A stretch of DNA of 64,000 bases from Candidatus Woesearchaeota archaeon (GCA_964621025.1 CAZUKQ010000001.1:15288-79287); one strand, 5' to 3'; shown: positions 1-64,000, numbered from the stretch's first letter. Translations and numbers: made by a program. The notes: generated by a model not told the origin, from the sequence alone.

Positions 1-183
1 ATAAGTTTCAGAAGTTACGAATCTGGAGGTTACATTTTAGAAAGAAAAAGTTCTCTTTTAACAAATAACTGGACAACTGTAACCAATCTTACTGGGGCGG
101 TTGGAACAAATTTAACAACTCTTGCAATTCCGAAGGATAGTTCTCCCACAGGGTTTTATAGACTAAAATTTAAGTATAAATGA
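1..183 (+). CDS. 3' end of a CDS entering from upstream (C-terminal ~60 aa, ends TGFYRLKFKYK*)
   Basis: Frame 1 is open from base 1 to TGA 181-183. The stop overlaps the next ATG (ATGA). No family recognised. Confidence 0.4.
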   Translation: MSFRSYESGGYILERKSSLLTNNWTTVTNLTGAVGTNLTTLAIPKDSSPTGFYRLKFKYK

Positions 184-518
184 TGGAAGAAGGATACACA
201 ACATTTAGACAGAAAGTTGGGCTGAAGTATGGGCTGAATTTGAGAGATGGTTTAGTTCTTGCTTGCGCATGTGAAGACTACATTGAACAATGTCAAGATT
301 CCAGAAAAATTTTTGTTTCAAATGTTTCTTCTAAGAATCCTAAATTTGAAGTGAACGCTCAAGATCTCACCGAGTTAATTAGACTGAAAGCTGAAAAAGG
401 AGATTTGCTAGAGTTTAGAATTGGCGGAACAGACATCCTTGCAAAGACTTTTCGTGAAGAACTTAGAAAAGGTTTGACTGAAGAAGACTATCTTTTTAAC
501 TGGTGGATAGAAGAGTAA
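180..518 (+). CDS. hypothetical protein (112 aa)
   Basis: ORF track. Start overlaps the upstream stop. No recognisable motif. Confidence 0.5.
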   Translation: MMEEGYTTFRQKVGLKYGLNLRDGLVLACACEDYIEQCQDSRKIFVSNVSSKNPKFEVNAQDLTELIRLKAEKGDLLEFRIGGTDILAKTFREELRKGLTEEDYLFNWWIEE

Positions 519-565
519 TTTTCTCAATAACATAGCTTTAAAAGCCACTTTTTACAAATATTATT

Positions 566-1021
566 ATGGCAGATTTTAGATCATTCGAACGAAATGGCGG
601 AAGAGACAATCGTGGTGGAGACCGAAGAAATTTTAGTAGTGATAGAAGAGAAGGCGGTAGAAGCTATGGTGGTCGAGATGGTGGAAGTAGAGGCGGATTC
701 GGAGGAGATAGAAGAGAAAGTAGAGACCGAAGAGACTTACCATTCTGTGATGCTGTTTGTGCGAGTTGTGGTAAAGACTGTAAGGTTCCATTTAAACCAA
801 CTGGAGACAAACCAGTATACTGTCGAGCTTGTTTTAATAAAGACGGAGACAACCCTAAGAATGTTGAAAGATCCGAAAGAAGTAGTGCACCTTCAAGTTC
901 TGCAGGTTCAGTTTCACCAGCTCAATTCAAACAACTTAGCGATAAGGTAGACAAAATCTTAGAAATCTTGGAGTCTTTGGAAATGGATGACGATGAAGAC
1001 GAAGAAGAGGACGAGGAATAA
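566..1021 (+). CDS. CxxC-x17-CxxC zinc-ribbon protein with RGG/RD-rich N-terminus and acidic tail
   Basis: CASC, then 17 residues (GKDCKVPFKPTGDKPVY), then CRAC. N-terminal GGRD/RGG repeats and a C-terminal DDDEDEEEDEE tail. Confidence 0.75.
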   Translation: MADFRSFERNGGRDNRGGDRRNFSSDRREGGRSYGGRDGGSRGGFGGDRRESRDRRDLPFCDAVCASCGKDCKVPFKPTGDKPVYCRACFNKDGDNPKNVERSERSSAPSSSAGSVSPAQFKQLSDKVDKILEILESLEMDDDEDEEEDEE

Positions 1022-1063
1022 TTTTACAAATATTTATAAAACTGACTTGATTAATTTTTAAAA

Positions 1064-1094
1064 GGTGATGGTTCAGAATCGCCTAAGAATTCTA
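1064..1094 (+). promoter_or_regulatory. conserved 5' element, copy 1 (GGTGATGGTTCAGAATCGCCTAAGAATTCTA)
   Basis: Near-identical to copies at 33015 and 39947 and partly to 6453. Ends 10 nt before ATG 1105. TATA-like TTATAAAA at 1034-1041. Confidence 0.6.
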
Positions 1095-1104
1095 AAATAT
1101 TGAA

Positions 1105-1734
1105 ATGAAAGAACAAGCAAACCCTACTGGCAGAATGTTAAGCTATTATGGTTACGCAACTGACAGATTGAAACCTCTGGTAACTGAGTCTGATGATGCA
1201 ATATTATTGGATAGAACTATTGAAGTTATGAAATCTATTTTTGATTACTATCTTGATGCCATGGAAGAAGTGTTGTTGGGAGACGATGGCTCTTTTGATG
1301 AAGTTGTTGTGAAAGATCTCACTGAAAAGATTAATGGTTACGGAGCAGAAAGAAAAAGATGTTTGAAAGAAGCTAGAAGGTGCTCTGTTTTATATTTCTT
1401 TACAGGTGTAGAAGGTTTCAAAGAGGCATCGAACAGTTATAGAAACTGTGCGAAGATATACAAGGAGAGCATTTCAACTCTTGATGAAGTAAGACAAAAA
1501 AGTGCAGCAAGAATAACAAAAAATAACTCTGAAGGCAAAACTCTTGTTGATAAACTTGGAGATGTAAAAGAAAAAGAGGCCATTGAAAAAAACAAATTTG
1601 ATAATTATCTAAGAGAATTTGCCGTAGATATTTCTGCAGAAGATAGAGCAAGGTATGTAGCTCATCCAGACCACATGGTTTATGACACTATCTTAAAATT
1701 AAGAGAAAAGTATGATCCTACTGGAAGAATCTGA
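1105..1734 (+). CDS. hypothetical protein (209 aa)
   Basis: ORF track. Preceded by the conserved 5' element. The antisense ORF 1418-1651 is judged spurious. Confidence 0.6.
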   Translation: MKEQANPTGRMLSYYGYATDRLKPLVTESDDAILLDRTIEVMKSIFDYYLDAMEEVLLGDDGSFDEVVVKDLTEKINGYGAERKRCLKEARRCSVLYFFTGVEGFKEASNSYRNCAKIYKESISTLDEVRQKSAARITKNNSEGKTLVDKLGDVKEKEAIEKNKFDNYLREFAVDISAEDRARYVAHPDHMVYDTILKLREKYDPTGRI

Positions 1735-1781
1735 AAAGTTAAAATAAAAAAATAAAAATTACTAACAGTTAAGCTTGAGAA

Positions 1782-1931
1782 TTATCTCTTTTTAGCGTAA
1801 CATTCTTTACAAAATACATCTCTACCTGCTGTAGGTTTGAAAGGTACTTCGCATTCTTTTTTACAACCAGCGCAAGTTGCTTTATGCATTTCTCTTGGTC
1901 CGTTGTTGAATCCGTTGTTTCTTTGTTCCAT
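1782..1931 (-). CDS. small CxxC-x17-CxxC zinc-ribbon protein (49 aa, not in ORF track)
   Basis: Hand translation gives MEQRNNGFNNGPREMHKATCAGCKKECEVPFKPTAGRDVFCKECYAKKR*. It has CAGC-x17-CKEC and shares the C-x-VPFKPT core with the 566-1021 protein. Confidence 0.65.
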   Translation of the reverse strand: MEQRNNGFNNGPREMHKATCAGCKKECEVPFKPTAGRDVFCKECYAKKR

Positions 1932-2053
1932 ATTATTATTTTCTCCTTTCAATTGATATTAGATATTGAAGGAAAATGGTCTAGTTTTTAATTAAAGAAT
2001 TCTTCTGAAATATCTAATTATCTAAAGACTTAGGGGTTTAAAGATGTATGTTA

Positions 2054-3439
2054 TTACAAAACTATCGTTTCATCCATAGAGGGAATGTAATTTTCATACT
2101 TTTCCTTTGAAAGGGTCTTTGATAAGGCAACTTGCTGTTCTGCATCTCCGTGGATTATAAAAACTTTAGGCTTAGATGAGAAATTCTTTAACCATTTTAG
2201 AAGAACCGGTTTGTCTGCATGGGCTGAAAAACCTTCGATATTTTCGATTGTAGACTTAACTTGAATTTCTTTACCCAGTAATCTTATAACTTTCTGTCCT
2301 TCCCTAATCCAATAACCTAATGTGCCGTATACTTGGAATCCTACAAATAACAAAGTATTTTTTTCGTTTGAAATATTATTTGCAATATGGTGTTTTATTC
2401 TACCTGCCGTACACATACCATTTCCTGCTAAAACAATGCAAGGTCCTTTAACCCAGTTTATATCTTTAGATTCTCCACTTGATTTTGTCATTCTTAATTC
2501 GGGAAAACCAAAAACATCTTTTGTTTTTCTTAATCTTTTCTGAACATCAGAATTAAAATATTCTAGATACTTTCTAAAAACATCAGTAGATCTTATTGCC
2601 ATTGGTGAATCTAGGTATACGGGCATCTTGGGGATTATTCCTTCTTCCATAAATTCTCCAATAAAATACAATAATTCTTGTGTTCTCTCGACGGCAAAAG
2701 TTGGAATCATTAGTTTTCCACCACGCTTGTAAGATTCTCTTATTACTCTAACTAATTCTGTTTTTCTTTTACCTTCTGGTTCATGAATTCTGTCACCATA
2801 CGTTGATTCCATGAAAACAAAATCTGCCTTGGTAATTGGTTCAGTCTTTTTCACAAGAATAGAATTATTCTGTCCTAAATCTCCAGAGAATACAACTATC
2901 TTTGTTTTGTTTTTTTCTTTTACAGTTAGTTGAATTGAAGCCGAACCTAGAATGTGTCCTGCATCGTAGAACTTAGCAGAAATATTTTTTGTTACTTTAA
3001 CTGTTTCATCATAATCTACTGTAGAAAAAAGTTTCATAGTATCTTGAACATCAGCTACGCTATAAAGAGGTGTTCTTGCTGGAAGATTTTCTTCCACTCT
3101 TCTTGCGTTTTCATTTTTTGTATCTTCTGCTGCAATCTTTGCAGAGTCTAACATGATTATTTGTGCAAGAGCTTTTGTTGCTTCAGTTGTGTAAATTTTT
3201 CCTCTGAAACCTGACTTCACCAAAACAGGAATTCTTCCGCAGTGGTCTAAATGTGCATGAGTTAAAAGTAAAGCTTGATATTTTCTTGGATTTAATTCAA
3301 AGGGCTCATAGTTTAATTTTTCAGAATCTTTTCCACCTTGGAACATTCCACAGTCTATAATTATCTTTTCTTCGTCGAGAGATAGACTATAGCAAGAACC
3401 AGTAACTTGTTTTGCAGCACCTAAAACTTTTATTTCCAT
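2054..3439 (-). CDS. beta-CASP / metallo-beta-lactamase-fold ribonuclease (aCPSF2-like, no KH domains)
   Basis: THAHLDHCG MBL motif. The ~460 aa length and layout are typical of CPSF-like beta-CASP RNases. Confidence 0.85.
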   Translation of the reverse strand: MEIKVLGAAKQVTGSCYSLSLDEEKIIIDCGMFQGGKDSEKLNYEPFELNPRKYQALLLTHAHLDHCGRIPVLVKSGFRGKIYTTEATKALAQIIMLDSAKIAAEDTKNENARRVEENLPARTPLYSVADVQDTMKLFSTVDYDETVKVTKNISAKFYDAGHILGSASIQLTVKEKNKTKIVVFSGDLGQNNSILVKKTEPITKADFVFMESTYGDRIHEPEGKRKTELVRVIRESYKRGGKLMIPTFAVERTQELLYFIGEFMEEGIIPKMPVYLDSPMAIRSTDVFRKYLEYFNSDVQKRLRKTKDVFGFPELRMTKSSGESKDINWVKGPCIVLAGNGMCTAGRIKHHIANNISNEKNTLLFVGFQVYGTLGYWIREGQKVIRLLGKEIQVKSTIENIEGFSAHADKPVLLKWLKNFSSKPKVFIIHGDAEQQVALSKTLSKEKYENYIPSMDETIVL

Positions 3440-3527
3440 CTTTTTCTCTTTTTTAAGGAAATGCCTCTTTTAATAATTACCGCTTGTGAACTGGAATGTT
3501 TATTAACTAAAAAAAAGGACTAATAAA

Positions 3528-4952
3528 ATGAAAAAAGAGACTTATTCAGACAAACATGTTGAACCAAAAATTGCCGGTACCATTGGTGAAGAAATAGCTG
3601 AACATAATCATCTACTTCATGGACCTATTGTGAAAACTCTTACCTTTCTTTCTTTGCCAATAATGTTCGCTATGCTTCTTCAAATGATTTATAGTTTAAC
3701 AGATACTTTTTGGGTAGGTAGACTGGGTGCTAATGCTGTTGCATCTGTTTCTCTAAGCTGGCCTGTTTTATTTTTAATTACTTCTTTTGGTGGTGGTTTG
3801 GCAGTAGCGGGAACAATTTTAGTTTCGCAATATAAAGGAAAAGGCGACAGAAAAAAAGTTGATTTTTTCTCTTCACAAACAATTTCGATAATGTTTTTTA
3901 TTTCAATTATTCTAAGTATAGTAGGATATTATTGTTCTGATTTCTTAATTTCAATTATGGGGGCTTCAAAAGAAATACTTCCAGACGCTGTTAAATATTT
4001 GCAGGTTTCATTTATGGGTTTAGTTTTTTCTTATATCTATTTTAATTTTCAATCTTTGATGCGAGGAGTTGGAGAAGTAAAAATTCCATTATATATTGTG
4101 ATTGGAACAGTTATCTTAAATTTTATTTTAGATCCTATTTTTATTTTAGGTTGGGGAATGATTCCTAAGTTTGGAGTTGCTGGTGCCGCTTGGACTACAA
4201 CTATTGCTCAGGCAATTTCTTCAGTTATAGGTCTTGCTATTTTGTTAAAAGGAAATAAAGGTATTAAGATGCATTTGGAAGATATCAAACCTCGTTGGGA
4301 CGTTTTTAAAAAAATGTTTAGGTTAGGTTTTCCTTCGGCAATTGGTCAGTCCATACGTTCAATAAACATGCTTGTTGTAATCTTTCTTGTGGCTGGTTTC
4401 GGTACTGTTTCAATTGCCGCATTCGGTCTTGGCGTTAGAATTCTTGCGTTAGTTATCGTTCCTGCAGTTGGATTTTCGATGGCAGTATCTACAATGATTG
4501 GCCAGAATTTGGGCGCAAAGAAATTAGAACGAGCAGAACAAATTTCAAATAAGGGAATGATTATCGCCTTTTTGTTGTTGACTTTCCTTGGGGCGATAGT
4601 ATTCATTTTTGCCGAGGCTATAACAACTGTTTTTGTTCCTGGTGAACTGGAAGTAATTGCTGAGTGTGTTTACTATATACGAGCTATGGCTTTGACGTTT
4701 GGTTTTATTGGATTACAAATGTCTATAATGGGAACTCTTCAGGGTTCCGGAAATACTAGAAAAGCTATGGAACAGTCAATTCTTTCTTTGGTCTTCTTAT
4801 TTGGCTTTGCTTTTGTTTTGTCTAAGTTTACCCATATGGGCATCAACGGAATTTGGTGGGCCTATCCTATTTCTAATGTTTTGACCGCAGTAGTTTCTTG
4901 GTTCTATATTGCAAATGGGAAGTGGAAGTATACAAAAGTTATTGAACATTAG
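3528..4952 (+). CDS. MATE family efflux transporter
   Basis: 474 aa polytopic membrane protein whose N-terminal segment (PIVKTL..LPIMFAMLLQMIYSLTDTFWVGRLG) is typical of MATE/NorM. TTATTAAC box starts 28 nt before the ATG. Confidence 0.85.
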   Translation: MKKETYSDKHVEPKIAGTIGEEIAEHNHLLHGPIVKTLTFLSLPIMFAMLLQMIYSLTDTFWVGRLGANAVASVSLSWPVLFLITSFGGGLAVAGTILVSQYKGKGDRKKVDFFSSQTISIMFFISIILSIVGYYCSDFLISIMGASKEILPDAVKYLQVSFMGLVFSYIYFNFQSLMRGVGEVKIPLYIVIGTVILNFILDPIFILGWGMIPKFGVAGAAWTTTIAQAISSVIGLAILLKGNKGIKMHLEDIKPRWDVFKKMFRLGFPSAIGQSIRSINMLVVIFLVAGFGTVSIAAFGLGVRILALVIVPAVGFSMAVSTMIGQNLGAKKLERAEQISNKGMIIAFLLLTFLGAIVFIFAEAITTVFVPGELEVIAECVYYIRAMALTFGFIGLQMSIMGTLQGSGNTRKAMEQSILSLVFLFGFAFVLSKFTHMGINGIWWAYPISNVLTAVVSWFYIANGKWKYTKVIEH

Positions 4953-4994
4953 AAATCTTCTTGACTTCAAACCTATTTGGACTCTTCGTACTGT

Positions 4995-5002
4995 TTATAA
5001 AT
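4995..5002 (+). promoter_or_regulatory. TATA box (TTATAAAT), starts 28 nt upstream of ATG 5023
   Basis: Fits the recurrent -28 TATA rule seen across the window. Confidence 0.6.
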
Positions 5003-5022
5003 AAGTCTTTATTGATTATCTT

Positions 5023-5604
5023 ATGGTTGATAATTACATCTCAATAGACTTGAACGATTCAAGGACTAAAAATATCGCGGAAATAATTGGGAATAAAACT
5101 TGTAAAAAAATTCTAAATCTGTTGGCAGAAAAAGAATTGAATGAAAGTGAAATTGCGGATGAGTTGAATATTCCTCTGAATAGTGTTGATTATAACATAA
5201 AAAAACTAATTAAGTCTGGATTGATTGAATCTAGTAAACATAAATGGTCTGTGAAGGGTAAGAGAATGCCTTCCTATAAAGTTTCTGATAAAAAAATAGT
5301 TATTTCTCCGAAAAGAAATTTTTCAAGTGTTCTTTTAATCCCAGCTTTGTTAGTTGGTGGAGCAATTGCTTTTGCTGTAAAAAAATTTACTCAAACAGAA
5401 ATAATCTCTGCAGATTTATATTATGTAAAAGAAGCTGCTGACTCTCTGATGATGGCTTCGCCAAGAGCTGCCTCAATTGCTGTTGAAAAAACAGGATTCT
5501 TGCAGTCTATTGCTGGATGGGAATGGTTTTTGATGGGAATCTGGTCTGGAATAATTTTATTATTCTTTATGAGTTATATTAAACACAAAAATGAAAGGAG
5601 GTAA
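5023..5604 (+). CDS. ArsR-type winged-helix regulator with C-terminal transmembrane segments
   Basis: CKKILNLLAEKELNESEIADELNIPLNSVDYNIKKLIKSGLIE resembles an ArsR HTH. Two hydrophobic segments lie in the C-terminal half. Confidence 0.6.
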   Translation: MVDNYISIDLNDSRTKNIAEIIGNKTCKKILNLLAEKELNESEIADELNIPLNSVDYNIKKLIKSGLIESSKHKWSVKGKRMPSYKVSDKKIVISPKRNFSSVLLIPALLVGGAIAFAVKKFTQTEIISADLYYVKEAADSLMMASPRAASIAVEKTGFLQSIAGWEWFLMGIWSGIILLFFMSYIKHKNERR

Positions 5605-5605
5605 A

Positions 5606-6361
5606 ATGGAAAAACAAGTAAAAATAACACTGATAATTTCAGTAGCTGTTTTATTAGCAATCTGCATAATTGGATTAGGACTTTACAAAGTTGTAAATCC
5701 TGTTAGAGGTCAAGTAATTACTGTTGATGGTTCTTCTACGATAAAAGTAAATCCTGATTTAGTTACTATTAATTTCAATATTGAAACTAATGGTTCTGAT
5801 GCAAAAACTGCTAAAGATGCTAACGAAGTAATTTTGACGAAGTTGGTTGATGGCTTAATCGCTTTAGGTTTTGCTAGAGAAGATATTAAGACACAATCTT
5901 TGAATATCTATCCTTGGCAAGAATGGAATGGAAACAAAATGGTTGACAAAGGATACAAGGCTTCTCATCAAATTACCGTTGAGTTAAATACTTCCGATGC
6001 ATCTATGATTGCGAAAGTTATCGACGCTGGTGTTGATTCAGGTGCTCTTTTGAGTTACATAAACTTTGAGTTAAGTGATTCGAAACAAAATGAATACAAA
6101 GCACAGGCATTGAAACAAGCTGGTACAGATGCTAGAACAAAAGCAGTTGCAATTGCTGAAGGTCTTGGAATGAAAATTGGTTCTAAACCGGTTTCAGTAA
6201 CAACTTCAAGCTTTAACTATAATCCTTGGAATGTCTACAGTAATGCTGGCATGATGAGAGATGTAGCATACGCTGAAGAAGCAAAGTTAGCTGTTACAAA
6301 CATCGTTCCTGGTGATCAGACAGTTTACGGAAATATACAAGTAACTTACAAGTTATATTAA
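5606..6361 (+). CDS. SIMPL (DUF541) domain protein with signal anchor
   Basis: ITVDGSSTIKVNPDLVTINFNIET...KASHQITVEL pattern typical of the SIMPL/BP26 family. Start set at ATG 5606 because AGGAGGT lies 4 nt upstream. The ORF-track start 5591 would overlap the previous gene. Confidence 0.7.
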   Translation: MEKQVKITLIISVAVLLAICIIGLGLYKVVNPVRGQVITVDGSSTIKVNPDLVTINFNIETNGSDAKTAKDANEVILTKLVDGLIALGFAREDIKTQSLNIYPWQEWNGNKMVDKGYKASHQITVELNTSDASMIAKVIDAGVDSGALLSYINFELSDSKQNEYKAQALKQAGTDARTKAVAIAEGLGMKIGSKPVSVTTSSFNYNPWNVYSNAGMMRDVAYAEEAKLAVTNIVPGDQTVYGNIQVTYKLY

Positions 6362-6452
6362 TTTAATTTTCCTCTTTTATTTTTTGAGGATTTTTTCTTT
6401 TATTTATTTAAACACAAACCTTAAAAGTCACTAGGATTTCTATGAGTAAAGA

Positions 6453-6484
6453 GATTTTGGTAAAAGAATCGCCTCAGAATTCTG
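6453..6484 (+). promoter_or_regulatory. conserved 5' element, copy 2 (degenerate: GATTTTGGTAAAAGAATCGCCTCAGAATTCTG)
   Basis: Shares GGT..AGAATCGCCT.AGAATTCT with the other copies and has the same 10-nt spacing to ATG 6495. Confidence 0.45.
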
Positions 6485-6494
6485 TAAAAATAAA

Positions 6495-7244
6495 ATGTCA
6501 AATGTGAATGAGAATACAGAAGCAAGAAAACTCTTTTTGAATAAGTTCCCCATAGATCGTGTTGTAGACATCGATAAACAAAGACTTTTTTATTTGTTAG
6601 ATCAAAGCAATACATATCCTGTAGAACTCTCTTTTATTCAATATCCCGAAGAGGCACAAATTTCATGTGCAATGACTCATGAAGGACTTGACGAAAAACT
6701 TAGCCCAAGACTTAATTTAATGAGTGACTTGTATAAAACACTTAGGGGCACAATAAAACTTAGAGGATTTGAAAAGAATATGTTTACCTCCAGAGTTTTA
6801 CCTCCGAAATTCTTTTTAGAAGTAAGTGAAGAAATCTCTTTTCTTGGAGAAAGTTATGAAAACAATCCTGAAAGATTTAGAGAAGCATACACTAATCTTT
6901 TTGAAAGTCTTAGTTTACGATTAGGGGTTGAAAGAATGGTTTTGGGAGAAGATTATTTGCATGGAGAAAAAGCCATTTTAGGACCCTTTGAGGATTTTAG
7001 AATTGAAGTTCCTAAACCGACTGGATGCTTCTTAAGTCTTAATATTTGTGCAAGTGAAAATGCAGACTATTCAAGAATTCCAGAAATTTATAAAATTCTT
7101 TTTGAAACTGGAAAAGAAAAATTAGTACCTCTCGCCAAATTTTATAATAATGAACCAACTACTAATTGTAATTTCCACATAAAACTAGATGGTTATGGGA
7201 GAACCTTACCTTTCTCGGCATCTCACCAAAAGTTGTTAGAATAA
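6495..7244 (+). CDS. hypothetical protein (249 aa)
   Basis: ORF track. Preceded by the conserved 5' element. Confidence 0.55.
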   Translation: MSNVNENTEARKLFLNKFPIDRVVDIDKQRLFYLLDQSNTYPVELSFIQYPEEAQISCAMTHEGLDEKLSPRLNLMSDLYKTLRGTIKLRGFEKNMFTSRVLPPKFFLEVSEEISFLGESYENNPERFREAYTNLFESLSLRLGVERMVLGEDYLHGEKAILGPFEDFRIEVPKPTGCFLSLNICASENADYSRIPEIYKILFETGKEKLVPLAKFYNNEPTTNCNFHIKLDGYGRTLPFSASHQKLLE

Positions 7245-7263
7245 TTTTCTCTTTTCATTAAGT

Positions 7264-7271
7264 CTATAAAT
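7264..7271 (+). promoter_or_regulatory. TATA box (CTATAAAT), starts 28 nt upstream of ATG 7292
   Basis: Fits the -28 TATA rule. Confidence 0.55.
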
Positions 7272-7291
7272 CTCTAAAATTAATCATTTTT

Positions 7292-8218
7292 ATGGAAAAA
7301 CTTAAAATTGGAAACGTTGAGATAGATAATCCTTTTGTGTTAGCACCAATGGCTGCTGTGAATAACACTTCGTTTAGATTGTTCTGTAAAAAACAGGGCG
7401 CTGGTTTAGTTTATACTCAGATGATTGACACGGACAAACTCGTTTTGAGAAAAGCTGAAGACATAAAAGATTTTTTAAATATTCACAAAGATGAAAGACC
7501 TGTTTCGGTGCAGTTGATTGGTTACAATACTGAAAACTTGGTTAAATCGGTTAAGCTGGTTGAACCTTACGCAGATATTATTGATTACAATCTGGGTTGT
7601 ATTTTAGAAGATTACATGGCTCGAGGTTGTGGTGGAAAACTTTTGAATGATTTAGATAAGATGAAAGAGAATGTGACTGCAATGGTAAAAGCAACGAAGA
7701 AACCGGTAACTTGTAAGATTCGAATTGGTTATGATGGGCAGAGTATTAATGCTGTTAATGTCTGTAGAATGTTGGAAGAGTGTGGCGTTGCGGCGATTGC
7801 TATTCATGGAAGAACTGTTCAGCAAGGTTATGGAAAGAAAGTTAATTGGACAATTATGAAACAAGTCAAGGAAAAGGCGAAAGTTCCAATTATGGCTAAC
7901 GGCGACGTTGAAACTTACGAAGGTGCATTAGAACTTTTGAAAAAAACTGGTTGCGATTTTGTTATGATTGGTCGAGAGGCACAGCATGCACCATGGGTTT
8001 TCAATAAAGATTTCGTTAGAACAAATGAAAATGTAAAAGCTGCAATTTTGGAATACATTGAATTTTATCAGAAATATGAAAGGAGAAATTCGATTCAGGA
8101 ACTAACTCAACATGTTTATTGGATGTTTAGAGATATCAAGACTTCTTTGAGAGCGAAATGGGTTTCTGAGTGTACAACTGTTGAAGAAGTTAAGGCGTTT
8201 TTGGATAGAATTGACTAA
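7292..8218 (+). CDS. dus: tRNA-dihydrouridine synthase (Dus family)
   Basis: LAPMAAVNNTSFRLFCKKQGAGLVYTQMI and AIAIHGRT motifs in a ~310 aa TIM-barrel flavoenzyme pattern. Confidence 0.85.
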   Translation: MEKLKIGNVEIDNPFVLAPMAAVNNTSFRLFCKKQGAGLVYTQMIDTDKLVLRKAEDIKDFLNIHKDERPVSVQLIGYNTENLVKSVKLVEPYADIIDYNLGCILEDYMARGCGGKLLNDLDKMKENVTAMVKATKKPVTCKIRIGYDGQSINAVNVCRMLEECGVAAIAIHGRTVQQGYGKKVNWTIMKQVKEKAKVPIMANGDVETYEGALELLKKTGCDFVMIGREAQHAPWVFNKDFVRTNENVKAAILEYIEFYQKYERRNSIQELTQHVYWMFRDIKTSLRAKWVSECTTVEEVKAFLDRID

Positions 8219-8266
8219 TCAGTTAATCACATAAATCTTTTTAAGTTAAATTTTGTTTTAGTTTTT

Positions 8267-8776
8267 ATGGTAAACAAACTAAAAAATGGACTTTTAGGAA
8301 TTATCTTAGCGGGAAGTTTAGCTGGTTGCGATATTACTCCTTCAAGAATGGAATACTCTACCGTTCTTCATGAGGACACGGTGGTTAGTAAAAATTTTAT
8401 TCCTTCAAGAAAAGAAACTTCTTCTAGCCCCTCTGTAAGTCCTACACTTGTTAAAATGGGTTCTATGGGGATTGGTGTGAATGGTGGTATGGGTATTTGT
8501 GTTGGTGGTTTTGTTTTCAGTTCTGACGAAGAAGAATATGATACTCCTGAATTATATGATATTTCTTTTAAGGGGAAAAAGACTGTGTTTTCTTTTAGAG
8601 GAGCTGGAGAATCTGATAAGAGATTATATGCTCGATTTGAAGAGGGGCAAATTGTTAAGGTAGATTATAAAGAAAAATATGAGGTTACTTCTTTAGGTAG
8701 AAGCAAAATAGACAATCAAGAGATTATGACTACTAACTTTGTAGAGTTTGTTTTCCTAAATGCCGAGGCTAAATAA
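8267..8776 (+). CDS. lipobox lipoprotein with glycine-zipper segment
   Basis: N-terminus MVNKLKNGLLGIILAGSLAGC carries an L-A-G-C lipobox. GIGVNGGMGICVGGFVF is a glycine zipper. Confidence 0.6.
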   Translation: MVNKLKNGLLGIILAGSLAGCDITPSRMEYSTVLHEDTVVSKNFIPSRKETSSSPSVSPTLVKMGSMGIGVNGGMGICVGGFVFSSDEEEYDTPELYDISFKGKKTVFSFRGAGESDKRLYARFEEGQIVKVDYKEKYEVTSLGRSKIDNQEIMTTNFVEFVFLNAEAK

Positions 8777-8777
8777 A

Positions 8778-9083
8778 ATGACAAAAACGTTAACAACAAC
8801 ATTAAAGAACGTAGGAATTTGCCTTAATGAAAATTGTGTAGGTATTCTTGGAGGACTAGCTTTGGGAACTCTCGACAGTTTAGGAGAACTAGATAACTTT
8901 CAAAGATATGCTAATCTTGGAATTGTTACGGTCGCAAGTACAGCACAAAGAGCAGATAGTCCTAGAATTGTGAAGGAGAAATGTAATGACGGATTGGCTA
9001 ACCTTGAAACTCTTCCGTTACTTGCTGTATCCTATGGATTTGCTAGAGGCGTAACTGAAATTGTAAAAAGATACGCTCTTTAA
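8778..9083 (+). CDS. hypothetical protein (~101 aa)
   Basis: The ORF track gives 8760. ATG 8778 follows the upstream stop directly, so it is preferred. Confidence 0.4.
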   Translation: MTKTLTTTLKNVGICLNENCVGILGGLALGTLDSLGELDNFQRYANLGIVTVASTAQRADSPRIVKEKCNDGLANLETLPLLAVSYGFARGVTEIVKRYAL

Positions 9084-9189
9084 ACAATAAAATTACTTTT
9101 ATTTTTTTAATTAAATTTATAAACCCTTAATACTTAAATAATTTATATTAGAGATAAGAAATACTACATTTCTGTTTGCTAGGTGATTT

Positions 9190-10779
9190 ATGAACAAAGA
9201 AAAACACACTGAAAAAAAGTTTACGAAACCCGCAATGGTTTCTATAGACAAAATTGACAATTCGCTTATTCGTAAGTTCGTTACCGTTAGCGGTTTAATC
9301 GAAAAAGTTATGCAAACTGGCGGACCAACTGTCTTTGGCTTGTCTGACGGAACTGGAAACTTATCTTTGAAAGGTTTTATCGCTCCAGGCGAAAGAGCTT
9401 ACCCGCACATTAACGAAGGCGCTTTGATTGAAGCAACTGTAAAGATTGATGAATTCAACGGCGAGATTGAAGGAAACATTGAAAGAATTTCACAGTTAGT
9501 TGGTAAAGATGAAAAAGATTTACTAGATAAGATTGTTAGAAAACAAAGAGAAAGAGCAAAAGTAAAACAAGAACACTTTATGGTTGACAATAAAATTTTA
9601 GAAAAATTAAAACCAAGAATTTTAAGAGCTGCTGAAGAAATTAGACTGGCAGTTATACAAAGCAGACCAATTATTGTAAGACACCACAATGACACCGACG
9701 GGTATTCTGCTGGTTTCGCTTTGGAAAGAGCAATTTTACCTTTAATTGAAAAACAACATGTTGGACCAAAAGCTGCTTGGGAATATTTCACTAGAGCTCC
9801 TTGTATGGCTCCTTTCTACGAAATTGATGATTCTATAAAAGACACAGCAAACTCTTTGAGAAATGTTGCAAAATTCTCGAACAAAATGCCTTTGATTATC
9901 ATTACAGATAATGGTTCAACACAGGAAGATTTAATGGCAATTAAACAGGGAAGAATTCATGGTTCTGATTTTATTGTTATTGACCATCATGGATTTGAAG
10001 AAGATGTAATTTCGGCTGAAACTTTGGTTCATATTAATCCTTTCTTAGTTGAAGAATCTGGATCTAGTTATTCTGCAGGAATGTTATGTGCAGAAATTGC
10101 AAGATTTATTAATGAAAATGTAAAAAACATGGAACAGATTCCTGCTTTGACTGGTTTGTCTGATAGAATTGACTTGGAAAATCCTACTACTGTAAAAGAA
10201 TACATCAAAATTGCTGAAAAATTAGGTTATACTGAAGAACTTTTGAAAGATATCGCTCTTGTTATCGAATACGTTTCAACTAAGGTAAGATTTATGGAAG
10301 TTAGAGAATATATCGAAGTTTTATTCGGAGAACCAAGACATAAACAAAAAGCTTTGGTAAGTTTATTAGCACCGTATATTAGAGAACTTGATAGAAAAGG
10401 ATTGGAAATTGGAAAGGCCGGTGCCGTTGTAGAAAAAATTAAAGGCGTTACATTACAAATTGTTCCTATTGAACAAACTTTCCCAGGATTTGGATTTTTC
10501 CCTAAACCAGGAAGAGCAGTTAGTTTATTACATGATAATTTACAAAAAGAAAAAGGCGTTACAAAATTAGTTTCAGCAGGAGTTATGAACACGGCTATAA
10601 CTTTCAGAGCAACTGACGACGCTAATTTCTCAATGCATGAATTGATTGACTTATTAAAGAAAAGATTACCTAACGCTTTTGTTGAAGGCGGCGGACATAA
10701 GAATGCAGGTGCAATTAATTATATTCCAAAAATGAAAGAAGAAGTTTTCGAAGTTGTGAAAGAGTATATTGGAAGATAG
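9190..10779 (+). CDS. RecJ-like DHH-family phosphoesterase with N-terminal OB fold (HAN/RecJ2-like)
   Basis: N-terminal OB-like segment, HHNDTDGYSAG (DHH motifs I-II), VIDHHG (DHH), C-terminal GGGHKNAG (DHHA1). AGGTGAT SD lies 3 nt before the ATG. Confidence 0.75.
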   Translation: MNKEKHTEKKFTKPAMVSIDKIDNSLIRKFVTVSGLIEKVMQTGGPTVFGLSDGTGNLSLKGFIAPGERAYPHINEGALIEATVKIDEFNGEIEGNIERISQLVGKDEKDLLDKIVRKQRERAKVKQEHFMVDNKILEKLKPRILRAAEEIRLAVIQSRPIIVRHHNDTDGYSAGFALERAILPLIEKQHVGPKAAWEYFTRAPCMAPFYEIDDSIKDTANSLRNVAKFSNKMPLIIITDNGSTQEDLMAIKQGRIHGSDFIVIDHHGFEEDVISAETLVHINPFLVEESGSSYSAGMLCAEIARFINENVKNMEQIPALTGLSDRIDLENPTTVKEYIKIAEKLGYTEELLKDIALVIEYVSTKVRFMEVREYIEVLFGEPRHKQKALVSLLAPYIRELDRKGLEIGKAGAVVEKIKGVTLQIVPIEQTFPGFGFFPKPGRAVSLLHDNLQKEKGVTKLVSAGVMNTAITFRATDDANFSMHELIDLLKKRLPNAFVEGGGHKNAGAINYIPKMKEEVFEVVKEYIGR

Positions 10780-10809
10780 ATTTTTATAGATGTTTTAGCT
10801 TGATTATTC

Positions 10810-11232
10810 ATGGTTAACTTAAAAGAGGTTTTGAAGAAGGATCATATTAGACTGATTGACTTACTTGATAAATTTCTAAATACGCGTTCTGAAAATAATT
10901 TGATTATTTTTTTAAATAACGCTGAAAGACATCTGGCTATTGAAAATGAATGGATTTACAAATTAGGAAATATCGACGAATTGAAGGATATTAATTTGAA
11001 AATATTAGACGACCATAAAAGATTCTCTAAAATTTTGACAAAAGCAAGAGCAACTGATTTATTTGATTTAGACATCTCTATCTTGAGAGAGTTGCGAGAA
11101 CCATTTATGAAACATAATAATTTTGAAGATGTTAAGTTTTATCCAGTACTTGAAATGAAACTGAATGAGAGCGATAAAAACGAATTGATTGATGAAGTAA
11201 AGAATGAAATTGACTTTGCTATTTCTGATTAA
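10810..11232 (+). CDS. hypothetical helical protein (possibly hemerythrin-like)
   Basis: ORF track. The spaced His/Glu pattern is only suggestive. Confidence 0.4.
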   Translation: MVNLKEVLKKDHIRLIDLLDKFLNTRSENNLIIFLNNAERHLAIENEWIYKLGNIDELKDINLKILDDHKRFSKILTKARATDLFDLDISILRELREPFMKHNNFEDVKFYPVLEMKLNESDKNELIDEVKNEIDFAISD

Positions 11233-11549
11233 TCCATATTTTCTAATCTTTTTTCTAGCTTACTTTCAAATCTTGCTAATTCTTCTGGATTCTTTGGAGG
11301 TTCTGTATGTGTATCTGTATCCTCGCAATAGTCTTTGTAACTAGCCAATCTTTCTTCTGCGGGTTCTTTTTTTATTGTGAGATAAAGCCCCGCTAGATGC
11401 TCTCTTTCTTCTCTAATAGTCCTCAAAAGTTTAGCTTTCATATTATTCTTTATATAAGACACAGCAACATAAGAGTAACTAATTACAGCCCCTACTCCTC
11501 TAATAGTTGCTCTTAGTGCATTCGGTGTGATAAAATAATCTTCTAGCAT
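11229..11549 (-). CDS. hypothetical protein (106 aa)
   Basis: ORF track. Lies 4 nt downstream of the MutS-like gene on the same strand. Confidence 0.45.
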   Translation of the reverse strand: MLEDYFITPNALRATIRGVGAVISYSYVAVSYIKNNMKAKLLRTIREEREHLAGLYLTIKKEPAEERLASYKDYCEDTDTHTEPPKNPEELARFESKLEKRLENMD

Positions 11550-11553
11550 GTGA

Positions 11554-13278
11554 TTAAAATTTCTCCTTCAAACTTTTATTTAAATGTTTAAAATACTCGG
11601 AGTTATTTGAATTTGCCATTTTCTCGACGATTAATTCGGGTGTTGAATGCGCAAGTCTTCCAAGAACTGGGTTGTGGTCCACAATTAAATTAAACTGTTC
11701 GTCTAATCCTTTTGCTTCAATTCCGTCTATTCTTGCTTTTGTTGGTAGAACTTTTTGAATTTCATGACCAAGATGTGTTGCAATAACTAGAAAGCAATTT
11801 CTGTTTAAGAAGTAGTCTGAAGTAGAAGCTATTATTTTTCCTGCTACACCTGGTTCTGTTACTGCCTCTATTTCGTCAGCTAAAATTAATGTTTGATTTC
11901 CAGGTTTTATCGTCGCCATTTGCGTTAATAGATTTTCGAATGCGCCTTTATTTGCTGCACCCTTGTTTTTTGCAAAATAATAAACATCTGTGAAAAGGGG
12001 TGTAGTAAACTTTCCGCTCACCGGCAACCCTACTTGAAATAAACTAATTAATTGAATCATATGTTCTAACAAGGTCGTCTTTCCTCCGCTATTCGCTCCG
12101 GTTAAAATTGAACATTTATAGTTGTTGCCAAGATTAAAATTAATTGGCTGTGCTTTTGTTAAGAAATAATTTTTAGAATTTTCTAGTCTGATTTCCTCTG
12201 ATAATACTGGATAACTTTCTGTGTTTTTGATGTATTCTGAAACTCCTCCGAAAAAGTCTGAAACTAGAAGTAGAGAAGAAAGCCGTTTTAATTTTTTAGG
12301 AATTGATTTGATTATTTCTGCTCTTGTCTTTACTTCTTCTGCAATGTCTGTGAATTCATTTGCACTTTGTCTTTTTATTAAATCTTCAAGCTCTTTCTCG
12401 TCTACAGAAACTGGAATTGAGATATTATAGATATGTGAAGGAATTTTATTTTCTTCAATTGTATCGTTAATTATTTTTTTGAAATCATCTGGCAGTTTTC
12501 CTTCACTCATTATTTTTATTAAATGTGTTCCGGAAATTGTCATATCTTTCAGTTTTTCTTCAATTGCTTTGTTAATTTCTTCCAAAGTCTTTTCAACTTC
12601 TTCTCTTGTGATAATTTTTGAAAATTGTTTGTTAATTAATGGAAACAATGTTGTAAGTTCACTTGATATTTTTTTTATTTCTTCATCTTGACTGTTTTGA
12701 TTTATTATCTCTAGATTTTCAACCCACCCAGAAAGTTCTTCTAAATATCTTTCAAGATAAACATTGTCAATATCTTTTATGAAGACTGTTTGAGGTAAAC
12801 TTTCCAAAGCTCTTTGAAAAAGGTCGCAATCAATAACTTGAATTATATCATATCTATCTAAATCAGACAGGTCGTTTTCGGTACATAAAAGTTTTGCAGT
12901 GCAATCTAATTCATTTAATTTTACGAAAGTTGATTCGTCTTCCGTTACAACGGCGATTTCATATTTAGGAGACCAGTTTGGTCTTGGTTTATTTATTTTT
13001 TTTAGGAATTGGTTTGAACCAACTGATTGAAGTTTCTTGAAAAATTCTTGTCTTTTCTTTATTTCGTTTATGTCGCTTGAGAAAGGTAGGCAGTTCCAGA
13101 GATTTGAGCTGTCTGCGAAATGAAAGTTAGAAGAAATTTGTGTTAAAAGTTTTGTGTGAACCGATTTTCCATCTTTTGTTTTGTAAATTGAATTTTGAGT
13201 TATGCCCAGTGGCTGTTTTGATTTGTTAAACGGTGACAGACCATTCGATTCTATAAATTTGCAGTATATCTCTTTCAT
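11554..13278 (-). CDS. MutS-family ATPase (domain V only, archaeal MutS-like, no Smr)
   Basis: Walker A TGANSGGKTTLLEH, Walker B LILADEIEAVTEP and THLGHE in the C-terminal third. Confidence 0.75.
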   Translation of the reverse strand: MKEIYCKFIESNGLSPFNKSKQPLGITQNSIYKTKDGKSVHTKLLTQISSNFHFADSSNLWNCLPFSSDINEIKKRQEFFKKLQSVGSNQFLKKINKPRPNWSPKYEIAVVTEDESTFVKLNELDCTAKLLCTENDLSDLDRYDIIQVIDCDLFQRALESLPQTVFIKDIDNVYLERYLEELSGWVENLEIINQNSQDEEIKKISSELTTLFPLINKQFSKIITREEVEKTLEEINKAIEEKLKDMTISGTHLIKIMSEGKLPDDFKKIINDTIEENKIPSHIYNISIPVSVDEKELEDLIKRQSANEFTDIAEEVKTRAEIIKSIPKKLKRLSSLLLVSDFFGGVSEYIKNTESYPVLSEEIRLENSKNYFLTKAQPINFNLGNNYKCSILTGANSGGKTTLLEHMIQLISLFQVGLPVSGKFTTPLFTDVYYFAKNKGAANKGAFENLLTQMATIKPGNQTLILADEIEAVTEPGVAGKIIASTSDYFLNRNCFLVIATHLGHEIQKVLPTKARIDGIEAKGLDEQFNLIVDHNPVLGRLAHSTPELIVEKMANSNNSEYFKHLNKSLKEKF

Positions 13279-13358
13279 AGTTTGAGCTATCCCCAGAGGT
13301 TTAAAATGTTTTATGTTGTCTAGAGGATATTTTTAAAGATTGAAATCTTGATTTTTTG

Positions 13359-13610
13359 ATGGGTGATAAAACTTGGAAGGTCTATATTCTTGAATGTCTT
13401 GATGGTTCGTTTTATACTGGTGTGACTAATGACTTGGATAAGAGGATGGAAGTTCATAAGTCTGGGAAGGGAAGTAAGTATGTGAAAAGTCATGGTTTTA
13501 GCCATTTGATGGCGTTCAAGGAGTGCGAAGACAAGTCGGATGCCTGTAAATGCGAGTATTTTATCAAAACGCTTCCAAAATGGGAGAAGTTGGACTGGTT
13601 TAGGGGTTAG
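13359..13610 (+). CDS. GIY-YIG nuclease family protein
   Basis: WKVYILECLDGSFYTGVTNDLDKRMEVHKSG matches the GIY-YIG/URI motif. Start at ATG 13359, with TTTTAAAG 28 nt upstream. The ORF track uses TTG 13356. Confidence 0.8.
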   Translation: MGDKTWKVYILECLDGSFYTGVTNDLDKRMEVHKSGKGSKYVKSHGFSHLMAFKECEDKSDACKCEYFIKTLPKWEKLDWFRG

Positions 13611-13691
13611 TTTTGAGTCAAAAGTGTTTACATAGCTTTAAAAGCGGTCAAATATTGTTTTATTTATGATAAATTGTAAGGAGGACAGAAA

Positions 13692-14027
13692 ATGAAGTTA
13701 TACGTAGGTAACCTACCGTTTAGTGTTGATGACAAGAAATTGAAAGAACTATTCGCAGCATACAATGTTGCTGAAGCAGCTCTTATCATAGATAAGTTTT
13801 CAGGCAGATCAAAGGGCTTCGGTTTCGTAACAATCACAGATGATGAAGTTGCAAACAAAGCTATTTCAGAAATGAATAATAAAGACGTTGAAGGCAGAGA
13901 GCTTAAAGTTTCAGAAGCAAAACCAATGGAAGATAGACCACCTAGAAGAGATTTCGGCGGACGTGATTCGAGAGGACCACCAAGAAGAGATTTCAACAGA
14001 GGCGGACCTAGAAGAGACAGATATTAG
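13692..14027 (+). CDS. RRM-type RNA-binding protein with RGG/PRRD-repeat tail
   Basis: RNP-2 LYVGNL and RNP-1 KGFGFVTI. C-terminal PPRRDFGGRDSRGPPRRDFNRGGPRRDRY. AAGGAGG SD lies 7 nt before the ATG. Confidence 0.85.
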   Translation: MKLYVGNLPFSVDDKKLKELFAAYNVAEAALIIDKFSGRSKGFGFVTITDDEVANKAISEMNNKDVEGRELKVSEAKPMEDRPPRRDFGGRDSRGPPRRDFNRGGPRRDRY

Positions 14028-14051
14028 TTTTGTTTAGGACGACTTAGTCAA

Positions 14052-14067
14052 TTTTTATTTTTTTATT
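14052..14067. terminator. oligo-T tract between convergent genes
   Basis: TTTTTATTTTTTTATT lies between the RRM gene (+) and panD (-). Archaeal terminators are typically T-runs. Confidence 0.4.
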
Positions 14068-14103
14068 CACATTTTGTGATGTTTGTATGTTGAGAGAGAA
14101 AGT

Positions 14104-14445
14104 TTAGAGGTTTCTTAGAAATCTATTATTTTTATCAACCAAGATTTTCTTGGCTTTTATTGGTTTATCGGAGAATTCGAATCCCATTATAGTTATTTCG
14201 TCGCCTTTTTTTATCAAATGTGCTGCGGCTCCGTTCATGCAAATTATTCCAGAATCTTTTTCGCCTACAATTACATAGGTTTCTAATCTTGCGCCGTTTG
14301 TTGCATCTACAACTAGAACTTTCTGGCCTTCCCACAAATCAACTAATTCTAGAAGAACTTTATCAATTGTAATGCTCCCTGTGTAAGCCAAGTTCGCGTC
14401 GGTCACAGTTGCCTTGTGTATTTTAGAACTTAATATTTCTCTCAT
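14104..14445 (-). CDS. panD: aspartate 1-decarboxylase, pyruvoyl-dependent
   Basis: KIHKATVTDANLAYTGSITID (Gly-Ser self-cleavage site), NGARLETY and NGAAAH align with bacterial PanD. Confidence 0.85.
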   Translation of the reverse strand: MREILSSKIHKATVTDANLAYTGSITIDKVLLELVDLWEGQKVLVVDATNGARLETYVIVGEKDSGIICMNGAAAHLIKKGDEITIMGFEFSDKPIKAKKILVDKNNRFLRNL

Positions 14446-14479
14446 GAATTGTAGAAGTGGTTGAAAGATTTAAATTTAA

Positions 14480-15943
14480 CTACTTCTCAACTTTCGTAAA
14501 CAAATGCTCACCCTTTTTGATTTCTACTGTTTCATCTAAATCTTTCTTAAATTCTTCTAAAGTGAATTCATAATTCCCGAAGTCTTTTGAAATCTTTTCA
14601 CAGGTTGATGGAATGAAAGGATGTAACAATATTGAGATTTTCTTTATAGCATTAGCCAACTCGTAAAGAACTTTCTTATCTTTTGTTTCCCAAGGTTTTT
14701 TCTCTGAGATGTATTCGTTGTTTTTGTCAACGAAAGAAAAAATTTCAGTTAGGGCTTTGTCAACTTCGTACTTTTCAAAATGTTCTTCTATTTTCTTTAC
14801 GTTCAAACTCTTGGAAAGTTTTCCGTCTGATTTTTCTAGACCATACTTTTCTGTCAAGGCTGAAACTCTGGAAACGAGATTTCCTAGTTTACTCATCAAT
14901 TCATTATTGTGTCTGTCAATTAGAGCAGCTTCTGAAAAGTCACCGTCGTTTCCTTCAGCAAATGCGAAACTTCTAGCCACATAATATCTAACTGAATCTG
15001 CTCCATATTTTTCTGCCAAGGTTATTGGAGAAATTGCGTTTCCTAATGACTTTGAAATCTTTTGTCCATTGAAACTTAAAAATCCATGAATAAAAACTGT
15101 TTCTGGCAATTTATAACCTGCTGATTTCAAAAATGCTGGCCAGTACACTGCATGGAACCATCCATTATCTTTTCCAAGAAGATGAACCGAAGCTGGCCAA
15201 TATTCTTGGTTCTTTCCAGCACCAGATAAATAGTTGAAAAGAGCATCGAACCAAACGTAAGTAATATGTTTTTTATCTAATGGAAATGGAATTCCCCAAT
15301 CAAAACTTGTTCTTGAAATTGATAAATCTTTCAAACCTTCTTTCACTCTATTTACCATTTCATTTTTTCTTTCCACTGGCAAAATAAAATTCTTTTGTTT
15401 GTACATTTCCAAAAGGAAATCTTGATATTTGCTTAATTTAAAAAAATAAGATTCTTCTTTTATTACTTCCAAAGGTCTATTGTGAAGAGGGCATTTGCCG
15501 TCGACTAAATCTTTTTCAGTGTAATAAGCTTCGCAACCCACACAGTACAATCCCTCATAAGTTCCTTTGTAAATATCGCCGTTATCAGAACATTTCTTTA
15601 TTACTTCTTGAACGAGTTTCTCATGGTCTTTGTCTGTTGTTCGGATAAATCGGTCATAATCAATATTCAATGCTTTCCAAGCAGTTTTAAATTTCTCAGC
15701 GTTTTCATCGACAAATTGTTTTGGTTTTTTACCTGCTTTTTCTGCAGTCTCTTGGATTTTCTTTCCGTGTTCATCTGTTCCCGTTAATAAAAAAACATCA
15801 TCTCCGATAAGCTTGTGCCATCTTGCGAGTATGTCTGCCACTACTTTTTGATAAGCGTGACCTATGTGTGGTTCTGCGTTTGGATAGTCTATTGCAGTTG
15901 TCACAAAGAACTTCTTCTGTTGTATTTTTGCTTTTTTTACCAT
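14480..15943 (-). CDS. metG: methionyl-tRNA synthetase (core only, no C-terminal domain)
   Basis: PHIGHAY (HIGH), KISKSLGN (KMSKS) and a CxxC...C zinc knuckle (CVGCEAYY..GKCPLH). Confidence 0.9.
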   Translation of the reverse strand: MVKKAKIQQKKFFVTTAIDYPNAEPHIGHAYQKVVADILARWHKLIGDDVFLLTGTDEHGKKIQETAEKAGKKPKQFVDENAEKFKTAWKALNIDYDRFIRTTDKDHEKLVQEVIKKCSDNGDIYKGTYEGLYCVGCEAYYTEKDLVDGKCPLHNRPLEVIKEESYFFKLSKYQDFLLEMYKQKNFILPVERKNEMVNRVKEGLKDLSISRTSFDWGIPFPLDKKHITYVWFDALFNYLSGAGKNQEYWPASVHLLGKDNGWFHAVYWPAFLKSAGYKLPETVFIHGFLSFNGQKISKSLGNAISPITLAEKYGADSVRYYVARSFAFAEGNDGDFSEAALIDRHNNELMSKLGNLVSRVSALTEKYGLEKSDGKLSKSLNVKKIEEHFEKYEVDKALTEIFSFVDKNNEYISEKKPWETKDKKVLYELANAIKKISILLHPFIPSTCEKISKDFGNYEFTLEEFKKDLDETVEIKKGEHLFTKVEK

Positions 15944-16000
15944 ATTTAGAACTAGTTGAGATGTTATTTAAGATTATTGGATGGCTAAATTTGAATAAAT

Positions 16001-17092
16001 TTACTTAGACTTTTTTAGAAGCTTACTCAAGTCTGTATCGTTCTTCAAAACACATTTATCAACATCTTTTTCAGTAATACTTTTTTCTCTTGTCTGAAAA
16101 TCTTTAATAAATTCCACTAATTTATCTTGAAATAACTTCTTCATTTCACCACTTAGAATTTCTCCTTCTCTATATTTTTTCTCTAAAGCTTCTGCTTCTT
16201 TTTCCGTTAAAAAGAAAGCTTTCAAATAATTAAAAGACATGTCTACATCAGGATTTCCACCTAACTTTCTATGTTCTTCCACTGTTTGTTGGCCACCAGA
16301 TAGTGCTTTATTGATTCTGTTTTTTATTGTCTTTTCATCGTCGTGCAAAAAAATTGCATTATTTCTTGACTTAGACATCTTTTCTCCGTCTAAACCTGAC
16401 AAAAATCTTAAATGAATAACTGAGGGTTTATTGTAGTTCATTCTTCCGGCAATGTCTCTGCAAATTCTTAAATGAGCATCTTCATCTGGTCCAATTGGAA
16501 CAAGGATATTTTTAATTCCAAATTTTTCCTGAGGAAACAAAATATGTGCTGATTGAATAGTCGGGTAAAAATGTAGTCCTATATTGTTATCTGGTGAATA
16601 ACCATAAGAAGCTTTTATCTCGGAGTAATTTATTTTTTTAGAAAGTTTTATTGCAAAGTTGTAGATGTTAGTGTATATTTGATCAATAATAAAAAAAGTG
16701 TTTTTTGGATCAAAACCATAAGCTAAAAATTGTTTTGCTAATTCTTTTGAAAACTGTAACGCTTGTTCTTGTGTTTCTACTTTTCCTGCAACATAACTTT
16801 CATCGTCGGAAATTGGAACAAAAACAGGAACGCCATACTTCTTTTGAAAGTATAGATTTGTGTCAAAAACAACCTTATGGCCTAGATGTAAGGTTCCTGA
16901 AGCATTTGCACCTGAAACAATTGCGCAAGGTTCTCCTTTTTTTAATGCTTTAAAAAATTTATCAAAATCTCTATGAGAATATATCAAACCTTTTTGAAAA
17001 GTATAACAGTCGGGAATATCTTTTAATTCAGAAGCACGGCTAGCTCCAAAGGATTTTACAAGCTTTTCGTTATCTTCTAATAAATTTTCCAT
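16001..17092 (-). CDS. trpS: tryptophanyl-tRNA synthetase (archaeal/eukaryotic type)
   Basis: YSHRDFDK, GANASGTLHLGH, ISDDESY and KMSKS. The ~363 aa size fits TrpRS rather than TyrRS. Confidence 0.85.
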   Translation of the reverse strand: MENLLEDNEKLVKSFGASRASELKDIPDCYTFQKGLIYSHRDFDKFFKALKKGEPCAIVSGANASGTLHLGHKVVFDTNLYFQKKYGVPVFVPISDDESYVAGKVETQEQALQFSKELAKQFLAYGFDPKNTFFIIDQIYTNIYNFAIKLSKKINYSEIKASYGYSPDNNIGLHFYPTIQSAHILFPQEKFGIKNILVPIGPDEDAHLRICRDIAGRMNYNKPSVIHLRFLSGLDGEKMSKSRNNAIFLHDDEKTIKNRINKALSGGQQTVEEHRKLGGNPDVDMSFNYLKAFFLTEKEAEALEKKYREGEILSGEMKKLFQDKLVEFIKDFQTREKSITEKDVDKCVLKNDTDLSKLLKKSK

Positions 17093-17112
17093 AGAATAAT
17101 CACCGTTAATAA

Positions 17113-17120
17113 GTTTATAA
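17113..17120 (-). promoter_or_regulatory. TATA box (TTATAAAC on minus strand), starts 28 nt upstream of trpS ATG 17092
   Basis: Fits the -28 TATA rule. Confidence 0.6.
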
Positions 17121-17162
17121 ATGTTTTAATCAGCAGATATGTCTGCTCTGTTGTAATTTTAT

Positions 17163-17738
17163 TTAGTTCTGGCTAATTCTTCCTAGTAGTTGAGGTGTAT
17201 CACTCTTATGTTTTCCAGAGATTAATCTTAAATTTGTGTATCCTCTTTCTGCCATCTTTTCCAAAAATCTCTTATCAATTAAAGTTTTCTTTCCTTGAAC
17301 ATTTTGAATAAACTTCTCCCAATTCTGATAGCAAACTTCTGTTCCATGAAAATGATAACCTCCTTCAGTTTTTACTAAATAAACATCTTGTCTGCCAGGA
17401 AAATAACTTGCGACTTCTTCTATAATGTCTAGAAATTCTAGAGGGTTTTTTATTTTTTTATCTAACTCTAATTGAGGTATCTGCGCTTTTTGACCGTTAT
17501 TTAAGGTCACTAGTGAAGTCAGACCAATCAGGTCTGTTGATTTAGTTTTTTGTTGTTTAACACTACCTCTTGAAAATTCATCTAGTGGAAATTCAAATAC
17601 TCTTGCATCTCTAATGTCTTCATAAGACCATAACCTATGTGAATATTCTCTTAAATTTATTTTATTAATACCTCTCAAGGTATAATCTTCTTTTAAAACA
17701 GAAATTAGGTCCTGGCCTTTTAGTGTTTCAAATATCAT
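17163..17738 (-). CDS. hypothetical protein (191 aa) with an AEP primase-polymerase-like motif pattern
   Basis: ELD (91-93), GGYHFHG (126-132), D155 and NLRLISGK (169-176). See findings. Family not confirmed. Confidence 0.5.
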   Translation of the reverse strand: MIFETLKGQDLISVLKEDYTLRGINKINLREYSHRLWSYEDIRDARVFEFPLDEFSRGSVKQQKTKSTDLIGLTSLVTLNNGQKAQIPQLELDKKIKNPLEFLDIIEEVASYFPGRQDVYLVKTEGGYHFHGTEVCYQNWEKFIQNVQGKKTLIDKRFLEKMAERGYTNLRLISGKHKSDTPQLLGRISQN

Positions 17739-17802
17739 AAAAGTATCACAAATTTTTAGTATAAAAAGATATATGACCTATAATATGCTATAATTCACAA
17801 CT

Positions 17803-18465
17803 CTAGAAAATAGAATCTTCGTTGTCTTCTTTTACATCGTCTTTCGCGTTTTCTTTTGCTTCTTTCTCTTTAACCTTTAATCTTTTCAAAGCTTCTCTAA
17901 CATTTTTGTTAAGTTGTTTCATAGAATCGTCTAATTGTGCTTTGTTTTTTGTACCTGTGCAAACTAATTTTCCGTTGCTGAATAACAAGAAAGTTGCTGT
18001 TGGGTCTTCTAATTTGTAAACTAAACCTGGAAATTGTTCTGGTTCATATTCTGTATTTTCTAATTCTAATGAAAGTGTGTTCAAGTTCAAGTCTAAATCA
18101 ATACTTCCTGAAGCTACAATATTTTGAACATTTATTTTTGGTGTGATTGTAACGTTAACTCCAACTTTTCTTAATTGTTTGATTACTTGTTCTACTACTT
18201 TCTTAACTTGTGCGATGGATTTTGTACCTGTGCAAACTAAGTTACCTGATGAGAAAACTAGGACTGCCGATTTTGGTTCTTTGATTCTTAAAACTAAACC
18301 TGGAAATGTGTCGGGATTATATTCAGTGTTTGGTTGTGTTCGTGCTAATTTTGTAAGAGAAACTTCTTTTTCTAAAGATGTAGTCGCTACAATGTTTTGA
18401 ACTGCTAATGTTTCGCCCTTAGAAGTTTTCTTTGCTGGCTTTGCTGCAGTCTTTTTTGTTGCCAT
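17803..18465 (-). CDS. tbp: TATA-box binding protein
   Basis: Two TBP repeats (NIVATTSL...FPGLVLRIKEPKSAVLVFSSGNLVCTGTK and NIVASGSI...FPGLVYKLEDPTATFLLFSNGKLVCTGTK) plus a K/E/D-rich tail. Start preferred at the second ATG (18465). The ORF-track ATG 18471 lies inside a TATA copy. Confidence 0.9.
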   Translation of the reverse strand: MATKKTAAKPAKKTSKGETLAVQNIVATTSLEKEVSLTKLARTQPNTEYNPDTFPGLVLRIKEPKSAVLVFSSGNLVCTGTKSIAQVKKVVEQVIKQLRKVGVNVTITPKINVQNIVASGSIDLDLNLNTLSLELENTEYEPEQFPGLVYKLEDPTATFLLFSNGKLVCTGTKNKAQLDDSMKQLNKNVREALKRLKVKEKEAKENAKDDVKEDNEDSIF

Positions 18466-18487
18466 ATTCATTTATAAAGGGGGGCCT

Positions 18488-20221
18488 TTATAAAGGTTTG
18501 TTTTGGTCGTTTGGAGGAAGACCACCAGAATTATTTGAAGGATTTTGTGGTGGAACTTGTGAATTATTTAGGTAAGGTTTTAGTTGGTCATTAATACTAG
18601 ATGGAGATTTTTCTGCTTTCTTTTTTTGTATAATAAATATTCCCGCAGCAATAACAATCACAATAAAGATTCCAACTAAAATATAAACAAAAATCATCGG
18701 ATTTATTTTATTTGAAGATTCTGTCGCGGTTTTTATAATAGGGTCTGTGTTTGTTAAAACCGTGTTTGTCTGAACTGAAGTGTTATCTAGCGAATCTTCT
18801 TCCGAAAGATTACAAGTCTGAGTTAAGGCTGGTCTTGAAGAAGAAGAATTACAATTGTTTGAATCAGTACATGTTCTTGTTTTAACAGAATTAACACAGT
18901 ATCCAAAAGAAGAACAAGACCATGAAGGAACACAACCAGTAGAATAATTAATCATTTCTAAAACTCCGGAGTGCATAAGTCCTGAAACTTTGAAAGTATT
19001 ATTGTTTTCTACAATGCAACTAAAACCTTCTTTTGTTTCGGGGCATGTTAAAAGAGTTTCGTCATCATCGTCACAGTAGTGTGAAAAAGAATTGGTGCTT
19101 GAAACTGCAGAGGAATTCTTTATACAAATTTTAGTGTCATTACCTTTTTTGTCTAGATAAACTGTTTTGTTAACCTCTAGATTTCTTACAATTATGTAAC
19201 CGCCACTTGTTGAACCTGAAGAAGATTTTTTTATTTCAACTTGATTTAATAAATTCAGGGGGGTTGAAAAATTCCAATCAAATTGAACTCTTAGTGTGTC
19301 ATTATCTTTTATTTCTATAGTTTTTACAGAACTGTAAACTGTTGAAAGATTTAACTCTGAATTGTTAATAAAAATCTTTAAGTTTACAAAATTATTAGTT
19401 CCAACAGAACTTGCGTTTCCGATTATTCCATTAGAATCAGCATCGCAGAAAGAAGTAACATTTAGAGGAATACCAGTAATATTCTCACAGAAGTTTGAAT
19501 CGTTGAACCAAGTTATCTTTCGGTCATTAATGCAAGTTGTATTTTTTGCTGTCCAATTTTGCGTACATGGTTGAATTACGTTTTGGGAATGTCTTAGGTA
19601 ATCTAATGACAAATCTGCCATGGTCATTGCTAACACTGATTCTCCGTTTCCTTCTTCGCTAGCCTTGTAACCTAAACATTCGTCACACAGAAAAACCTGG
19701 TCTCCACCATTTGTTTGCTCTGCTCCGAATGAAAGAGAACTCAACTTAAAATAATTTTCAAAATTTTCTTCAGCTTGGACACTGGAGGTTAAACTTGCCT
19801 GCCTTGGCTGATAATACTCTTCATCCAACATGTTTGCCTCCTCTATCAAACCAAAACCACTCATTCCGACAGAAGATAGATTACCATGGTATCCTCTAAC
19901 TGTAATATTTTTCATGCCTCCAGAAATATATCTCTCAGTTACATGTAATTTGAATTTTTCTGTTCCTTTTGACTTTAATGCAGCATATTCACAATTTCCC
20001 CCACCTTGCATATCCCTCGCAGAATTAACTCCCTCAAAACTCTCCTTAAAATAAGCCTCCCAAAGTGTTTTCATACTTTGATCTGAACAATTCAGAACTA
20101 CTGGTTGACTAAAAACTACATTTCCTGTCAAACTTGTCTGATTATTTCTCTGAAAAAACATAAAACCAAGAATTACAACTAGAACCAAAACACAGCTTGT
20201 GATTACTACACTCTTTTTCAT
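18488..20221 (-). CDS. large Cys-rich surface protein with many N-glycosylation sequons, N-terminal signal and C-terminal TM anchor
   Basis: N-terminal hydrophobic signal, more than 20 NxS/T sequons, many Cys, a C-terminal TM (MIFVYILVGIFIVIVIAAGIFII) and a P/N/Q-rich tail. Confidence 0.6.
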   Translation of the reverse strand: MKKSVVITSCVLVLVVILGFMFFQRNNQTSLTGNVVFSQPVVLNCSDQSMKTLWEAYFKESFEGVNSARDMQGGGNCEYAALKSKGTEKFKLHVTERYISGGMKNITVRGYHGNLSSVGMSGFGLIEEANMLDEEYYQPRQASLTSSVQAEENFENYFKLSSLSFGAEQTNGGDQVFLCDECLGYKASEEGNGESVLAMTMADLSLDYLRHSQNVIQPCTQNWTAKNTTCINDRKITWFNDSNFCENITGIPLNVTSFCDADSNGIIGNASSVGTNNFVNLKIFINNSELNLSTVYSSVKTIEIKDNDTLRVQFDWNFSTPLNLLNQVEIKKSSSGSTSGGYIIVRNLEVNKTVYLDKKGNDTKICIKNSSAVSSTNSFSHYCDDDDETLLTCPETKEGFSCIVENNNTFKVSGLMHSGVLEMINYSTGCVPSWSCSSFGYCVNSVKTRTCTDSNNCNSSSSRPALTQTCNLSEEDSLDNTSVQTNTVLTNTDPIIKTATESSNKINPMIFVYILVGIFIVIVIAAGIFIIQKKKAEKSPSSINDQLKPYLNNSQVPPQNPSNNSGGLPPNDQNKPL

Positions 20222-20262
20222 CTAAATAAACTCTTTTTAGAATATATAAATTTGATTATAGT

Positions 20263-21948
20263 CTAGTTAGCTTCAGATTCTATGTCGCCTAGAGTTGCGA
20301 TGTCATCCATTCCTCTGTCTTCTCTTAATCTTAAAATTCTTGGAAACCTTAAAGCGAAACCCGAAGAATAAGTTGGAGACTTCTGAATGTTCTGATATTG
20401 AACCGAAACAACAACTTCAGGTTTGACTTTTATTTTTGTTCCTTCTTCGTTGATTATTAGCTCTTTCATTTTTTCTGTTAGCTCTTCGTAACTCAAACCT
20501 TCTTCCTTCTTTTCCTTTAATCCCGTAGAAACTTTTCCTATTTCTAATAACTCTCCACTTTCTTCTCTACATGAAACATCGAATGAAGTCAACCAGCCGG
20601 CTCTTTTTCCTGTTCCCCATTCTGCGCCAGTTATCACTAAATCAAAATCTTTGTCAACTGGCTTTAGTTTTACTGCATAACCAATTCTTGCACCGGGTTT
20701 GTAAGGAGCCGAAAGAGATTTTGCCATTAGTCCTTCTTGTTTTTCTTCAAGAGCTTTTTCATAAAACTTTTCAACCTCTTCAACATCTTCGCTGATAATC
20801 TGTTTTGCTAAAACTATTTTGTATGGTTCAACGTTTGTTATTTTCTTTAAAATATTTCTTCGTTCTTCAAAGGATTCATTAATTAAACTCTTTCCTTCAT
20901 AATAAATTATATCAAAAAGAACTAATTCTATTGGTAAATTTTTAGCAGTCTCTTCAATGTCATATTTTCTTCTTATTCTCTGACTTATGTCTTGAAATTC
21001 TGTATACTGCTTTGTCTTAGAGTCAAAGCCGACAGCTTCGCCGTCCACAATAAAGCTTTCGCCTTTAACATTTTTTGTTACATATTCTATTATTTCAGGA
21101 AATTGTTTTGTTACTTCTTCTAATCTTCTTGTGAAAATTTTTACTTTTCCTTTGGCGTCTTTATTTATCATGACTCTGAAACCATCATATTTGTATTCGA
21201 AAGCCGCAGGCTTTCCAACTATCCTGAAAGCATCTTCAACATCTTTTGCTTTGGGAAATAACATCACTTTTACTGGTTTTCCAGGAGATAGTTTTATGTT
21301 GTCTAATTTATTTTCGCAAGCCATAGAAAATACTTCTGCGAAATCTGTTGTCTTATCATAGGCTTCTTGAACTTCTTGTGAAAATTTCTTTTTTTCTTCT
21401 ATGTCTTTTGGGCTGAAACAGTATTCTACAATTGAATCTCTCAACAAACCATCACCCACACCGATTTTCATGTCTCCTAGTAAAGTTCTAATGATATATT
21501 TTGCCTCTTTTGCTGACGCTGAATTTAGCAATTCAATGACTAAACCTATCTTTTTATCTACTGCTCCATTTCCTTCTTGGGTCTGAAGATTTCTTAAGTT
21601 TACTAGAACTTTTTCTACTGTAAGTTTTTTTGAAAAAAGCGCAGACTGCTTTTTTCCTTTGAACAAATTCTCCACTGTTGAACCTAAATCTCCTGAAGTT
21701 TTGAAAGAATCGACTACTAAAGAATCTTTTTCACCTAAAGCTTTTGCAATTGCTCTGACAGCAAGCTGATTTGAAAATCCAAATTCTCTTGAATCGTAAT
21801 CGGGGAATATTTTTCCTCTCAAAAGATAAATTTCTTCGGGATTTGATTTGATTTTCCCCAAAAATTCTGAAAGAATTTTTGTTTTCTCCAAGCCTTTCGA
21901 AGTTGATTCTAGCTCAGAATAGACATCGCAAAGAGTTTTGTAATCCAT
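20263..21948 (-). CDS. lig: ATP-dependent DNA ligase
   Basis: Adenylation motif EYKYDGFRVMI, EGLMAK, and the usual N-terminal MDYKTLCDVYSELE start. Start set at 21948 because ATATAAAC starts 28 nt upstream. The ORF-track start 22014 overlaps the upstream gene. Confidence 0.9.
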   Translation of the reverse strand: MDYKTLCDVYSELESTSKGLEKTKILSEFLGKIKSNPEEIYLLRGKIFPDYDSREFGFSNQLAVRAIAKALGEKDSLVVDSFKTSGDLGSTVENLFKGKKQSALFSKKLTVEKVLVNLRNLQTQEGNGAVDKKIGLVIELLNSASAKEAKYIIRTLLGDMKIGVGDGLLRDSIVEYCFSPKDIEEKKKFSQEVQEAYDKTTDFAEVFSMACENKLDNIKLSPGKPVKVMLFPKAKDVEDAFRIVGKPAAFEYKYDGFRVMINKDAKGKVKIFTRRLEEVTKQFPEIIEYVTKNVKGESFIVDGEAVGFDSKTKQYTEFQDISQRIRRKYDIEETAKNLPIELVLFDIIYYEGKSLINESFEERRNILKKITNVEPYKIVLAKQIISEDVEEVEKFYEKALEEKQEGLMAKSLSAPYKPGARIGYAVKLKPVDKDFDLVITGAEWGTGKRAGWLTSFDVSCREESGELLEIGKVSTGLKEKKEEGLSYEELTEKMKELIINEEGTKIKVKPEVVVSVQYQNIQKSPTYSSGFALRFPRILRLREDRGMDDIATLGDIESEAN

Positions 21949-21968
21949 ATTTTGATAAAAGAAGAGAA

Positions 21969-21976
21969 GTTTATAT
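21969..21976 (-). promoter_or_regulatory. TATA box (ATATAAAC on minus strand), starts 28 nt upstream of lig ATG 21948
   Basis: Fits the -28 TATA rule. Lies in the 3' end of the upstream gene. Confidence 0.55.
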
Positions 21977-21982
21977 GGTTTG

Positions 21983-22597
21983 CTAAATGTCAATAATCTT
22001 TCCTCTTTTTCCAACCTGAAAGACTTTTGTCTTGCCGATTAAATCTTCAATGCCCTCTGCTTCATGAATGTGTGCAGAAATTAAAACGTCTGGATGAAAT
22101 CTCTCTACCACAGTCCTTAGACCTTTTGAACCGGGAATACCAAAATTTTCTGCCCTTGTTCCTGCTGCATGTATATGTGAAACCAAAATTTTCTTTCCGG
22201 ATTTTGTTTTTATTCTTTCAAAATTCTTATTTAACTTCTTGAAAACTACGGAATCTTTAGGAGTTAAATCCCAATCAGCACTACCAAAACCAACAATGTC
22301 TACGCCATTGTAAGTCACATAATACGCATCAATGTTTTTTATCCCGTGTTCGTAAGTTAACAGATCAACTTCAATGGAAGAATCCCAGTTGCCCGGAACG
22401 AAAACGACTTTCTGATTGTTCTTCTTGAAAGGTTCTATAATTTCTTCAGTTTCATACATTCCGTGCAAATCTCCTGCCAAAACAACTAAGTCAACTTTCT
22501 CCTTTTTTGCCTTGGCTGCCAAATCTTTCGCGACCTTTCCGCTACCGTGTAAGTCACCTGCTGCAAGAATTCTGAGTGAAGTTTTCTCTTTTACCAT
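21983..22597 (-). CDS. metallophosphoesterase (calcineurin-like)
   Basis: ILAAGDLHG, VLAGDLHG, GNWD, SHIHAAG and AHIHE motifs. Confidence 0.8.
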   Translation of the reverse strand: MVKEKTSLRILAAGDLHGSGKVAKDLAAKAKKEKVDLVVLAGDLHGMYETEEIIEPFKKNNQKVVFVPGNWDSSIEVDLLTYEHGIKNIDAYYVTYNGVDIVGFGSADWDLTPKDSVVFKKLNKNFERIKTKSGKKILVSHIHAAGTRAENFGIPGSKGLRTVVERFHPDVLISAHIHEAEGIEDLIGKTKVFQVGKRGKIIDI

Positions 22598-22619
22598 GAA
22601 TTCTCCAGTATAATTAAGC

Positions 22620-22627
22620 TTATAAAT
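22620..22627 (+). promoter_or_regulatory. TATA box (TTATAAAT), starts 28 nt upstream of ATG 22648
   Basis: Fits the -28 TATA rule. Confidence 0.55.
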
Positions 22628-22647
22628 TTAGTTTTTGAGTAGTTTTA

Positions 22648-23025
22648 ATGGCATATCACCCCTTGGGTAAAGAATATGAAGTTTACGAAATGCATCCTGC
22701 AAATTGTGTAGAAATTATAATTACTCCGGCTGGCAAGGGGAACTTGGACAATATCCTGGGTGTACAAGAAATTTTAGATAATGGTTATAGACTGATTTGT
22801 CATGACAATGCTACAAAGAAAACAGAAGTTAGCCAGTTAACTGACACGGATAGGAAAAACTTTTTTGCAGGCTACCATGATGGAGCAATATTTAAGTGGG
22901 TTTCTTTACGAGGAAATATCTCTGTACAAGGTGAAAAAATTGGCGAGAAGAAAATCTCGAAGAAAGAGCCTATCAAGGTTCGACATCTTAAGGTAATTGA
23001 AAGAGCCTATCAAGCGACACCCTAA
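22648..23025 (+). CDS. hypothetical protein (125 aa)
   Basis: ORF track with a promoter at the canonical distance. Confidence 0.5.
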   Translation: MAYHPLGKEYEVYEMHPANCVEIIITPAGKGNLDNILGVQEILDNGYRLICHDNATKKTEVSQLTDTDRKNFFAGYHDGAIFKWVSLRGNISVQGEKIGEKKISKKEPIKVRHLKVIERAYQATP

Positions 23026-23072
23026 CGTTACCCAAGCCGAAGATTTTTAAACAAGATATTTGTTGATTGATT

Positions 23073-25463
23073 ATGGTGAAATTTAGCGAACTTAAGAACT
23101 GGGATATTGAAACTGAGAAGGAAATAACTGACAAATGGAAGAATTCTGATAGATTTAAGTTCAATTCGAAGACTAAAAAGAAGATTTATTCTATTGATAC
23201 ACCCCCACCATACATTAATTCTCCAATTCACATGGGTCATGCAGTTACTTACTGTTTCATGGACATGTTCGCAAGATACAGAAGAATGAAAGGACAGGAA
23301 GTTTTATTTCCGTTGGGTTTAGACAGAAATGGTTTGCCAATTGAAATGGGTGCTGAAAAGAAATATAAGATTTCTGCTTTCCAAATGTCAAGAAAAGAAT
23401 TTGTGGGATACTGTGAAAAACTTCTGGAAGAAACTTCAGCCGAATCCATTGACTCATTTGCTAAGTTGGGTATTTCTTTTTCATCTTACAAAGAATCAGA
23501 AGACATCGGTTCTGTTTACAAGACTGACTCTCCAGAATACCGGGCACTAACTCAAAAAACTTTCATCGAACTTTACAAAAAAGGTTTGGCTTACGAAGAC
23601 TCGAGAATAAACAACTGGGATCCTAAATTGAGAACAACGATCGCAGACTCTGAAATTGAATACAAAGACATTGCCTCTACATTTAATGATATTAAATGGA
23701 CTGTTAAAGAAACTGGTGAAGAAATTGTTATTGGAACAACTAGACCTGAATTAATCTGCTCTTGCGGGATGGTTATTTACAATCCTGCTGATGAAAGATA
23801 CAAACACTTGAAAGGAAAAACTGCAGTTAGCCCTATCTTCAAAAAAGAAGTTCCAATAAAAGCGCATCCTTCTGCGGAAATTGACAAGGGAACAGGAATT
23901 GTTATGATGTGTTCTGCAGGTGATTTGACAGACATCCAATTTTTCAGAGAACAGGGTTTGAAACCGGTTATTTCAATAAATATCGATGGAACAATGAATG
24001 TTAATGCTGGAAACTATGCTGGATTAAAAGTTAGAGAAGCAAGAGAAAAAATTATTGAAGATTTGAAGGAAAAAGGTTTGTTGGTTAAACAAGAAAAAAT
24101 TACACACAGAACTCCTGTTTCAGAAAGAAGCGGAGCGGAAATTGAATTCATTGAAATGCCTGAATTTTATTTGAAACAATTGGAAATAAAAGAAAAAATT
24201 AGAGAGCTTGCAAAGAAAGATATTAATTTCTATCCAGAATTTTCTAGGAAGATATTGAATGATTGGATTGACGCAATTGCAATTGACTGGCCAATTTCCA
24301 GAAGAAGATTTTACGCAACGGAAATCCCCTTATGGTATGCTAAAGATAAAGATGGAAAGAAGTTAGTTGCAATTCCGGTTGATAAAAAATATTACCAGCC
24401 TTGGAAATCTGATGTTCCAGAAAACGCAGAAGTTTGGAAAGAGGGAAAATCTAGTGGAAAGAAAGTGAAAGATTACAAAGTTGAATGGACTGGTGAAATA
24501 AGAGTTTTTGATACTTGGATGGATTCTTCAATTTCGGAATTATTTATTCTAAGTTATGATAAAGATAACACCTTCTTCAAGAAAGCTTACCCTGCAAGTT
24601 TGAGACCGCAAGGAAAAGAAATTGTTAGAACTTGGTTGTATTACACAATTTTAAGAGGATATTTAGAAACTGGAAAAGCTTGCTTTGAAGATGTTTGGAT
24701 TCACCAACATATTTTAGATGGACAAGGGAAAAAGATGAGTAAATCATTAGGTAATGTTATTGACCCTCAGGAAATTTTGAATTCTGATGGTGCTGAGGCT
24801 TTAAGATTCTGGGCTGCCAGCGAAGGAGATTTGAGCAAGGGAGATTTTATTTGTTCAAAGGAAAAAATTAAAGCTGAGAAAAAAACATTAAACAAACTTT
24901 TGAATGTTAGCAAATTCGTAATGATGTTTGAGAAACCAAAAAAGAAACCTAAGATAAACACAACGGATAAAATATTTATTGACTACATTGAAGAATTGAC
25001 AAACAGCTCTGATGAATCTTATTCAAAGTATGACTTCAACAAACCTGCACAACAATTGAGATTTTTCCTTTGGGAAATTTTTGCTTCCAACTACGTTGAG
25101 ATGGTAAAGAACAGAGCCTATAACGAAGATAAAAACTTTAAAGAAGAAGAAAGCTTGTCTGCTAAATGGACATTGCACTTTTTACTTGAAAGATTTTTGG
25201 CTTTGATTTATCCAGTGATTCCTCAGATAACTAGTGTAATTGCCGAAGAGAAAGGAATTGATTTACTTGATTCTGAATGGCCTAAGACTGAAAAAGTTAA
25301 AGGAGATTTGGCTTTGATTTCTAAAGTAATGGCTTTCAACAGTGAAGTTTGGAAAAAGAAAAAAGAAGCAGGAATTTCTTTGCGAGAAGAGATTAAGGGC
25401 GTTGAAATTCCAGAAGATTTGAAAGTTTTTGAAAAAGATCTAAAGGCGTGTCATAAAATCTAG
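23073..25463 (+). CDS. valS: valyl-tRNA synthetase
   Basis: IYSIDTPPPYINSPIHMGHAVTY (archaeal ValRS-type HIGH region) and KMSKSLGN. ATG 23073 has TTTTAAAC 28 nt upstream. The ORF track uses TTG 23067. Confidence 0.85.
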   Translation: MVKFSELKNWDIETEKEITDKWKNSDRFKFNSKTKKKIYSIDTPPPYINSPIHMGHAVTYCFMDMFARYRRMKGQEVLFPLGLDRNGLPIEMGAEKKYKISAFQMSRKEFVGYCEKLLEETSAESIDSFAKLGISFSSYKESEDIGSVYKTDSPEYRALTQKTFIELYKKGLAYEDSRINNWDPKLRTTIADSEIEYKDIASTFNDIKWTVKETGEEIVIGTTRPELICSCGMVIYNPADERYKHLKGKTAVSPIFKKEVPIKAHPSAEIDKGTGIVMMCSAGDLTDIQFFREQGLKPVISINIDGTMNVNAGNYAGLKVREAREKIIEDLKEKGLLVKQEKITHRTPVSERSGAEIEFIEMPEFYLKQLEIKEKIRELAKKDINFYPEFSRKILNDWIDAIAIDWPISRRRFYATEIPLWYAKDKDGKKLVAIPVDKKYYQPWKSDVPENAEVWKEGKSSGKKVKDYKVEWTGEIRVFDTWMDSSISELFILSYDKDNTFFKKAYPASLRPQGKEIVRTWLYYTILRGYLETGKACFEDVWIHQHILDGQGKKMSKSLGNVIDPQEILNSDGAEALRFWAASEGDLSKGDFICSKEKIKAEKKTLNKLLNVSKFVMMFEKPKKKPKINTTDKIFIDYIEELTNSSDESYSKYDFNKPAQQLRFFLWEIFASNYVEMVKNRAYNEDKNFKEEESLSAKWTLHFLLERFLALIYPVIPQITSVIAEEKGIDLLDSEWPKTEKVKGDLALISKVMAFNSEVWKKKKEAGISLREEIKGVEIPEDLKVFEKDLKACHKI

Positions 25464-25502
25464 CACCCCAAGATATAAAACATCTAATTTCTATAAAATA
25501 AA

Positions 25503-26600
25503 ATGGCAATGAACGAAGCACAACGATATGAACTTGAAGAAACTGTAAAAGAATTGGAGAATTACAGAGGTAGACATACAGAATTTATCTCCGTCTTGGT
25601 ACCTGCAGGTTTCAATATTAATCAGGTTGCAAAACAACTTGACGAAGAAAAAGGGACTGCTACAAATATTAAGTCTAACACTACGAGAAAAAATGTAGTT
25701 AACGCTTTGGAAAAAGCTGCTAGAAAATTAAGAGAAATTGGCAGAACTCCTGAAAACGGCGTCGCTGTTTATGCTGGAAATGTTTCAGATATTGAAGGAA
25801 AAGAAGATTTACGGGTTTGGGCAATAGAACCGCCAAAACCTTTGAGAATTAGACTTTACCGATGTGACCAAACTTTTGTTGTTGATTCTTTGAAAGAAAT
25901 GTTGGAAACTGATGAGGTTTATGGGCTTTTGATTATTGAAAGAAAGGAAGCGACAATCGGAATTTTAGAAGGAAAAAGTATTCGAGTTTTACATCAAATG
26001 ACTTCAGGTATTCCTAGTAAAGTTAGAGCAGGTGGTCAGTCCGCACAAAGATTTCACAGAATTACTGAAGGATTAGCTAAAGAATTTTTTAGAAGAGTTT
26101 CTGAAGAAATGAAAAATCTTTTTTTCGAAAGAGAAAAATTAAAAGGAATTCTCGTCGGTGGACCAATTCCTACAAAAGAAGAATATTTGGCTCAAGGTCA
26201 ACTGGCTACTAAATTAAAAGACAAAGTTATTGCAGTAAGAGACATTGGTGACACAGAACTGCCTGGATTGAGAATGTTGGTTGAAGCTTGTCAGGATGTT
26301 TTATTAGAGCAAGAGGTTACAAAACAAAAACAAATTCTAGATGAATTTTTTTCAATGCTTGGAAAGCAACCGGAAAAAGTTGCGTACGGAATGGCTGAAG
26401 TTGAACAAAGATTGACTGAAGGTTCTGCTGGAAAATTAATTATTTCTAAAACACTGGCAAGAGATAAAATCAAGCAACTAGAAACATTGGCTGAAGCGAC
26501 CGGAGTAGAGGTTCATATTGTTACTGACGAGACTGGTGAAGGTGTTCAGTTTGATAATATGGGCGGAGTTGGTGCTTTGTTGAGATTTGCTGTTAGCTAA
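25503..26600 (+). CDS. prf1: peptide chain release factor aRF1
   Basis: NIKS motif (TATNIKSNTTRKN), GGQ motif (RAGGQSAQRF) and the C-terminal GGVGALLRF. Confidence 0.9.
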   Translation: MAMNEAQRYELEETVKELENYRGRHTEFISVLVPAGFNINQVAKQLDEEKGTATNIKSNTTRKNVVNALEKAARKLREIGRTPENGVAVYAGNVSDIEGKEDLRVWAIEPPKPLRIRLYRCDQTFVVDSLKEMLETDEVYGLLIIERKEATIGILEGKSIRVLHQMTSGIPSKVRAGGQSAQRFHRITEGLAKEFFRRVSEEMKNLFFEREKLKGILVGGPIPTKEEYLAQGQLATKLKDKVIAVRDIGDTELPGLRMLVEACQDVLLEQEVTKQKQILDEFFSMLGKQPEKVAYGMAEVEQRLTEGSAGKLIISKTLARDKIKQLETLAEATGVEVHIVTDETGEGVQFDNMGGVGALLRFAVS

Positions 26601-26604
26601 ATTC

Positions 26605-26612
26605 TTATAAAC
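26605..26612 (+). promoter_or_regulatory. TATA box (TTATAAAC), starts 28 nt upstream of ATG 26633
   Basis: Fits the -28 TATA rule. Confidence 0.55.
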
Positions 26613-26632
26613 TCCTGCTTCTGAAATAATTA

Positions 26633-27145
26633 ATGATTAGTCAAGATTTGAAAGATGATGTGTTACCGTTGTACAGAGAGGGCCATCCAGGTTACACTCC
26701 AAACAAACTTTCTCTTGCTAAGGGATTGGATGTTGTACTCGCTAACTTAGAAAATCCGGAAGTTTTCAATTATGTTGGTGTCAATAGAACCGGTTCTTCA
26801 AAAAAATCTTTTGATTATGTTCTAAAACCTGAAACAAAACAAGACCAAATAACTATTGAACAATATGTGGCGTTTTTGAGAGATTTGAAAGAAAACAAGA
26901 ATAGATACGAAGGTAGAAAGGGTTTTATCAAATATTCAATACGAAATTTGGGAGACATATTTAACTTGCCAGAAAATGAAAAAGCTAGAATACTTTTCTC
27001 TGTAACTGCTCAGATTAGAAGCGGACAAGAAGCAGAATTAGAAATTCATCTTGGAAAAAATAAAGGATATACCTCAAGGATTATTCTTCCTATGGCTAAA
27101 GAATTCAGGAATTTTTTTGATTATGACCGAGTTCAATGGGATTAA
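26633..27145 (+). CDS. hypothetical protein (170 aa)
   Basis: ORF track with a canonical promoter. Confidence 0.5.
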   Translation: MISQDLKDDVLPLYREGHPGYTPNKLSLAKGLDVVLANLENPEVFNYVGVNRTGSSKKSFDYVLKPETKQDQITIEQYVAFLRDLKENKNRYEGRKGFIKYSIRNLGDIFNLPENEKARILFSVTAQIRSGQEAELEIHLGKNKGYTSRIILPMAKEFRNFFDYDRVQWD

Positions 27146-27654
27146 ATCCAATCTATCAATCTGTTTGAAGACTTTCCAGTGTCTTTGCAATGGTAAATTT
27201 TGTGAAAAATTTCGTTAACGTAATTATCTAGTTTCATTGTCTTTTTTACTATAGCTTTGTTTTCACTGGAAATATTAAGTTGTGGTGCCTTGAATCTTTC
27301 TGGATAAAATCCAAAACAATCTTTGAAAATTTGTCTGCCTTCTTGGACGTATTCTTCTGAACGCGGTTCCGCGAATTCGTTGTAAGTATGAGCTACTCCA
27401 TGCATCGCGAGAGTTTTATTTAATGCAAGAATTTGATTGCACCAGGTCTTATTTATTGATTGATTCTCAAATTTGGGGATTACATACAGAACATCTACTT
27501 TCTTAAAGAGCTCTGGGTTGCATTGAATTCCTGGAGAAACATCATCAATTTGTCTTGGCGAAAAAGCTCTGAAAGCCCAAATAAAAACGGCTACTAATAG
27601 AACAACGGCTAAAACATAAAAAATCTTGCTGAATTTCATGTTTATCTGAGGCAC
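27142..27654 (-). CDS. membrane-anchored hypothetical protein (possibly DUF2334/polysaccharide-deacetylase-like)
   Basis: N-terminal TM anchor. The MHGVAHTY segment is only a weak resemblance. Confidence 0.45.
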   Translation of the reverse strand: MPQINMKFSKIFYVLAVVLLVAVFIWAFRAFSPRQIDDVSPGIQCNPELFKKVDVLYVIPKFENQSINKTWCNQILALNKTLAMHGVAHTYNEFAEPRSEEYVQEGRQIFKDCFGFYPERFKAPQLNISSENKAIVKKTMKLDNYVNEIFHKIYHCKDTGKSSNRLIDWI

Positions 27655-27689
27655 AACAACCTTTTAAATATCTGGATTTATGTATTATC

Positions 27690-28247
27690 ATGGAAGAAAA
27701 AGGCACTAGAATCATAACCGAAGAAACGGCTGAAGAGCTTGATAGTTTGTTTGATAACAAGGAAACTGAGGCTTTTGAGAAGGTTGAAGCAGCACTTTTT
27801 ATTTCAGGTAAATTTTTAACACTTGCTGAACTGATTATGTTGACAGATGTTAACCCTATTATGTTGAAAGAAATTTTACATAGACTTGAAAAGAAGTATT
27901 CTACTGGTGCTTTGAGATTGATTAAAGGAACTAACTCTTGGAAAATGGATGTTGCAGAGAAATATTATTTTATGGTGAATAAACTTGCAACTGGGACTGC
28001 AGAATTCAGTAGAGCAGAACAAGAAACCTTGGCAGTTATTGCATACAAGCAGCCAATAAAACAGTCTGTCGTAATAAAAATTAGAGGTAATAAGGCTTAC
28101 GACCACATAGCTAAATTCAACGAAGTCGGTTTAATCACGTCTAAACGGATTGGCCACACGAAAGAGATTTCTCTCTCTGAAGATTTCTACGAATATTTCA
28201 ATGTGCAACAAAGCCAAAAAGAAAAAGATGATGATGGAGCAGAATAA
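27690..28247 (+). CDS. scpB: segregation and condensation protein B (ScpB)
   Basis: EAALFISGKFLTLAELI and RAEQETLAVIAYKQPIKQSVVIKIRGNKAYDHI form two winged-helix ScpB signatures. TTTTAAAT lies 28 nt upstream. Confidence 0.7.
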   Translation: MEEKGTRIITEETAEELDSLFDNKETEAFEKVEAALFISGKFLTLAELIMLTDVNPIMLKEILHRLEKKYSTGALRLIKGTNSWKMDVAEKYYFMVNKLATGTAEFSRAEQETLAVIAYKQPIKQSVVIKIRGNKAYDHIAKFNEVGLITSKRIGHTKEISLSEDFYEYFNVQQSQKEKDDDGAE

Positions 28248-29473
28248 TGGAAATTTTAACAGTAATTTATCTCTTGTACATGTTTGTTTCTCTTTACTTC
28301 TTTAGTTTATTTTTATTAATTTATCTCCGAAATAGACACAACTTGTTTGAAGTTCCTGAATTAAAAAAACACTTTTCAATTTCGGTTGTTATTCCGGCGT
28401 ATAATGAGGGAAAAAATATTATTGAAACGGTTGATGCTGTAATGAAAAGTGATTATGACAATATTTTAGAAATAATTTTGATTAACGATGGTTCAAAGGA
28501 TGATACTCTCCAATTCATGAGAGAAATGGAATTGAAATATTCAACAAAGATTAAAGTTTTAGATAAAGAAAATTCTGGTAAGGCTGACTCAATTAATCAA
28601 GCATTAAAAATTGTTCAAGGAGAGTTAGTAGCAATTATTGATTCTGACTCTTTTCCAAAAGAAGATGCATTTAGTAAAACTGTTGGGTTTTTTGAGGACG
28701 ATTTAGTTGGCTGTGCTACAATTCCAATTTTATCAAGAAGAAATACAAAATTCTTAGACAAGATTCATACGGTTTATCAAATCCTTGTTGCATCAAATAG
28801 AAAATTTTTAGAAAAAGTAGATGGAATTTTTGTTACTCCTGGTCCTTTCGCACTTTATAGAAAAAAAGCTTTAGATGATATTGGAGGATTTGATCCGAAA
28901 AATATCACCGAAGATATTGAAGCTACATGGCATTTGGCATCTAAGGGTTGGAAAAGAAAAATGTGTTTAGCAAGCCATGTTACAACTTTGCTACCAAACA
29001 AGTTAGGAGCATTTTTCAGACAGAGAGTGAGGTGGACTATTGGAGGTTTTCAAACAGTAATCAAATATCGAAAAGAAGTTTTGAAGGGAAACGTCGTCGG
29101 ATATTTTATTCTTCCTTTTTTTGCATTTAGTATTTTTTTAGGCTTTTTTACTCTTGCTTTATTATTCTACTTATTTGTTAAAAGATTTATTTCTAGCTAT
29201 ATTCTAATGGAAGCTTCCTATTTAACTAGTTCTTCTTTGTTTTCTCTAGCTAATATAAATTTATTTCCAAGTATAATAATTATCTTATCTCTGCTACTGA
29301 TTCTGTTTGCTACTATTTTTTCAGTTATTACAATTAGAATTTTAGAAAAACAAATAATTCACCGGAAAAATTTGTGGTTCTTGATTCTTTATATTACTTT
29401 TATGAGTATAATTCCACCATTAACTTTCATCACCGCAATCTTTAAATTCGCTAAAAAGGATGTCAAATGGTGA
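28247..29473 (+). CDS. family 2 glycosyltransferase, processive membrane-embedded type (IcaA/NodC/cellulose-synthase-like)
   Basis: VVIPAYNEG, INDGSKDDT, IDSDS and the QRVRW motif (Q-x-x-R-W), followed by several C-terminal TM helices. Confidence 0.8.
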   Translation: MEILTVIYLLYMFVSLYFFSLFLLIYLRNRHNLFEVPELKKHFSISVVIPAYNEGKNIIETVDAVMKSDYDNILEIILINDGSKDDTLQFMREMELKYSTKIKVLDKENSGKADSINQALKIVQGELVAIIDSDSFPKEDAFSKTVGFFEDDLVGCATIPILSRRNTKFLDKIHTVYQILVASNRKFLEKVDGIFVTPGPFALYRKKALDDIGGFDPKNITEDIEATWHLASKGWKRKMCLASHVTTLLPNKLGAFFRQRVRWTIGGFQTVIKYRKEVLKGNVVGYFILPFFAFSIFLGFFTLALLFYLFVKRFISSYILMEASYLTSSSLFSLANINLFPSIIIILSLLLILFATIFSVITIRILEKQIIHRKNLWFLILYITFMSIIPPLTFITAIFKFAKKDVKW

Positions 29474-30126
29474 AAGAACATCAAAATCACGTCTTTTTGG
29501 AAGCGTTAGTTTTAGCGGTAGTTTTGTTTGGTCTTGGAATTATGCTCGGTTTTTTTATAGAATCTAATAGAACTGACAAAATTGCGAATCAATATTTAGC
29601 ATCTGAAATTAACATGCTAGATGCACAAATCCAGACTGAATTAATCAGACAGAATGGTTTAGACTGTGGTTTGGTTATTTCTAAAAATATTGAGTTCGGT
29701 AATAAAATTTACGAAGATGCAAAACTTTTAGAGAAATATGAAGCCTCTGCAAAACTGAGTCAGAGTCTACGTGATCAGCAAAAAAGATATTCAGTTTTGA
29801 GAACATTATTCTGGATGAATAGTATCGAAATAAAAGACAAATGTGAAGAAAGTTTTCATACAGTCGTCTATTTGTATGATTATACTTCTGGAGACTTAGT
29901 TTTAGAAAGCAAACAAAAATTTTACTCTAAATATCTTCTTGATTTGAAGGCAAAATATGGGGACAAAATAATGTTAATTCCAATTGCAAGAAATATGGAT
30001 TTAAGTTCTCTTGACCTTATGGTTTCTAAGTATAATTTAACAACAACTTCGATTATCGTCGATGAAAAGTTGGTGGTAGATAGTGTTGAAAATTTACATA
30101 AGATTGATAGTCAGTTAAACAAATAA
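29467..30126 (+). CDS. signal-anchored hypothetical protein coupled to the GT2 gene
   Basis: Overlaps the GT2 stop by 7 nt. Has one N-terminal TM. Confidence 0.5.
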   Translation: MVKEHQNHVFLEALVLAVVLFGLGIMLGFFIESNRTDKIANQYLASEINMLDAQIQTELIRQNGLDCGLVISKNIEFGNKIYEDAKLLEKYEASAKLSQSLRDQQKRYSVLRTLFWMNSIEIKDKCEESFHTVVYLYDYTSGDLVLESKQKFYSKYLLDLKAKYGDKIMLIPIARNMDLSSLDLMVSKYNLTTTSIIVDEKLVVDSVENLHKIDSQLNK

Positions 30127-30204
30127 TTTGGCCTGTTCTATTGAATAAATTATTGTGTTTTTCACCACAATAATCATTAAAAAGAGAGACTTTCTATTAA
30201 CGAT

Positions 30205-31041
30205 ATGGATTGTGAAATTTGTAAACGAATAGGAATAGAAAATGATGCGGTGAAGGTAATTTGGGAAGGTGAAGTGGTTAATTCTTGTAAAACCTGTGCT
30301 TTGAGAGAAGGTATGCCTGTTGTAAAAAAGGCTACACAGGAACAGGTTGATGCTTCTAATGTTCATTATAGTGTTAGAGAGAGAATGGAGAGAATGTCTA
30401 ACCGAAAACCGACAATTATTAGGGAACAGGCTATTACTCACAAGAACTTAGCTAGACTGAATTTCCCAACAGTTAGACAGAATCATGAGGATTTAATTGA
30501 AAACTATGACTGGACATTGAGAACTGCGAGAAGACGAAAAAAACTTTCTATTGCTCAGCTTGCTTTGACTAGCGGTTTGATTCCAGAAGACATACAAAAA
30601 CTTGAAAGCGGCCAAATTGTTAATAATTTAGAACCTATTGCAACACGTTTGGAAAATACTCTTGGAATAGTTCTATTGAAAAAAACTTCTAAGTTGGCTC
30701 AGGCTAGATATGTTAAGAAGGAAAATGAGATGATTCAAGGTAACTTGACAATGGCCGATGATAAAATTATTGATTTGCCTAAGACTGAAAAGAAAAGCTT
30801 ACTGAAAAAGTTATTCTCTAGAAAGAAAAAGGAAGAAGCTAAAGAAGATGTTGTTGAACTAAAGGCTGAAGATATTGTACCTGAGAAAAAAGAGATATTT
30901 GAAAAGATTGCAACTGGAAGGATGGATTTTTCTAAGAGAAGAAATGTTGAGCAAATAACTTTGAAAGATTTGGCTGAATTGAAAAAAAGAAAAGAGAAGG
31001 GTGAAATGTTCGGCGATGAATTAGAAGTTGAGGATGATTAA
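30205..31041 (+). CDS. aMBF1-like protein: N-terminal zinc ribbon plus XRE-type HTH, with long K/E-rich extension
   Basis: CEIC...CKTC zinc ribbon, then RRRKKLSIAQLALTSGLIPEDIQKLESG (HTH_3-like). Confidence 0.6.
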   Translation: MDCEICKRIGIENDAVKVIWEGEVVNSCKTCALREGMPVVKKATQEQVDASNVHYSVRERMERMSNRKPTIIREQAITHKNLARLNFPTVRQNHEDLIENYDWTLRTARRRKKLSIAQLALTSGLIPEDIQKLESGQIVNNLEPIATRLENTLGIVLLKKTSKLAQARYVKKENEMIQGNLTMADDKIIDLPKTEKKSLLKKLFSRKKKEEAKEDVVELKAEDIVPEKKEIFEKIATGRMDFSKRRNVEQITLKDLAELKKRKEKGEMFGDELEVEDD

Positions 31042-31043
31042 AC

Positions 31044-31334
31044 ATGACAAAACAAGGTGAACTAAGAGATGACGAAAGACATCCATCGTATGAACTCGCA
31101 GTAAAGTATATTTCTACTCTTCCTCTTGAAACATTAATGAAATATCAAGAATCTTTTTGTTCTTGTGCTATTGAAGGTAACAGGTTAGGTGAAATCTGTG
31201 GAACAACGCTTGGAAAACTTTTGAGAAGCGAACCTGTTGGTGAAAGATATGTTTTGGGACTGGCTTTAACTTTGATGGACTTTGAAGAAAGAAATAGGGT
31301 AGAAAAACAACAAAAAAGAAAGAAAAGAGATTAA
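31044..31334 (+). CDS. hypothetical protein (96 aa)
   Basis: ORF track. Starts 2 nt after the upstream stop. Confidence 0.45.
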   Translation: MTKQGELRDDERHPSYELAVKYISTLPLETLMKYQESFCSCAIEGNRLGEICGTTLGKLLRSEPVGERYVLGLALTLMDFEERNRVEKQQKRKKRD

Positions 31335-31972
31335 CTAAAAATTCTTTTTCCTAATCTCACCATATTTGAACCGCATCTTACTGCCGTTCTGAAATCCTGA
31401 GACATTCCCATTGATAAAAAATCCAATTTTCTGTTTAGGGTTCTTTCACATTCGTTGTAAAGATTTTTCATTTCTGTAAAGATTACTGTCAGCTCTTGCT
31501 CTTCTGCTTGAGATGGAATAGTCATCAGACCATTAATTTTTAGATTTTTTAGTTCTAAGTCTATTCTGTTTGCGATTTCTAATACTTCATCCGGCTGAAA
31601 GCCGTGTTCCTTGTCTTTGTCAGTTTTAACTTGAAGGAGAATATCTTGTTGTATGTTTAGATCTTTGCAGATAGAGTTCATTTTCTTTGCCAGTCTCCAA
31701 GAGTCAACGCTTTGGATTAGAAAGGGCTTTTCAGCTAAAATTCGCTTTGCTTTGTTAGTTTGTATATGTCCTATGTAATGTCTCCTGAAATCCTTTAGAA
31801 TTAGCTTATTTATGGCTGCCAATTGAGTATCATTGCTAAATGCCAAATCCTTAACACCACATCGCAAGACTTCCTCTATACTACTCAATGTGGCCGATTT
31901 CGTGACTGCCACAAGGCGAACATGTGCTGGCAATTCGGTTAAAACTCTAGAAACATTTAGTCTTATGTTCAT
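31331..31972 (-). CDS. yggS: YggS-family pyridoxal-phosphate homeostasis protein
   Basis: VRLVAVTKS (PLP lysine), GHIQTNK and MGMSQDF motifs. Confidence 0.85.
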   Translation of the reverse strand: MNIRLNVSRVLTELPAHVRLVAVTKSATLSSIEEVLRCGVKDLAFSNDTQLAAINKLILKDFRRHYIGHIQTNKAKRILAEKPFLIQSVDSWRLAKKMNSICKDLNIQQDILLQVKTDKDKEHGFQPDEVLEIANRIDLELKNLKINGLMTIPSQAEEQELTVIFTEMKNLYNECERTLNRKLDFLSMGMSQDFRTAVRCGSNMVRLGKRIFS

Positions 31973-32016
31973 AATTTGATAAGGAAAAAGAATTATTTAA
32001 TGGTTTGTATTATATT

Positions 32017-32949
32017 TTAGGCAAGGTTTAACAGATAAACCCCTAGAAAAACCAAAAGAATGAATACCATTTTCTGTATCAAAACTTTGGGGCTAAGATT
32101 TTCTTTTATTATCTTTGGAAATAGTAGACTTAAGAGAATTCCTATAAGTAACGCACATAATGGCTGAAAACCATTCATTATAGAACTAACTACAGCTACG
32201 GGGGCAGAGAGAGAAACAAAAGTTACAAGTATTATAGCTAAAATATTGATGACTTCATTTAATACATTTAAAAGAATTATTGGCTCTTTATTTTTTCTGA
32301 ATGAACTAACAAAATCGTTTCTGTACGATTTAGAACAAATTAACAAAATTAAACCAAAAATAAAAAATCCCAGATATTGCCAAAAACTTGTTGTCCAAAA
32401 GTCTGTATCTAATGCAAACAGCTTGAATAAAATGTAGTTTAAAGAAATCAAAAGAGATGCTAGAAGTTGTAGAAAAAGCACTTCCTTTGTTAGATGGAAT
32501 TTGCCCCTATGAAAACTTAAAGAGATACCTACTGCGCCAAGAATAATTAATGTTGAACCAATAATTTGAAATCGAGTTAACGTTTCTCCAAGGATGAGGA
32601 AGGCAAGAATAAAAGAAAAGACAGGGATGGTCTGAAACAAAGTTACTACAACAGAGGTATCGGCTTTTTTTAACGCTCTGAAATATGGAAACAAATATAA
32701 GATAAACAGAAAGCTATTAAGAACTATTAAACTAGAGGTTTTCCAATCTAGACTTAAGACAACTGGTTTGAATATGGCAATAAGAAATGCTACAGGTAAC
32801 CCTATTACACAAGAATAAATAATTAGTGTTCCAACTCCTGATTTAAAATATTTGGAAACCAAAAATTTATCTATGAAACTTGTGATGGCCCATAAGACCG
32901 GAGCAAGTATTGCAATTATCAACCAATTCATGAAAAATATAATCCTCAC
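32017..32949 (-). CDS. EamA/DMT-family transporter
   Basis: ~10 TM helices in two repeats. The size and pattern are typical of the drug/metabolite transporter superfamily. Confidence 0.7.
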   Translation of the reverse strand: MRIIFFMNWLIIAILAPVLWAITSFIDKFLVSKYFKSGVGTLIIYSCVIGLPVAFLIAIFKPVVLSLDWKTSSLIVLNSFLFILYLFPYFRALKKADTSVVVTLFQTIPVFSFILAFLILGETLTRFQIIGSTLIILGAVGISLSFHRGKFHLTKEVLFLQLLASLLISLNYILFKLFALDTDFWTTSFWQYLGFFIFGLILLICSKSYRNDFVSSFRKNKEPIILLNVLNEVINILAIILVTFVSLSAPVAVVSSIMNGFQPLCALLIGILLSLLFPKIIKENLSPKVLIQKMVFILLVFLGVYLLNLA

Positions 32950-33014
32950 TCCTTTAAAGAACTTTTCAATAAATTCAAAAGGTTTAAATTTAGTTATTTA
33001 TTAATCAAAAAAAG

Positions 33015-33046
33015 GGTGATGGTCAGAGAATCGCCTTAGAATTCTA
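33015..33046 (+). promoter_or_regulatory. conserved 5' element, copy 3 (GGTGATGGTCAGAGAATCGCCTTAGAATTCTA)
   Basis: Differs at 1 of 32 positions from copy 4. Ends 8 nt before ATG 33055. TATA-like TTTAAATT lies ~30 nt upstream of the element. Confidence 0.6.
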
Positions 33047-33054
33047 AAAGAAAA

Positions 33055-33558
33055 ATGAAAGAACATATATTAGAATACGTAAAAGAGCATTGTATTGGTA
33101 GTAGGGGAGCAGCATTACTTATAGGGCCTACTGCTGAAAAAGAATTAAGAGAGTTGTATCCCCAGTTTGATCCTGAAGGAAACAATTATCTTTTAGAAAT
33201 TACTGAGAATGAAACTCAATTCTGGAATAATTTTCTCGGGGCTGTTGGTGGTAACGACTGGAAAGATAGAGGATTCGAAAGACATACTGCTTGTGATTAT
33301 ACTGAAATGCATCTAAGAAAAAAGAAAAGATCACAACATCTTTTTTTACCAAATGTTGATGAAATGTTTTACAAATATGACATCCTTGGCAAGGGAATGA
33401 TGAATGCTGGGCTTAGACGTCTTTGGTCCTCAGACCGATTAGATTTAACAATTATTGGGTCAGTAAAAGACTTTAATTCCGAAAGCTACAAGAGAACATT
33501 TTGTGAATACACTTTTCCATTTTACATAGGAAACTGGTGTGCTATTGAAATAGAATAA
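33055..33558 (+). CDS. hypothetical protein (167 aa)
   Basis: ORF track. Preceded by the conserved 5' element. Confidence 0.5.
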   Translation: MKEHILEYVKEHCIGSRGAALLIGPTAEKELRELYPQFDPEGNNYLLEITENETQFWNNFLGAVGGNDWKDRGFERHTACDYTEMHLRKKKRSQHLFLPNVDEMFYKYDILGKGMMNAGLRRLWSSDRLDLTIIGSVKDFNSESYKRTFCEYTFPFYIGNWCAIEIE

Positions 33559-33562
33559 ATTT

Positions 33563-34180
33563 CTAACCTAAATATCTTAATCTGCCGGGTCTTGGTTCAT
33601 AAATCAAACCGTCTTCAAGAAGTCTTTTTATTTCTGCTTTAATCATGTCTGGTGAAGCTTCAATATCTAAAATTAATTTGTCTGTGTCTATTCCGTCTTG
33701 AGCTTCTGCAGTTTTTATTTTATCTAGAACAATATCTCTTACCGGAGCGTTTTTATTTATTGGAATATCTTTTCTTGAATCTTGAATTTCTAATTTTCTA
33801 ACTAATAACCATTGTGCGTCAATCTTTTTTACAATTTCTGGTAAAACATAAAGTTCGCTATTGTATTCTCTTACTGTTCCAATAACTTGAACTGTATCTC
33901 CTTGTGTTTTATCTTTTATTATTGCAATTTCATCACCAAAAGATTTTAATTTGATTTGACCAGAAGCATCGTCCAAAGTTAGAGCTGCGTATTTTTTGTC
34001 TCCGTCAGAAACATATTTGTCAACAACATTTGCTATTAAGTTAACTCTTGAAATCTTTTTCTCACCAAGTTCTAGGAATAAAAATTTTCCGTCAGCCATT
34101 ACAGGTTTGCTTTTTAGAATGTCACCAACCCTTAATTTGTATGCAGTATTCCTCTTTTTGGTTTCTGTAAATTCTACCAT
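33563..34180 (-). CDS. OB-fold nucleic-acid-binding protein with C-terminal winged helix (RPA32-like)
   Basis: OB-like region ISRVNLIANVVDKYVSDGDKKYAALTLDDASGQIKLKSFGDE. The C-terminal LEDGLIYEPRPGRLRYL wH motif also occurs at the MCM C-terminus here. Confidence 0.6.
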   Translation of the reverse strand: MVEFTETKKRNTAYKLRVGDILKSKPVMADGKFLFLELGEKKISRVNLIANVVDKYVSDGDKKYAALTLDDASGQIKLKSFGDEIAIIKDKTQGDTVQVIGTVREYNSELYVLPEIVKKIDAQWLLVRKLEIQDSRKDIPINKNAPVRDIVLDKIKTAEAQDGIDTDKLILDIEASPDMIKAEIKRLLEDGLIYEPRPGRLRYLG

Positions 34181-34225
34181 GGTTTGTTTAGACTTGTCGG
34201 CTTTTTAAGGTTTGTTGGGGTAGAG

Positions 34226-34759
34226 TTATTGTTTCTCTAAAGCCAACATATAACTGCCCTTACCCCTATCTAAAATCTGATAAAACTGCTTTGATTTAAA
34301 TTTTGCAGCTCTTTGTTTTTGAAGTTCATTGAAATTTTCTACATAACCCTGTGAAACTGCTTGATTTAGAGGAGCCAGCTTTTGAATAACATAGAGATAA
34401 AGTTCTTTTTTCGCAAATTCTGAAGGTTTATCATTGACGGCGATAGTTAAATCTGATAAAAGAGAGCCTAAAATTCTTACAGAGTTTTTACTGTCCTTTT
34501 CCGGAGTGTAAATAATCTCTCTAACTTCGTGAGCTTGTAGATCCTCTCTTCCGATTTGAAAACTATTGAATTTTACTGCATAATTCACGGCATCATTTTC
34601 ACTGTAAATGAATAATCTTTCTAATTCATAGACAAAACAGCAGGCAATCATAGGTTCCATCAGAGATTCTTTGTGTAAAACTGCTTTTTCTAAATCAGAA
34701 AAAAAATTTTCTAAATTGTCTTTACAATCTTCAATTAAAATTTCAGTTAATCTCCCCAT
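34226..34759 (-). CDS. hypothetical helical protein translationally coupled to mcm
   Basis: Its ATG overlaps the mcm stop (TAATG). No motif recognised. Confidence 0.5.
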   Translation of the reverse strand: MGRLTEILIEDCKDNLENFFSDLEKAVLHKESLMEPMIACCFVYELERLFIYSENDAVNYAVKFNSFQIGREDLQAHEVREIIYTPEKDSKNSVRILGSLLSDLTIAVNDKPSEFAKKELYLYVIQKLAPLNQAVSQGYVENFNELQKQRAAKFKSKQFYQILDRGKGSYMLALEKQ

Positions 34760-36816
34760 TACATTCTTTGAACATAACCTCTTCTGGGTCTGAACAAATC
34801 TCCGGCTCTTACGAGCTTATCAATTGTTTCTGCTAATTCATCAGAGGGCATTTTTTCTCCTACTGCTTTTTCTAGTTCTTCCATAGGAATTAGTTTTCCT
34901 AATCTCCCTTCCAGCTCTTCTAAAACTTCTTTTACAATATGAATTTTATTTCTCTTTGAAGCAGGATTTCCTCCGATTTTGTCAATATCAAAACTCTTTG
35001 TTTCTTCGTCGTAACCAACTTGCATCATATAAAATTTCATAAGTTCAATTGCGTCCAAAGCATCTTGTTCTGTTACCTCTTTTCCAAGTCTTGAACGTGC
35101 TGTTGCTTCTGCCAATCTGACTAGCGCTTCTAACTGTCTCGCGGAAATTGGAATAGGTCTCACTGCTGCGTCTCCAGTAAATGATTGCTGATTTCTTAAA
35201 CCTACATAGAAACTCTTTATTCTTTTTATCGCAGCGTCTGATAAAACAGGATTACATTTTTGTTTTGAGTAAGCAACATATTTTCTTAGTAGATCTTTTT
35301 CGATAATATCTCTTTTTGCAGTTTGCTGGTGTTCTGCTAAAACGTGTGAAGCAATACTTTCATCTCTTTCTCTATTTGGTAAATCTCTTAGAATAAATAA
35401 AACGTCGAAACGATTTAACAAAGAAGGAGCTAAGTTAACTTGTTTCGCAATCATTTCATCCGGATTAAATCTACCATACTTAGGGTTTGCTGCTGCTAAA
35501 ACTGCAGTCTGTGCTCTTAATGTTGCCTGAACATTTGCTTTGGAAATTGTAACTGTCTGCTGTTCCATCGCTTCATGCATCGTCGATCTATCGTTCTCAT
35601 CCATTTTTTCTAACTCATCAATACAAACTAAACCTTTGTTAGAAAGAACCATCGCACCCGCTTCTAAGCTCCAGCCTCTTAAAAATTCATCTTTTACTAC
35701 CGTCGCTGTTAAACCAGCTCCGGATGCAGATTTACCGGAAACGTATCTTCCTTTTGGTGCAATTCCAGAAATAAATTTTAACATAACGGATTTTGCGACA
35801 CCCGGATCACCAACTAATAAAATATGAATATCTCCTCTCGTTTCTGTTCCATCGGATCTTCTTTTTTTAACTCCTCCGAATAATTGTAAAATTAAAGATT
35901 GTTTTATTTCAGGGTAACCCCAAACAGAAGGTGCGACCGAAGCTGTAAGTCTTTTAAGAATTAATGGGTCTGCTGCTAGTTCTCTTATTTCTTGTTCATC
36001 TTCTTCTGAAATTTCTAACTGATCGAAAGTTTCTTCCATAGGAATAATGTTATTTGCTTCAACTGCTAAATCATATCTTGTTGACAAAGCACCTGTTGCA
36101 AGAGAAATTGAAACTTCGTTTAAAACTCCTATAATTCTTACTTTGCTACCTGGCGTTGTTTTTTCTTCCATTCGTGGTTCTACTAAATCTTCTTTTAGGA
36201 AAACATTCATTCTCTTTGGTTGTTCTCCACCGGAAAGTGCATCAGGAGATTCTTCAATTACTAATCTTTGAGCGTCAACCATGTCTTTGGAAATTTCTCT
36301 GAAACCCCCTCGTCTACCACAGGAACATCTTGATGGTTCTTGGAATTTTTTATCAATTTGTAATACTGAAATAATTGTTCCACAGGATGGACATTCGAAT
36401 TTTGCGTTTGTAACTTGGGGTCTTACTTCGGAAGCCTGTCTTACAATTCCTTCAATTGAAATTAAATTTCCTAAGTGTTTCGCTCTGATGTTTCTTATTT
36501 TTATTTCCTGTGTTTTGGAAATGGAAGTTAGTCTAACCTTTGCATCAGAGATTAAACCCAAGTCCTCTAGCGCCAATTCTAAAAGTTGTAAAGTTTCTTC
36601 AGGTTTTGTGATAAGTCTTTCTGCTAAATCTGGTGAGAATTCGGATAAATCATCAAAAGCAACTGTAACTACTTTTTCACCTTTCTTCGCGTTTGGACCT
36701 AGATTCTTTCTTTGTGTTCCAAAAAAGTTTTTTGCCTCATTTAACAGTTCCTCTTGATTCTGTTTTGGTTCGCCTTTGTCTGGCAAATCCATCGGCATGT
36801 CATCCATATCTTCCAT
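34759..36816 (-). CDS. mcm: MCM replicative helicase
   Basis: Zn motif CPSCG...CSCG, Walker A GDPGVAKS, Walker B CIDELEKM, arginine finger LLNRFD and a C-terminal wH. Confidence 0.92.
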   Translation of the reverse strand: MEDMDDMPMDLPDKGEPKQNQEELLNEAKNFFGTQRKNLGPNAKKGEKVVTVAFDDLSEFSPDLAERLITKPEETLQLLELALEDLGLISDAKVRLTSISKTQEIKIRNIRAKHLGNLISIEGIVRQASEVRPQVTNAKFECPSCGTIISVLQIDKKFQEPSRCSCGRRGGFREISKDMVDAQRLVIEESPDALSGGEQPKRMNVFLKEDLVEPRMEEKTTPGSKVRIIGVLNEVSISLATGALSTRYDLAVEANNIIPMEETFDQLEISEEDEQEIRELAADPLILKRLTASVAPSVWGYPEIKQSLILQLFGGVKKRRSDGTETRGDIHILLVGDPGVAKSVMLKFISGIAPKGRYVSGKSASGAGLTATVVKDEFLRGWSLEAGAMVLSNKGLVCIDELEKMDENDRSTMHEAMEQQTVTISKANVQATLRAQTAVLAAANPKYGRFNPDEMIAKQVNLAPSLLNRFDVLFILRDLPNRERDESIASHVLAEHQQTAKRDIIEKDLLRKYVAYSKQKCNPVLSDAAIKRIKSFYVGLRNQQSFTGDAAVRPIPISARQLEALVRLAEATARSRLGKEVTEQDALDAIELMKFYMMQVGYDEETKSFDIDKIGGNPASKRNKIHIVKEVLEELEGRLGKLIPMEELEKAVGEKMPSDELAETIDKLVRAGDLFRPRRGYVQRM

Positions 36817-36836
36817 AGATTAGGTTAGCGTAAGTT

Positions 36837-36844
36837 GTTTATAA
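36837..36844 (-). promoter_or_regulatory. TATA box (TTATAAAC on minus strand), starts 28 nt upstream of mcm ATG 36816
   Basis: Fits the -28 TATA rule. Confidence 0.6.
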
Positions 36845-36908
36845 GAATATCTGTGATTTATTGTAGATATCAAGAATAATTTATTACTCCCTAGAAATCA
36901 ACTAAGAC

Positions 36909-36916
36909 TTATAAAC
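36909..36916 (+). promoter_or_regulatory. TATA box (TTATAAAC), starts 28 nt upstream of ATG 36937
   Basis: Fits the -28 TATA rule. Divergent from the mcm promoter. Confidence 0.55.
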
Positions 36917-36936
36917 AAGTAAACCCTCTCCCTTAT

Positions 36937-37515
36937 ATGACTGAACAAAAAGAAATTAGTGTAGTAAAAATGCTCGCAGGAGTTGTAGGTGCTGTTGTCG
37001 AAAACAAGTCTTTAGATGCGGCGTTGAAGGATGTTGGCTTAAGTGAAAAATATGTTCTTAGTCAGTTTGTTTCAAAGAGCAGTGGAAGAGAAGCAGCTGC
37101 TTACGTTAAAGAAAGAATGACAAGTCAGTTTGGAAAATTTTTTAGGGATGAAAAATCTGGACTTTATCTAGTAAAAAAAGTTTATTGTGCTCCAGAGGAT
37201 TTTGAAGACTTTGGGAGAGTGATTAGTGCAGCAGATACTGATAAATTTAAGGTGGCCAGGATTATTAGTTCCAACCCACAATTAATGAGTTATAAACAAA
37301 AAAACTTTGGTCTTGAGGGTTATCTTGTTTCAGGAAGTAGTAAGTTAGAAGCAATGAGAAATACTACTGAGGATGAACCTGTTTTCAATTTTAGTTCTAC
37401 TAATTTTGATGCAAGTGATGCTGGAATGTTTGATAATTTAATTACTACTGCAGTTTATACTCACACAGAAGATTCTTTTGAAAGATTATATGAAGCAATT
37501 AGAAGAATTATCTAG
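36937..37515 (+). CDS. hypothetical protein (192 aa)
   Basis: ORF track with a canonical promoter. Confidence 0.5.
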   Translation: MTEQKEISVVKMLAGVVGAVVENKSLDAALKDVGLSEKYVLSQFVSKSSGREAAAYVKERMTSQFGKFFRDEKSGLYLVKKVYCAPEDFEDFGRVISAADTDKFKVARIISSNPQLMSYKQKNFGLEGYLVSGSSKLEAMRNTTEDEPVFNFSSTNFDASDAGMFDNLITTAVYTHTEDSFERLYEAIRRII

Positions 37516-37563
37516 TTAAAAAATTTAGAAAAATTCTTGTGTTGAGAGAATTAGCTGACCTTA

Positions 37564-38724
37564 TTAGGGAACAACTGATACTGTTGCGTTTGCTTCAAGA
37601 GAATATTCGAGAGTTGGTGCATCAGCTATACCACTATTTGCAATCTCCCACCCATCTTTATCAGGGTAGCTTTTATAAACTTCATTATATCTCGCGTACA
37701 TTAGCTGCGAAGTGTATATTGAGCTACCATGCGGACCTGCAATCACCCACCAACGGTAATCCCAAGGATAGGCAAAAATACTATAAATTTGAGTATTTCC
37801 GGAATCATAATTCTTATACCATGCAAAATCAATAGTATCAGAAGAGTCAATGTAATTTACAGTTTTTACTTCGGCCAGTTGATAAACTCTATTCGCCGCG
37901 GTTGTTCCAGCACCAACAACAGTAATTATCAAAGGATAATCCAGCATCCTTGTGAATCTAACAGGAGGAACATTAAATTCATTATCCGGAGAAATGTAGG
38001 TCTTTGTTCCATTAGACAGATACCAGAGAGTTTCTTTATAGATACTATAACTTCCATTTTCCCATTTTGAAGAAACTGAATTGTAAGTATAAATCTTATT
38101 GAAATCTGATTCAGTTGCGTCTGTCACAATTAACTTGGAAGGAGGGGAACTACACCCTTCAATCACGACGGAATCACCTACACAACCAAGCAACGAAATA
38201 GAAAGTTTTGTTTTATTTCTAAATCCGGAGAAATTACAAACCGACCAAGCAGAATAATCACAAAGAGGATTTAATCCACTATAATTCTGAATTGCATCAC
38301 TTTGAGAGACAACATCGCTTACACCAGAAGAAGTAATTGGAGCAACTGTAACTTTTTCAGGACGAGTATTTAGCTCTCCTTTCAAATCAAACTCATAAAC
38401 TTTTATTTGATTTGGTTGTGGGACATTTGTTTTGTTTTTATTTATTGAAACTCCTTTGCTAACAAAATTAAAATCCAATCCGGTCAAATTAACATTATCA
38501 TTTCCCCTTTTAACTTGAACACGAGCAATTTTATTTACGTCGTCCCATGTTGTGTAACCACCCGAAGTTTCAATTGAAAGTTTAGTTGTTTCCTGTGTTG
38601 AAGAAACTGTAGAATCCTTAATCATTGGAAGAACAAACGCCCAAATAATCGCAACAGCTGCAACTGTAATCATTATTATCAAAACCGTCGCTACAATTGC
38701 ATCTACACCTTTTTTATTAAACAT
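37564..38724 (-). CDS. archaeal type IV pilin-like protein (class III signal peptide) with large extracellular domain
   Basis: N-terminus MFNKKGVDAIVATVLIIMITVAAVAIIW is a KKG-cleavage-type prepilin signal followed by a hydrophobic helix. Confidence 0.65.
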   Translation of the reverse strand: MFNKKGVDAIVATVLIIMITVAAVAIIWAFVLPMIKDSTVSSTQETTKLSIETSGGYTTWDDVNKIARVQVKRGNDNVNLTGLDFNFVSKGVSINKNKTNVPQPNQIKVYEFDLKGELNTRPEKVTVAPITSSGVSDVVSQSDAIQNYSGLNPLCDYSAWSVCNFSGFRNKTKLSISLLGCVGDSVVIEGCSSPPSKLIVTDATESDFNKIYTYNSVSSKWENGSYSIYKETLWYLSNGTKTYISPDNEFNVPPVRFTRMLDYPLIITVVGAGTTAANRVYQLAEVKTVNYIDSSDTIDFAWYKNYDSGNTQIYSIFAYPWDYRWWVIAGPHGSSIYTSQLMYARYNEVYKSYPDKDGWEIANSGIADAPTLEYSLEANATVSVVP

Positions 38725-38754
38725 AAATTACCCAAGATGCAGGAGTATATAAAA

Positions 38755-39612
38755 TTAATTAAAAACAAATAAAGCCTTAGCTAAAATGTCTTCACCTTTT
38801 TGGTCTGTCTTTTGGACAATTTCTATAAACTGCTTTCCGCAGAAAACTGCAAAGACCTCTTCTAGAGGAATTTTTGATTCGACGTCTTCTTTGAAAAGAG
38901 GTTTACCATGAAACAAATGTTTGATTGCGGATTTTCTGACTTCAACATAAGGCATGACTTTTTTTATTGCTTCTTCTGCAGGCATTATCATTTTTCTTAG
39001 TTCTTTATCGTTGCCGTTTTTGTATTCTTCAACTGCTTTGTCAAATTCGTATAGGCTAACAATAGTCTCTTCTTTTATTACTCCTGCTCGAATTCTTCGT
39101 AGTTCTAACATGTGTGCTCCGCCAATTATTTCTCCTAAATCTGAACAGAGTTTTCTAATGTATGTTCCACCTTGAACTTCTGCTATGAAAAGAAAATCTT
39201 TTTTTGTTTCCGATGCTTCGATTAATTTGAAGTTCATAATTTCTCTTTCTCGTTCTTGTCTTTTTACTGCCGACTTTACAGGAGGCATTTGTGTTATTAC
39301 GCCCGTGAATTTTTCTTGTATTATTTTCTGCAATTCTTCCATTTCTTGTTCTTTATGAGTGTGCATTACACCGATGTATTCTTTGTCATGTCCTAGAAAG
39401 AAACCAGTTAGTTTGCAAGCTCTGCCAAGTGCAATTGGTAAAACTCCTGTTACTTGCGGGTCTAGAGTTCCGAAGTGTGAAGTTTTTGATAAGTCTAATT
39501 TTTTTCTAATGTAATCGGAAATTGTAAAACTAGTCGGACCTGCCGGTTTGTCGATGTTTAGTATTCCAAATTGCAGTAGTTCATGAATCGGTTTCAATTG
39601 TTTAGATACCAT
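38755..39612 (-). CDS. cbf5: rRNA/tRNA pseudouridine synthase Cbf5 (TruB family with PUA domain)
   Basis: HFGTLDPQVTGVLPIALGRA catalytic-Asp motif, GTYIR, and a C-terminal PUA-like segment. Confidence 0.88.
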   Translation of the reverse strand: MVSKQLKPIHELLQFGILNIDKPAGPTSFTISDYIRKKLDLSKTSHFGTLDPQVTGVLPIALGRACKLTGFFLGHDKEYIGVMHTHKEQEMEELQKIIQEKFTGVITQMPPVKSAVKRQEREREIMNFKLIEASETKKDFLFIAEVQGGTYIRKLCSDLGEIIGGAHMLELRRIRAGVIKEETIVSLYEFDKAVEEYKNGNDKELRKMIMPAEEAIKKVMPYVEVRKSAIKHLFHGKPLFKEDVESKIPLEEVFAVFCGKQFIEIVQKTDQKGEDILAKALFVFN

Positions 39613-39687
39613 AGAATTAAGTTGTAAAATTGGTTTATATCTCTTTTCAATCGAAACATTTTAAAAGCATTTTATTTTCCCTAGCGC

Positions 39688-39906
39688 ATGGAAAAATTAA
39701 CAGAAATATTATTTAATTTGGGCGAGATTCCAGTACTTTGCCCTGTTAAAAAAACTAAAAGGAATATTAATCTGAATAATTTTGGATATTTATTCAAAAG
39801 AACAGAAAATAGAACACAACCAGAAAGAGTGGATGGTTATTACTGTAAAGAGTGTGACCAAGTTCATCCTTTGTTGGAGTCAATTAGAAGTTACACTGGC
39901 TGTTAG
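39688..39906 (+). CDS. hypothetical small protein (72 aa)
   Basis: ORF track only. Has CPV...CKECD cysteines. Confidence 0.35.
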   Translation: MEKLTEILFNLGEIPVLCPVKKTKRNINLNNFGYLFKRTENRTQPERVDGYYCKECDQVHPLLESIRSYTGC

Positions 39907-39946
39907 AAGAAAGATTTAAAAGCTCTAACAAACTATAAAATTAAAT

Positions 39947-39978
39947 GGTGATGGTCGGAGAATCGCCTTAGAATTCTA
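39947..39978 (+). promoter_or_regulatory. conserved 5' element, copy 4 (GGTGATGGTCGGAGAATCGCCTTAGAATTCTA)
   Basis: Differs at 1 of 32 positions from copy 3. Ends 10 nt before ATG 39989. TTTAAAAG box lies ~30 nt upstream. Confidence 0.6.
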
Positions 39979-39988
39979 CAAAAATAAA

Positions 39989-40384
39989 ATGGTCAAAGGA
40001 ACAATAGCAAAAACACTTGTAGGAATTGCTCTAGCTGGAAGTTTGACTAGTTGTAAAAATGATTATTCTCAATATCAATATGGCGGAAGAATTGGAGAAG
40101 AGAAAGTGAAGTTTTGTCATGAAGAAGGTTTTTGGAGCAGTACTAAAAATACTTTGATGATTACTAAACCTGAAGGAAAAAGAAGTATAGAGTATATAGA
40201 CTCATTTGGTAATGATTTAAAATTGGAATATGTTAAAATTGTTGTTGATAGTCAAGAAACAACCTATGGTTATTCTGATGAAGCTGAAAAACAGGTAGTT
40301 GAAGCAGCTCAAAAACAATTTGATAGTTATTTACAACAAATAAAAGAATTAAAAATTAAACAAGGATTGGAGAACTTAAAATAA
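39989..40384 (+). CDS. lipobox lipoprotein (131 aa)
   Basis: MVKGTIAKTLVGIALAGSLTSC carries an L-T-S-C lipobox. Confidence 0.55.
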   Translation: MVKGTIAKTLVGIALAGSLTSCKNDYSQYQYGGRIGEEKVKFCHEEGFWSSTKNTLMITKPEGKRSIEYIDSFGNDLKLEYVKIVVDSQETTYGYSDEAEKQVVEAAQKQFDSYLQQIKELKIKQGLENLK

Positions 40385-40385
40385 A

Positions 40386-40712
40386 ATGGCAAAAGAAAAC
40401 CTAGAAAACCGTGTTGGAGAAATAACTCTTGCTCTTAGCGAAAAGGGAATCAAAGCAAATGTTCTTGTAAAAAATGATGATTCAATTTTGAAAAAGAAAC
40501 AACAATTTTATATTGTTGCGAATGGTGTTTCCGAAAGCGAACATAAAAGAATCTGCGTCGATATACATGAAGTAATCTTAACCATGGCAGGATATGGAAC
40601 AAGTTCTGCAAATTATAAAGATGGAACTCTGGAAATTAGATATACCCCCGTAAGGGAAGAAGAACCTAAAAAAGACTCAACTTACCGAGCAGCCGGCTCT
40701 GAGAAGAAATAA
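40386..40712 (+). CDS. hypothetical protein (108 aa)
   Basis: ORF track. Starts 1 nt after the upstream stop. Confidence 0.5.
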   Translation: MAKENLENRVGEITLALSEKGIKANVLVKNDDSILKKKQQFYIVANGVSESEHKRICVDIHEVILTMAGYGTSSANYKDGTLEIRYTPVREEEPKKDSTYRAAGSEKK

Positions 40713-40716
40713 GAAA

Positions 40717-42006
40717 ATGATACCTTCTGCACCGACTATTGTGCGTAACAATTTTTACAGAGAACTAAATGATTTGACAGATGAAAATAGATTGGAATCC
40801 TTAAGAAGATATTACAATTCTTTCGTCAGGGGCGGTTCAGGATTTAGTAATCTCAGCAATCCAGAAGCACAGAAAAGAATTATATCAAACCCTCAAGAAG
40901 CAAGAAATGTTTTAGAAGAAATGGGCAGATACAAGAACATAGATCCTCGTGTCAATGCTTCAAAATTTTTTTACTTTCCAACAGAAGCTCCTACTGCAAA
41001 CATGAACTGTTTAGAAAAATCTGCTTGCATGTATTTTGCTTTAGAAGAATTGTATCCCTCTTCTAATCCTGCTTTGGTTTATGTAATATTTGACAATGGA
41101 AGCATTCACGCCACAACACTTTTTACCCATAAAAAAAGATTACACTCTGCAGATCCTAACTTTGAAATATTTGGAGAAATACAATTGACAGATAAAGAAA
41201 TTATTATCCTTGGAAAAGATGAGAAAAAAGATGAAGCAAAACCCTATGCGGACATTTTCAAAGTTAGCGACAATGTTCTTAATCAAATGGCACTAAAACT
41301 TAGAAGTGATAAAGGAATTGTTGACTTTGTGTATGACTCTGGGCAGATAACTGGAAGAGGTGGTTATGATACTGTTAATCATCTTTTTACTTATGTTGAT
41401 GGAGAAAAGATTATTTCTGAAATTAGGGGAAGTAAAATGGGAATTAGATTCACAGAAGGTAAAAAGTCTGAAACTACTCTAATTGGATATGAAAAATATT
41501 GGTGGAGAGGAATAACTGATGAGAAAAAACTTTCAATACCTGAAACAAGTCCATTTTTAACTTGCAGCCTAGAAGATAAAGTAAAGAATTACTATCCTTT
41601 TGAGGGAATCGCTCACTTTGTCCAAAATCCTGGAAGATATGTTTTTCCAACACCTCAAAAACAGAAATTTTTAGCAGATTCGCTAGTTCAAGCAAGATTT
41701 GCAAAATCCTTTCAGGATTCACAGAATTATTCTGAAGCAACAAAAGAAAGATTTGTTGATTTTCTTATGCATAAATTTGGAGAAGACCCCACACAGATAG
41801 TTCCCTTGAGAGATCATTTTGCTTGTGAGCTTATGAGAGAAGACGGGAAAAAAGTCGCTTTCGATTTTCCATTATCAGATTACGCTTTCGAAAGCATGGA
41901 CTTGAAGGAAGTATTAGACATAATTCAAATGACAAACGATGCAAAGCGCTATGGTCAAGAAATAAAAAAACAGATGACTGGAAGAGAATCAGAGATTATT
42001 GTTTAG
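40717..42006 (+). CDS. hypothetical protein with possible transglutaminase-like Cys-His-Asp core
   Basis: SACMYFAL ... GSIHATTLF ... HSADPN. The spacing is compatible with a transglutaminase-like/papain-like triad. Not confirmed. Confidence 0.4.
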   Translation: MIPSAPTIVRNNFYRELNDLTDENRLESLRRYYNSFVRGGSGFSNLSNPEAQKRIISNPQEARNVLEEMGRYKNIDPRVNASKFFYFPTEAPTANMNCLEKSACMYFALEELYPSSNPALVYVIFDNGSIHATTLFTHKKRLHSADPNFEIFGEIQLTDKEIIILGKDEKKDEAKPYADIFKVSDNVLNQMALKLRSDKGIVDFVYDSGQITGRGGYDTVNHLFTYVDGEKIISEIRGSKMGIRFTEGKKSETTLIGYEKYWWRGITDEKKLSIPETSPFLTCSLEDKVKNYYPFEGIAHFVQNPGRYVFPTPQKQKFLADSLVQARFAKSFQDSQNYSEATKERFVDFLMHKFGEDPTQIVPLRDHFACELMREDGKKVAFDFPLSDYAFESMDLKEVLDIIQMTNDAKRYGQEIKKQMTGRESEIIV

Positions 42007-42708
42007 AAATTTCTTTCTCTTTTCTTCAGGCATTTTTTCAATAGCATATCTTAAAGTTGTTCTAGGCATTTCTTTGTAATTATCTTTTATGAATTTCTCG
42101 ACAATTTTATTATCTCTCTTCCAAATTTCACGCAACATCCAGCCGATTGCTTTATGAATTAAATCGTGTTTATCTTTCAGAAGGATTTTAGAAATTTGAA
42201 TGGATTCGGCAAATCTTTCGTTTCGAATAAAATAAAATGTTGAAAGAATTGAAATTCTTTTTTCCCATAAATCTTCTGAGTGAGCTAGGTCGAAAAATTT
42301 TCCTTCAATGAACGGATTTTTGCTGCCGTTTTCTAGAATGTATCTACCGACGATATTTGGTGCTGATAGATCTACTAGGTCCCAGTTGTTTATCCATTTT
42401 GTATTGCTAAGATAAATCTTGAAAATTTGTTCTCTTTCTTCTGAATTTTTTTCAAACTTCTTAACTAGAATTAACAAAGCAATTAATCTCTCTTCGTGGA
42501 ATTTTGAATGGAGAAGTTCTTCTGTTTCTTTTATTGAAATCTCTTTGTAGAATTTTTTTACAATTAATCTTGATTTTGGGACCATTAGTCCTAGAAAAAT
42601 ATCTCCTTCACCGTACTGTCCTTTCCCAGTTTTAAAAAATCTAGATAGATTTTTTGCGTTCTCCTTATTTGCATTTTTCTGTACTTCTTTTTTTAATTCT
42701 GATAACAT
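41989..42708 (-). CDS. DNA alkylation repair protein (AlkD/AlkC-like HEAT-repeat glycosylase family)
   Basis: NAKNLSRFFKTGKGQYGEGDIFLGLMVPKSR and INNWDLVD are characteristic of the DNA_alkylation family. Confidence 0.8.
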   Translation of the reverse strand: MLSELKKEVQKNANKENAKNLSRFFKTGKGQYGEGDIFLGLMVPKSRLIVKKFYKEISIKETEELLHSKFHEERLIALLILVKKFEKNSEEREQIFKIYLSNTKWINNWDLVDLSAPNIVGRYILENGSKNPFIEGKFFDLAHSEDLWEKRISILSTFYFIRNERFAESIQISKILLKDKHDLIHKAIGWMLREIWKRDNKIVEKFIKDNYKEMPRTTLRYAIEKMPEEKRKKFLNNNL

Positions 42709-42748
42709 AATAAATATAGAAGAAATTAGTTTTTATCTTTTTGTGAAA

Positions 42749-43087
42749 TTAAACAACTGAATTAAAACAAGAAAAGGAGTATTTTACTTCGACTTTTGTG
42801 TTTTTTCTGACTCTTTTTTGAACTCTTCTTCCTACTGCCAAATCTAGTCTTTTTTCAAGTCTAGGTATTTCTCTTGCTGTTGGAACATCTCCAATTAGAC
42901 CAATGTCTTCTGCCCAGGCATAAAGAGACTGTTTTTCAGATTCTGGTTTACCCATGAGGTTATCTACATAAAAATCTAACATCCTATTTCTTCTGCTTTC
43001 CATATGACTTAGTTTATACGCTGCAGTTCCTAGGGCGAATGAACTGTAAAAGCAATAGCGAGAAAAATTGGAGATTTTCGATTCCAT
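42749..43087 (-). CDS. hypothetical protein (112 aa)
   Basis: ORF track only. Confidence 0.4.
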   Translation of the reverse strand: MESKISNFSRYCFYSSFALGTAAYKLSHMESRRNRMLDFYVDNLMGKPESEKQSLYAWAEDIGLIGDVPTAREIPRLEKRLDLAVGRRVQKRVRKNTKVEVKYSFSCFNSVV

Positions 43088-43179
43088 TGTTTATTTTGTC
43101 CTTGACAATTTAAATATATTATGGTGATTAAGTTACCACAACCTTTATAAATGAAAATTCTCAACAAATAATAAGACAC

Positions 43180-43932
43180 ATGGAAGGAAGAAAAATTGTT
43201 GTGCCTGGCGAAACTATAGTAAACGGAGACGATTTCTTGCCGGGTGACGGAGCACGAAGAGAAGGGAAAAACATTTTAGCTAGTAGATACGGTTTAGCTG
43301 AAACTACAAACAAGTTAGTTAGAGTCATACCTCTTTCTGGTGCATATGTTCCTCGAAGAGGAAATGTTATTATTGGTACAGTTTCAAGCATAAATTTCAA
43401 AGGTTGGTTAATTAATTACGGCGGATCAAATGAAGGATTCTTGAATGTTGCTGAAGTTCCAAGATACATCGGCAAGGGAGAATTAAGAGACTGTTTTGAT
43501 TTTGGCGACGTTATTTACTCATCTATCTGGGGAACAGATGGTGGAAACTTAGATTTATCCGTTAAACAAAGAGGATTCGGAAGATTAGAAGGTGGACAAT
43601 TAATCAAAGTAAACCCTAACAAGGTTCCAAGAATAATTGGAAAAGAAGGAAGCATGATTAACTTAATTATTGACGCAACTGATTGTGATGTTGTTGTTGC
43701 ACACAATGGTGTTGTTTGGGTAGCTTCTGACAATATGGAAAATGAAACTAAGGCAAGACAAATTGTTGAATTCATTTGTGAAAATTCCACAGTTTCTGGT
43801 TTAACTGAAAAAGTAGAAAAATTCATAAAGGAAGAATTGAAATTAGAAATTAAAACAAACGACAGAAAAGAAGAATCTTGTCAAGATGAATCTTGCGAGA
43901 ATTGTGACTGTTCTGAAGAGGGAGAACAATAA
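43180..43932 (+). CDS. rrp4: exosome RNA-binding subunit Rrp4 (S1 plus KH) with Cys/acidic tail
   Basis: N-terminal VVPGE..., an S1 region, KH motif KVPRIIGKEGSMINLI, and the tail CQDESCENCDCSEEGEQ. Confidence 0.88.
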   Translation: MEGRKIVVPGETIVNGDDFLPGDGARREGKNILASRYGLAETTNKLVRVIPLSGAYVPRRGNVIIGTVSSINFKGWLINYGGSNEGFLNVAEVPRYIGKGELRDCFDFGDVIYSSIWGTDGGNLDLSVKQRGFGRLEGGQLIKVNPNKVPRIIGKEGSMINLIIDATDCDVVVAHNGVVWVASDNMENETKARQIVEFICENSTVSGLTEKVEKFIKEELKLEIKTNDRKEESCQDESCENCDCSEEGEQ

Positions 43933-43933
43933 A

Positions 43934-44650
43934 ATGGCGGGAAGTTATACTAAAAGAGCAGACGGAAGAACAATGGATGGTTTCAGACCAATCAAAGCTC
44001 AAGTTGGAGTTATTGACAGCGCTGACGGTTCCGCAATGTTCGAAACTGGAAAAACAAGAGCAATCGCTGTTGTAAGAGGACCTAGAAAATTACACCCTAA
44101 ACACATGGAAAACCCTGAAAAAGGAATTCTAAGGGTTTCATATCAAATGATGTCTTTCTCCGTTTGGGACAGAATCAAACCAGGTATGAGTAGAAGAGGA
44201 CAAGAAATTGGAAAAGTAACTGAATGGGCTCTTCAAGAAGTTGTTGATTTAGACGCTTTCCCTAATGCTGTTGTGGATGTTATTATTCAAATCCCTCAGG
44301 CAGATGCTGGAACAAGAGTTGCTGGTATAAATGCTGCGGCTATGGCTTTGGCTCAAGCTGGAGTTCCAATGAAAGAAATGGTTTCTGCAATTGCTGTTGG
44401 TAAAGTTGATAAAACAATTGTTGTTGATGTAAACTACGACGAGGAACACTACAAAGAAGGCGAATGTTCTACAGATATTCCTATGGCTTTCACTTCAAAC
44501 TCTCAAAAAATAACTTTGCTACAACTTGACGGAAGAATTTCAACAAAAGAAATGGCTGAAGCAGTTGAAGCTGGAAAAGTTGCTTGTCAAAAAATCTTAG
44601 CAATTCAAACTGAAGCTTTAAAAAATGTGGGAGAACTAATAACAAGATGA
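43934..44650 (+). CDS. rrp41: exosome RNase PH subunit Rrp41
   Basis: RADGRT...DGSA...VRGPRK... RNase PH domain pattern. Start at ATG 43934, right after the rrp4 stop. The ORF-track start 43886 overlaps rrp4. Confidence 0.88.
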   Translation: MAGSYTKRADGRTMDGFRPIKAQVGVIDSADGSAMFETGKTRAIAVVRGPRKLHPKHMENPEKGILRVSYQMMSFSVWDRIKPGMSRRGQEIGKVTEWALQEVVDLDAFPNAVVDVIIQIPQADAGTRVAGINAAAMALAQAGVPMKEMVSAIAVGKVDKTIVVDVNYDEEHYKEGECSTDIPMAFTSNSQKITLLQLDGRISTKEMAEAVEAGKVACQKILAIQTEALKNVGELITR

Positions 44651-45465
44651 GCGTACCAAACTTACAAAAACAAAGAATAATCGACTATTTGAAAGTTGGA
44701 AAAAGATTTGACGGAAGAACTCCAACTGAATACAGAGATATGAAAGTTGAATTAGGAATTTCTCAAAATGCTGAATCTTCATGTTCTGTTAAATTCGGAA
44801 AGACAGAAGTTTATGCTGGTGTAAAAATGGCAGTAGTCACTCCTTACCCCGATAATAAAGACGAAGGAACATTCATGGTTAGTTTAGAACTTGGTCCAAT
44901 GGCAGACAATGATTTCGACTCCGGTGCTCCAAGAATTGAAGCTATTGAAATGGGCAGAGTTATTGACAGAGGAATTAGAGAATCTGGTTTCATTGATTTC
45001 AAGAAAATGTGTATCAAAGAGGGCGAAAAAGTTTGGCAAGTATTCTTAGACTTATATGCGGTAAACAACGACGGTAACCTATTTGATGTTGCTGGTATTG
45101 CTGCTTTAATTGCTTTGGCTAATGCGAGAATGCCTGTTTACAATGAAGCAGAAGGAAAAATTGAACATGAATTCACAGAAACACCTTTGCCTTTAAACAA
45201 AGACAAGATGTCTATCAACACAACATTCCACAAAGTTGGCGACAAAATAATCTTGGACCCTTCAAAGGACGAAGAAGAAGTTGCAGACTACAGATTAAGT
45301 ATTGCAATTGCAGATAATAAAGGTGAAGCAAGAATCACAGCTATGCAAAAAGGAAAGGAAGGCGGAATGACTTCAGAAGATATGCAAAGCATTTTAAAGC
45401 TAGTTGAAGAACAATATTCAGAGATGTTCCCTAAATTATCTAAACTTATTTGGGGCAAAAAGTAA
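44647..45465 (+). CDS. rrp42: exosome RNase PH-like subunit Rrp42
   Basis: Second RNase PH-like domain (RFDGRTPTEYRD...). ATGA overlap with rrp41. Confidence 0.85.
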   Translation: MSVPNLQKQRIIDYLKVGKRFDGRTPTEYRDMKVELGISQNAESSCSVKFGKTEVYAGVKMAVVTPYPDNKDEGTFMVSLELGPMADNDFDSGAPRIEAIEMGRVIDRGIRESGFIDFKKMCIKEGEKVWQVFLDLYAVNNDGNLFDVAGIAALIALANARMPVYNEAEGKIEHEFTETPLPLNKDKMSINTTFHKVGDKIILDPSKDEEEVADYRLSIAIADNKGEARITAMQKGKEGGMTSEDMQSILKLVEEQYSEMFPKLSKLIWGKK

Positions 45466-45467
45466 AG

Positions 45468-45857
45468 ATGGCAAATCCAGAATTTTCAAAATATGAGAAA
45501 GCAAGAATCCTTGGAGCTAGAGGCTTACAAATTTCTATGGATGCACCTTTATTGTTGAAAATGGATAATGAAGCTATGACTAACTTGAATTTTGACCCAT
45601 TAAAACTTGCTGAAGCTGAATTGAACTCTGGTGTTTTACCAATTTCTGTTAAGAGACCAATGCCTGAGAAACACGAAAGAAAGTTAAAAGCAATAAATTT
45701 AGAAAGACCAGTTAACGACGATAAAAAGATTGAAGATGAATCAAACGAAGAAAAAGAAATCGTTGAAGCTGGTGAAATTATGGAATTAGTTGACCAAGCT
45801 GAAGAAGTTGAAGAAGATTTCTCTGCTGCTAGTGATGGTAAAGAAGAGTTGGATTAA
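45468..45857 (+). CDS. rpoK: RNA polymerase subunit K (Rpb6 homolog) with ~65-aa acidic C-terminal extension
   Basis: FSKYEKARILGARGLQISMDAP matches the Rpb6/RpoK core. Start at ATG 45468 (MANPEF). Confidence 0.8.
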   Translation: MANPEFSKYEKARILGARGLQISMDAPLLLKMDNEAMTNLNFDPLKLAEAELNSGVLPISVKRPMPEKHERKLKAINLERPVNDDKKIEDESNEEKEIVEAGEIMELVDQAEEVEEDFSAASDGKEELD

Positions 45858-45881
45858 ATTAGCTTTTCATCACACATATTT

Positions 45882-45889
45882 TTATAAAT
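45882..45889 (+). promoter_or_regulatory. TATA box (TTATAAAT), starts 28 nt upstream of ATG 45910
   Basis: Fits the -28 TATA rule. Confidence 0.55.
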
Positions 45890-45909
45890 AAATTATTACT
45901 ATTTGTTTT

Positions 45910-46458
45910 ATGAGCAAAAAGATACCTCTTATTGGACTGCATGTTGGAAATATTTATCCTACACAAAATCCAGTTAGTGATTTAAACATTGGAAAGTATA
46001 CTGAAATTTCTTTAGTGAACTATTGTATTACACGAGGTGTCATTATGAGAGTCGCTAATCGGGATGAAAGTTTATTGGCCTACAGTTCTCAGAACCCTAC
46101 GGAAGTTTTTCAAGAACTTTTCCCAAAGTTTTATGTAACCAGATTTAACGGAAGACAACTTTTTGGTACTGGAGATTTTGACCAAGACACTCCAATGACT
46201 GGATTGAGTATCAGAAGAATAGAACCAGTTAAAGGAATAGTTGGTAATGCTTCGGCATTTGCTAATGAAGGCCTTTTTGAAAAGGTTACAAGAAAAGAAC
46301 CTATTTCTAAAGTACAAATTGAAAAAATAATTGAAAGTTTTGGTGATTCTGATGAATCTCCTAGTAACCTATTTCTTTCAAGATTAGACCCAAATGCTAA
46401 TCAGAACAAATATGAGAGACAACAAATAATTGAAATGCTAAAACCTTATTTGAATTAA
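45910..46458 (+). CDS. hypothetical protein (182 aa), first gene of the phosphatase cluster transcript
   Basis: ORF track with a canonical promoter. The next gene starts 4 nt downstream with no TATA of its own. Confidence 0.5.
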   Translation: MSKKIPLIGLHVGNIYPTQNPVSDLNIGKYTEISLVNYCITRGVIMRVANRDESLLAYSSQNPTEVFQELFPKFYVTRFNGRQLFGTGDFDQDTPMTGLSIRRIEPVKGIVGNASAFANEGLFEKVTRKEPISKVQIEKIIESFGDSDESPSNLFLSRLDPNANQNKYERQQIIEMLKPYLN

Positions 46459-46462
46459 TTAC

Positions 46463-46879
46463 ATGGAAAAACCTCAACGTTATCTTTTTGTTTGTGCTGC
46501 TAATGTTAACCGAAGTAAAGTTGGTGAGACTGTTTTTAAAAGAATGCTTGAAGAAAAAGGTTACACTGTCGGAAGTTTAGACCAAGTTCTTGGAAGCGAT
46601 TGTTATGTTGGTTCTGCTGGAACTGATATTGATTTTATGGCCTTGAAAGAAGGTAGGCAGTACACTGCTGATCTTGGGACTGCAGTGGATAAAGTTTTCG
46701 CTGCAGATGCTAGAGTCTATATTGACCTTAAAGAATATTTTAGAATGTCTGAAGACAAAATGATAAACCTCGGAATTCCAGATAGATTTGACATTAAACT
46801 TCCAAACGAAAAAAGAAACCTTCAAAGAATTATGAGGAAGAAATTAGCTCCTTATGTTCCTGAAAAAAAGAAAGATTAA
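46463..46879 (+). CDS. LMW-PTP-fold phosphatase, Ssu72-like P-loop (paralog 1)
   Basis: YLFVCAANVNRSKVGE has the C-x5-R-S P-loop near the N-terminus. IPDRFD is a candidate acid loop. Confidence 0.7.
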   Translation: MEKPQRYLFVCAANVNRSKVGETVFKRMLEEKGYTVGSLDQVLGSDCYVGSAGTDIDFMALKEGRQYTADLGTAVDKVFAADARVYIDLKEYFRMSEDKMINLGIPDRFDIKLPNEKRNLQRIMRKKLAPYVPEKKKD

Positions 46880-46880
46880 T

Positions 46881-46946
46881 TTGTTACTGAATGGTGCGAT
46901 TTTTTGGATAAAAGTTTATAAGTTCTTTTTTACTATATTGTTTATG
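46881..46946 (+). repeat. 66-nt duplicated promoter module, copy A
   Basis: TTGTTACTGAATGGTGCGATTTTTTGGATAAAAGTTTATAAGTTCTTTTTTACTATATTGTTTATG. About 60 of 66 nt identical to 48137-48202. Contains TTTATAAG about 30 nt before the ATG. Confidence 0.7.
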
Positions 46947-47258
46947 ACAGAAGTTGCACCTCAAAACATTTCAGGAAATATTAAGTATCTTTCTTTTATG
47001 GATGCTAATGGAACTAGAAAAGTTGTCGAAGTTACTCATTTGGTAAACAATAAATGCTGTTACACCTTTAAAGAAGGAGAAGCAGAAAAACAATTCCGTG
47101 GAAAAATAGCTACAATAGAAAGTCGTGTTGATGAACCTAGCGTTAAAGTAAAATTGGCTAATCTTTTACAAGATACTGTAATCTTACCTGCTGAACTTTA
47201 CGGAATTCCTGGTTCTGATTTGAGAATAAGTTTGCCAACTCTAAGGTATATTGAATAA
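46944..47258 (+). CDS. hypothetical protein (104 aa)
   Basis: Start moved to ATG 46944 at the end of the duplicated promoter module. The upstream part of ORF-track 46854 is read-through of that module. Confidence 0.45.
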   Translation: MTEVAPQNISGNIKYLSFMDANGTRKVVEVTHLVNNKCCYTFKEGEAEKQFRGKIATIESRVDEPSVKVKLANLLQDTVILPAELYGIPGSDLRISLPTLRYIE

Positions 47259-47312
47259 ACCTATATTCTCACTAGTGATAACATCTAAAAATATTTTTTT
47301 ACTAATATTAGT

Positions 47313-47732
47313 ATGGGAAACCCAACAAGATATCTCTTTGTATGCATGGCGAACATAAATAGAAGTGTGACTGGGGAGAAAGTTTTTAAAGAGATACTGG
47401 AAGAAAGAAACTTTAAAGTTGGGTCCTTGGAGGAGAAAACCGGAAGTGATTTTTATGTCGGGTCTGCTGGAGTAAAGGTGGATGACTTGGAATTGGACGG
47501 AAGACAATACGAAGATGAACTTGGTGATTCGGTTGACCAGATATTCGCAGCAGATTGGCATGTTTCTTTGATACTTAGCGCAGATTATACAACTAAAATG
47601 AGTAAGATAACTGACTTGAAGATTGGGGATTTCTATGATATTAAAGTTCCTCTTGATGAGTTTGCTCTTCGAACTGTTCTGCATGAAAGATTGCAAAAAC
47701 ATGTTCCCGAAAGAAGACCGGAGGCAAAATGA
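47313..47732 (+). CDS. LMW-PTP-fold phosphatase, Ssu72-like P-loop (paralog 2)
   Basis: YLFVCMANINRSVTGE and IGDFYD. CTAAAAAT lies 28 nt upstream. Confidence 0.7.
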   Translation: MGNPTRYLFVCMANINRSVTGEKVFKEILEERNFKVGSLEEKTGSDFYVGSAGVKVDDLELDGRQYEDELGDSVDQIFAADWHVSLILSADYTTKMSKITDLKIGDFYDIKVPLDEFALRTVLHERLQKHVPERRPEAK

Positions 47733-48136
47733 AAAAGCCAACAAGGTACTTATTTGTTTGTAGATTTAATCAGAATAGAAGTAAGACTGGCGAGGCTGTT
47801 TTTAGAAAAATGTTGGAGGAAAAAGGTTTCAAAGTTGGAAGCTTAGAAGATAAAACGGGATATGACTACTATGCTGGTGCCGCAGGTATGGAATGCCAGA
47901 ATACTGAGCACTCTAAAAAATATACTCAAGAATTGGGAGACAGTGTAGATTTTGTTTTCGCTGCTGACAGACAGATTGATATGCAACTTGAACTTTATTT
48001 AACGGTTCCAAGAAAAAAATTAGCAAACCTTAGAATTCCGGATAATTATAACATTACCTATCCTGATGAGAAAGCAGAATTGGAAGAAATTCTTCGTGAT
48101 AAGTTGGAAGAGTATATGCCGAAAAGGAAAATTTGA
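47729..48136 (+). CDS. LMW-PTP-fold phosphatase, Ssu72-like P-loop (paralog 3)
   Basis: YLFVCRFNQNRSKTGE and IPDNYN. ATGA overlap with paralog 2. Confidence 0.7.
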   Translation: MKKPTRYLFVCRFNQNRSKTGEAVFRKMLEEKGFKVGSLEDKTGYDYYAGAAGMECQNTEHSKKYTQELGDSVDFVFAADRQIDMQLELYLTVPRKKLANLRIPDNYNITYPDEKAELEEILRDKLEEYMPKRKI

Positions 48137-48202
48137 TTGTTACTAGAAGGTGCGATTTTTTGGATAAAAGTTTATAAGTTCTTTTTTACTAGATTATTTA
48201 TG
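48137..48202 (+). repeat. 66-nt duplicated promoter module, copy B
   Basis: TTGTTACTAGAAGGTGCGATTTTTTGGATAAAAGTTTATAAGTTCTTTTTTACTAGATTATTTATG. Confidence 0.7.
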
Positions 48203-48490
48203 GGAAAGGACTTGACCGTTTTGACAAACAGAGAGATTAGAAATCTCGGAATAGACTTGGAAGACGAAGACAAATTTGAAAAATTGGACTCCAATGATGC
48301 ATATATCTCATTTTGTTTAGGGGAAGGCCCTACTAGAATGGATGCTAGACGAGCTGCAAGAAAAGTTGCTAGAAAGTTTTTACGTAAAGGAACAGACCTA
48401 ATGGTTGTTTCTTTGGACTATTCAATGACTGTTGGAGCTTGGACAAGTGCTAATTACAAGGTTGACCAGTATAAAATGCGACTTGCATAA
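48200..48490 (+). CDS. hypothetical protein (96 aa)
   Basis: Start moved to ATG 48200 at the end of promoter module copy B. Confidence 0.45.
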   Translation: MGKDLTVLTNREIRNLGIDLEDEDKFEKLDSNDAYISFCLGEGPTRMDARRAARKVARKFLRKGTDLMVVSLDYSMTVGAWTSANYKVDQYKMRLA

Positions 48491-48527
48491 AAGGAAGAAA
48501 TAAAAACCAGCATTTCAATTAATTTTT

Positions 48528-48857
48528 ATGACAGACAAAACATTAGAAGTAGATTTGGGAGATGAACTAATTCATCAGATTCAAGCTATTAAGAAATTTG
48601 AAGGTCGAAGAGTTAATGTAGAAGATAGCGTACATGGTGTTATTGTAGGTATTAACATGGGTTATAACGGACGAAGAGGATTTTATTCAGTTAGTAATGA
48701 AGGTAATCCTCAGGTTTTGTTCCCTCAAAATCTTACAAAAATGACTTTGTTAGAGGTAAAAGAAGGCGATGAAATGAGAATTAGACATTCTTATTTTGAA
48801 GTTACAGATAAGACAATTGATGTTACAAAAAAAGCTGCGCAGAGATACCGAACCTAA
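48528..48857 (+). CDS. hypothetical protein (109 aa)
   Basis: ORF track only. Confidence 0.45.
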   Translation: MTDKTLEVDLGDELIHQIQAIKKFEGRRVNVEDSVHGVIVGINMGYNGRRGFYSVSNEGNPQVLFPQNLTKMTLLEVKEGDEMRIRHSYFEVTDKTIDVTKKAAQRYRT

Positions 48858-48867
48858 ATAACAATTC

Positions 48868-48875
48868 TTATAAAT
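48868..48875 (+). promoter_or_regulatory. TATA box (TTATAAAT), starts 28 nt upstream of ATG 48896
   Basis: Fits the -28 TATA rule. Confidence 0.55.
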
Positions 48876-48895
48876 TAGGTTTTCTAATCGAAGTT

Positions 48896-50260
48896 ATGGT
48901 TGAAAAAGAATATACTTTTTTGGAGGCAACAACTTCTCTTTGTAATGTTTGCGAAAAAAGAATAGATGCGAAAATAATTGAAAAGAATAAATCGGTTTAT
49001 ATTTTAAAAAATTGTTTAGAACACGGCGAACAAATTGAATTATTGGAAGAGGATGCCGTTTATCACAGAAGAAAAATTCAGTATGACAAACCGGGAAACA
49101 AAATAAGGCCTGAAACTGCTGTGAAGAAGAGTTGTCCATTTGATTGTGGTCTTTGTTCTGCGCATGAACAACATACCTGTAATGCTCTAATCGATGTGAC
49201 TGATAAATGTGATTTGTGTTGCCCAATGTGCTACGCTTCTAGCGGAAAGGGGAAACATTTAGAGTTAAAAAAAATTGAAGAGATGATGGATTTTTTCCAG
49301 AAAAAAGAAGATGGAAAGGCTGAAATTTTGCAAATCAGCGGCGGAGAACCAACAACTCACCCAGAAATTATAAAAATACTTGAAATTGCAAAGAAAAAGA
49401 AATTTAGATATATAATGTTAAACACAAATGGATTGAAAATCGCTAGCGATGAAAATTTTGTTAAAGAACTTTCTAAGTTTAAAGGAAGATTTGAAATTTA
49501 TCTGCAGTTTGATGGTTTTAAAGATTCTACTTATAGATTCCTTAGAGGAAGAGAAGATTTATTGAAAACTAAAATGAAAGCAATTGAAAATTTGCAAAAA
49601 TATAAAATTCCAATAACTCTTGTTGCGACTATACAAAGGGGAATAAACGAAGATGAAATTGGAAAAATCTTTGAGTTTGCTGTTAACACGCGAGGAATAA
49701 GGGGAATAAATTTTCAGCCGGTTGCTTTTTTTGGAAGAACAAATAAATTTGATACCAAAGATAGAATTACACTTTCTGGAATTGTGAATAGACTTGAACA
49801 ACAAACTAAGGGAATGGTTAAGCGAACAGACATAATTCCTCTGCCTTGTAATGTTAATCGTGTTGGTGTGAGTTATTTTTACAAAGACGCGAAGGGATTT
49901 TTTCCCTTGACGAGAAATTTGAATGTTAGTTCTTACTTGCCTTTAATCGATAACACTTTTGCATTTGATGCAGATAAAATTTTAGAAGATAAAACAAAGG
50001 CTATTGGTTGTTGTAGCTGTTTTACAAAGTTTTTTAATGATTTTAGTAAATTAATTCCAAAGGATTACAAAAAATTCTCCAATGAAGAGAAGATGAACTG
50101 GTGGGATGAACATTCTTTTAGAGTTAGTATTGTTTCCTTTGTTGACAAATACAATTTTGATATGAAATCTATGAAAAAAGAATGCGTACATTTCGTAACT
50201 CCTGATATGAAAAGAATTCCTTTTTCTTCGTATAATATGTTTTACAGAAAGGCGATTTAG
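48896..50260 (+). CDS. radical SAM enzyme with N-terminal Cys-rich segment and extra CPFDCGLC cluster motif (possibly tetraether-lipid-synthase/MJ0619-like clade)
   Basis: CNVCEKR...NCLEHG, CPFDCGLCSAHEQHTC, the radical SAM motif CDLCCPMC (C-x3-C-x2-C), ISGGEPT, and a ~200-aa C-terminal extension with CC.C. Confidence 0.8.
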   Translation: MVEKEYTFLEATTSLCNVCEKRIDAKIIEKNKSVYILKNCLEHGEQIELLEEDAVYHRRKIQYDKPGNKIRPETAVKKSCPFDCGLCSAHEQHTCNALIDVTDKCDLCCPMCYASSGKGKHLELKKIEEMMDFFQKKEDGKAEILQISGGEPTTHPEIIKILEIAKKKKFRYIMLNTNGLKIASDENFVKELSKFKGRFEIYLQFDGFKDSTYRFLRGREDLLKTKMKAIENLQKYKIPITLVATIQRGINEDEIGKIFEFAVNTRGIRGINFQPVAFFGRTNKFDTKDRITLSGIVNRLEQQTKGMVKRTDIIPLPCNVNRVGVSYFYKDAKGFFPLTRNLNVSSYLPLIDNTFAFDADKILEDKTKAIGCCSCFTKFFNDFSKLIPKDYKKFSNEEKMNWWDEHSFRVSIVSFVDKYNFDMKSMKKECVHFVTPDMKRIPFSSYNMFYRKAI

Positions 50261-50294
50261 GAAAGTATATAAACAATTTAAGATTAATTATTTT

Positions 50295-50504
50295 ATGGAA
50301 GCAAAGAAGGTGATTTTAATTCTATTGACAATTTTTATAGTTGGTCCTTTGGTTTTTATTGGTACTTGTTTTCCATTAGGTCTTTTTAGTTTTGGCATGT
50401 ACTCTAACTATAATACCTTTGTTGTGACCTTTGTCTATGCTTTGTCAATAACCTTCGCAATTTGGGTAGTTATTGCAATGTCTAAAAGGATTGCTAGAAA
50501 ATAA
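50295..50504 (+). CDS. small 2-TM membrane protein (paralog A)
   Basis: KKVILILLTIFIVGPLVFIGTCFPL parallels 51087-51323. ATATAAAC lies 28 nt upstream. Confidence 0.5.
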   Translation: MEAKKVILILLTIFIVGPLVFIGTCFPLGLFSFGMYSNYNTFVVTFVYALSITFAIWVVIAMSKRIARK

Positions 50505-50505
50505 G

Positions 50506-51093
50506 ATGAATATTCTTCTAATCAATTCCATTATAACAAGCATTGCGTTTGTAGTTATTGTTCTCGCTGTTTTAATTGATTTCATTGAAAATCATGCTGG
50601 AAGAAAGGCGGAGAAAGAAAAGAAGAGCTGGGTTGAAACTGGGACAATGTTTGTTTTTTTCTTTTTGTTTTATTTTGTAATCAGATTTAAAGTAGGAATT
50701 GTTAGTGTTCCATTGAACTCTTTAGCAATTTTTGAGATTTATCTTTGCTGGTTTGTAATTTTTCTTGGAACTTGGTTTAATGTTGCAGGAAGAATTACTC
50801 TCGGAAAAAACTGGGCGAACCAAATAAAAATTTACAAGAATCATACTTTGAAAAAAGAAGGAGTTTATTCTATTGTTAGACATCCACTTTATGCATCCTT
50901 GATTTGGATTTTTTACGCTTGTTCTATTATTTATTTTAATGTTGCTGCATTTTTCCTTAACACATTAGTTTTTGTGCCAATGATGTACTATCGAGCAAAA
51001 CAAGAAGAAAAATTCTTATCGGAACAATTTAAAAACTATAAAGACTATCAGAAAGAGGTAGGAATGTTTATTCCAAAATTTAAAATATGGTAG
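50506..51093 (+). CDS. ICMT/PEMT-family membrane methyltransferase
   Basis: Polytopic protein with GVYSIVRHPLYASLIW (the RHPxY signature). Start at ATG 50506, 1 nt after the upstream stop. Confidence 0.7.
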   Translation: MNILLINSIITSIAFVVIVLAVLIDFIENHAGRKAEKEKKSWVETGTMFVFFFLFYFVIRFKVGIVSVPLNSLAIFEIYLCWFVIFLGTWFNVAGRITLGKNWANQIKIYKNHTLKKEGVYSIVRHPLYASLIWIFYACSIIYFNVAAFFLNTLVFVPMMYYRAKQEEKFLSEQFKNYKDYQKEVGMFIPKFKIW

Positions 51094-51323
51094 ACACTAG
51101 GGAAATTAAAGAAAAATTAAGTATGAAGAAAGTTGTGTTAATGACTTTAACTGGTTTATTTATTGGTCCTTTGGTTTTTTTTGGTAGTTGTGTTCCTCTT
51201 CTGGGTTTTTCAGAGAGCTTTGGAGATAAATATGTAATCTTCTATTTTTTTAGTTTTATATTATCTGTAGTTCTTACCGGCCTAGTATGTTATTTTATTA
51301 TAAAAAGGATTCTTAAAAAATGA
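51087..51323 (+). CDS. small 2-TM membrane protein (paralog B)
   Basis: KKVVLMTLTGLFIGPLVFFGSCVPL parallels 50295-50504. Confidence 0.5.
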   Translation: MVDTREIKEKLSMKKVVLMTLTGLFIGPLVFFGSCVPLLGFSESFGDKYVIFYFFSFILSVVLTGLVCYFIIKRILKK

Positions 51324-51778
51324 AACAACAAATAGCAAAAGTCAAAAGCGCGGAATTTTTTTTCTGCCGAATCGGAGTGATGCTTTTAGTTTGGGCTGCA
51401 CTTATCTTTAGAAGTAAAGACTTAGTTCTATTAAGTTTTGTAATTCTTCTACTCTCCGCGATTTTCACAGTTAGATATGCGCCGATGATTTTAATTTGGA
51501 GATACACCTTAGGTATTTTCTTTAATTCGAATGATGAACTATTGAATGTTAAAGCAATGAGATTTGCACATTCTCTTGGAACTGTTCTTGCTGGAATTTG
51601 TTTGTTGTTCTTATATTTCGGGAATCAAACCGTTGGATGGGGCTTCGTTGCTTTTTTCGCAATAATGAAAACAATTTCTGCTTTTGGTTTCTGTCCGGCT
51701 TCTAAAGTTTATGTCTGCATGTCAAATGGAACTTGCTGTGCTTTTTCTAGAAAAATGAAAAAAATGAGAGAGAAATAA
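51320..51778 (+). CDS. membrane protein, DUF4395-like
   Basis: 4 TM segments and a C-terminal GFCPASKVYVCM...CC motif. Family assigned from memory. Confidence 0.45.
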   Translation: MKQQIAKVKSAEFFFCRIGVMLLVWAALIFRSKDLVLLSFVILLLSAIFTVRYAPMILIWRYTLGIFFNSNDELLNVKAMRFAHSLGTVLAGICLLFLYFGNQTVGWGFVAFFAIMKTISAFGFCPASKVYVCMSNGTCCAFSRKMKKMREK

Positions 51779-51779
51779 A

Positions 51780-52547
51780 ATGTTCGACTTTCACACCGTT
51801 CCTGTTTCTGACTGGGGAGTTTTACCTGTTTTGTTTAAAGTTGGAGATATTCCCATTTCTTCCTATTCTTTCTTCATGTTGTTGGCGATTGTCTTGGGTA
51901 GTTTAGTCTATTGGCTTGAGGCGAGAAAACAAAAGATGGCTAATGAGAATAGTTTTTACATTATTATTGCTGCTTTGATTGGTGGTGCTATTGGTGCGAA
52001 ACTCCTGATAGTTATTTACTATTGGAATCAGATTGTTGCTAGCTTTCCTGACTTGACTATTCTGCTTTCTGGTCGGTCTATTCTTGGCGGTTTGGTAGGA
52101 GGGTTTCTGGGAGTGTTATTAGTTAAAAAGAAATTGAAGATACAAGGGAGAAGAGGAAATTTGTTTGTCCCTGCGATTGCGCTCGGTGTAGCTATTGGAA
52201 GAATTGGCTGTTTCTTGGCTGGATGTTGCTTTGGTGATCCTACGAGTTTGCCATGGGGCGTTGATTTTGGTGACGGAATTTTAAGACATCCTACACAGCT
52301 GTATGAATCTCTGTTTATGCTTGGCGTGTTCTTCTATTCTAAATGGAAGTTGAAAGATAAGAAGCTTAAGCCGGGACAGTTGTTTAATCAGTTCATAATA
52401 ATCTATTTTGTTTGGAGATTCCTTGTTAGTTTCATTAGGGCTGAACCTTCTGTTCTTTTTGGACTTGACTTCTTCCAGTGGTTTTCTCTAGGTGCAATTA
52501 TATTGTTTTGGATTAGGGGAAGAAAATTTAGGAAACAGAATAAATAA
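51780..52547 (+). CDS. lgt: prolipoprotein diacylglyceryl transferase (bacterial-type Lgt)
   Basis: GRIGCFLAGCCFGDPTSLPWGV and RHPTQLYESL are Lgt signatures. Polytopic, ~255 aa. Confidence 0.8.
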   Translation: MFDFHTVPVSDWGVLPVLFKVGDIPISSYSFFMLLAIVLGSLVYWLEARKQKMANENSFYIIIAALIGGAIGAKLLIVIYYWNQIVASFPDLTILLSGRSILGGLVGGFLGVLLVKKKLKIQGRRGNLFVPAIALGVAIGRIGCFLAGCCFGDPTSLPWGVDFGDGILRHPTQLYESLFMLGVFFYSKWKLKDKKLKPGQLFNQFIIIYFVWRFLVSFIRAEPSVLFGLDFFQWFSLGAIILFWIRGRKFRKQNK

Positions 52548-52571
52548 AAAGGCTCTTGGATTAGTAAATTC

Positions 52572-53960
52572 ATGGCAAAAGATGGTAGCTATCCGTTGAA
52601 GATTGGTTTAGAGATTCATGGATATTTGGATACGAATGAGAAACTTTTCTGTATGTGTAAAACTGATTTTTTGGACGTTAAGGCAAATTCACTAGTTTGT
52701 CCGATTTGTACTGGTCAGCCGGGATGCAAGCCAATGATGCCGAACGAGTCGGCGATGGATAAGTTGTTGCAGATTGCGTTGATTATGGGTTGTAAAATTA
52801 ATTCTGATAAGGATTTGGTGTGGCAGAGAAAACATTACAACTGGGCGGATTTGCCGAAGGGTTATCAGAACACGATTTCTGGTGCTTACGCGATTCCTGT
52901 GGCTGTTGAAGGGAAATTTGAAGGGATAAATATTACTGAGTGTCATTTGGAAGAAGACCCTGCACAGTGGAATCCTGAGACTGGTGGAATTAATTATAAT
53001 CGTTCTGGTTTGCCTTTGGTGGAAATTGTTACAGAGCCAGACTTTAGAAGTTCGGACCAGGTTGTTGCTTGGTTGAAAGTTTTGGTTCATTCTTTAGCGT
53101 ATGTAAAAGCTCTGAGAAAAAACGGAGGGATTAAGGTTGATGTTAATGTTTCTACTTATGGTGAGAGAGTTGAGATGAAAAATTTGAATTCGCTTGAGAA
53201 AATAAAGAAGGCGATTGAGTATGAAATTGGGAGACAGCTTGAGAACCACGAGAAAGGAATTGAACAGAAGAGGGACACTTTGGCTTTTGATGAGACTACT
53301 GGGAAGACAATTAAGATGAGAAGTAAGGAGGGGGCTGCTGATTACAGATTTATTCCTGACCCAGATTTACCTGTGATTAAACTTGATAAGAAAAAAATTG
53401 AGAAGATGAAAAAGGAATTGCCTGAAATGCCTTCGGCAAAACTTGAAAAACTTTTGAAGAAATATAAGTTGGAAAAATCTGACGCGGAGATTTTGGTTAA
53501 GAATTTGGAGCTGGTTGATTTTGCTGAAGGTTTAGATAAGGCTGGAGTGAAGGTTAAGGAAAATATTTCATGGATTACGATTGAGTTGTTGAGGGTTTTG
53601 AATTATAATAAGAAAACTTTGGAAGATACTGATGTTGAGATTAGGCCGGAGCATTTGGCTGAGTTGATTTCTCTTGTTGACAAGGGCGAGTTGACAGTTT
53701 TGAAGGCGAAGCAGATTATGAACGATTTTGTTCCTAAGAGTTTTTCTGTAAAAGAAAAAATGAAGAGTGCGATTGGTAAGCTTTCCGACGAAGAAACTAG
53801 AAAGCTTGTGGAACAAGCTATAAAAGAAAATCCTAAGGTTTGGGAAGAATTTAAGTCTGGAAAGAAAGAATCTTTGAATTTTTTGATTGGTTGTGTTATG
53901 AAGTTGTCTAATAGAAGAGCGGACTTTGGGAAGGTTCGTGGAATGATGGAGAAACTATGA
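52572..53960 (+). CDS. gatB: Asp/Glu-tRNA amidotransferase subunit B
   Basis: IGLEIHGYLDTNEKLFCMC N-terminus, the cradle domain and a C-terminal GatB/YqeY helical domain. The 462 aa size fits GatB, not GatE. Confidence 0.8.
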   Translation: MAKDGSYPLKIGLEIHGYLDTNEKLFCMCKTDFLDVKANSLVCPICTGQPGCKPMMPNESAMDKLLQIALIMGCKINSDKDLVWQRKHYNWADLPKGYQNTISGAYAIPVAVEGKFEGINITECHLEEDPAQWNPETGGINYNRSGLPLVEIVTEPDFRSSDQVVAWLKVLVHSLAYVKALRKNGGIKVDVNVSTYGERVEMKNLNSLEKIKKAIEYEIGRQLENHEKGIEQKRDTLAFDETTGKTIKMRSKEGAADYRFIPDPDLPVIKLDKKKIEKMKKELPEMPSAKLEKLLKKYKLEKSDAEILVKNLELVDFAEGLDKAGVKVKENISWITIELLRVLNYNKKTLEDTDVEIRPEHLAELISLVDKGELTVLKAKQIMNDFVPKSFSVKEKMKSAIGKLSDEETRKLVEQAIKENPKVWEEFKSGKKESLNFLIGCVMKLSNRRADFGKVRGMMEKL

Positions 53961-54175
53961 AAAAATTAACTTGGTATGAATGGCTTATTCTGATCATAGC
54001 AATATTAAGTTTGATCATGAATTATTTTCAATATCTATCTAGTCAAGAAGATAAATTCCAGTTAACTAACTGTTTTAATTCTAAGACTACTATTGGTCTA
54101 GACTGTAGTGCTTCTGCTCCAGGAACTGTTGGATGTTATAGTGATGGCGGAATGGTTGTTTCTGTGAGTGGATAA
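53957..54175 (+). CDS. small membrane protein (72 aa)
   Basis: ORF track. One TM. ATGA overlap with gatB. Confidence 0.4.
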   Translation: MKKLTWYEWLILIIAILSLIMNYFQYLSSQEDKFQLTNCFNSKTTIGLDCSASAPGTVGCYSDGGMVVSVSG

Positions 54176-54244
54176 CTTCTCCCGCCCGTTCCCGCCGATA
54201 TGGGAAAACTAAAACCTTAAATAATTATTAAAATATGAAATAGA

Positions 54245-54523
54245 ATGATTGAGGATAAAAAAACTAGGAAAAAAATTTTAAGTTCTATTTTCTTTATTGC
54301 ATTAACATTATTTATTCTGAGTAAATTTGAATTTTTCCAAGGAATTGGAACATTTTTTAGTTCATCGCAAGTAATAATTGTGTTGAGTATAGTTTCTCTT
54401 GTTTTATTTATTGTTATAAGACATTATTTTTTTAAAAAATTTAAAAAGAGCGTAATGGACGCTAAAACAATCTTTCAAGATGTTTTAAAAAATCCTCCTC
54501 AACAACCTATTTCTTCAAGCTAG
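54245..54523 (+). CDS. small 2-TM membrane protein (92 aa)
   Basis: ORF track only. Confidence 0.4.
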   Translation: MIEDKKTRKKILSSIFFIALTLFILSKFEFFQGIGTFFSSSQVIIVLSIVSLVLFIVIRHYFFKKFKKSVMDAKTIFQDVLKNPPQQPISSS

Positions 54524-54564
54524 ATATGGGAAACTAAATCATAACAATCCTTAAAAAGTAAAAA

Positions 54565-54996
54565 ATGACTTTAAGTTTCATGGGAGCTGGATATGTTGCA
54601 GGAATTGGATTGTCATTAGCCGGTCATGTAGCCTTTGGTTATTTGTCTGCGACTGGGTCTCCCCTCGCTAAAGAATACTTCCCAGTTGAAGTTATGAATT
54701 ATTTTGCTGCCCCTGTTGGTCTTTTTTTCAACGGTTTGTGTAATGTGTCTATGATGGATGAATTCGGGCTCGGGCCTGTTGATTACGCTAATCGTCCTAG
54801 AAGAGACGGAATGACTATATCAAAAGGTAAAGATGGTCAAGTTCAGTTTCATAGAATTAGCGGAAAACCGAGGCGAAAAGTAGGTAGACTTGAGGTTGGA
54901 CTTGTTCAAGGAGTTCTTGCTCAAGGAGTTAATACTGCAGCTTTGGCTGTTGGTGTTGGTGCTGGCTACTTAGCTAAAACATTTTCTGGAAATTAA
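54565..54996 (+). CDS. hypothetical membrane protein (143 aa)
   Basis: ORF track. Gly/Ala-rich hydrophobic ends. Confidence 0.4.
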   Translation: MTLSFMGAGYVAGIGLSLAGHVAFGYLSATGSPLAKEYFPVEVMNYFAAPVGLFFNGLCNVSMMDEFGLGPVDYANRPRRDGMTISKGKDGQVQFHRISGKPRRKVGRLEVGLVQGVLAQGVNTAALAVGVGAGYLAKTFSGN

Positions 54997-54998
54997 TT

Positions 54999-55745
54999 TT
55001 ATTTTTGACAGGTTACAAACCAATCCCACAGAGGTTTTTCTTTTGGAAAATTTTCAAAGTCTGAAATGGCTTTTTTCCAAGGATATTCGACCTTCTGGAA
55101 TTTTATTTCCCTGAAGCCTGCTTTTTCTAATAAATAACTTATCTCAAATTTGTAATAGAACTTCTGAACATCTCCTGCATCCATATAATATCCTAACAGA
55201 TAATCATATTTCGTGTCATCTGCAATTTCTTTTGTGTCTTTAATCGCCTGTTTTTCATCGCTTTTTTTTAACTCTCTGTTCAATACCAACATTCCATCAT
55301 AGATAACTGATTCCATGGATGGCGCTATTAGAAAAAATGTTCCGTCTGCTTTTAGAGATTTGTGAATATTGTCGAAGGATTTTTTTATGTCGTTAAAAGA
55401 AGGCATGATAATTGAATTGACTGAAACAGCAACGTCAAACTTTTCATTGAAGTTCATCTTGGTTGTATCCATTTTTTCAATAGTTATGTTTGGAAAATTG
55501 TTATTCTCTTTAGCTTTCTCAACCATTTTCTCTGAAAAATCAAATGCAAAAACTTCTCCAAAATTTTCTGATAAAAATTTTCCTAGTTCAAATCTACCAC
55601 AACCAAACTCTGCGAGTGTTTTATTTTTTCTATGAGTTAATTTCAATAGTTCTTCCTGAAGTGGATTCTTAACATCTTTTTGGAAAGGACTTATAACTTC
55701 TGTGTGATAATCTTCGGCATATTCATCCCATCTCTTTTCATCCAT
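54999..55745 (-). CDS. class I SAM-dependent methyltransferase
   Basis: Motif I LAEFGCGRFELG and a post-I acidic residue (VFAFDFS). Confidence 0.75.
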   Translation of the reverse strand: MDEKRWDEYAEDYHTEVISPFQKDVKNPLQEELLKLTHRKNKTLAEFGCGRFELGKFLSENFGEVFAFDFSEKMVEKAKENNNFPNITIEKMDTTKMNFNEKFDVAVSVNSIIMPSFNDIKKSFDNIHKSLKADGTFFLIAPSMESVIYDGMLVLNRELKKSDEKQAIKDTKEIADDTKYDYLLGYYMDAGDVQKFYYKFEISYLLEKAGFREIKFQKVEYPWKKAISDFENFPKEKPLWDWFVTCQK

Positions 55746-55804
55746 AGTAAATCAATGAATAGGAATTATATAAGATTTTTGTTTCTTGCTGATATAAGAA
55801 GAAA

Positions 55805-56248
55805 TTAGAATCCAGGAAATAAACCTTCAAGAGCAGGAGGAATAATTTTTTCAAAGAAAGTTGAATCTCTTGTTAAGTCAAAACAACTTCTTTCATTTGT
55901 TCTCAAGAAATATTTGAAATTGGACTCTTTATCTTGATTTTTAACTACCTGATATTTTGTTTCCCTAAGTGGAAAAACATAATCATCTATGGATAGTCCA
56001 CCTACACAGTCTGCTCTTCCTTCTGATTCTAATTGGTGTGCCGTATGAAGAACCCAATCGCCATTTTTGCCACAGGCAACTAAACCTACATATCTTACTC
56101 CGCCTTTTAGCTCAACCATCAGCACCCTATTATCTAAACTATCAAAATCTATGCCTCCAGTTTTAGATCGTCCGAATGTATCTGCGATCATTTCTTTTGG
56201 ATAGAACATACTCATTCTGTAACATTCTTCTTGTATTAGTATTCCCAT
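55805..56248 (-). CDS. hypothetical protein (147 aa)
   Basis: ORF track only. Confidence 0.45.
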   Translation of the reverse strand: MGILIQEECYRMSMFYPKEMIADTFGRSKTGGIDFDSLDNRVLMVELKGGVRYVGLVACGKNGDWVLHTAHQLESEGRADCVGGLSIDDYVFPLRETKYQVVKNQDKESNFKYFLRTNERSCFDLTRDSTFFEKIIPPALEGLFPGF

Positions 56249-56329
56249 GTAATTCTAGAATAGAAATATCCTTTAAATCTTTACCTTTTGATTAGTAAAC
56301 TAATTAAATAACAATTACTGTAATTTTTG

Positions 56330-56533
56330 ATGAGTGTGAGAGATTATAATCCTGAAGGAGTTTCTAAACCTGTTAAATTAATAGTCTGCTCGGTTCTTGC
56401 TGCGACGGCTGTCGGAATTTCTGCTCTGGCTTGGAATGCTTACTATCATCCTAAACCTTCTCCTCATTATGGCTATGCTAACACAACTTCTGTTGTAACT
56501 AATTCGGGTTTGGAAAAGGTAGCGAGTGAATAG
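56330..56533 (+). CDS. small membrane protein (67 aa)
   Basis: ORF track. ATG at 56330. One TM. Confidence 0.35.
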   Translation: MSVRDYNPEGVSKPVKLIVCSVLAATAVGISALAWNAYYHPKPSPHYGYANTTSVVTNSGLEKVASE

Positions 56534-56605
56534 ATTCTATTTTGATACAACTCTTGTGTGGTAACATTTAGAAAGATTTAAAAGCAGAAAATTATTAAGT
56601 TTTAT

Positions 56606-57976
56606 ATGAATTATAAAAAATATTCTTGGAATTTGGGAGGATTGGTAAGGCTTGCTGGAAGAAGAACAGTTGAATTTTTTAGAGATACTCCTGCAGAAAT
56701 TGTCGCTATGGGTGCGTTAGGATTTGCGCTAGCTAGTGGTTTTGCTTTTAACTATGAACATCAAAGAACAAAAAATATTCCAATTAGTTTTTCTGAAATA
56801 CATCAACTTGAAGACCTAGCTGAACAAAGGGGACAACATTTGGGGGAAGTTAGTGAATTTTATGCAAAACTATGGGATGCAAACGCAAAAACCTGCGAGG
56901 CACATAATTATTCTTGGAAAAGTAATCCCTTTGGTAAAAACAGAGAAGGTTTCGCAAGAGAATTAGAAAACCACATGGATAAATCGCTGAAATTTCATAA
57001 GTACAACTTGTCTATGTTGCTAGAGGAACTGCCTACACTTGGAACTAAAGCTCTTGTAAAAATGAAAGACTTTGAAAATCTTAGACCAGAAATTTATGCA
57101 ATAAATAAGACGCTGGATGATGCCTGGGATGAAAGTCACTATGACCACTATAGAACTGAAGTTTATACAGAGACCGAAACTTACACTGGCTCTGATGGCA
57201 AATCTCATACAAGAACTGTAACAAAGACAAGACAGGTTTATGACCACACTACACACAGCTACAAATATCATAAGGATTCTGGTAAAAAGGCAATACAACT
57301 TCTTGACCAATTACTAAAAGATCATCCTTCTTTATCTTGGCCTGAAGAACTTGACAGAGTAAAAGAAACAAATGCTGATGGAGAATACGCTGCAGAATCT
57401 AGCAGAGACACTCAAGGGAAAAAAGTTAGACTTAGCAGAGAAGAACTTCTAGATTTAGCTAACAAATGGAATACTTCTTCAACTTACACCATGAATAGGC
57501 CAGATATTATTTATTCTTTTTCTGAAATGCCTTTACATGCTAATAGTTGGAAAAACAGCGAGGGAAGAAGTCGTAGTACTTCTTACAATACTCATTCCCG
57601 TTCTGACGCTGGTCCAAAAGAATTCAGAGTAGCTGAAGCTGCATTGAAAAATGGAAGAACTTTAGAAAAAAATCTTGGGGAAATTTTAGACGGAGTTAGT
57701 AGAGTTATTTCTGGAGCTCCACAACAAAAAGCGAGAATAGACGAATACATTACTGAAACCTTAGATAAACATGATGGAAATTCTGGAAAGAAACAAAAAG
57801 AAATTATGGGAACTGTATCCAAATGGCAAAGAGATAATTTTCAAGGAAGCGAACGTCTTAATAGATTCAGACCGGGAATTGTTTTGCTTGGCGGACTTTT
57901 AGGCGGCGCAATAGGGGCAGGATTAGGTTTTGGCGTTGACGCTTATACAAATCGAAGAAGATTTTTGATAAGATAA
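56606..57976 (+). CDS. hypothetical protein (456 aa) with N-terminal TM and C-terminal glycine-zipper TM
   Basis: AMGALGFALASGFAF and GIVLLGGLLGGAIGAGLGFGV flank a charged central domain. Confidence 0.5.
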   Translation: MNYKKYSWNLGGLVRLAGRRTVEFFRDTPAEIVAMGALGFALASGFAFNYEHQRTKNIPISFSEIHQLEDLAEQRGQHLGEVSEFYAKLWDANAKTCEAHNYSWKSNPFGKNREGFARELENHMDKSLKFHKYNLSMLLEELPTLGTKALVKMKDFENLRPEIYAINKTLDDAWDESHYDHYRTEVYTETETYTGSDGKSHTRTVTKTRQVYDHTTHSYKYHKDSGKKAIQLLDQLLKDHPSLSWPEELDRVKETNADGEYAAESSRDTQGKKVRLSREELLDLANKWNTSSTYTMNRPDIIYSFSEMPLHANSWKNSEGRSRSTSYNTHSRSDAGPKEFRVAEAALKNGRTLEKNLGEILDGVSRVISGAPQQKARIDEYITETLDKHDGNSGKKQKEIMGTVSKWQRDNFQGSERLNRFRPGIVLLGGLLGGAIGAGLGFGVDAYTNRRRFLIR

Positions 57977-58202
57977 TCTAATAGATTTTACCTAACGGGG
58001 ACAATTTTTTTGGTGAAGACTTAAATAGATAAAATTAGACTAAGTTTTATGACAAGAATTGTAAATCCAGAAAAGGAATGTCCTTGTGACACCTGAAAAG
58101 TTCAGTGCGGAGTCTAAGATTGTTTGTATAGACCTTGATGATACTTCTAGCGGAATAGTTAATGTTTTGGCGTATGAGGGAATAATACCTAGAATAGAAT
58201 AA

Positions 58203-58574
58203 TTATTTCTTAGTCAAAGTTGTCTTCTTGCATTTGTGATTCTCTTCGTATAATCTGCTGACTTCGGAAATTTCGTCGTGCCATTCTTTTTTCTTCCCTT
58301 TAAAAAATAGCTCTTTTTCGCACTTGTTCGCAAGTTTATGTGCTTCGGCATATTTTAAACCAAAATGTCTTTGGAAAATGTCCTCAATTTCTTCATGAAA
58401 AATTATCGGCCTTATATATTTCTTAGGAATTTTCTTTTCAAGCATAATTTCAATTATATTTCTATTAGGTAATTTTTTGTGGTCTGCAACCCTCATCACC
58501 TTATCTCTAAAAACTATCTTCTCTCTCATTAAAATTAAAAGACTGAAGAGATTATAAATCTTCTCTTTAATCAC
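58203..58574 (-). CDS. hypothetical protein (123 aa)
   Basis: ORF track only. Confidence 0.45.
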   Translation of the reverse strand: MIKEKIYNLFSLLILMREKIVFRDKVMRVADHKKLPNRNIIEIMLEKKIPKKYIRPIIFHEEIEDIFQRHFGLKYAEAHKLANKCEKELFFKGKKKEWHDEISEVSRLYEENHKCKKTTLTKK

Positions 58575-58582
58575 AACAAGAA

Positions 58583-58590
58583 TTATAAAC
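58583..58590 (+). promoter_or_regulatory. TATA box (TTATAAAC), starts 28 nt upstream of ATG 58611
   Basis: Fits the -28 TATA rule. Confidence 0.55.
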
Positions 58591-58610
58591 CCTGGAGAGT
58601 ACTAACTTTT

Positions 58611-58907
58611 ATGTTGAGCAAAAATGCTAGATCTCTTTTGAAAAGAGATGACTTGACTCATGTTGAAAGAAGATTATGGGGCTGTCTTGCAAGAGTTGAA
58701 TCAATGGGAGAGGATTCTGGACTTATCGGTTTAGTTATTCCTTCTTGGAACGTAGACGAAGTTTTAGAATTTCCTTGGGATAAATTTCCTGTCAAGCTTA
58801 TGTCAAAATTTGAAGAGGGATACAGGTTTCATACTGAAGCAAATGTTGGGGCTCCAAAAAAGGTTTCTGATTTGTACATTAACATTGATAATTATAGATT
58901 TTATTAG
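58611..58907 (+). CDS. hypothetical protein (98 aa)
   Basis: ORF track with a canonical promoter. Confidence 0.45.
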   Translation: MLSKNARSLLKRDDLTHVERRLWGCLARVESMGEDSGLIGLVIPSWNVDEVLEFPWDKFPVKLMSKFEEGYRFHTEANVGAPKKVSDLYINIDNYRFY

Positions 58908-59197
58908 AAATCTTCTGGAGTCCAGGTTCTTCTTGTTCTAAGAAATAAATTTGCTTTTTCATCATTAGAGACTATTGAATATCGCCATCCTCGTTTGTAA
59001 TCCTGACATTCTAATTTCATAACTGTCGCCGAAAGTAACGCATAATATCTGCCGTGAATAGTTCTTTGATTTATTTTAGATTTTTCTTCTTCAAGTTGTC
59101 TCATTGCTCGCTCAAATAAAATTCGGTCTATATCTCTTCTCTCAAATTCTATTGGGAGTTCTTTAAGTTGTTCGTATGCATCTTCAATGAGAGTCAT
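58904..59197 (-). CDS. hypothetical protein (97 aa), downstream member of an overlapping two-gene pair
   Basis: Its ATG overlaps the stop of 59197-59448 by 1 nt. Confidence 0.45.
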   Translation of the reverse strand: MTLIEDAYEQLKELPIEFERRDIDRILFERAMRQLEEEKSKINQRTIHGRYYALLSATVMKLECQDYKRGWRYSIVSNDEKANLFLRTRRTWTPEDF

Positions 59198-59448
59198 TAT
59201 GATTTTGCGATTCTTTCTAAAGTTTCTTGGCTTGCAAATGCACCTGTTGTAGCAGTCATTCCCCTTATATAGGATCTTTCCGCTGCCTTATATATTGCGT
59301 AAGCTATTCCCGTTTGGTAAGGTTCTCTGATTAGTTCTCTAGATATATTAAAATAAGAATTAAGCTTCTCAAAAAAGGTGTCTTTATTTTCCGGTTTGCC
59401 ATACATTACACGTGCAATCGCTAATTGTCTTAATTTTTGTTTATTCAT
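59197..59448 (-). CDS. hypothetical protein (83 aa), upstream member of an overlapping two-gene pair
   Basis: ORF track. Lies 22 nt downstream of the Lrp-like gene on the same strand. Confidence 0.45.
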   Translation of the reverse strand: MNKQKLRQLAIARVMYGKPENKDTFFEKLNSYFNISRELIREPYQTGIAYAIYKAAERSYIRGMTATTGAFASQETLERIAKS

Positions 59449-59470
59449 TTGATTTTTAGTAAACGAGGTA

Positions 59471-60424
59471 TTAAAAAGATTTAGATAGTTGAAGAGGTAG
59501 AAACTTGTATCTTTCTAATAGGGGGAAAACCTCAAAGTTAGAAATTTCTTTCTCTAGGATTGTTCTTATTTGTGAAAGCGTAGAAATCAGATCTTTATTA
59601 TTTGCTGAATGAAATCTTATCATGCACTGATACTTTCCTTTTGTTTTTTTAAGATAGTGAAGATTTCTCATCTCATGAAGAAGGTTTAGTTTTTTTTCAT
59701 CTATTGTGGAATTTAATTTTAACAGCATAATATATGAACTTAAACCACAACGGTGTTTATTTGTTCTTGTGTAAAAACCCAAGATTACTTTTTCTTTTAG
59801 AAGGCGACTTATCCTATATCTAACTTGGTGTTCTTCTAGTTTCAAACTTTCTGCCAAATCAATAATTCTTGCTCTTCCGTCTTTTGCTAGTAAATTAATT
59901 AGTTGAATGTCTGTTGAATCAATTTTTGTTGAATTAAAATTTAGCTCTACTTTTTTATTAATTTCTTCTGTCCCCGTATCCATTGAGTAAAATTTTAGTT
60001 CTTCCGATTGAATTATGTCCATTTCTTTAATAATTTTAGAATGAACCATCTTCTTAATTTTTTGTTTGACTTCCTTTTTAGTTTTAGCAATCATTTGTAA
60101 TTCTAAATCGTACTTGCCCATAATCCATGTTATCGAAACAAGTTCAGTATTTGATTTTAATTTATTAAGAAATTCTGTATTTGATTTTCCTGGGGAGTTT
60201 AGTCTTATATAAATATGAAAAAGATTTAATTCTAGTTTTGGATAGTTTACAAGGGGGAAATATGAGAGAATGTACATTTCTTTTTTCAACTTATTCATTC
60301 TGTCTCGAACGCTATCTTTTGAGATGTGTGTAATTTTTGCTATTTGGTTGTAACTTAAACGTGCATTGTTACAGATTGCTAGAAGAATTGCATTATCTCT
60401 TGCCGTTAGTTTATAGTTTTTCAT
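59471..60424 (-). CDS. fused double Lrp/AsnC-type transcriptional regulator
   Basis: Two HTH_AsnC-like segments (LTARDNAILLAICNNARLSYNQIAKITHISKDSVRDRMNKL and DIQLINLLAKDGRARIIDLAESLKLEEHQVRYRISRL). Each is followed by a ~70-aa RAM-like region. Confidence 0.7.
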   Translation of the reverse strand: MKNYKLTARDNAILLAICNNARLSYNQIAKITHISKDSVRDRMNKLKKEMYILSYFPLVNYPKLELNLFHIYIRLNSPGKSNTEFLNKLKSNTELVSITWIMGKYDLELQMIAKTKKEVKQKIKKMVHSKIIKEMDIIQSEELKFYSMDTGTEEINKKVELNFNSTKIDSTDIQLINLLAKDGRARIIDLAESLKLEEHQVRYRISRLLKEKVILGFYTRTNKHRCGLSSYIMLLKLNSTIDEKKLNLLHEMRNLHYLKKTKGKYQCMIRFHSANNKDLISTLSQIRTILEKEISNFEVFPLLERYKFLPLQLSKSF

Positions 60425-60445
60425 TTAACTTTATTTTATTTATTC

Positions 60446-60453
60446 TATATATA
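60446..60453 (-). promoter_or_regulatory. TATA-like box (TATATATA) for the Lrp-like gene
   Basis: Starts ~29 nt upstream of ATG 60424 on the minus strand. Confidence 0.45.
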
Positions 60454-60485
60454 CTTTCCGTTTTGGCGCTTTTTTTATGAGAAAG

Positions 60486-60493
60486 TAATATAT
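60486..60493 (+). promoter_or_regulatory. TATA-like box (TAATATAT) for the RiPP-like operon
   Basis: Starts 30 nt upstream of ATG 60516. Confidence 0.45.
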
Positions 60494-60515
60494 ATCTTCC
60501 GATCACCTTAGAAGT

Positions 60516-60839
60516 ATGGAAGACCTAACTTCTAAAGCAAAACCAAAAGAAATAGTTTATATAATGGATCATGAAAGTGTTAATGGGTTTTGTACCATTG
60601 GCTTGTTTGAAGATAGTTCGGTTATCTACAGGCTTACTAAAGATGCCTCACTAATAAGAAAACCTGGAAGACCAGATCATCCTATAGAACTGCGAGATGA
60701 AGAATGTGAAGTATATCGGCCAATTAATCCTAATGATAGTATATCTAGAAATATTGGAAGAACATACGATTCTGAAGAAAGTCTATCAAGAGAATTTGGG
60801 AGACCTTATTATCCTTTAGAACTAGGGGGTGACGAGTAA
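60516..60839 (+). CDS. hypothetical protein (107 aa), first gene of the RiPP-like operon
   Basis: Internal repeat GRPDHPIEL / GRPYYPLEL. Its stop overlaps the ATG of precursor 1 (TAATG). Confidence 0.5.
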   Translation: MEDLTSKAKPKEIVYIMDHESVNGFCTIGLFEDSSVIYRLTKDASLIRKPGRPDHPIELRDEECEVYRPINPNDSISRNIGRTYDSEESLSREFGRPYYPLELGGDE

Positions 60840-61066
60840 TGGTAACTTCTTTACTAGCATTAATTGATGGCTTAAAATTAACTGGTCAAGAAATTTCTTC
60901 CTCAGGTAGACTTGCTTATTCTTCAGTTTATCAAAGAAGTAACGGAGATTGTGGTAGTGATACGGGGGGCTATTGTCATTGTCCAGAAGACAATAACTGC
61001 GACTGTAATCCTAGTGGGGCATATTGCGATTGTCATAGTTTATTCAACGTTGGGGGTAACAAATAA
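60839..61066 (+). CDS. RiPP-like precursor peptide 1 (75 aa)
   Basis: Leader MVTSLLALIDGLKLTGQEISSSGRLAY. Core GDCGSDTGGYCHCPEDNNCDCNPSGAYCDCHS. Tail GGNK. Confidence 0.7.
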   Translation: MVTSLLALIDGLKLTGQEISSSGRLAYSSVYQRSNGDCGSDTGGYCHCPEDNNCDCNPSGAYCDCHSLFNVGGNK

Positions 61067-61154
61067 AATGGTAAATTCATTAATAGCATTATTGGACGGT
61101 TTAAAATTAACAGGTAGAGCAATTTCTTCAGAAGGAAGATTGGCTTATGCAACA
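61055..61154 (+). repeat. 100-nt perfect direct repeat, copy 1 (end of precursor 1 plus leader of precursor 2)
   Basis: GGTAACAAATAAAATGGTAAATTCATTAATAGC...GCTTATGCAACA is identical to 61296-61395 by direct reading. Confidence 0.85.
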
Positions 61155-61307
61155 CAAAAGGTAATAGATTTTAGTTATTCTTGGGACTGTTCTGAATTTA
61201 ACAATTGTGATTGTAACGCAGAGTGTGATTGTGGTGATTGCAATTTTCAAGGAGCAGTGATTACTTCTTCAGATAATAGATACTTCATGAAAGGAGGTAA
61301 CAAATAA
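61068..61307 (+). CDS. RiPP-like precursor peptide 2 (79 aa)
   Basis: Leader MVNSLIALLDGLKLTGRAISSEGRLAYAT. Core SWDCSEFNNCDCNAECDCGDCNFQ. Tail GGNK. This is the real start inside ORF-track 60912-61307. Confidence 0.7.
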   Translation: MVNSLIALLDGLKLTGRAISSEGRLAYATQKVIDFSYSWDCSEFNNCDCNAECDCGDCNFQGAVITSSDNRYFMKGGNK

Positions 61308-61395
61308 AATGGTAAATTCATTAATAGCATTATTGGACGGTTTAAAATTAACAGGTAGAGCAATTTCTTCAGAAGGAAGATTGGCTTATGCAACA
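61296..61395 (+). repeat. 100-nt perfect direct repeat, copy 2 (end of precursor 2 plus leader of precursor 3)
   Basis: Identical to 61055-61154. The repeat period is 241 nt. Confidence 0.85.
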
Positions 61396-61488
61396 GTTGG
61401 TTCTTTGTCCTACAATGGTCACTGTGATTGCGAAGGAAATTGTCAAGTTCCAAGTGGAGATTATTGTCCTGCACCAAGCGACCAATAG
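61309..61488 (+). CDS. RiPP-like precursor peptide 3 (59 aa, not in ORF track)
   Basis: Hand translation gives MVNSLIALLDGLKLTGRAISSEGRLAYATVGSLSYNGHCDCEGNCQVPSGDYCPAPSDQ*. AGGAGGT lies 10 nt upstream. Confidence 0.65.
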   Translation: MVNSLIALLDGLKLTGRAISSEGRLAYATVGSLSYNGHCDCEGNCQVPSGDYCPAPSDQ

Positions 61489-61549
61489 TTTCTTATATAA
61501 ATTTTTTTAATTTTTTTAATAAGCATAAAGAGGGGTGATAAAAACCAAG

Positions 61550-62602
61550 ATGATAAACAAATTCAACGCAGTTTGGTTAGCAGTCACCTACGACTGTCAA
61601 AATAAATGTAAATGGTGTTATGCCTCTTCAAATATGGAGGCTTACCGAGGTAGAAATTTACCTCAAGAAAAAATTGCTCCCACTCTAGATTTATTGAAAG
61701 AACTCGGAGTATCTAGAACTACATTAATTGGAGGTGAACCAACTATTTATAAATTTCTCCCTACACTTTTAGAAGAACATCAAAAAAGAGGGATAAAGGC
61801 CGGATTGGTCACAAATGGAAGAAGATTAAAAGACAAAGAATTTTCTGGCATGATAAAAAAATTAGGAATAGAAAGTCTGACCGTTTCTATAGAAGGATAT
61901 GATTCAAAATCTCAAGACAGTTTAACACAATCACCCGGAAGTTATGAACAAGCTATGGAAGGAATTTACGTTGCTAGTTCTAAAGGAATTAATGTTAGTA
62001 CAAATACTGTAATCAGTAAATCTAGTGTAGACAATCTTGAAAAAATAGTAGACTCTTTAATAGATACTCCTGTAAAATCTCTTTCATTTAATGTTTGTGG
62101 ACCTTGTTTAACGAGTGAAGATAATCCTGAAATTATTAACCCTTCATTAGCTGCTAAAAGATTTGAAGAAATTTACAAATATACTAAGGCAAAAGGAAAG
62201 GTTGCTCGGCTTGTTACCCCCATTCCTTTATGTTTTTTTGAGGAAGAAATAAGAACTGAACTAGCTTCTCAAAAATTGATTTATGGTGGTCCTTGTCAAT
62301 TGGCTCATGGACATAATTTTGTTATTGATTACAATGGAGATTTAATTCCTTGTACACATATGTCTGGTTTTCCAATGGAAAATATTTTTACCAAAGAAGG
62401 GGTTTTATCTTCTGAGAAATTTATTGAGAGATATAATTCTCCTAAAGGAATTCCATTTCAGTTTAGACAGAAATTAAATAGGACTGCATCTGAAAAGTGT
62501 GATTCTCCTAATTGTAATCAGCCATGTTCTGGCGGTTGTCCTTTAATTTGGAAAGGATTCGATCCAGATAAAGAAATAAGGGGTGTCTCCAAACTTTTAT
62601 AA
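61550..62602 (+). CDS. radical SAM enzyme with C-terminal SPASM-like domain (peptide maturase candidate)
   Basis: CQNKCKWC (C-x3-C-x2-C), LIGGEPT, C-terminal GDLIPC (G-x4-C) and CDSPNCNQPCSGGC. Start at ATG 61550, with GGGGTGAT 10 nt upstream. The ORF track uses GTG 61535. Confidence 0.85.
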   Translation: MINKFNAVWLAVTYDCQNKCKWCYASSNMEAYRGRNLPQEKIAPTLDLLKELGVSRTTLIGGEPTIYKFLPTLLEEHQKRGIKAGLVTNGRRLKDKEFSGMIKKLGIESLTVSIEGYDSKSQDSLTQSPGSYEQAMEGIYVASSKGINVSTNTVISKSSVDNLEKIVDSLIDTPVKSLSFNVCGPCLTSEDNPEIINPSLAAKRFEEIYKYTKAKGKVARLVTPIPLCFFEEEIRTELASQKLIYGGPCQLAHGHNFVIDYNGDLIPCTHMSGFPMENIFTKEGVLSSEKFIERYNSPKGIPFQFRQKLNRTASEKCDSPNCNQPCSGGCPLIWKGFDPDKEIRGVSKLL

Positions 62603-62624
62603 ACTTCCTAGTGATTAGATTATT

Positions 62625-62834
62625 ATGGCAAAGAAAAAAGAAAAAGATGTCTGCTGTCGAAGTTATTCGGCCGGTTCTTGCGGAAGTGGTGTCTATGGTC
62701 TTGGCTTTTTAGGAGCTATGATTTACTACATCTCCACTGCAACAAGTTTCTGGGCAGGCGCTTTAGGAATTTTGAAAGCTTTGGTTTGGCCAGCTTTCTT
62801 AGTTTATGAAGTTTTGAAATCTTTAGCTGCTTAA
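62625..62834 (+). CDS. small 2-TM membrane protein with Cys-rich N-terminus (69 aa)
   Basis: MAKKKEKDVCCRSYSAGSCGSG, then GLGFLGAMIYYI and LKALVWPAFLVYEVL. Lies 22 nt after the radical SAM gene. Confidence 0.55.
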   Translation: MAKKKEKDVCCRSYSAGSCGSGVYGLGFLGAMIYYISTATSFWAGALGILKALVWPAFLVYEVLKSLAA

Positions 62835-62876
62835 GTTTTAAGAGAAAAATTGTAGAATTGTTCTAAATGAAATTTT

Positions 62877-63554
62877 TTAAATCTTCTCTCTAGAATTATT
62901 GATGCAAAGGGAAACTTTCATGTAATCATCACTTGGAACTAAATAAGCTATTTTTCTAATTTTATTTGGTAAAATATCTGCTTCCAAGATTATTGCAGTC
63001 AGATGTCTAAGAATTTGTTGATCATAGTTTGACTGGATTTTTTGTTTGTCTTCTTTTTCTAAATTTCGCGAAGCTACTTCAAAACACCATTTTTCTAGTT
63101 GGCTTCTATCAAATGTTACTCCGGTTTCCTCCAATTTAAAGTAGGCAATTTCTATTTGTGGATTTCCATAGGAACCTATATTTCTTTTATTATTCTTAGC
63201 TATCTCTTTCTTAGAGAATTGGTATTCTTTGGAAGGATCGAACTGGGTAGCATGATCTTGGTCAACAAAAAAAGGGATTACGCTTCTGTCAGGAAAACAT
63301 ACTTTCTTTTTCCCAGAAAAATTATGATATTTTATCATTGCCCGCTCGATAATGTTCTCTAAATGAGTCTCCATAATAAAGGGGATGTGTGGAGAAAGAT
63401 ATCCGGAGGGGCTGTAACCTTCATACTCTAGAGTTTGACAAGCATATTCAAATAAAAAAGATAGCGCCTCCTTTTCGTCAACATAAATGTTCGTAGGATC
63501 CGAGTCATTTAGTGCTCGTATGTAATCTCTAACGGTGTCCATTTCTTGGCCCAT
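62877..63554 (-). CDS. hypothetical protein (225 aa)
   Basis: ORF track. Convergent with the RiPP-like operon. Confidence 0.5.
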   Translation of the reverse strand: MGQEMDTVRDYIRALNDSDPTNIYVDEKEALSFLFEYACQTLEYEGYSPSGYLSPHIPFIMETHLENIIERAMIKYHNFSGKKKVCFPDRSVIPFFVDQDHATQFDPSKEYQFSKKEIAKNNKRNIGSYGNPQIEIAYFKLEETGVTFDRSQLEKWCFEVASRNLEKEDKQKIQSNYDQQILRHLTAIILEADILPNKIRKIAYLVPSDDYMKVSLCINNSREKI

Positions 63555-63658
63555 CTATTTCTATGTTCTCCCAATTATTTAAGTGTTTCTAGCTGAAATA
63601 TTGGTTTTTCATCACAACTAATCTTAAAAAGTGAGTTCCTAATAACTTGATAGAAAAG

Positions 63659-64000
63659 ATGGCAGAGGATGACATAACGATTAATGAAGTATTCTTTAAC
63701 GATAGTGTTAGTTTTGAAAATGAAAATTTTAGTTTTGAATCCCCTGAAATCTTGAGCTTGAAGAAGGAAGTTGAAGAAAACGACAATGATGAAAAAATTG
63801 AAGAACTTGTTTCTTATAATCTTATTAAAAAAAATCTGAGTTATGATTTGCCACACCAGAGAGAAGGTGCTCTGAAGATTATTAGGGACATGAATACTCA
63901 TGCTTTACTTTGTGACGAAGTTGGTTTGGGTAAAACTATTACAACAGGAATTATCCTGAAAGAAAGTATTGTTCGTGGTTTTACGAAAAAAGTTTTAATT
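63659..64000 (+). CDS. SNF2-family helicase, N-terminal fragment (runs off the window)
   Basis: Hand translation from ATG 63659 gives MAEDDITINE...LPHQREGALKIIRDMNTHALLCDEVGLGKTITTGIIL. This contains the SNF2 Q-motif region and motif I (DEVGLGKT). No stop before 64000. Confidence 0.8.
   Translation, partial: MAEDDITINEVFFNDSVSFENENFSFESPEILSLKKEVEENDNDEKIEELVSYNLIKKNLSYDLPHQREGALKIIRDMNTHALLCDEVGLGKTITTGIILKESIVRGFTKKVLI

What the first reader, a model, noticed from the sequence alone, without database searches (positions are those of the whole stretch)
60516..62834. Apparently undescribed archaeal RiPP-like system: three tandem Cys/Asp-rich precursors plus a radical SAM/SPASM maturase
Three consecutive small genes (60839-61066, 61068-61307, 61309-61488) encode peptides with a nearly invariant ~28-aa N-terminal leader: MV(T/N)SL(L/I)AL(I/L)DGLKLTG(Q/R)(E/A)ISS(S/E)GRLAY. 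Their C-terminal cores are completely different but all dense in Cys, Asp and Asn with recurring C-D-C or C-H-C units (GYCHCPEDNNCDCNPSGAYCDC; DCSEFNNCDCNAECDCGDC; HCDCEGNCQVPSGDYC). A conserved leader with hypervariable cores is the hallmark of RiPP precursor families. The next gene is a radical SAM enzyme with a SPASM-like C-terminal domain (G-x4-C, CDSPNCNQPCSGGC). That class installs Cys thioether crosslinks in sactipeptides and ranthipeptides. Known members include Cys-to-Asp beta-carbon links (PapB) and the Cys-Asp/Glu links made by QhpD, which fits the Asp-rich cores. A small Cys-bearing 2-TM protein follows. A coupled 107-aa orphan and a divergent double-Lrp regulator precede the precursors. 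I do not recognise the leader as any known family (not SCIFF, Nif11 or NHLP-like). No protease or ABC exporter is in the operon. The ORF track obscures the system, because the third precursor is 59 aa and the second is hidden in a mis-started 131-aa ORF.
Basis: partly seen in the sequence, partly recalled or inferred. Interest (0 to 1): 0.92.

Follow-up and report, generated by a model that had tools for sequence, protein, structure and literature searches.

The report
Archaeal radical-SAM modified Cys/Asp-rich peptide cassette
A tiny symbiotic-type archaeon carries three tandem genes for cysteine/aspartate-rich peptides with a shared leader, next to a radical SAM enzyme that most likely cross-links them; the same peptide-enzyme pair recurs in dozens of related archaea and, more distantly, in bacteria, yet is named in no database or paper I could search.

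Summary
Three SD-coupled small genes (60839-61066, 61068-61307, 61309-61488) share a ~29-aa leader and have Cys/Asp/Asn-rich cores. A 350-aa radical SAM/SPASM enzyme follows (61550-62602).

It is not just a local duplication. In about 22 of 25 loci carrying a 34-69% identical enzyme, nearly all from DPANN archaea, one homologous peptide sits directly upstream. A leader-only HMM built from those relatives picks the window's three peptides as its top hits. The P3 core is conserved in the nearest relative mostly through synonymous changes.

Twenty-one of the 25 loci add a third gene, a ~220-aa HExxH protein that is probably the leader peptidase. The window and its nearest relative lack it. A more distant enzyme branch (24-30% identity) in Patescibacteria, Clostridia and others carries similar peptides downstream. 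The shared core unit is [D/N]-C.

No Pfam or NCBIfam family and no paper found covers the peptides, the enzyme clade or the HExxH protein.

The 107-aa ORF is a true orphan. The 69-aa membrane protein and the double-Lrp regulator persist in a syntenic relative that lacks the cassette.

Best reading: an uncurated rSAM/SPASM RiPP-like family, probably thioether-forming. The chemistry is untested.

The parts
59471..60424 (-). Double Lrp/AsnC-type regulator (317 aa), divergently transcribed. It probably regulates the cassette but is not specific to it.
   Evidence: It has two HTH_AsnC/HTH_24 domains. Homologous double-Lrp genes lie divergently next to distant rSAM-peptide cassettes in L027, L028 and L043. 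However, a 55% identical ortholog in syntenic L082 faces unrelated 188-aa and 62-aa genes and there is no rSAM there.
60425..60515 (.). AT-rich divergent intergenic region with two TATA-like boxes (about 60444-60454 and 60483-60496). Each lies about 25 nt from the ATG of the gene it faces, which suggests leaderless transcripts (inferred).
   Evidence: Read directly from the sequence. There is no SD motif before the 107-aa ORF. The promoter inference rests on general knowledge of archaeal promoters and was not tested.
60516..60839 (+). 107-aa orphan ORF, the first cistron. Its stop overlaps the P1 start by 1 nt. It contains an internal GRPxxP(I/L)EL repeat. Role unknown.
   Evidence: No Pfam or NCBIfam hit. 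No homolog in 80 related loci. HMMER against 1.84 billion representatives returns only itself plus two spurious repeat hits.
60839..61066 (+). Precursor P1 (75 aa): leader MVTSLLALIDGLKLTGQEISSSGRLAY plus a Cys/Asp/Asn-rich core.
   Evidence: It is present as a called protein in NCBI and Logan data (P0153).
61068..61307 (+). Precursor P2 (79 aa).
   Evidence: (P0121).
61309..61488 (+). Precursor P3 (59 aa). Its core GHCDCEGNCQVPSGDYCPAPSD is orthologous to the single precursor of the nearest relative, L001.
   Evidence: Across 22 core codons, 9 are identical, 9 differ synonymously and 4 differ non-synonymously relative to L001. Also.
61502..61517 (+). Two T7 tracts between P3 and the enzyme gene. 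They may be an archaeal oligo-T attenuator that sets the precursor:enzyme ratio (inferred).
   Evidence: Read from the sequence. Relatives have shorter spacers and only some have T-tracts, so this is weak evidence.
61550..62602 (+). Radical SAM/SPASM enzyme (350 aa). It has no N-terminal RRE domain.
   Evidence: The AlphaFold2 model has pLDDT 86.7. Foldseek TM-scores are 0.73 to SuiB and 0.68-0.71 to anSMEcpe. Homologs begin at the equivalent of ATG 61550.
62625..62834 (+). 69-aa Cys-bearing 2-TM protein. It is co-oriented with the cassette but probably not part of it.
   Evidence: No homolog in 80 related loci. A 93% identical copy occurs in L082, next to the Lrp ortholog, with no rSAM or peptides present.

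Best explanation
This is a divergent member of a compact, uncurated RiPP-like cassette found mainly in DPANN archaea. The usual cassette is: leader-bearing [D/N]-C-rich precursor, then an RRE-less radical SAM/SPASM enzyme, then an HExxH putative peptidase.

In this window the cassette is a probably leaderless operon: 107-aa orphan, three SD-coupled precursors, then the enzyme. It sits opposite a double-Lrp regulator.

Proposed mechanism (inferred):
1. The ~28-aa leader (hydrophobic LLxxxxxIxLxG segment, then ISSxGR) docks directly on the enzyme.
2. The enzyme reductively cleaves SAM.
3. The 5'-deoxyadenosyl radical abstracts a hydrogen from a core residue, most plausibly a side-chain carbon of an Asp or Asn flanking a Cys.
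4. A Cys thiolate, positioned by an auxiliary Fe-S cluster, closes a thioether.
5. This repeats across the 5-7 Cys of each core and gives a small, acidic, multiply bridged peptide.
6. The leader is removed by the HExxH protein in relatives, and by an unidentified protease in this genome.

Shown: gene anatomy, homology, conservation, co-diversification and the enzyme's fold class. Inferred: that the peptides are modified, which bond forms, how the leader is removed, and what the product does.
For: - **Conserved pairing.** About 88 close enzyme homologs exist, nearly all from DPANN. In about 22 of 25 genome loci a 54-75-aa homologous peptide ends 0-50 nt before the enzyme gene. In several loci the junction is TAA directly followed by ATG.
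- **Peptide family.** The peptide profile finds 39 protein clusters, all named 'hypothetical'.
- **Leader homology.** It is shown independently of core composition.
- **Purifying selection.** The P3 core against the L001 core has 9 synonymous and 4 non-synonymous codon changes.
- **Third gene.** An HExxH gene with invariant H141, E142 and H145 follows the enzyme in 21 of 25 loci.
- **Co-diversification.** Core type follows enzyme clade in a 73-enzyme tree. Distant bacterial branches also carry [D/N]-C-rich peptides.
- **Core unit.** 73% of core Cys are preceded by D or N, against 31% in shuffles; none of 1000 shuffles reaches the observed count.
- **Enzyme fold.** CxxxCxxC, a C-x13-G-x4-C motif and a C-terminal Cys cluster are conserved. 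Full-length structural matches are peptide-modifying SPASM enzymes: SuiB, anSME, CteB, PqqE. The best sequence match among solved structures is the sactisynthase SkfB.
- **Chemical precedent.** PapB makes Cys-Asp and Cys-Glu thioethers (abstract of PMC9413430, listed).
Against: - There is no biochemical or expression evidence.
- The enzyme reaches no curated family cut-off. Its best NCBIfam score is 78 bits against cut-offs of 265 or more for the peptide maturases listed.
- Sequence and fold do not discriminate thioether formation from C-C or C-O cross-linking, epimerisation or Cys oxidation.
- The window lacks the HExxH gene and any exporter.
- No RRE or PqqD-like partner is conserved, so leader recognition is unexplained.
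- The immediately adjacent [D/N]-C spacing differs from the C-x3-D units of PapB substrates (from memory).
- Cys/Asp-rich peptides could simply be metal ligands.
Confidence: 0.62

Rival explanations
1. The enzyme does modify the peptides, but the bond is not a Cys-Asp/Asn thioether. Alternatives include alpha-carbon sactionine links, C-C or C-O cross-links, epimerisation, or oxidation of Cys (as anSME does). The [D/N]-C units would then serve another purpose, such as metal binding in the mature product.
For: Structural neighbours include SuiB (C-C link), anSME (Cys oxidation) and PqqE (C-C link), with TM-scores as good as or better than the thioether-forming CteB. The best NCBIfam scores are generic, to HxsC4, AhbD, ACGX and NirJ. 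The adjacent [D/N]-C spacing is unlike known ranthipeptide motifs (from memory).
Against: Cys is the dominant conserved residue, at about 30% of the core. In characterised SPASM RiPP systems with multi-Cys cores, thioethers are the usual outcome (general knowledge; the reviews PMC8172795 and PMC8326336 are listed). Aromatic residues needed for cyclophane-type links are not conserved in the cores.
Confidence: 0.2
2. The cassette makes a peptide-derived cofactor or an intracellular metal-binding or redox peptide, following PQQ or mycofactocin logic (peptide + SPASM enzyme + peptidase), rather than a secreted bioactive RiPP.
For: The three-gene set of peptide, SPASM enzyme and peptidase, with no exporter or immunity gene conserved in 25 loci, matches cofactor-type cassettes. 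Cys and Asp are classic metal ligands. The cassette is kept in very small DPANN and CPR genomes.
Against: Cores diversify strongly between clades and even within this one operon, in length, Cys number and repeat number. That is atypical for a cofactor precursor with a fixed reactive motif. No downstream tailoring or cofactor-using enzymes are conserved nearby. The cassette is patchily distributed and sits in a variable slot: it is absent from syntenic L082.
Confidence: 0.1
3. The small ORFs are unmodified Cys-rich metallopeptides or non-functional duplicates, and the radical SAM enzyme next to them has an unrelated substrate.
For: There is no direct evidence of modification. P2 and P3 share a 100-nt exact repeat, which shows recent duplication or gene conversion. 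The SPASM Pfam score is just under threshold.
Against: Adjacency, orientation and tight coupling are conserved across about 22 archaeal loci, and the pairing recurs in distant bacterial branches. The leader is homologous across loci. The core shows synonymous-biased divergence. The peptides and the enzyme are lost together in L082.
Confidence: 0.05

Closest known systems
Ranthipeptides made by PapB-type SPASM enzymes (freyrasin) and SCIFF/CteB-type systems
   Same: Ribosomal precursor with an N-terminal leader and a multi-Cys core containing acidic or polar acceptor residues. A single radical SAM/SPASM maturase is encoded alongside. PapB links Cys to Asp or Glu (PMC9413430 abstract).
   Different: The peptides hit no SCIFF or other precursor model. 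The enzyme scores far below the PapB cut-off of 340 bits; the best score to any family is 78 bits. The core unit is adjacent [D/N]-C rather than C-x3-D (the latter from memory). The partner gene is an HExxH protein of no known family. The hosts are DPANN archaea.
Sactipeptide synthases (SkfB, AlbA, CteB, StsB)
   Same: SkfB is the best sequence match among solved structures (E 4.7e-20 with the family profile, radical SAM core only). CteB and SuiB align over the full length.
   Different: There is no N-terminal RRE domain, since CxxxCxxC begins about 16-21 residues from the N-terminus. The enzyme is about 100 residues shorter. HMM scores are well below cut-offs (StsB 66 bits against 625).
QhpD/QhpC (Cys-Asp and Cys-Glu thioethers in quinohemoprotein amine dehydrogenase)
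   Same: A SPASM enzyme that forms several Cys-to-Asp/Glu thioethers in one small Cys- and Asp-containing polypeptide (from memory).
   Different: No qhp dehydrogenase genes occur in the window or in the related loci. The substrates here are leader-bearing, diversifying peptides, not an enzyme subunit.
Haft-type uncharacterised radical SAM/SPASM repeat-peptide systems (ACGX, His-Xaa-Ser, GDL-motif, GeoRSP)
   Same: A short-motif repeat peptide next to a dedicated SPASM enzyme, discovered purely by genome context. ACGX and HxsC-family models are among the best NCBIfam scores (73-78 bits).
   Different: All scores are far below the cut-offs of 268-500 bits. The repeat unit, leader and taxonomic range differ. 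There is no curated model for this family.
PQQ and mycofactocin cassettes (PqqA/E/D/F; MftA/B/C/E)
   Same: Small peptide, SPASM enzyme and peptidase as the core gene set. PqqE is a structural neighbour with TM-score 0.63.
   Different: There is no PqqD/MftB-type RRE partner and there are no downstream tailoring enzymes. The cores are long, multi-Cys and variable rather than carrying one fixed reactive motif.

Membership tests
Radical SAM/SPASM-dependent RiPP (generic class) | Precursor with a conserved N-terminal leader and a more variable C-terminal core | tested here: met
   Alignments of 23 and of more than 30 further peptides. A leader-only HMM recovers P1-P3 at E 8e-6 to 9e-5.
Radical SAM/SPASM-dependent RiPP (generic class) | Precursor gene conserved next to and co-oriented with the maturase across taxa | tested here: met
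   About 22 of 25 close loci. The pairing recurs in distant bacterial branches.
Radical SAM/SPASM-dependent RiPP (generic class) | CxxxCxxC radical SAM cluster plus C-terminal auxiliary-cluster Cys motif (SPASM) | tested here: met
   C21, C25 and C28 are invariant, as are C233, C254, C273, C322, C331 and C335, together with G-x4-C. The Pfam SPASM score is 20.6 against a gathering score of 21.5, and homologs carry PF13186. Fold matches SuiB and anSME.
Radical SAM/SPASM-dependent RiPP (generic class) | Leader peptidase and/or exporter in the cluster | tested here: not met
   None is present in the window, in L081 or in L001. However, 21 of 25 relatives carry an HExxH gene immediately downstream.
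Radical SAM/SPASM-dependent RiPP (generic class) | Demonstrated post-translational modification of the core | not testable with these tools
   Needs co-expression and mass spectrometry.
Ranthipeptide (SCIFF / PapB families) | Precursor and maturase reach the curated NCBIfam models (SCIFF precursor, SCIFF maturase, rSAM_PapB NF047865) | tested here: not met
   The peptides hit 0 families. The enzyme's best score to any family is 78 bits, and the PapB cut-off is 340.
Ranthipeptide (SCIFF / PapB families) | Thioether from Cys sulfur to a non-alpha carbon of an acceptor such as Asp, Asn or Thr | not testable with these tools
   Only composition is compatible. The cores are about 30% Cys and 26-31% Asp+Asn, and 65-73% of Cys are preceded by D or N.
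Sactipeptide synthases | N-terminal RRE (PqqD-like) domain fused to the radical SAM domain | tested here: not met
   CxxxCxxC starts at residue 21 (residue 16 counting from ATG 61550). PDB alignments start at residue 100 or later of SkfB, SuiB and CteB.
Anaerobic sulfatase-maturating enzyme | Reaches TIGR03942, and a sulfatase substrate with C/S-x-P/A-x-R lies nearby | tested here: not met
   51.9 bits against a cut-off of 349. No sulfatase is present in the neighbourhood. The fold is similar, with TM-score 0.68-0.71.
QhpD/QhpC | Encoded in a quinohemoprotein amine dehydrogenase operon | tested here: not met
   No such neighbours in the window or in 25 related loci.
ACGX / His-Xaa-Ser repeat-peptide systems | Enzyme reaches TIGR04340 or TIGR03977/NF038332, and the target peptide has ACGX or HxS repeats | tested here: not met
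   73, 66.6 and 78 bits against cut-offs of 400, 268 and 500. The peptides have [D/N]-C units instead.

The most novel reading that the evidence does not exclude
The window belongs to a superfamily that spans both domains and has no name: '[D/N]-C repeat' peptides modified by an RRE-less SPASM enzyme. It appears in this survey among ultra-small episymbiont lineages (DPANN archaea, Patescibacteria/CPR) and anaerobic Firmicutes. Under this reading the enzyme installs a cross-link pattern not yet described, for example a dense lattice of near-vicinal Cys-Asp/Asn thioethers, or a Cys/Asp cage for a metal. The product would mediate symbiont-host or competitor interactions.
Probability: 0.3. Interest if true: 0.8.

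Novelty: new variant of a known kind. Interest (0 to 1): 0.62.

Why it matters
Radical SAM/SPASM RiPPs are a major source of new peptide chemistry. I found no report of one from DPANN archaea, whose reduced genomes make any retained accessory cassette informative about their lifestyle.

This analysis turns a single-window curiosity into a defined family:
- a leader motif;
- a [D/N]-C core unit;
- a compact ~350-aa maturase with no RRE;
- an HExxH partner protein of unknown family.

Dozens of natural enzyme-substrate pairs are now in hand, across archaea and bacteria. That gives chemists a ready panel for co-expression. It also gives annotators three protein families that currently have no model. 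If the bond type is new, the value is chemical. If it is an ordinary thioether, the value is mainly taxonomic and ecological.

Tried and rejected
- **Known families.** NCBIfam and Pfam scans of every gene in the locus, of relatives' peptides, of distant bacterial enzymes and of the HExxH protein reached no curated family.
- **Direct peptide search.** Searching with P2 alone found only P2 and P3. The family appeared only through enzyme neighbourhoods and then a peptide profile.
- **107-aa ORF as a conserved RRE-like partner: rejected.** It has no homolog in 80 loci or in 1.84 billion representatives. The two weak hits are tandem-repeat artefacts in giant proteins.
- **69-aa membrane protein as part of the system: rejected.** It is absent from all related loci and is kept at 93% identity in a cassette-free syntenic contig.
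- **HExxH gene elsewhere in the window or downstream: not found**.
- **HExxH family against PDB and Pfam: no match**.
- **Chemistry from PDB and Foldseek.** Only generic SPASM neighbours came up.
- **Oligo-T attenuator as a family feature: not general**.
- **tRNA and Rfam scans of the window: nothing**.
- **Literature.** Nine full-text searches, including literal core sequences, found no description. Subscription-only papers were not searched.
Full report
**1. What is in the sequence**

The region 60516-62834 holds the following on the + strand:
- a 107-aa ORF (60516-60839);
- three small ORFs: P1 (60839-61066, 75 aa), P2 (61068-61307, 79 aa), P3 (61309-61488, 59 aa);
- a radical SAM gene;
- a 69-aa ORF (62625-62834).

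A 317-aa protein with two Lrp/AsnC HTH domains is encoded divergently at 59471-60424.

Leader comparison:
- P2 and P3 are identical over their first 29 codons. They lie in a 100-nt exact repeat, 61055-61154 = 61296-61395.
- P1 and P2 share 14 identical codons, with 7 synonymous and 8 non-synonymous differences.
- So there is one recent duplication or gene conversion, and one older duplication in which the leader protein sequence has been kept.

Translation signals:
- Each peptide ATG is preceded at 6-8 nt by GGGGGTGA, GGGGGTAA or GGAGGTAA. These motifs lie inside the preceding gene's last codons.
- This explains the odd shared 'GGNK' tails of P1 and P2.
- Stops and starts are 0-1 nt apart.

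The enzyme most likely starts at ATG 61550 (350 aa). That start equals database protein P0001 and aligns with the N-termini of homologs.

The cores are about 28% Cys, against 1.3% in the window's long ORFs.

**2. Organism**

The window encodes MCM, an ATP-dependent DNA ligase, an aCPSF1-like beta-CASP nuclease, a HAN nuclease and GatB/E. GC content is 34%. The enzyme's close homologs are nearly all from Nanoarchaeota, Pacearchaeota and Woesearchaeota MAGs. This is a DPANN archaeon.

**3. Not a local oddity**

The enzyme has about 88 close homologs (37-70% identity) in a database of 5.8 billion proteins. Identity then drops to about 30%.

A scan of one genome per species returned 25 close loci and 55 distant ones. 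Findings in the close loci:
- In about 22 of 25, one 54-75-aa ORF lies directly upstream on the same strand. In several loci its TAA stop directly abuts the enzyme's ATG.
- These peptides share the leader pattern M-x-x-x-L-(L/I)-x-x-x-x-x-(I/L)-x-L-x-G-(G)-x-(I/L)-S. Their C-termini are Cys/Asp-rich, for example DDCDCYGGDCSDCYCTDCNEG and SDCCYGADCGDCDCGGYCIDSECD.
- A profile of them finds 39 protein clusters, all annotated 'hypothetical protein'.
- A leader-only HMM built from 22 relatives, without the window and without L001, ranks P2, P3 and P1 as the top three of 701 Met-starts in the window (E 8e-6 to 9e-5; next best 0.046).
- The nearest relative is L001, with 69% enzyme identity. Its single precursor has the core GHCDCPGNCPVPTEDYCPAPSD, which matches P3's GHCDCEGNCQVPSGDYCPAPSD. 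Across these codons 9 are identical, 9 differ synonymously and 4 differ non-synonymously, which indicates purifying selection.

**4. A third family member that the window lacks**

In 21 of the 25 close loci the enzyme gene is followed immediately by a ~220-aa protein. It has invariant H141, E142 and H145 (HExxH), and H149 is nearly invariant. It matches no Pfam, NCBIfam or PDB entry.

I read it as a zincin-type leader peptidase. That rests on the motif and the gene context only.

The window, its downstream extension L081, and L001 have no homolog. The window's subclade therefore either uses a protease encoded elsewhere or does not remove the leader.

**5. A wider superfamily**

Enzymes at 24-30% identity occur in Patescibacteria, Clostridia, Bacilli, Erysipelotrichaceae and Proteobacteria. 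They also have a small Cys/Asp-rich ORF, usually downstream. Examples are LDCDCVDSDCSIGTYCEG, SDCDGDCGQDDCDCADYDDC and three copies of CHCSSDDCxGNNCYD. The leader differs (Y-x-G-T-x-I-x-A-P), and some loci have an HExxH gene. None is in NCBIfam.

In a neighbour-joining ordering of 73 enzymes, core type follows enzyme clade. The window plus L001 nest inside the DPANN clade.

The unifying element is the dipeptide [D/N]-C:

| Set | Core Cys preceded by D or N | Shuffle control |
|---|---|---|
| DPANN cores | 120 of 165 (73%) | mean 51, maximum 68 in 1000 shuffles |
| Window P1-P3 | 11 of 17 | mean 4.6, maximum 10 |
| Bacterial branch | 50 of 78 | mean 22.6, maximum 34 |

A sister archaeal clade (L027, L028, L043) has a double-Lrp regulator, a peptide with ESC(L/M)S(L/M)G repeats, and the enzyme.

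**6. The enzyme**

- Conserved residues are CxxxCxxC (C21, C25, C28), then C233, then C254-x13-G-x4-C273, then C322-x4-C327-x3-C331-x3-C335.
- Pfam gives Radical_SAM at 75 bits, and SPASM at 20.6 bits against a gathering score of 21.5.
- Best NCBIfam scores are generic (HxsC4 78 bits, AhbD, ACGX, NirJ1, WgkB, MoaA). All lie far below their cut-offs.
- Against solved structures the family profile hits SkfB best (E 4.7e-20, radical SAM core only). Full-length alignment is obtained only to SuiB; the single-sequence search also aligns CteB over its full length.
- The AlphaFold2 model (pLDDT 86.7, pTM 0.87) superposes best on SuiB (TM 0.72-0.73), anSMEcpe (0.68-0.71), BlsE (0.65), CteB and PqqE (0.63).
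- This fixes the fold class as a peptide-modifying SPASM enzyme. It does not fix the chemistry.
- There is no room for an N-terminal RRE. No PqqD-like gene is conserved nearby.

**7. Accessory genes**

- The 107-aa ORF has no relative anywhere that I could detect. It is translationally coupled to P1 and has an internal GRPxxP(I/L)EL repeat. Its role is open.
- The 69-aa membrane protein belongs to a cluster of members at 90% identity or more.
- One member lies on contig L082, which is syntenic with the window. Orthologs and their identities are: 97-aa gene 46%, 83-aa gene 33%, double-Lrp 55%, 225-aa gene 31%, plus the SNF2 helicase (identity not measured).
- L082 has no enzyme, no precursors and no 107-aa ORF. 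There the Lrp gene faces unrelated 188-aa and 62-aa genes.
- So the membrane protein (93% identical in L082) is probably not part of the system.
- The Lrp regulator appears to guard a variable 'cargo' slot, which here holds the cassette.

**8. Mechanism**

Shown: gene anatomy, coupling, homology, co-diversification and fold class.

Inferred:
- TATA-like boxes about 25 nt from both divergent ATGs suggest leaderless transcripts.
- Two T7 tracts at 61502-61517 may attenuate transcription into the enzyme gene. This is not general in relatives.
- The leader docks on the enzyme without an RRE. The 5'-deoxyadenosyl radical abstracts a hydrogen from an Asp or Asn side chain next to a Cys, and thioethers form repeatedly.
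- PapB provides a precedent for Cys-Asp and Cys-Glu thioethers (PMC9413430, listed).

My probabilities:
- about 0.8 that the peptides are substrates of the enzyme;
- about 0.4-0.5 that the bonds are thioethers to Asp or Asn.

**9. Known or new**

No model or name exists in Pfam or NCBIfam for the peptides, this enzyme clade or the HExxH protein. Nine full-text searches, including literal core sequences, found nothing specific.

The general kind, a Cys-rich precursor plus a SPASM maturase, is well known. This is therefore a new variant of that kind rather than something categorically new.

Limits on this conclusion:
- subscription-only literature was not searched;
- generic BGC miners may already flag such loci as 'RiPP-like' or 'ranthipeptide' without describing them (my own expectation, not tested).

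Noticed in passing
L082:1601-3572 compared with window 58904-63554: A syntenic contig from a related archaeon keeps the double-Lrp regulator (55% identity) and the small membrane protein (93% identity). In place of the rSAM cassette it has a 188-aa and a 62-aa gene that share the N-terminal motif HNxGQTDASNGV. The slot opposite the regulator therefore looks like a variable cargo site.
   Followed up: partly
window 62625-62834: The 69-aa Cys-bearing 2-TM protein is 93% identical between genomes whose flanking orthologs are only 31-55% identical. This is unusually strong conservation for a protein with no known family.
   Followed up: partly
L027:3975-4169, L028:4736-4963, L043:4817-4954: A sister archaeal clade (Aenigmatarchaeota and others) pairs a 26-30% identical rSAM and a divergent double-Lrp regulator with a different precursor type. 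Those precursors carry ESC(L/M)S(L/M)G repeats.
   Followed up: partly
L025-L080 (for example L053:6008-6148, L051:5990-6151, L044:6030-6290): The bacterial branch of the enzyme superfamily has [D/N]-C-rich peptides downstream of the enzyme, with the leader motif Y-x-G-T-x-I-x-A-P. Some cores are exact tandem repeats, such as three copies of CHCSSDDCxGNNCYD. L038 has two enzyme paralogs in tandem, each with its own peptide.
   Followed up: partly
L002-L024 and L032, immediately downstream of the enzyme (for example L004:6058-6714): A ~220-aa HExxH protein family has invariant H141, E142 and H145 and no Pfam, NCBIfam or PDB match. It is a candidate new metallopeptidase family.
   Followed up: partly
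window 60516-60839: The orphan 107-aa ORF contains an internal repeat: KPGRPDHPIELRDEE and EFGRPYYPLELGGDE.
   Followed up: no
window 48896-50260: A second radical SAM protein (454 aa) in the window resembles TrsS and the tetraether lipid synthase Tes. Scores are 354 and 313 bits, below the cut-offs of 490 and 450.
   Followed up: no
window 51780-52547: A clear Lgt (prolipoprotein diacylglyceryl transferase, PF01790, 143 bits) homolog occurs in an archaeal genome. Lgt is normally a bacterial lipoprotein-pathway enzyme.
   Followed up: no
L016, L018, L022: Cassettes nearly identical to Woesearchaeota ones sit on contigs binned as Patescibacteria, 'bacterium' or Methanosarcinales. This could be mis-binning or recent transfer.
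   Followed up: no
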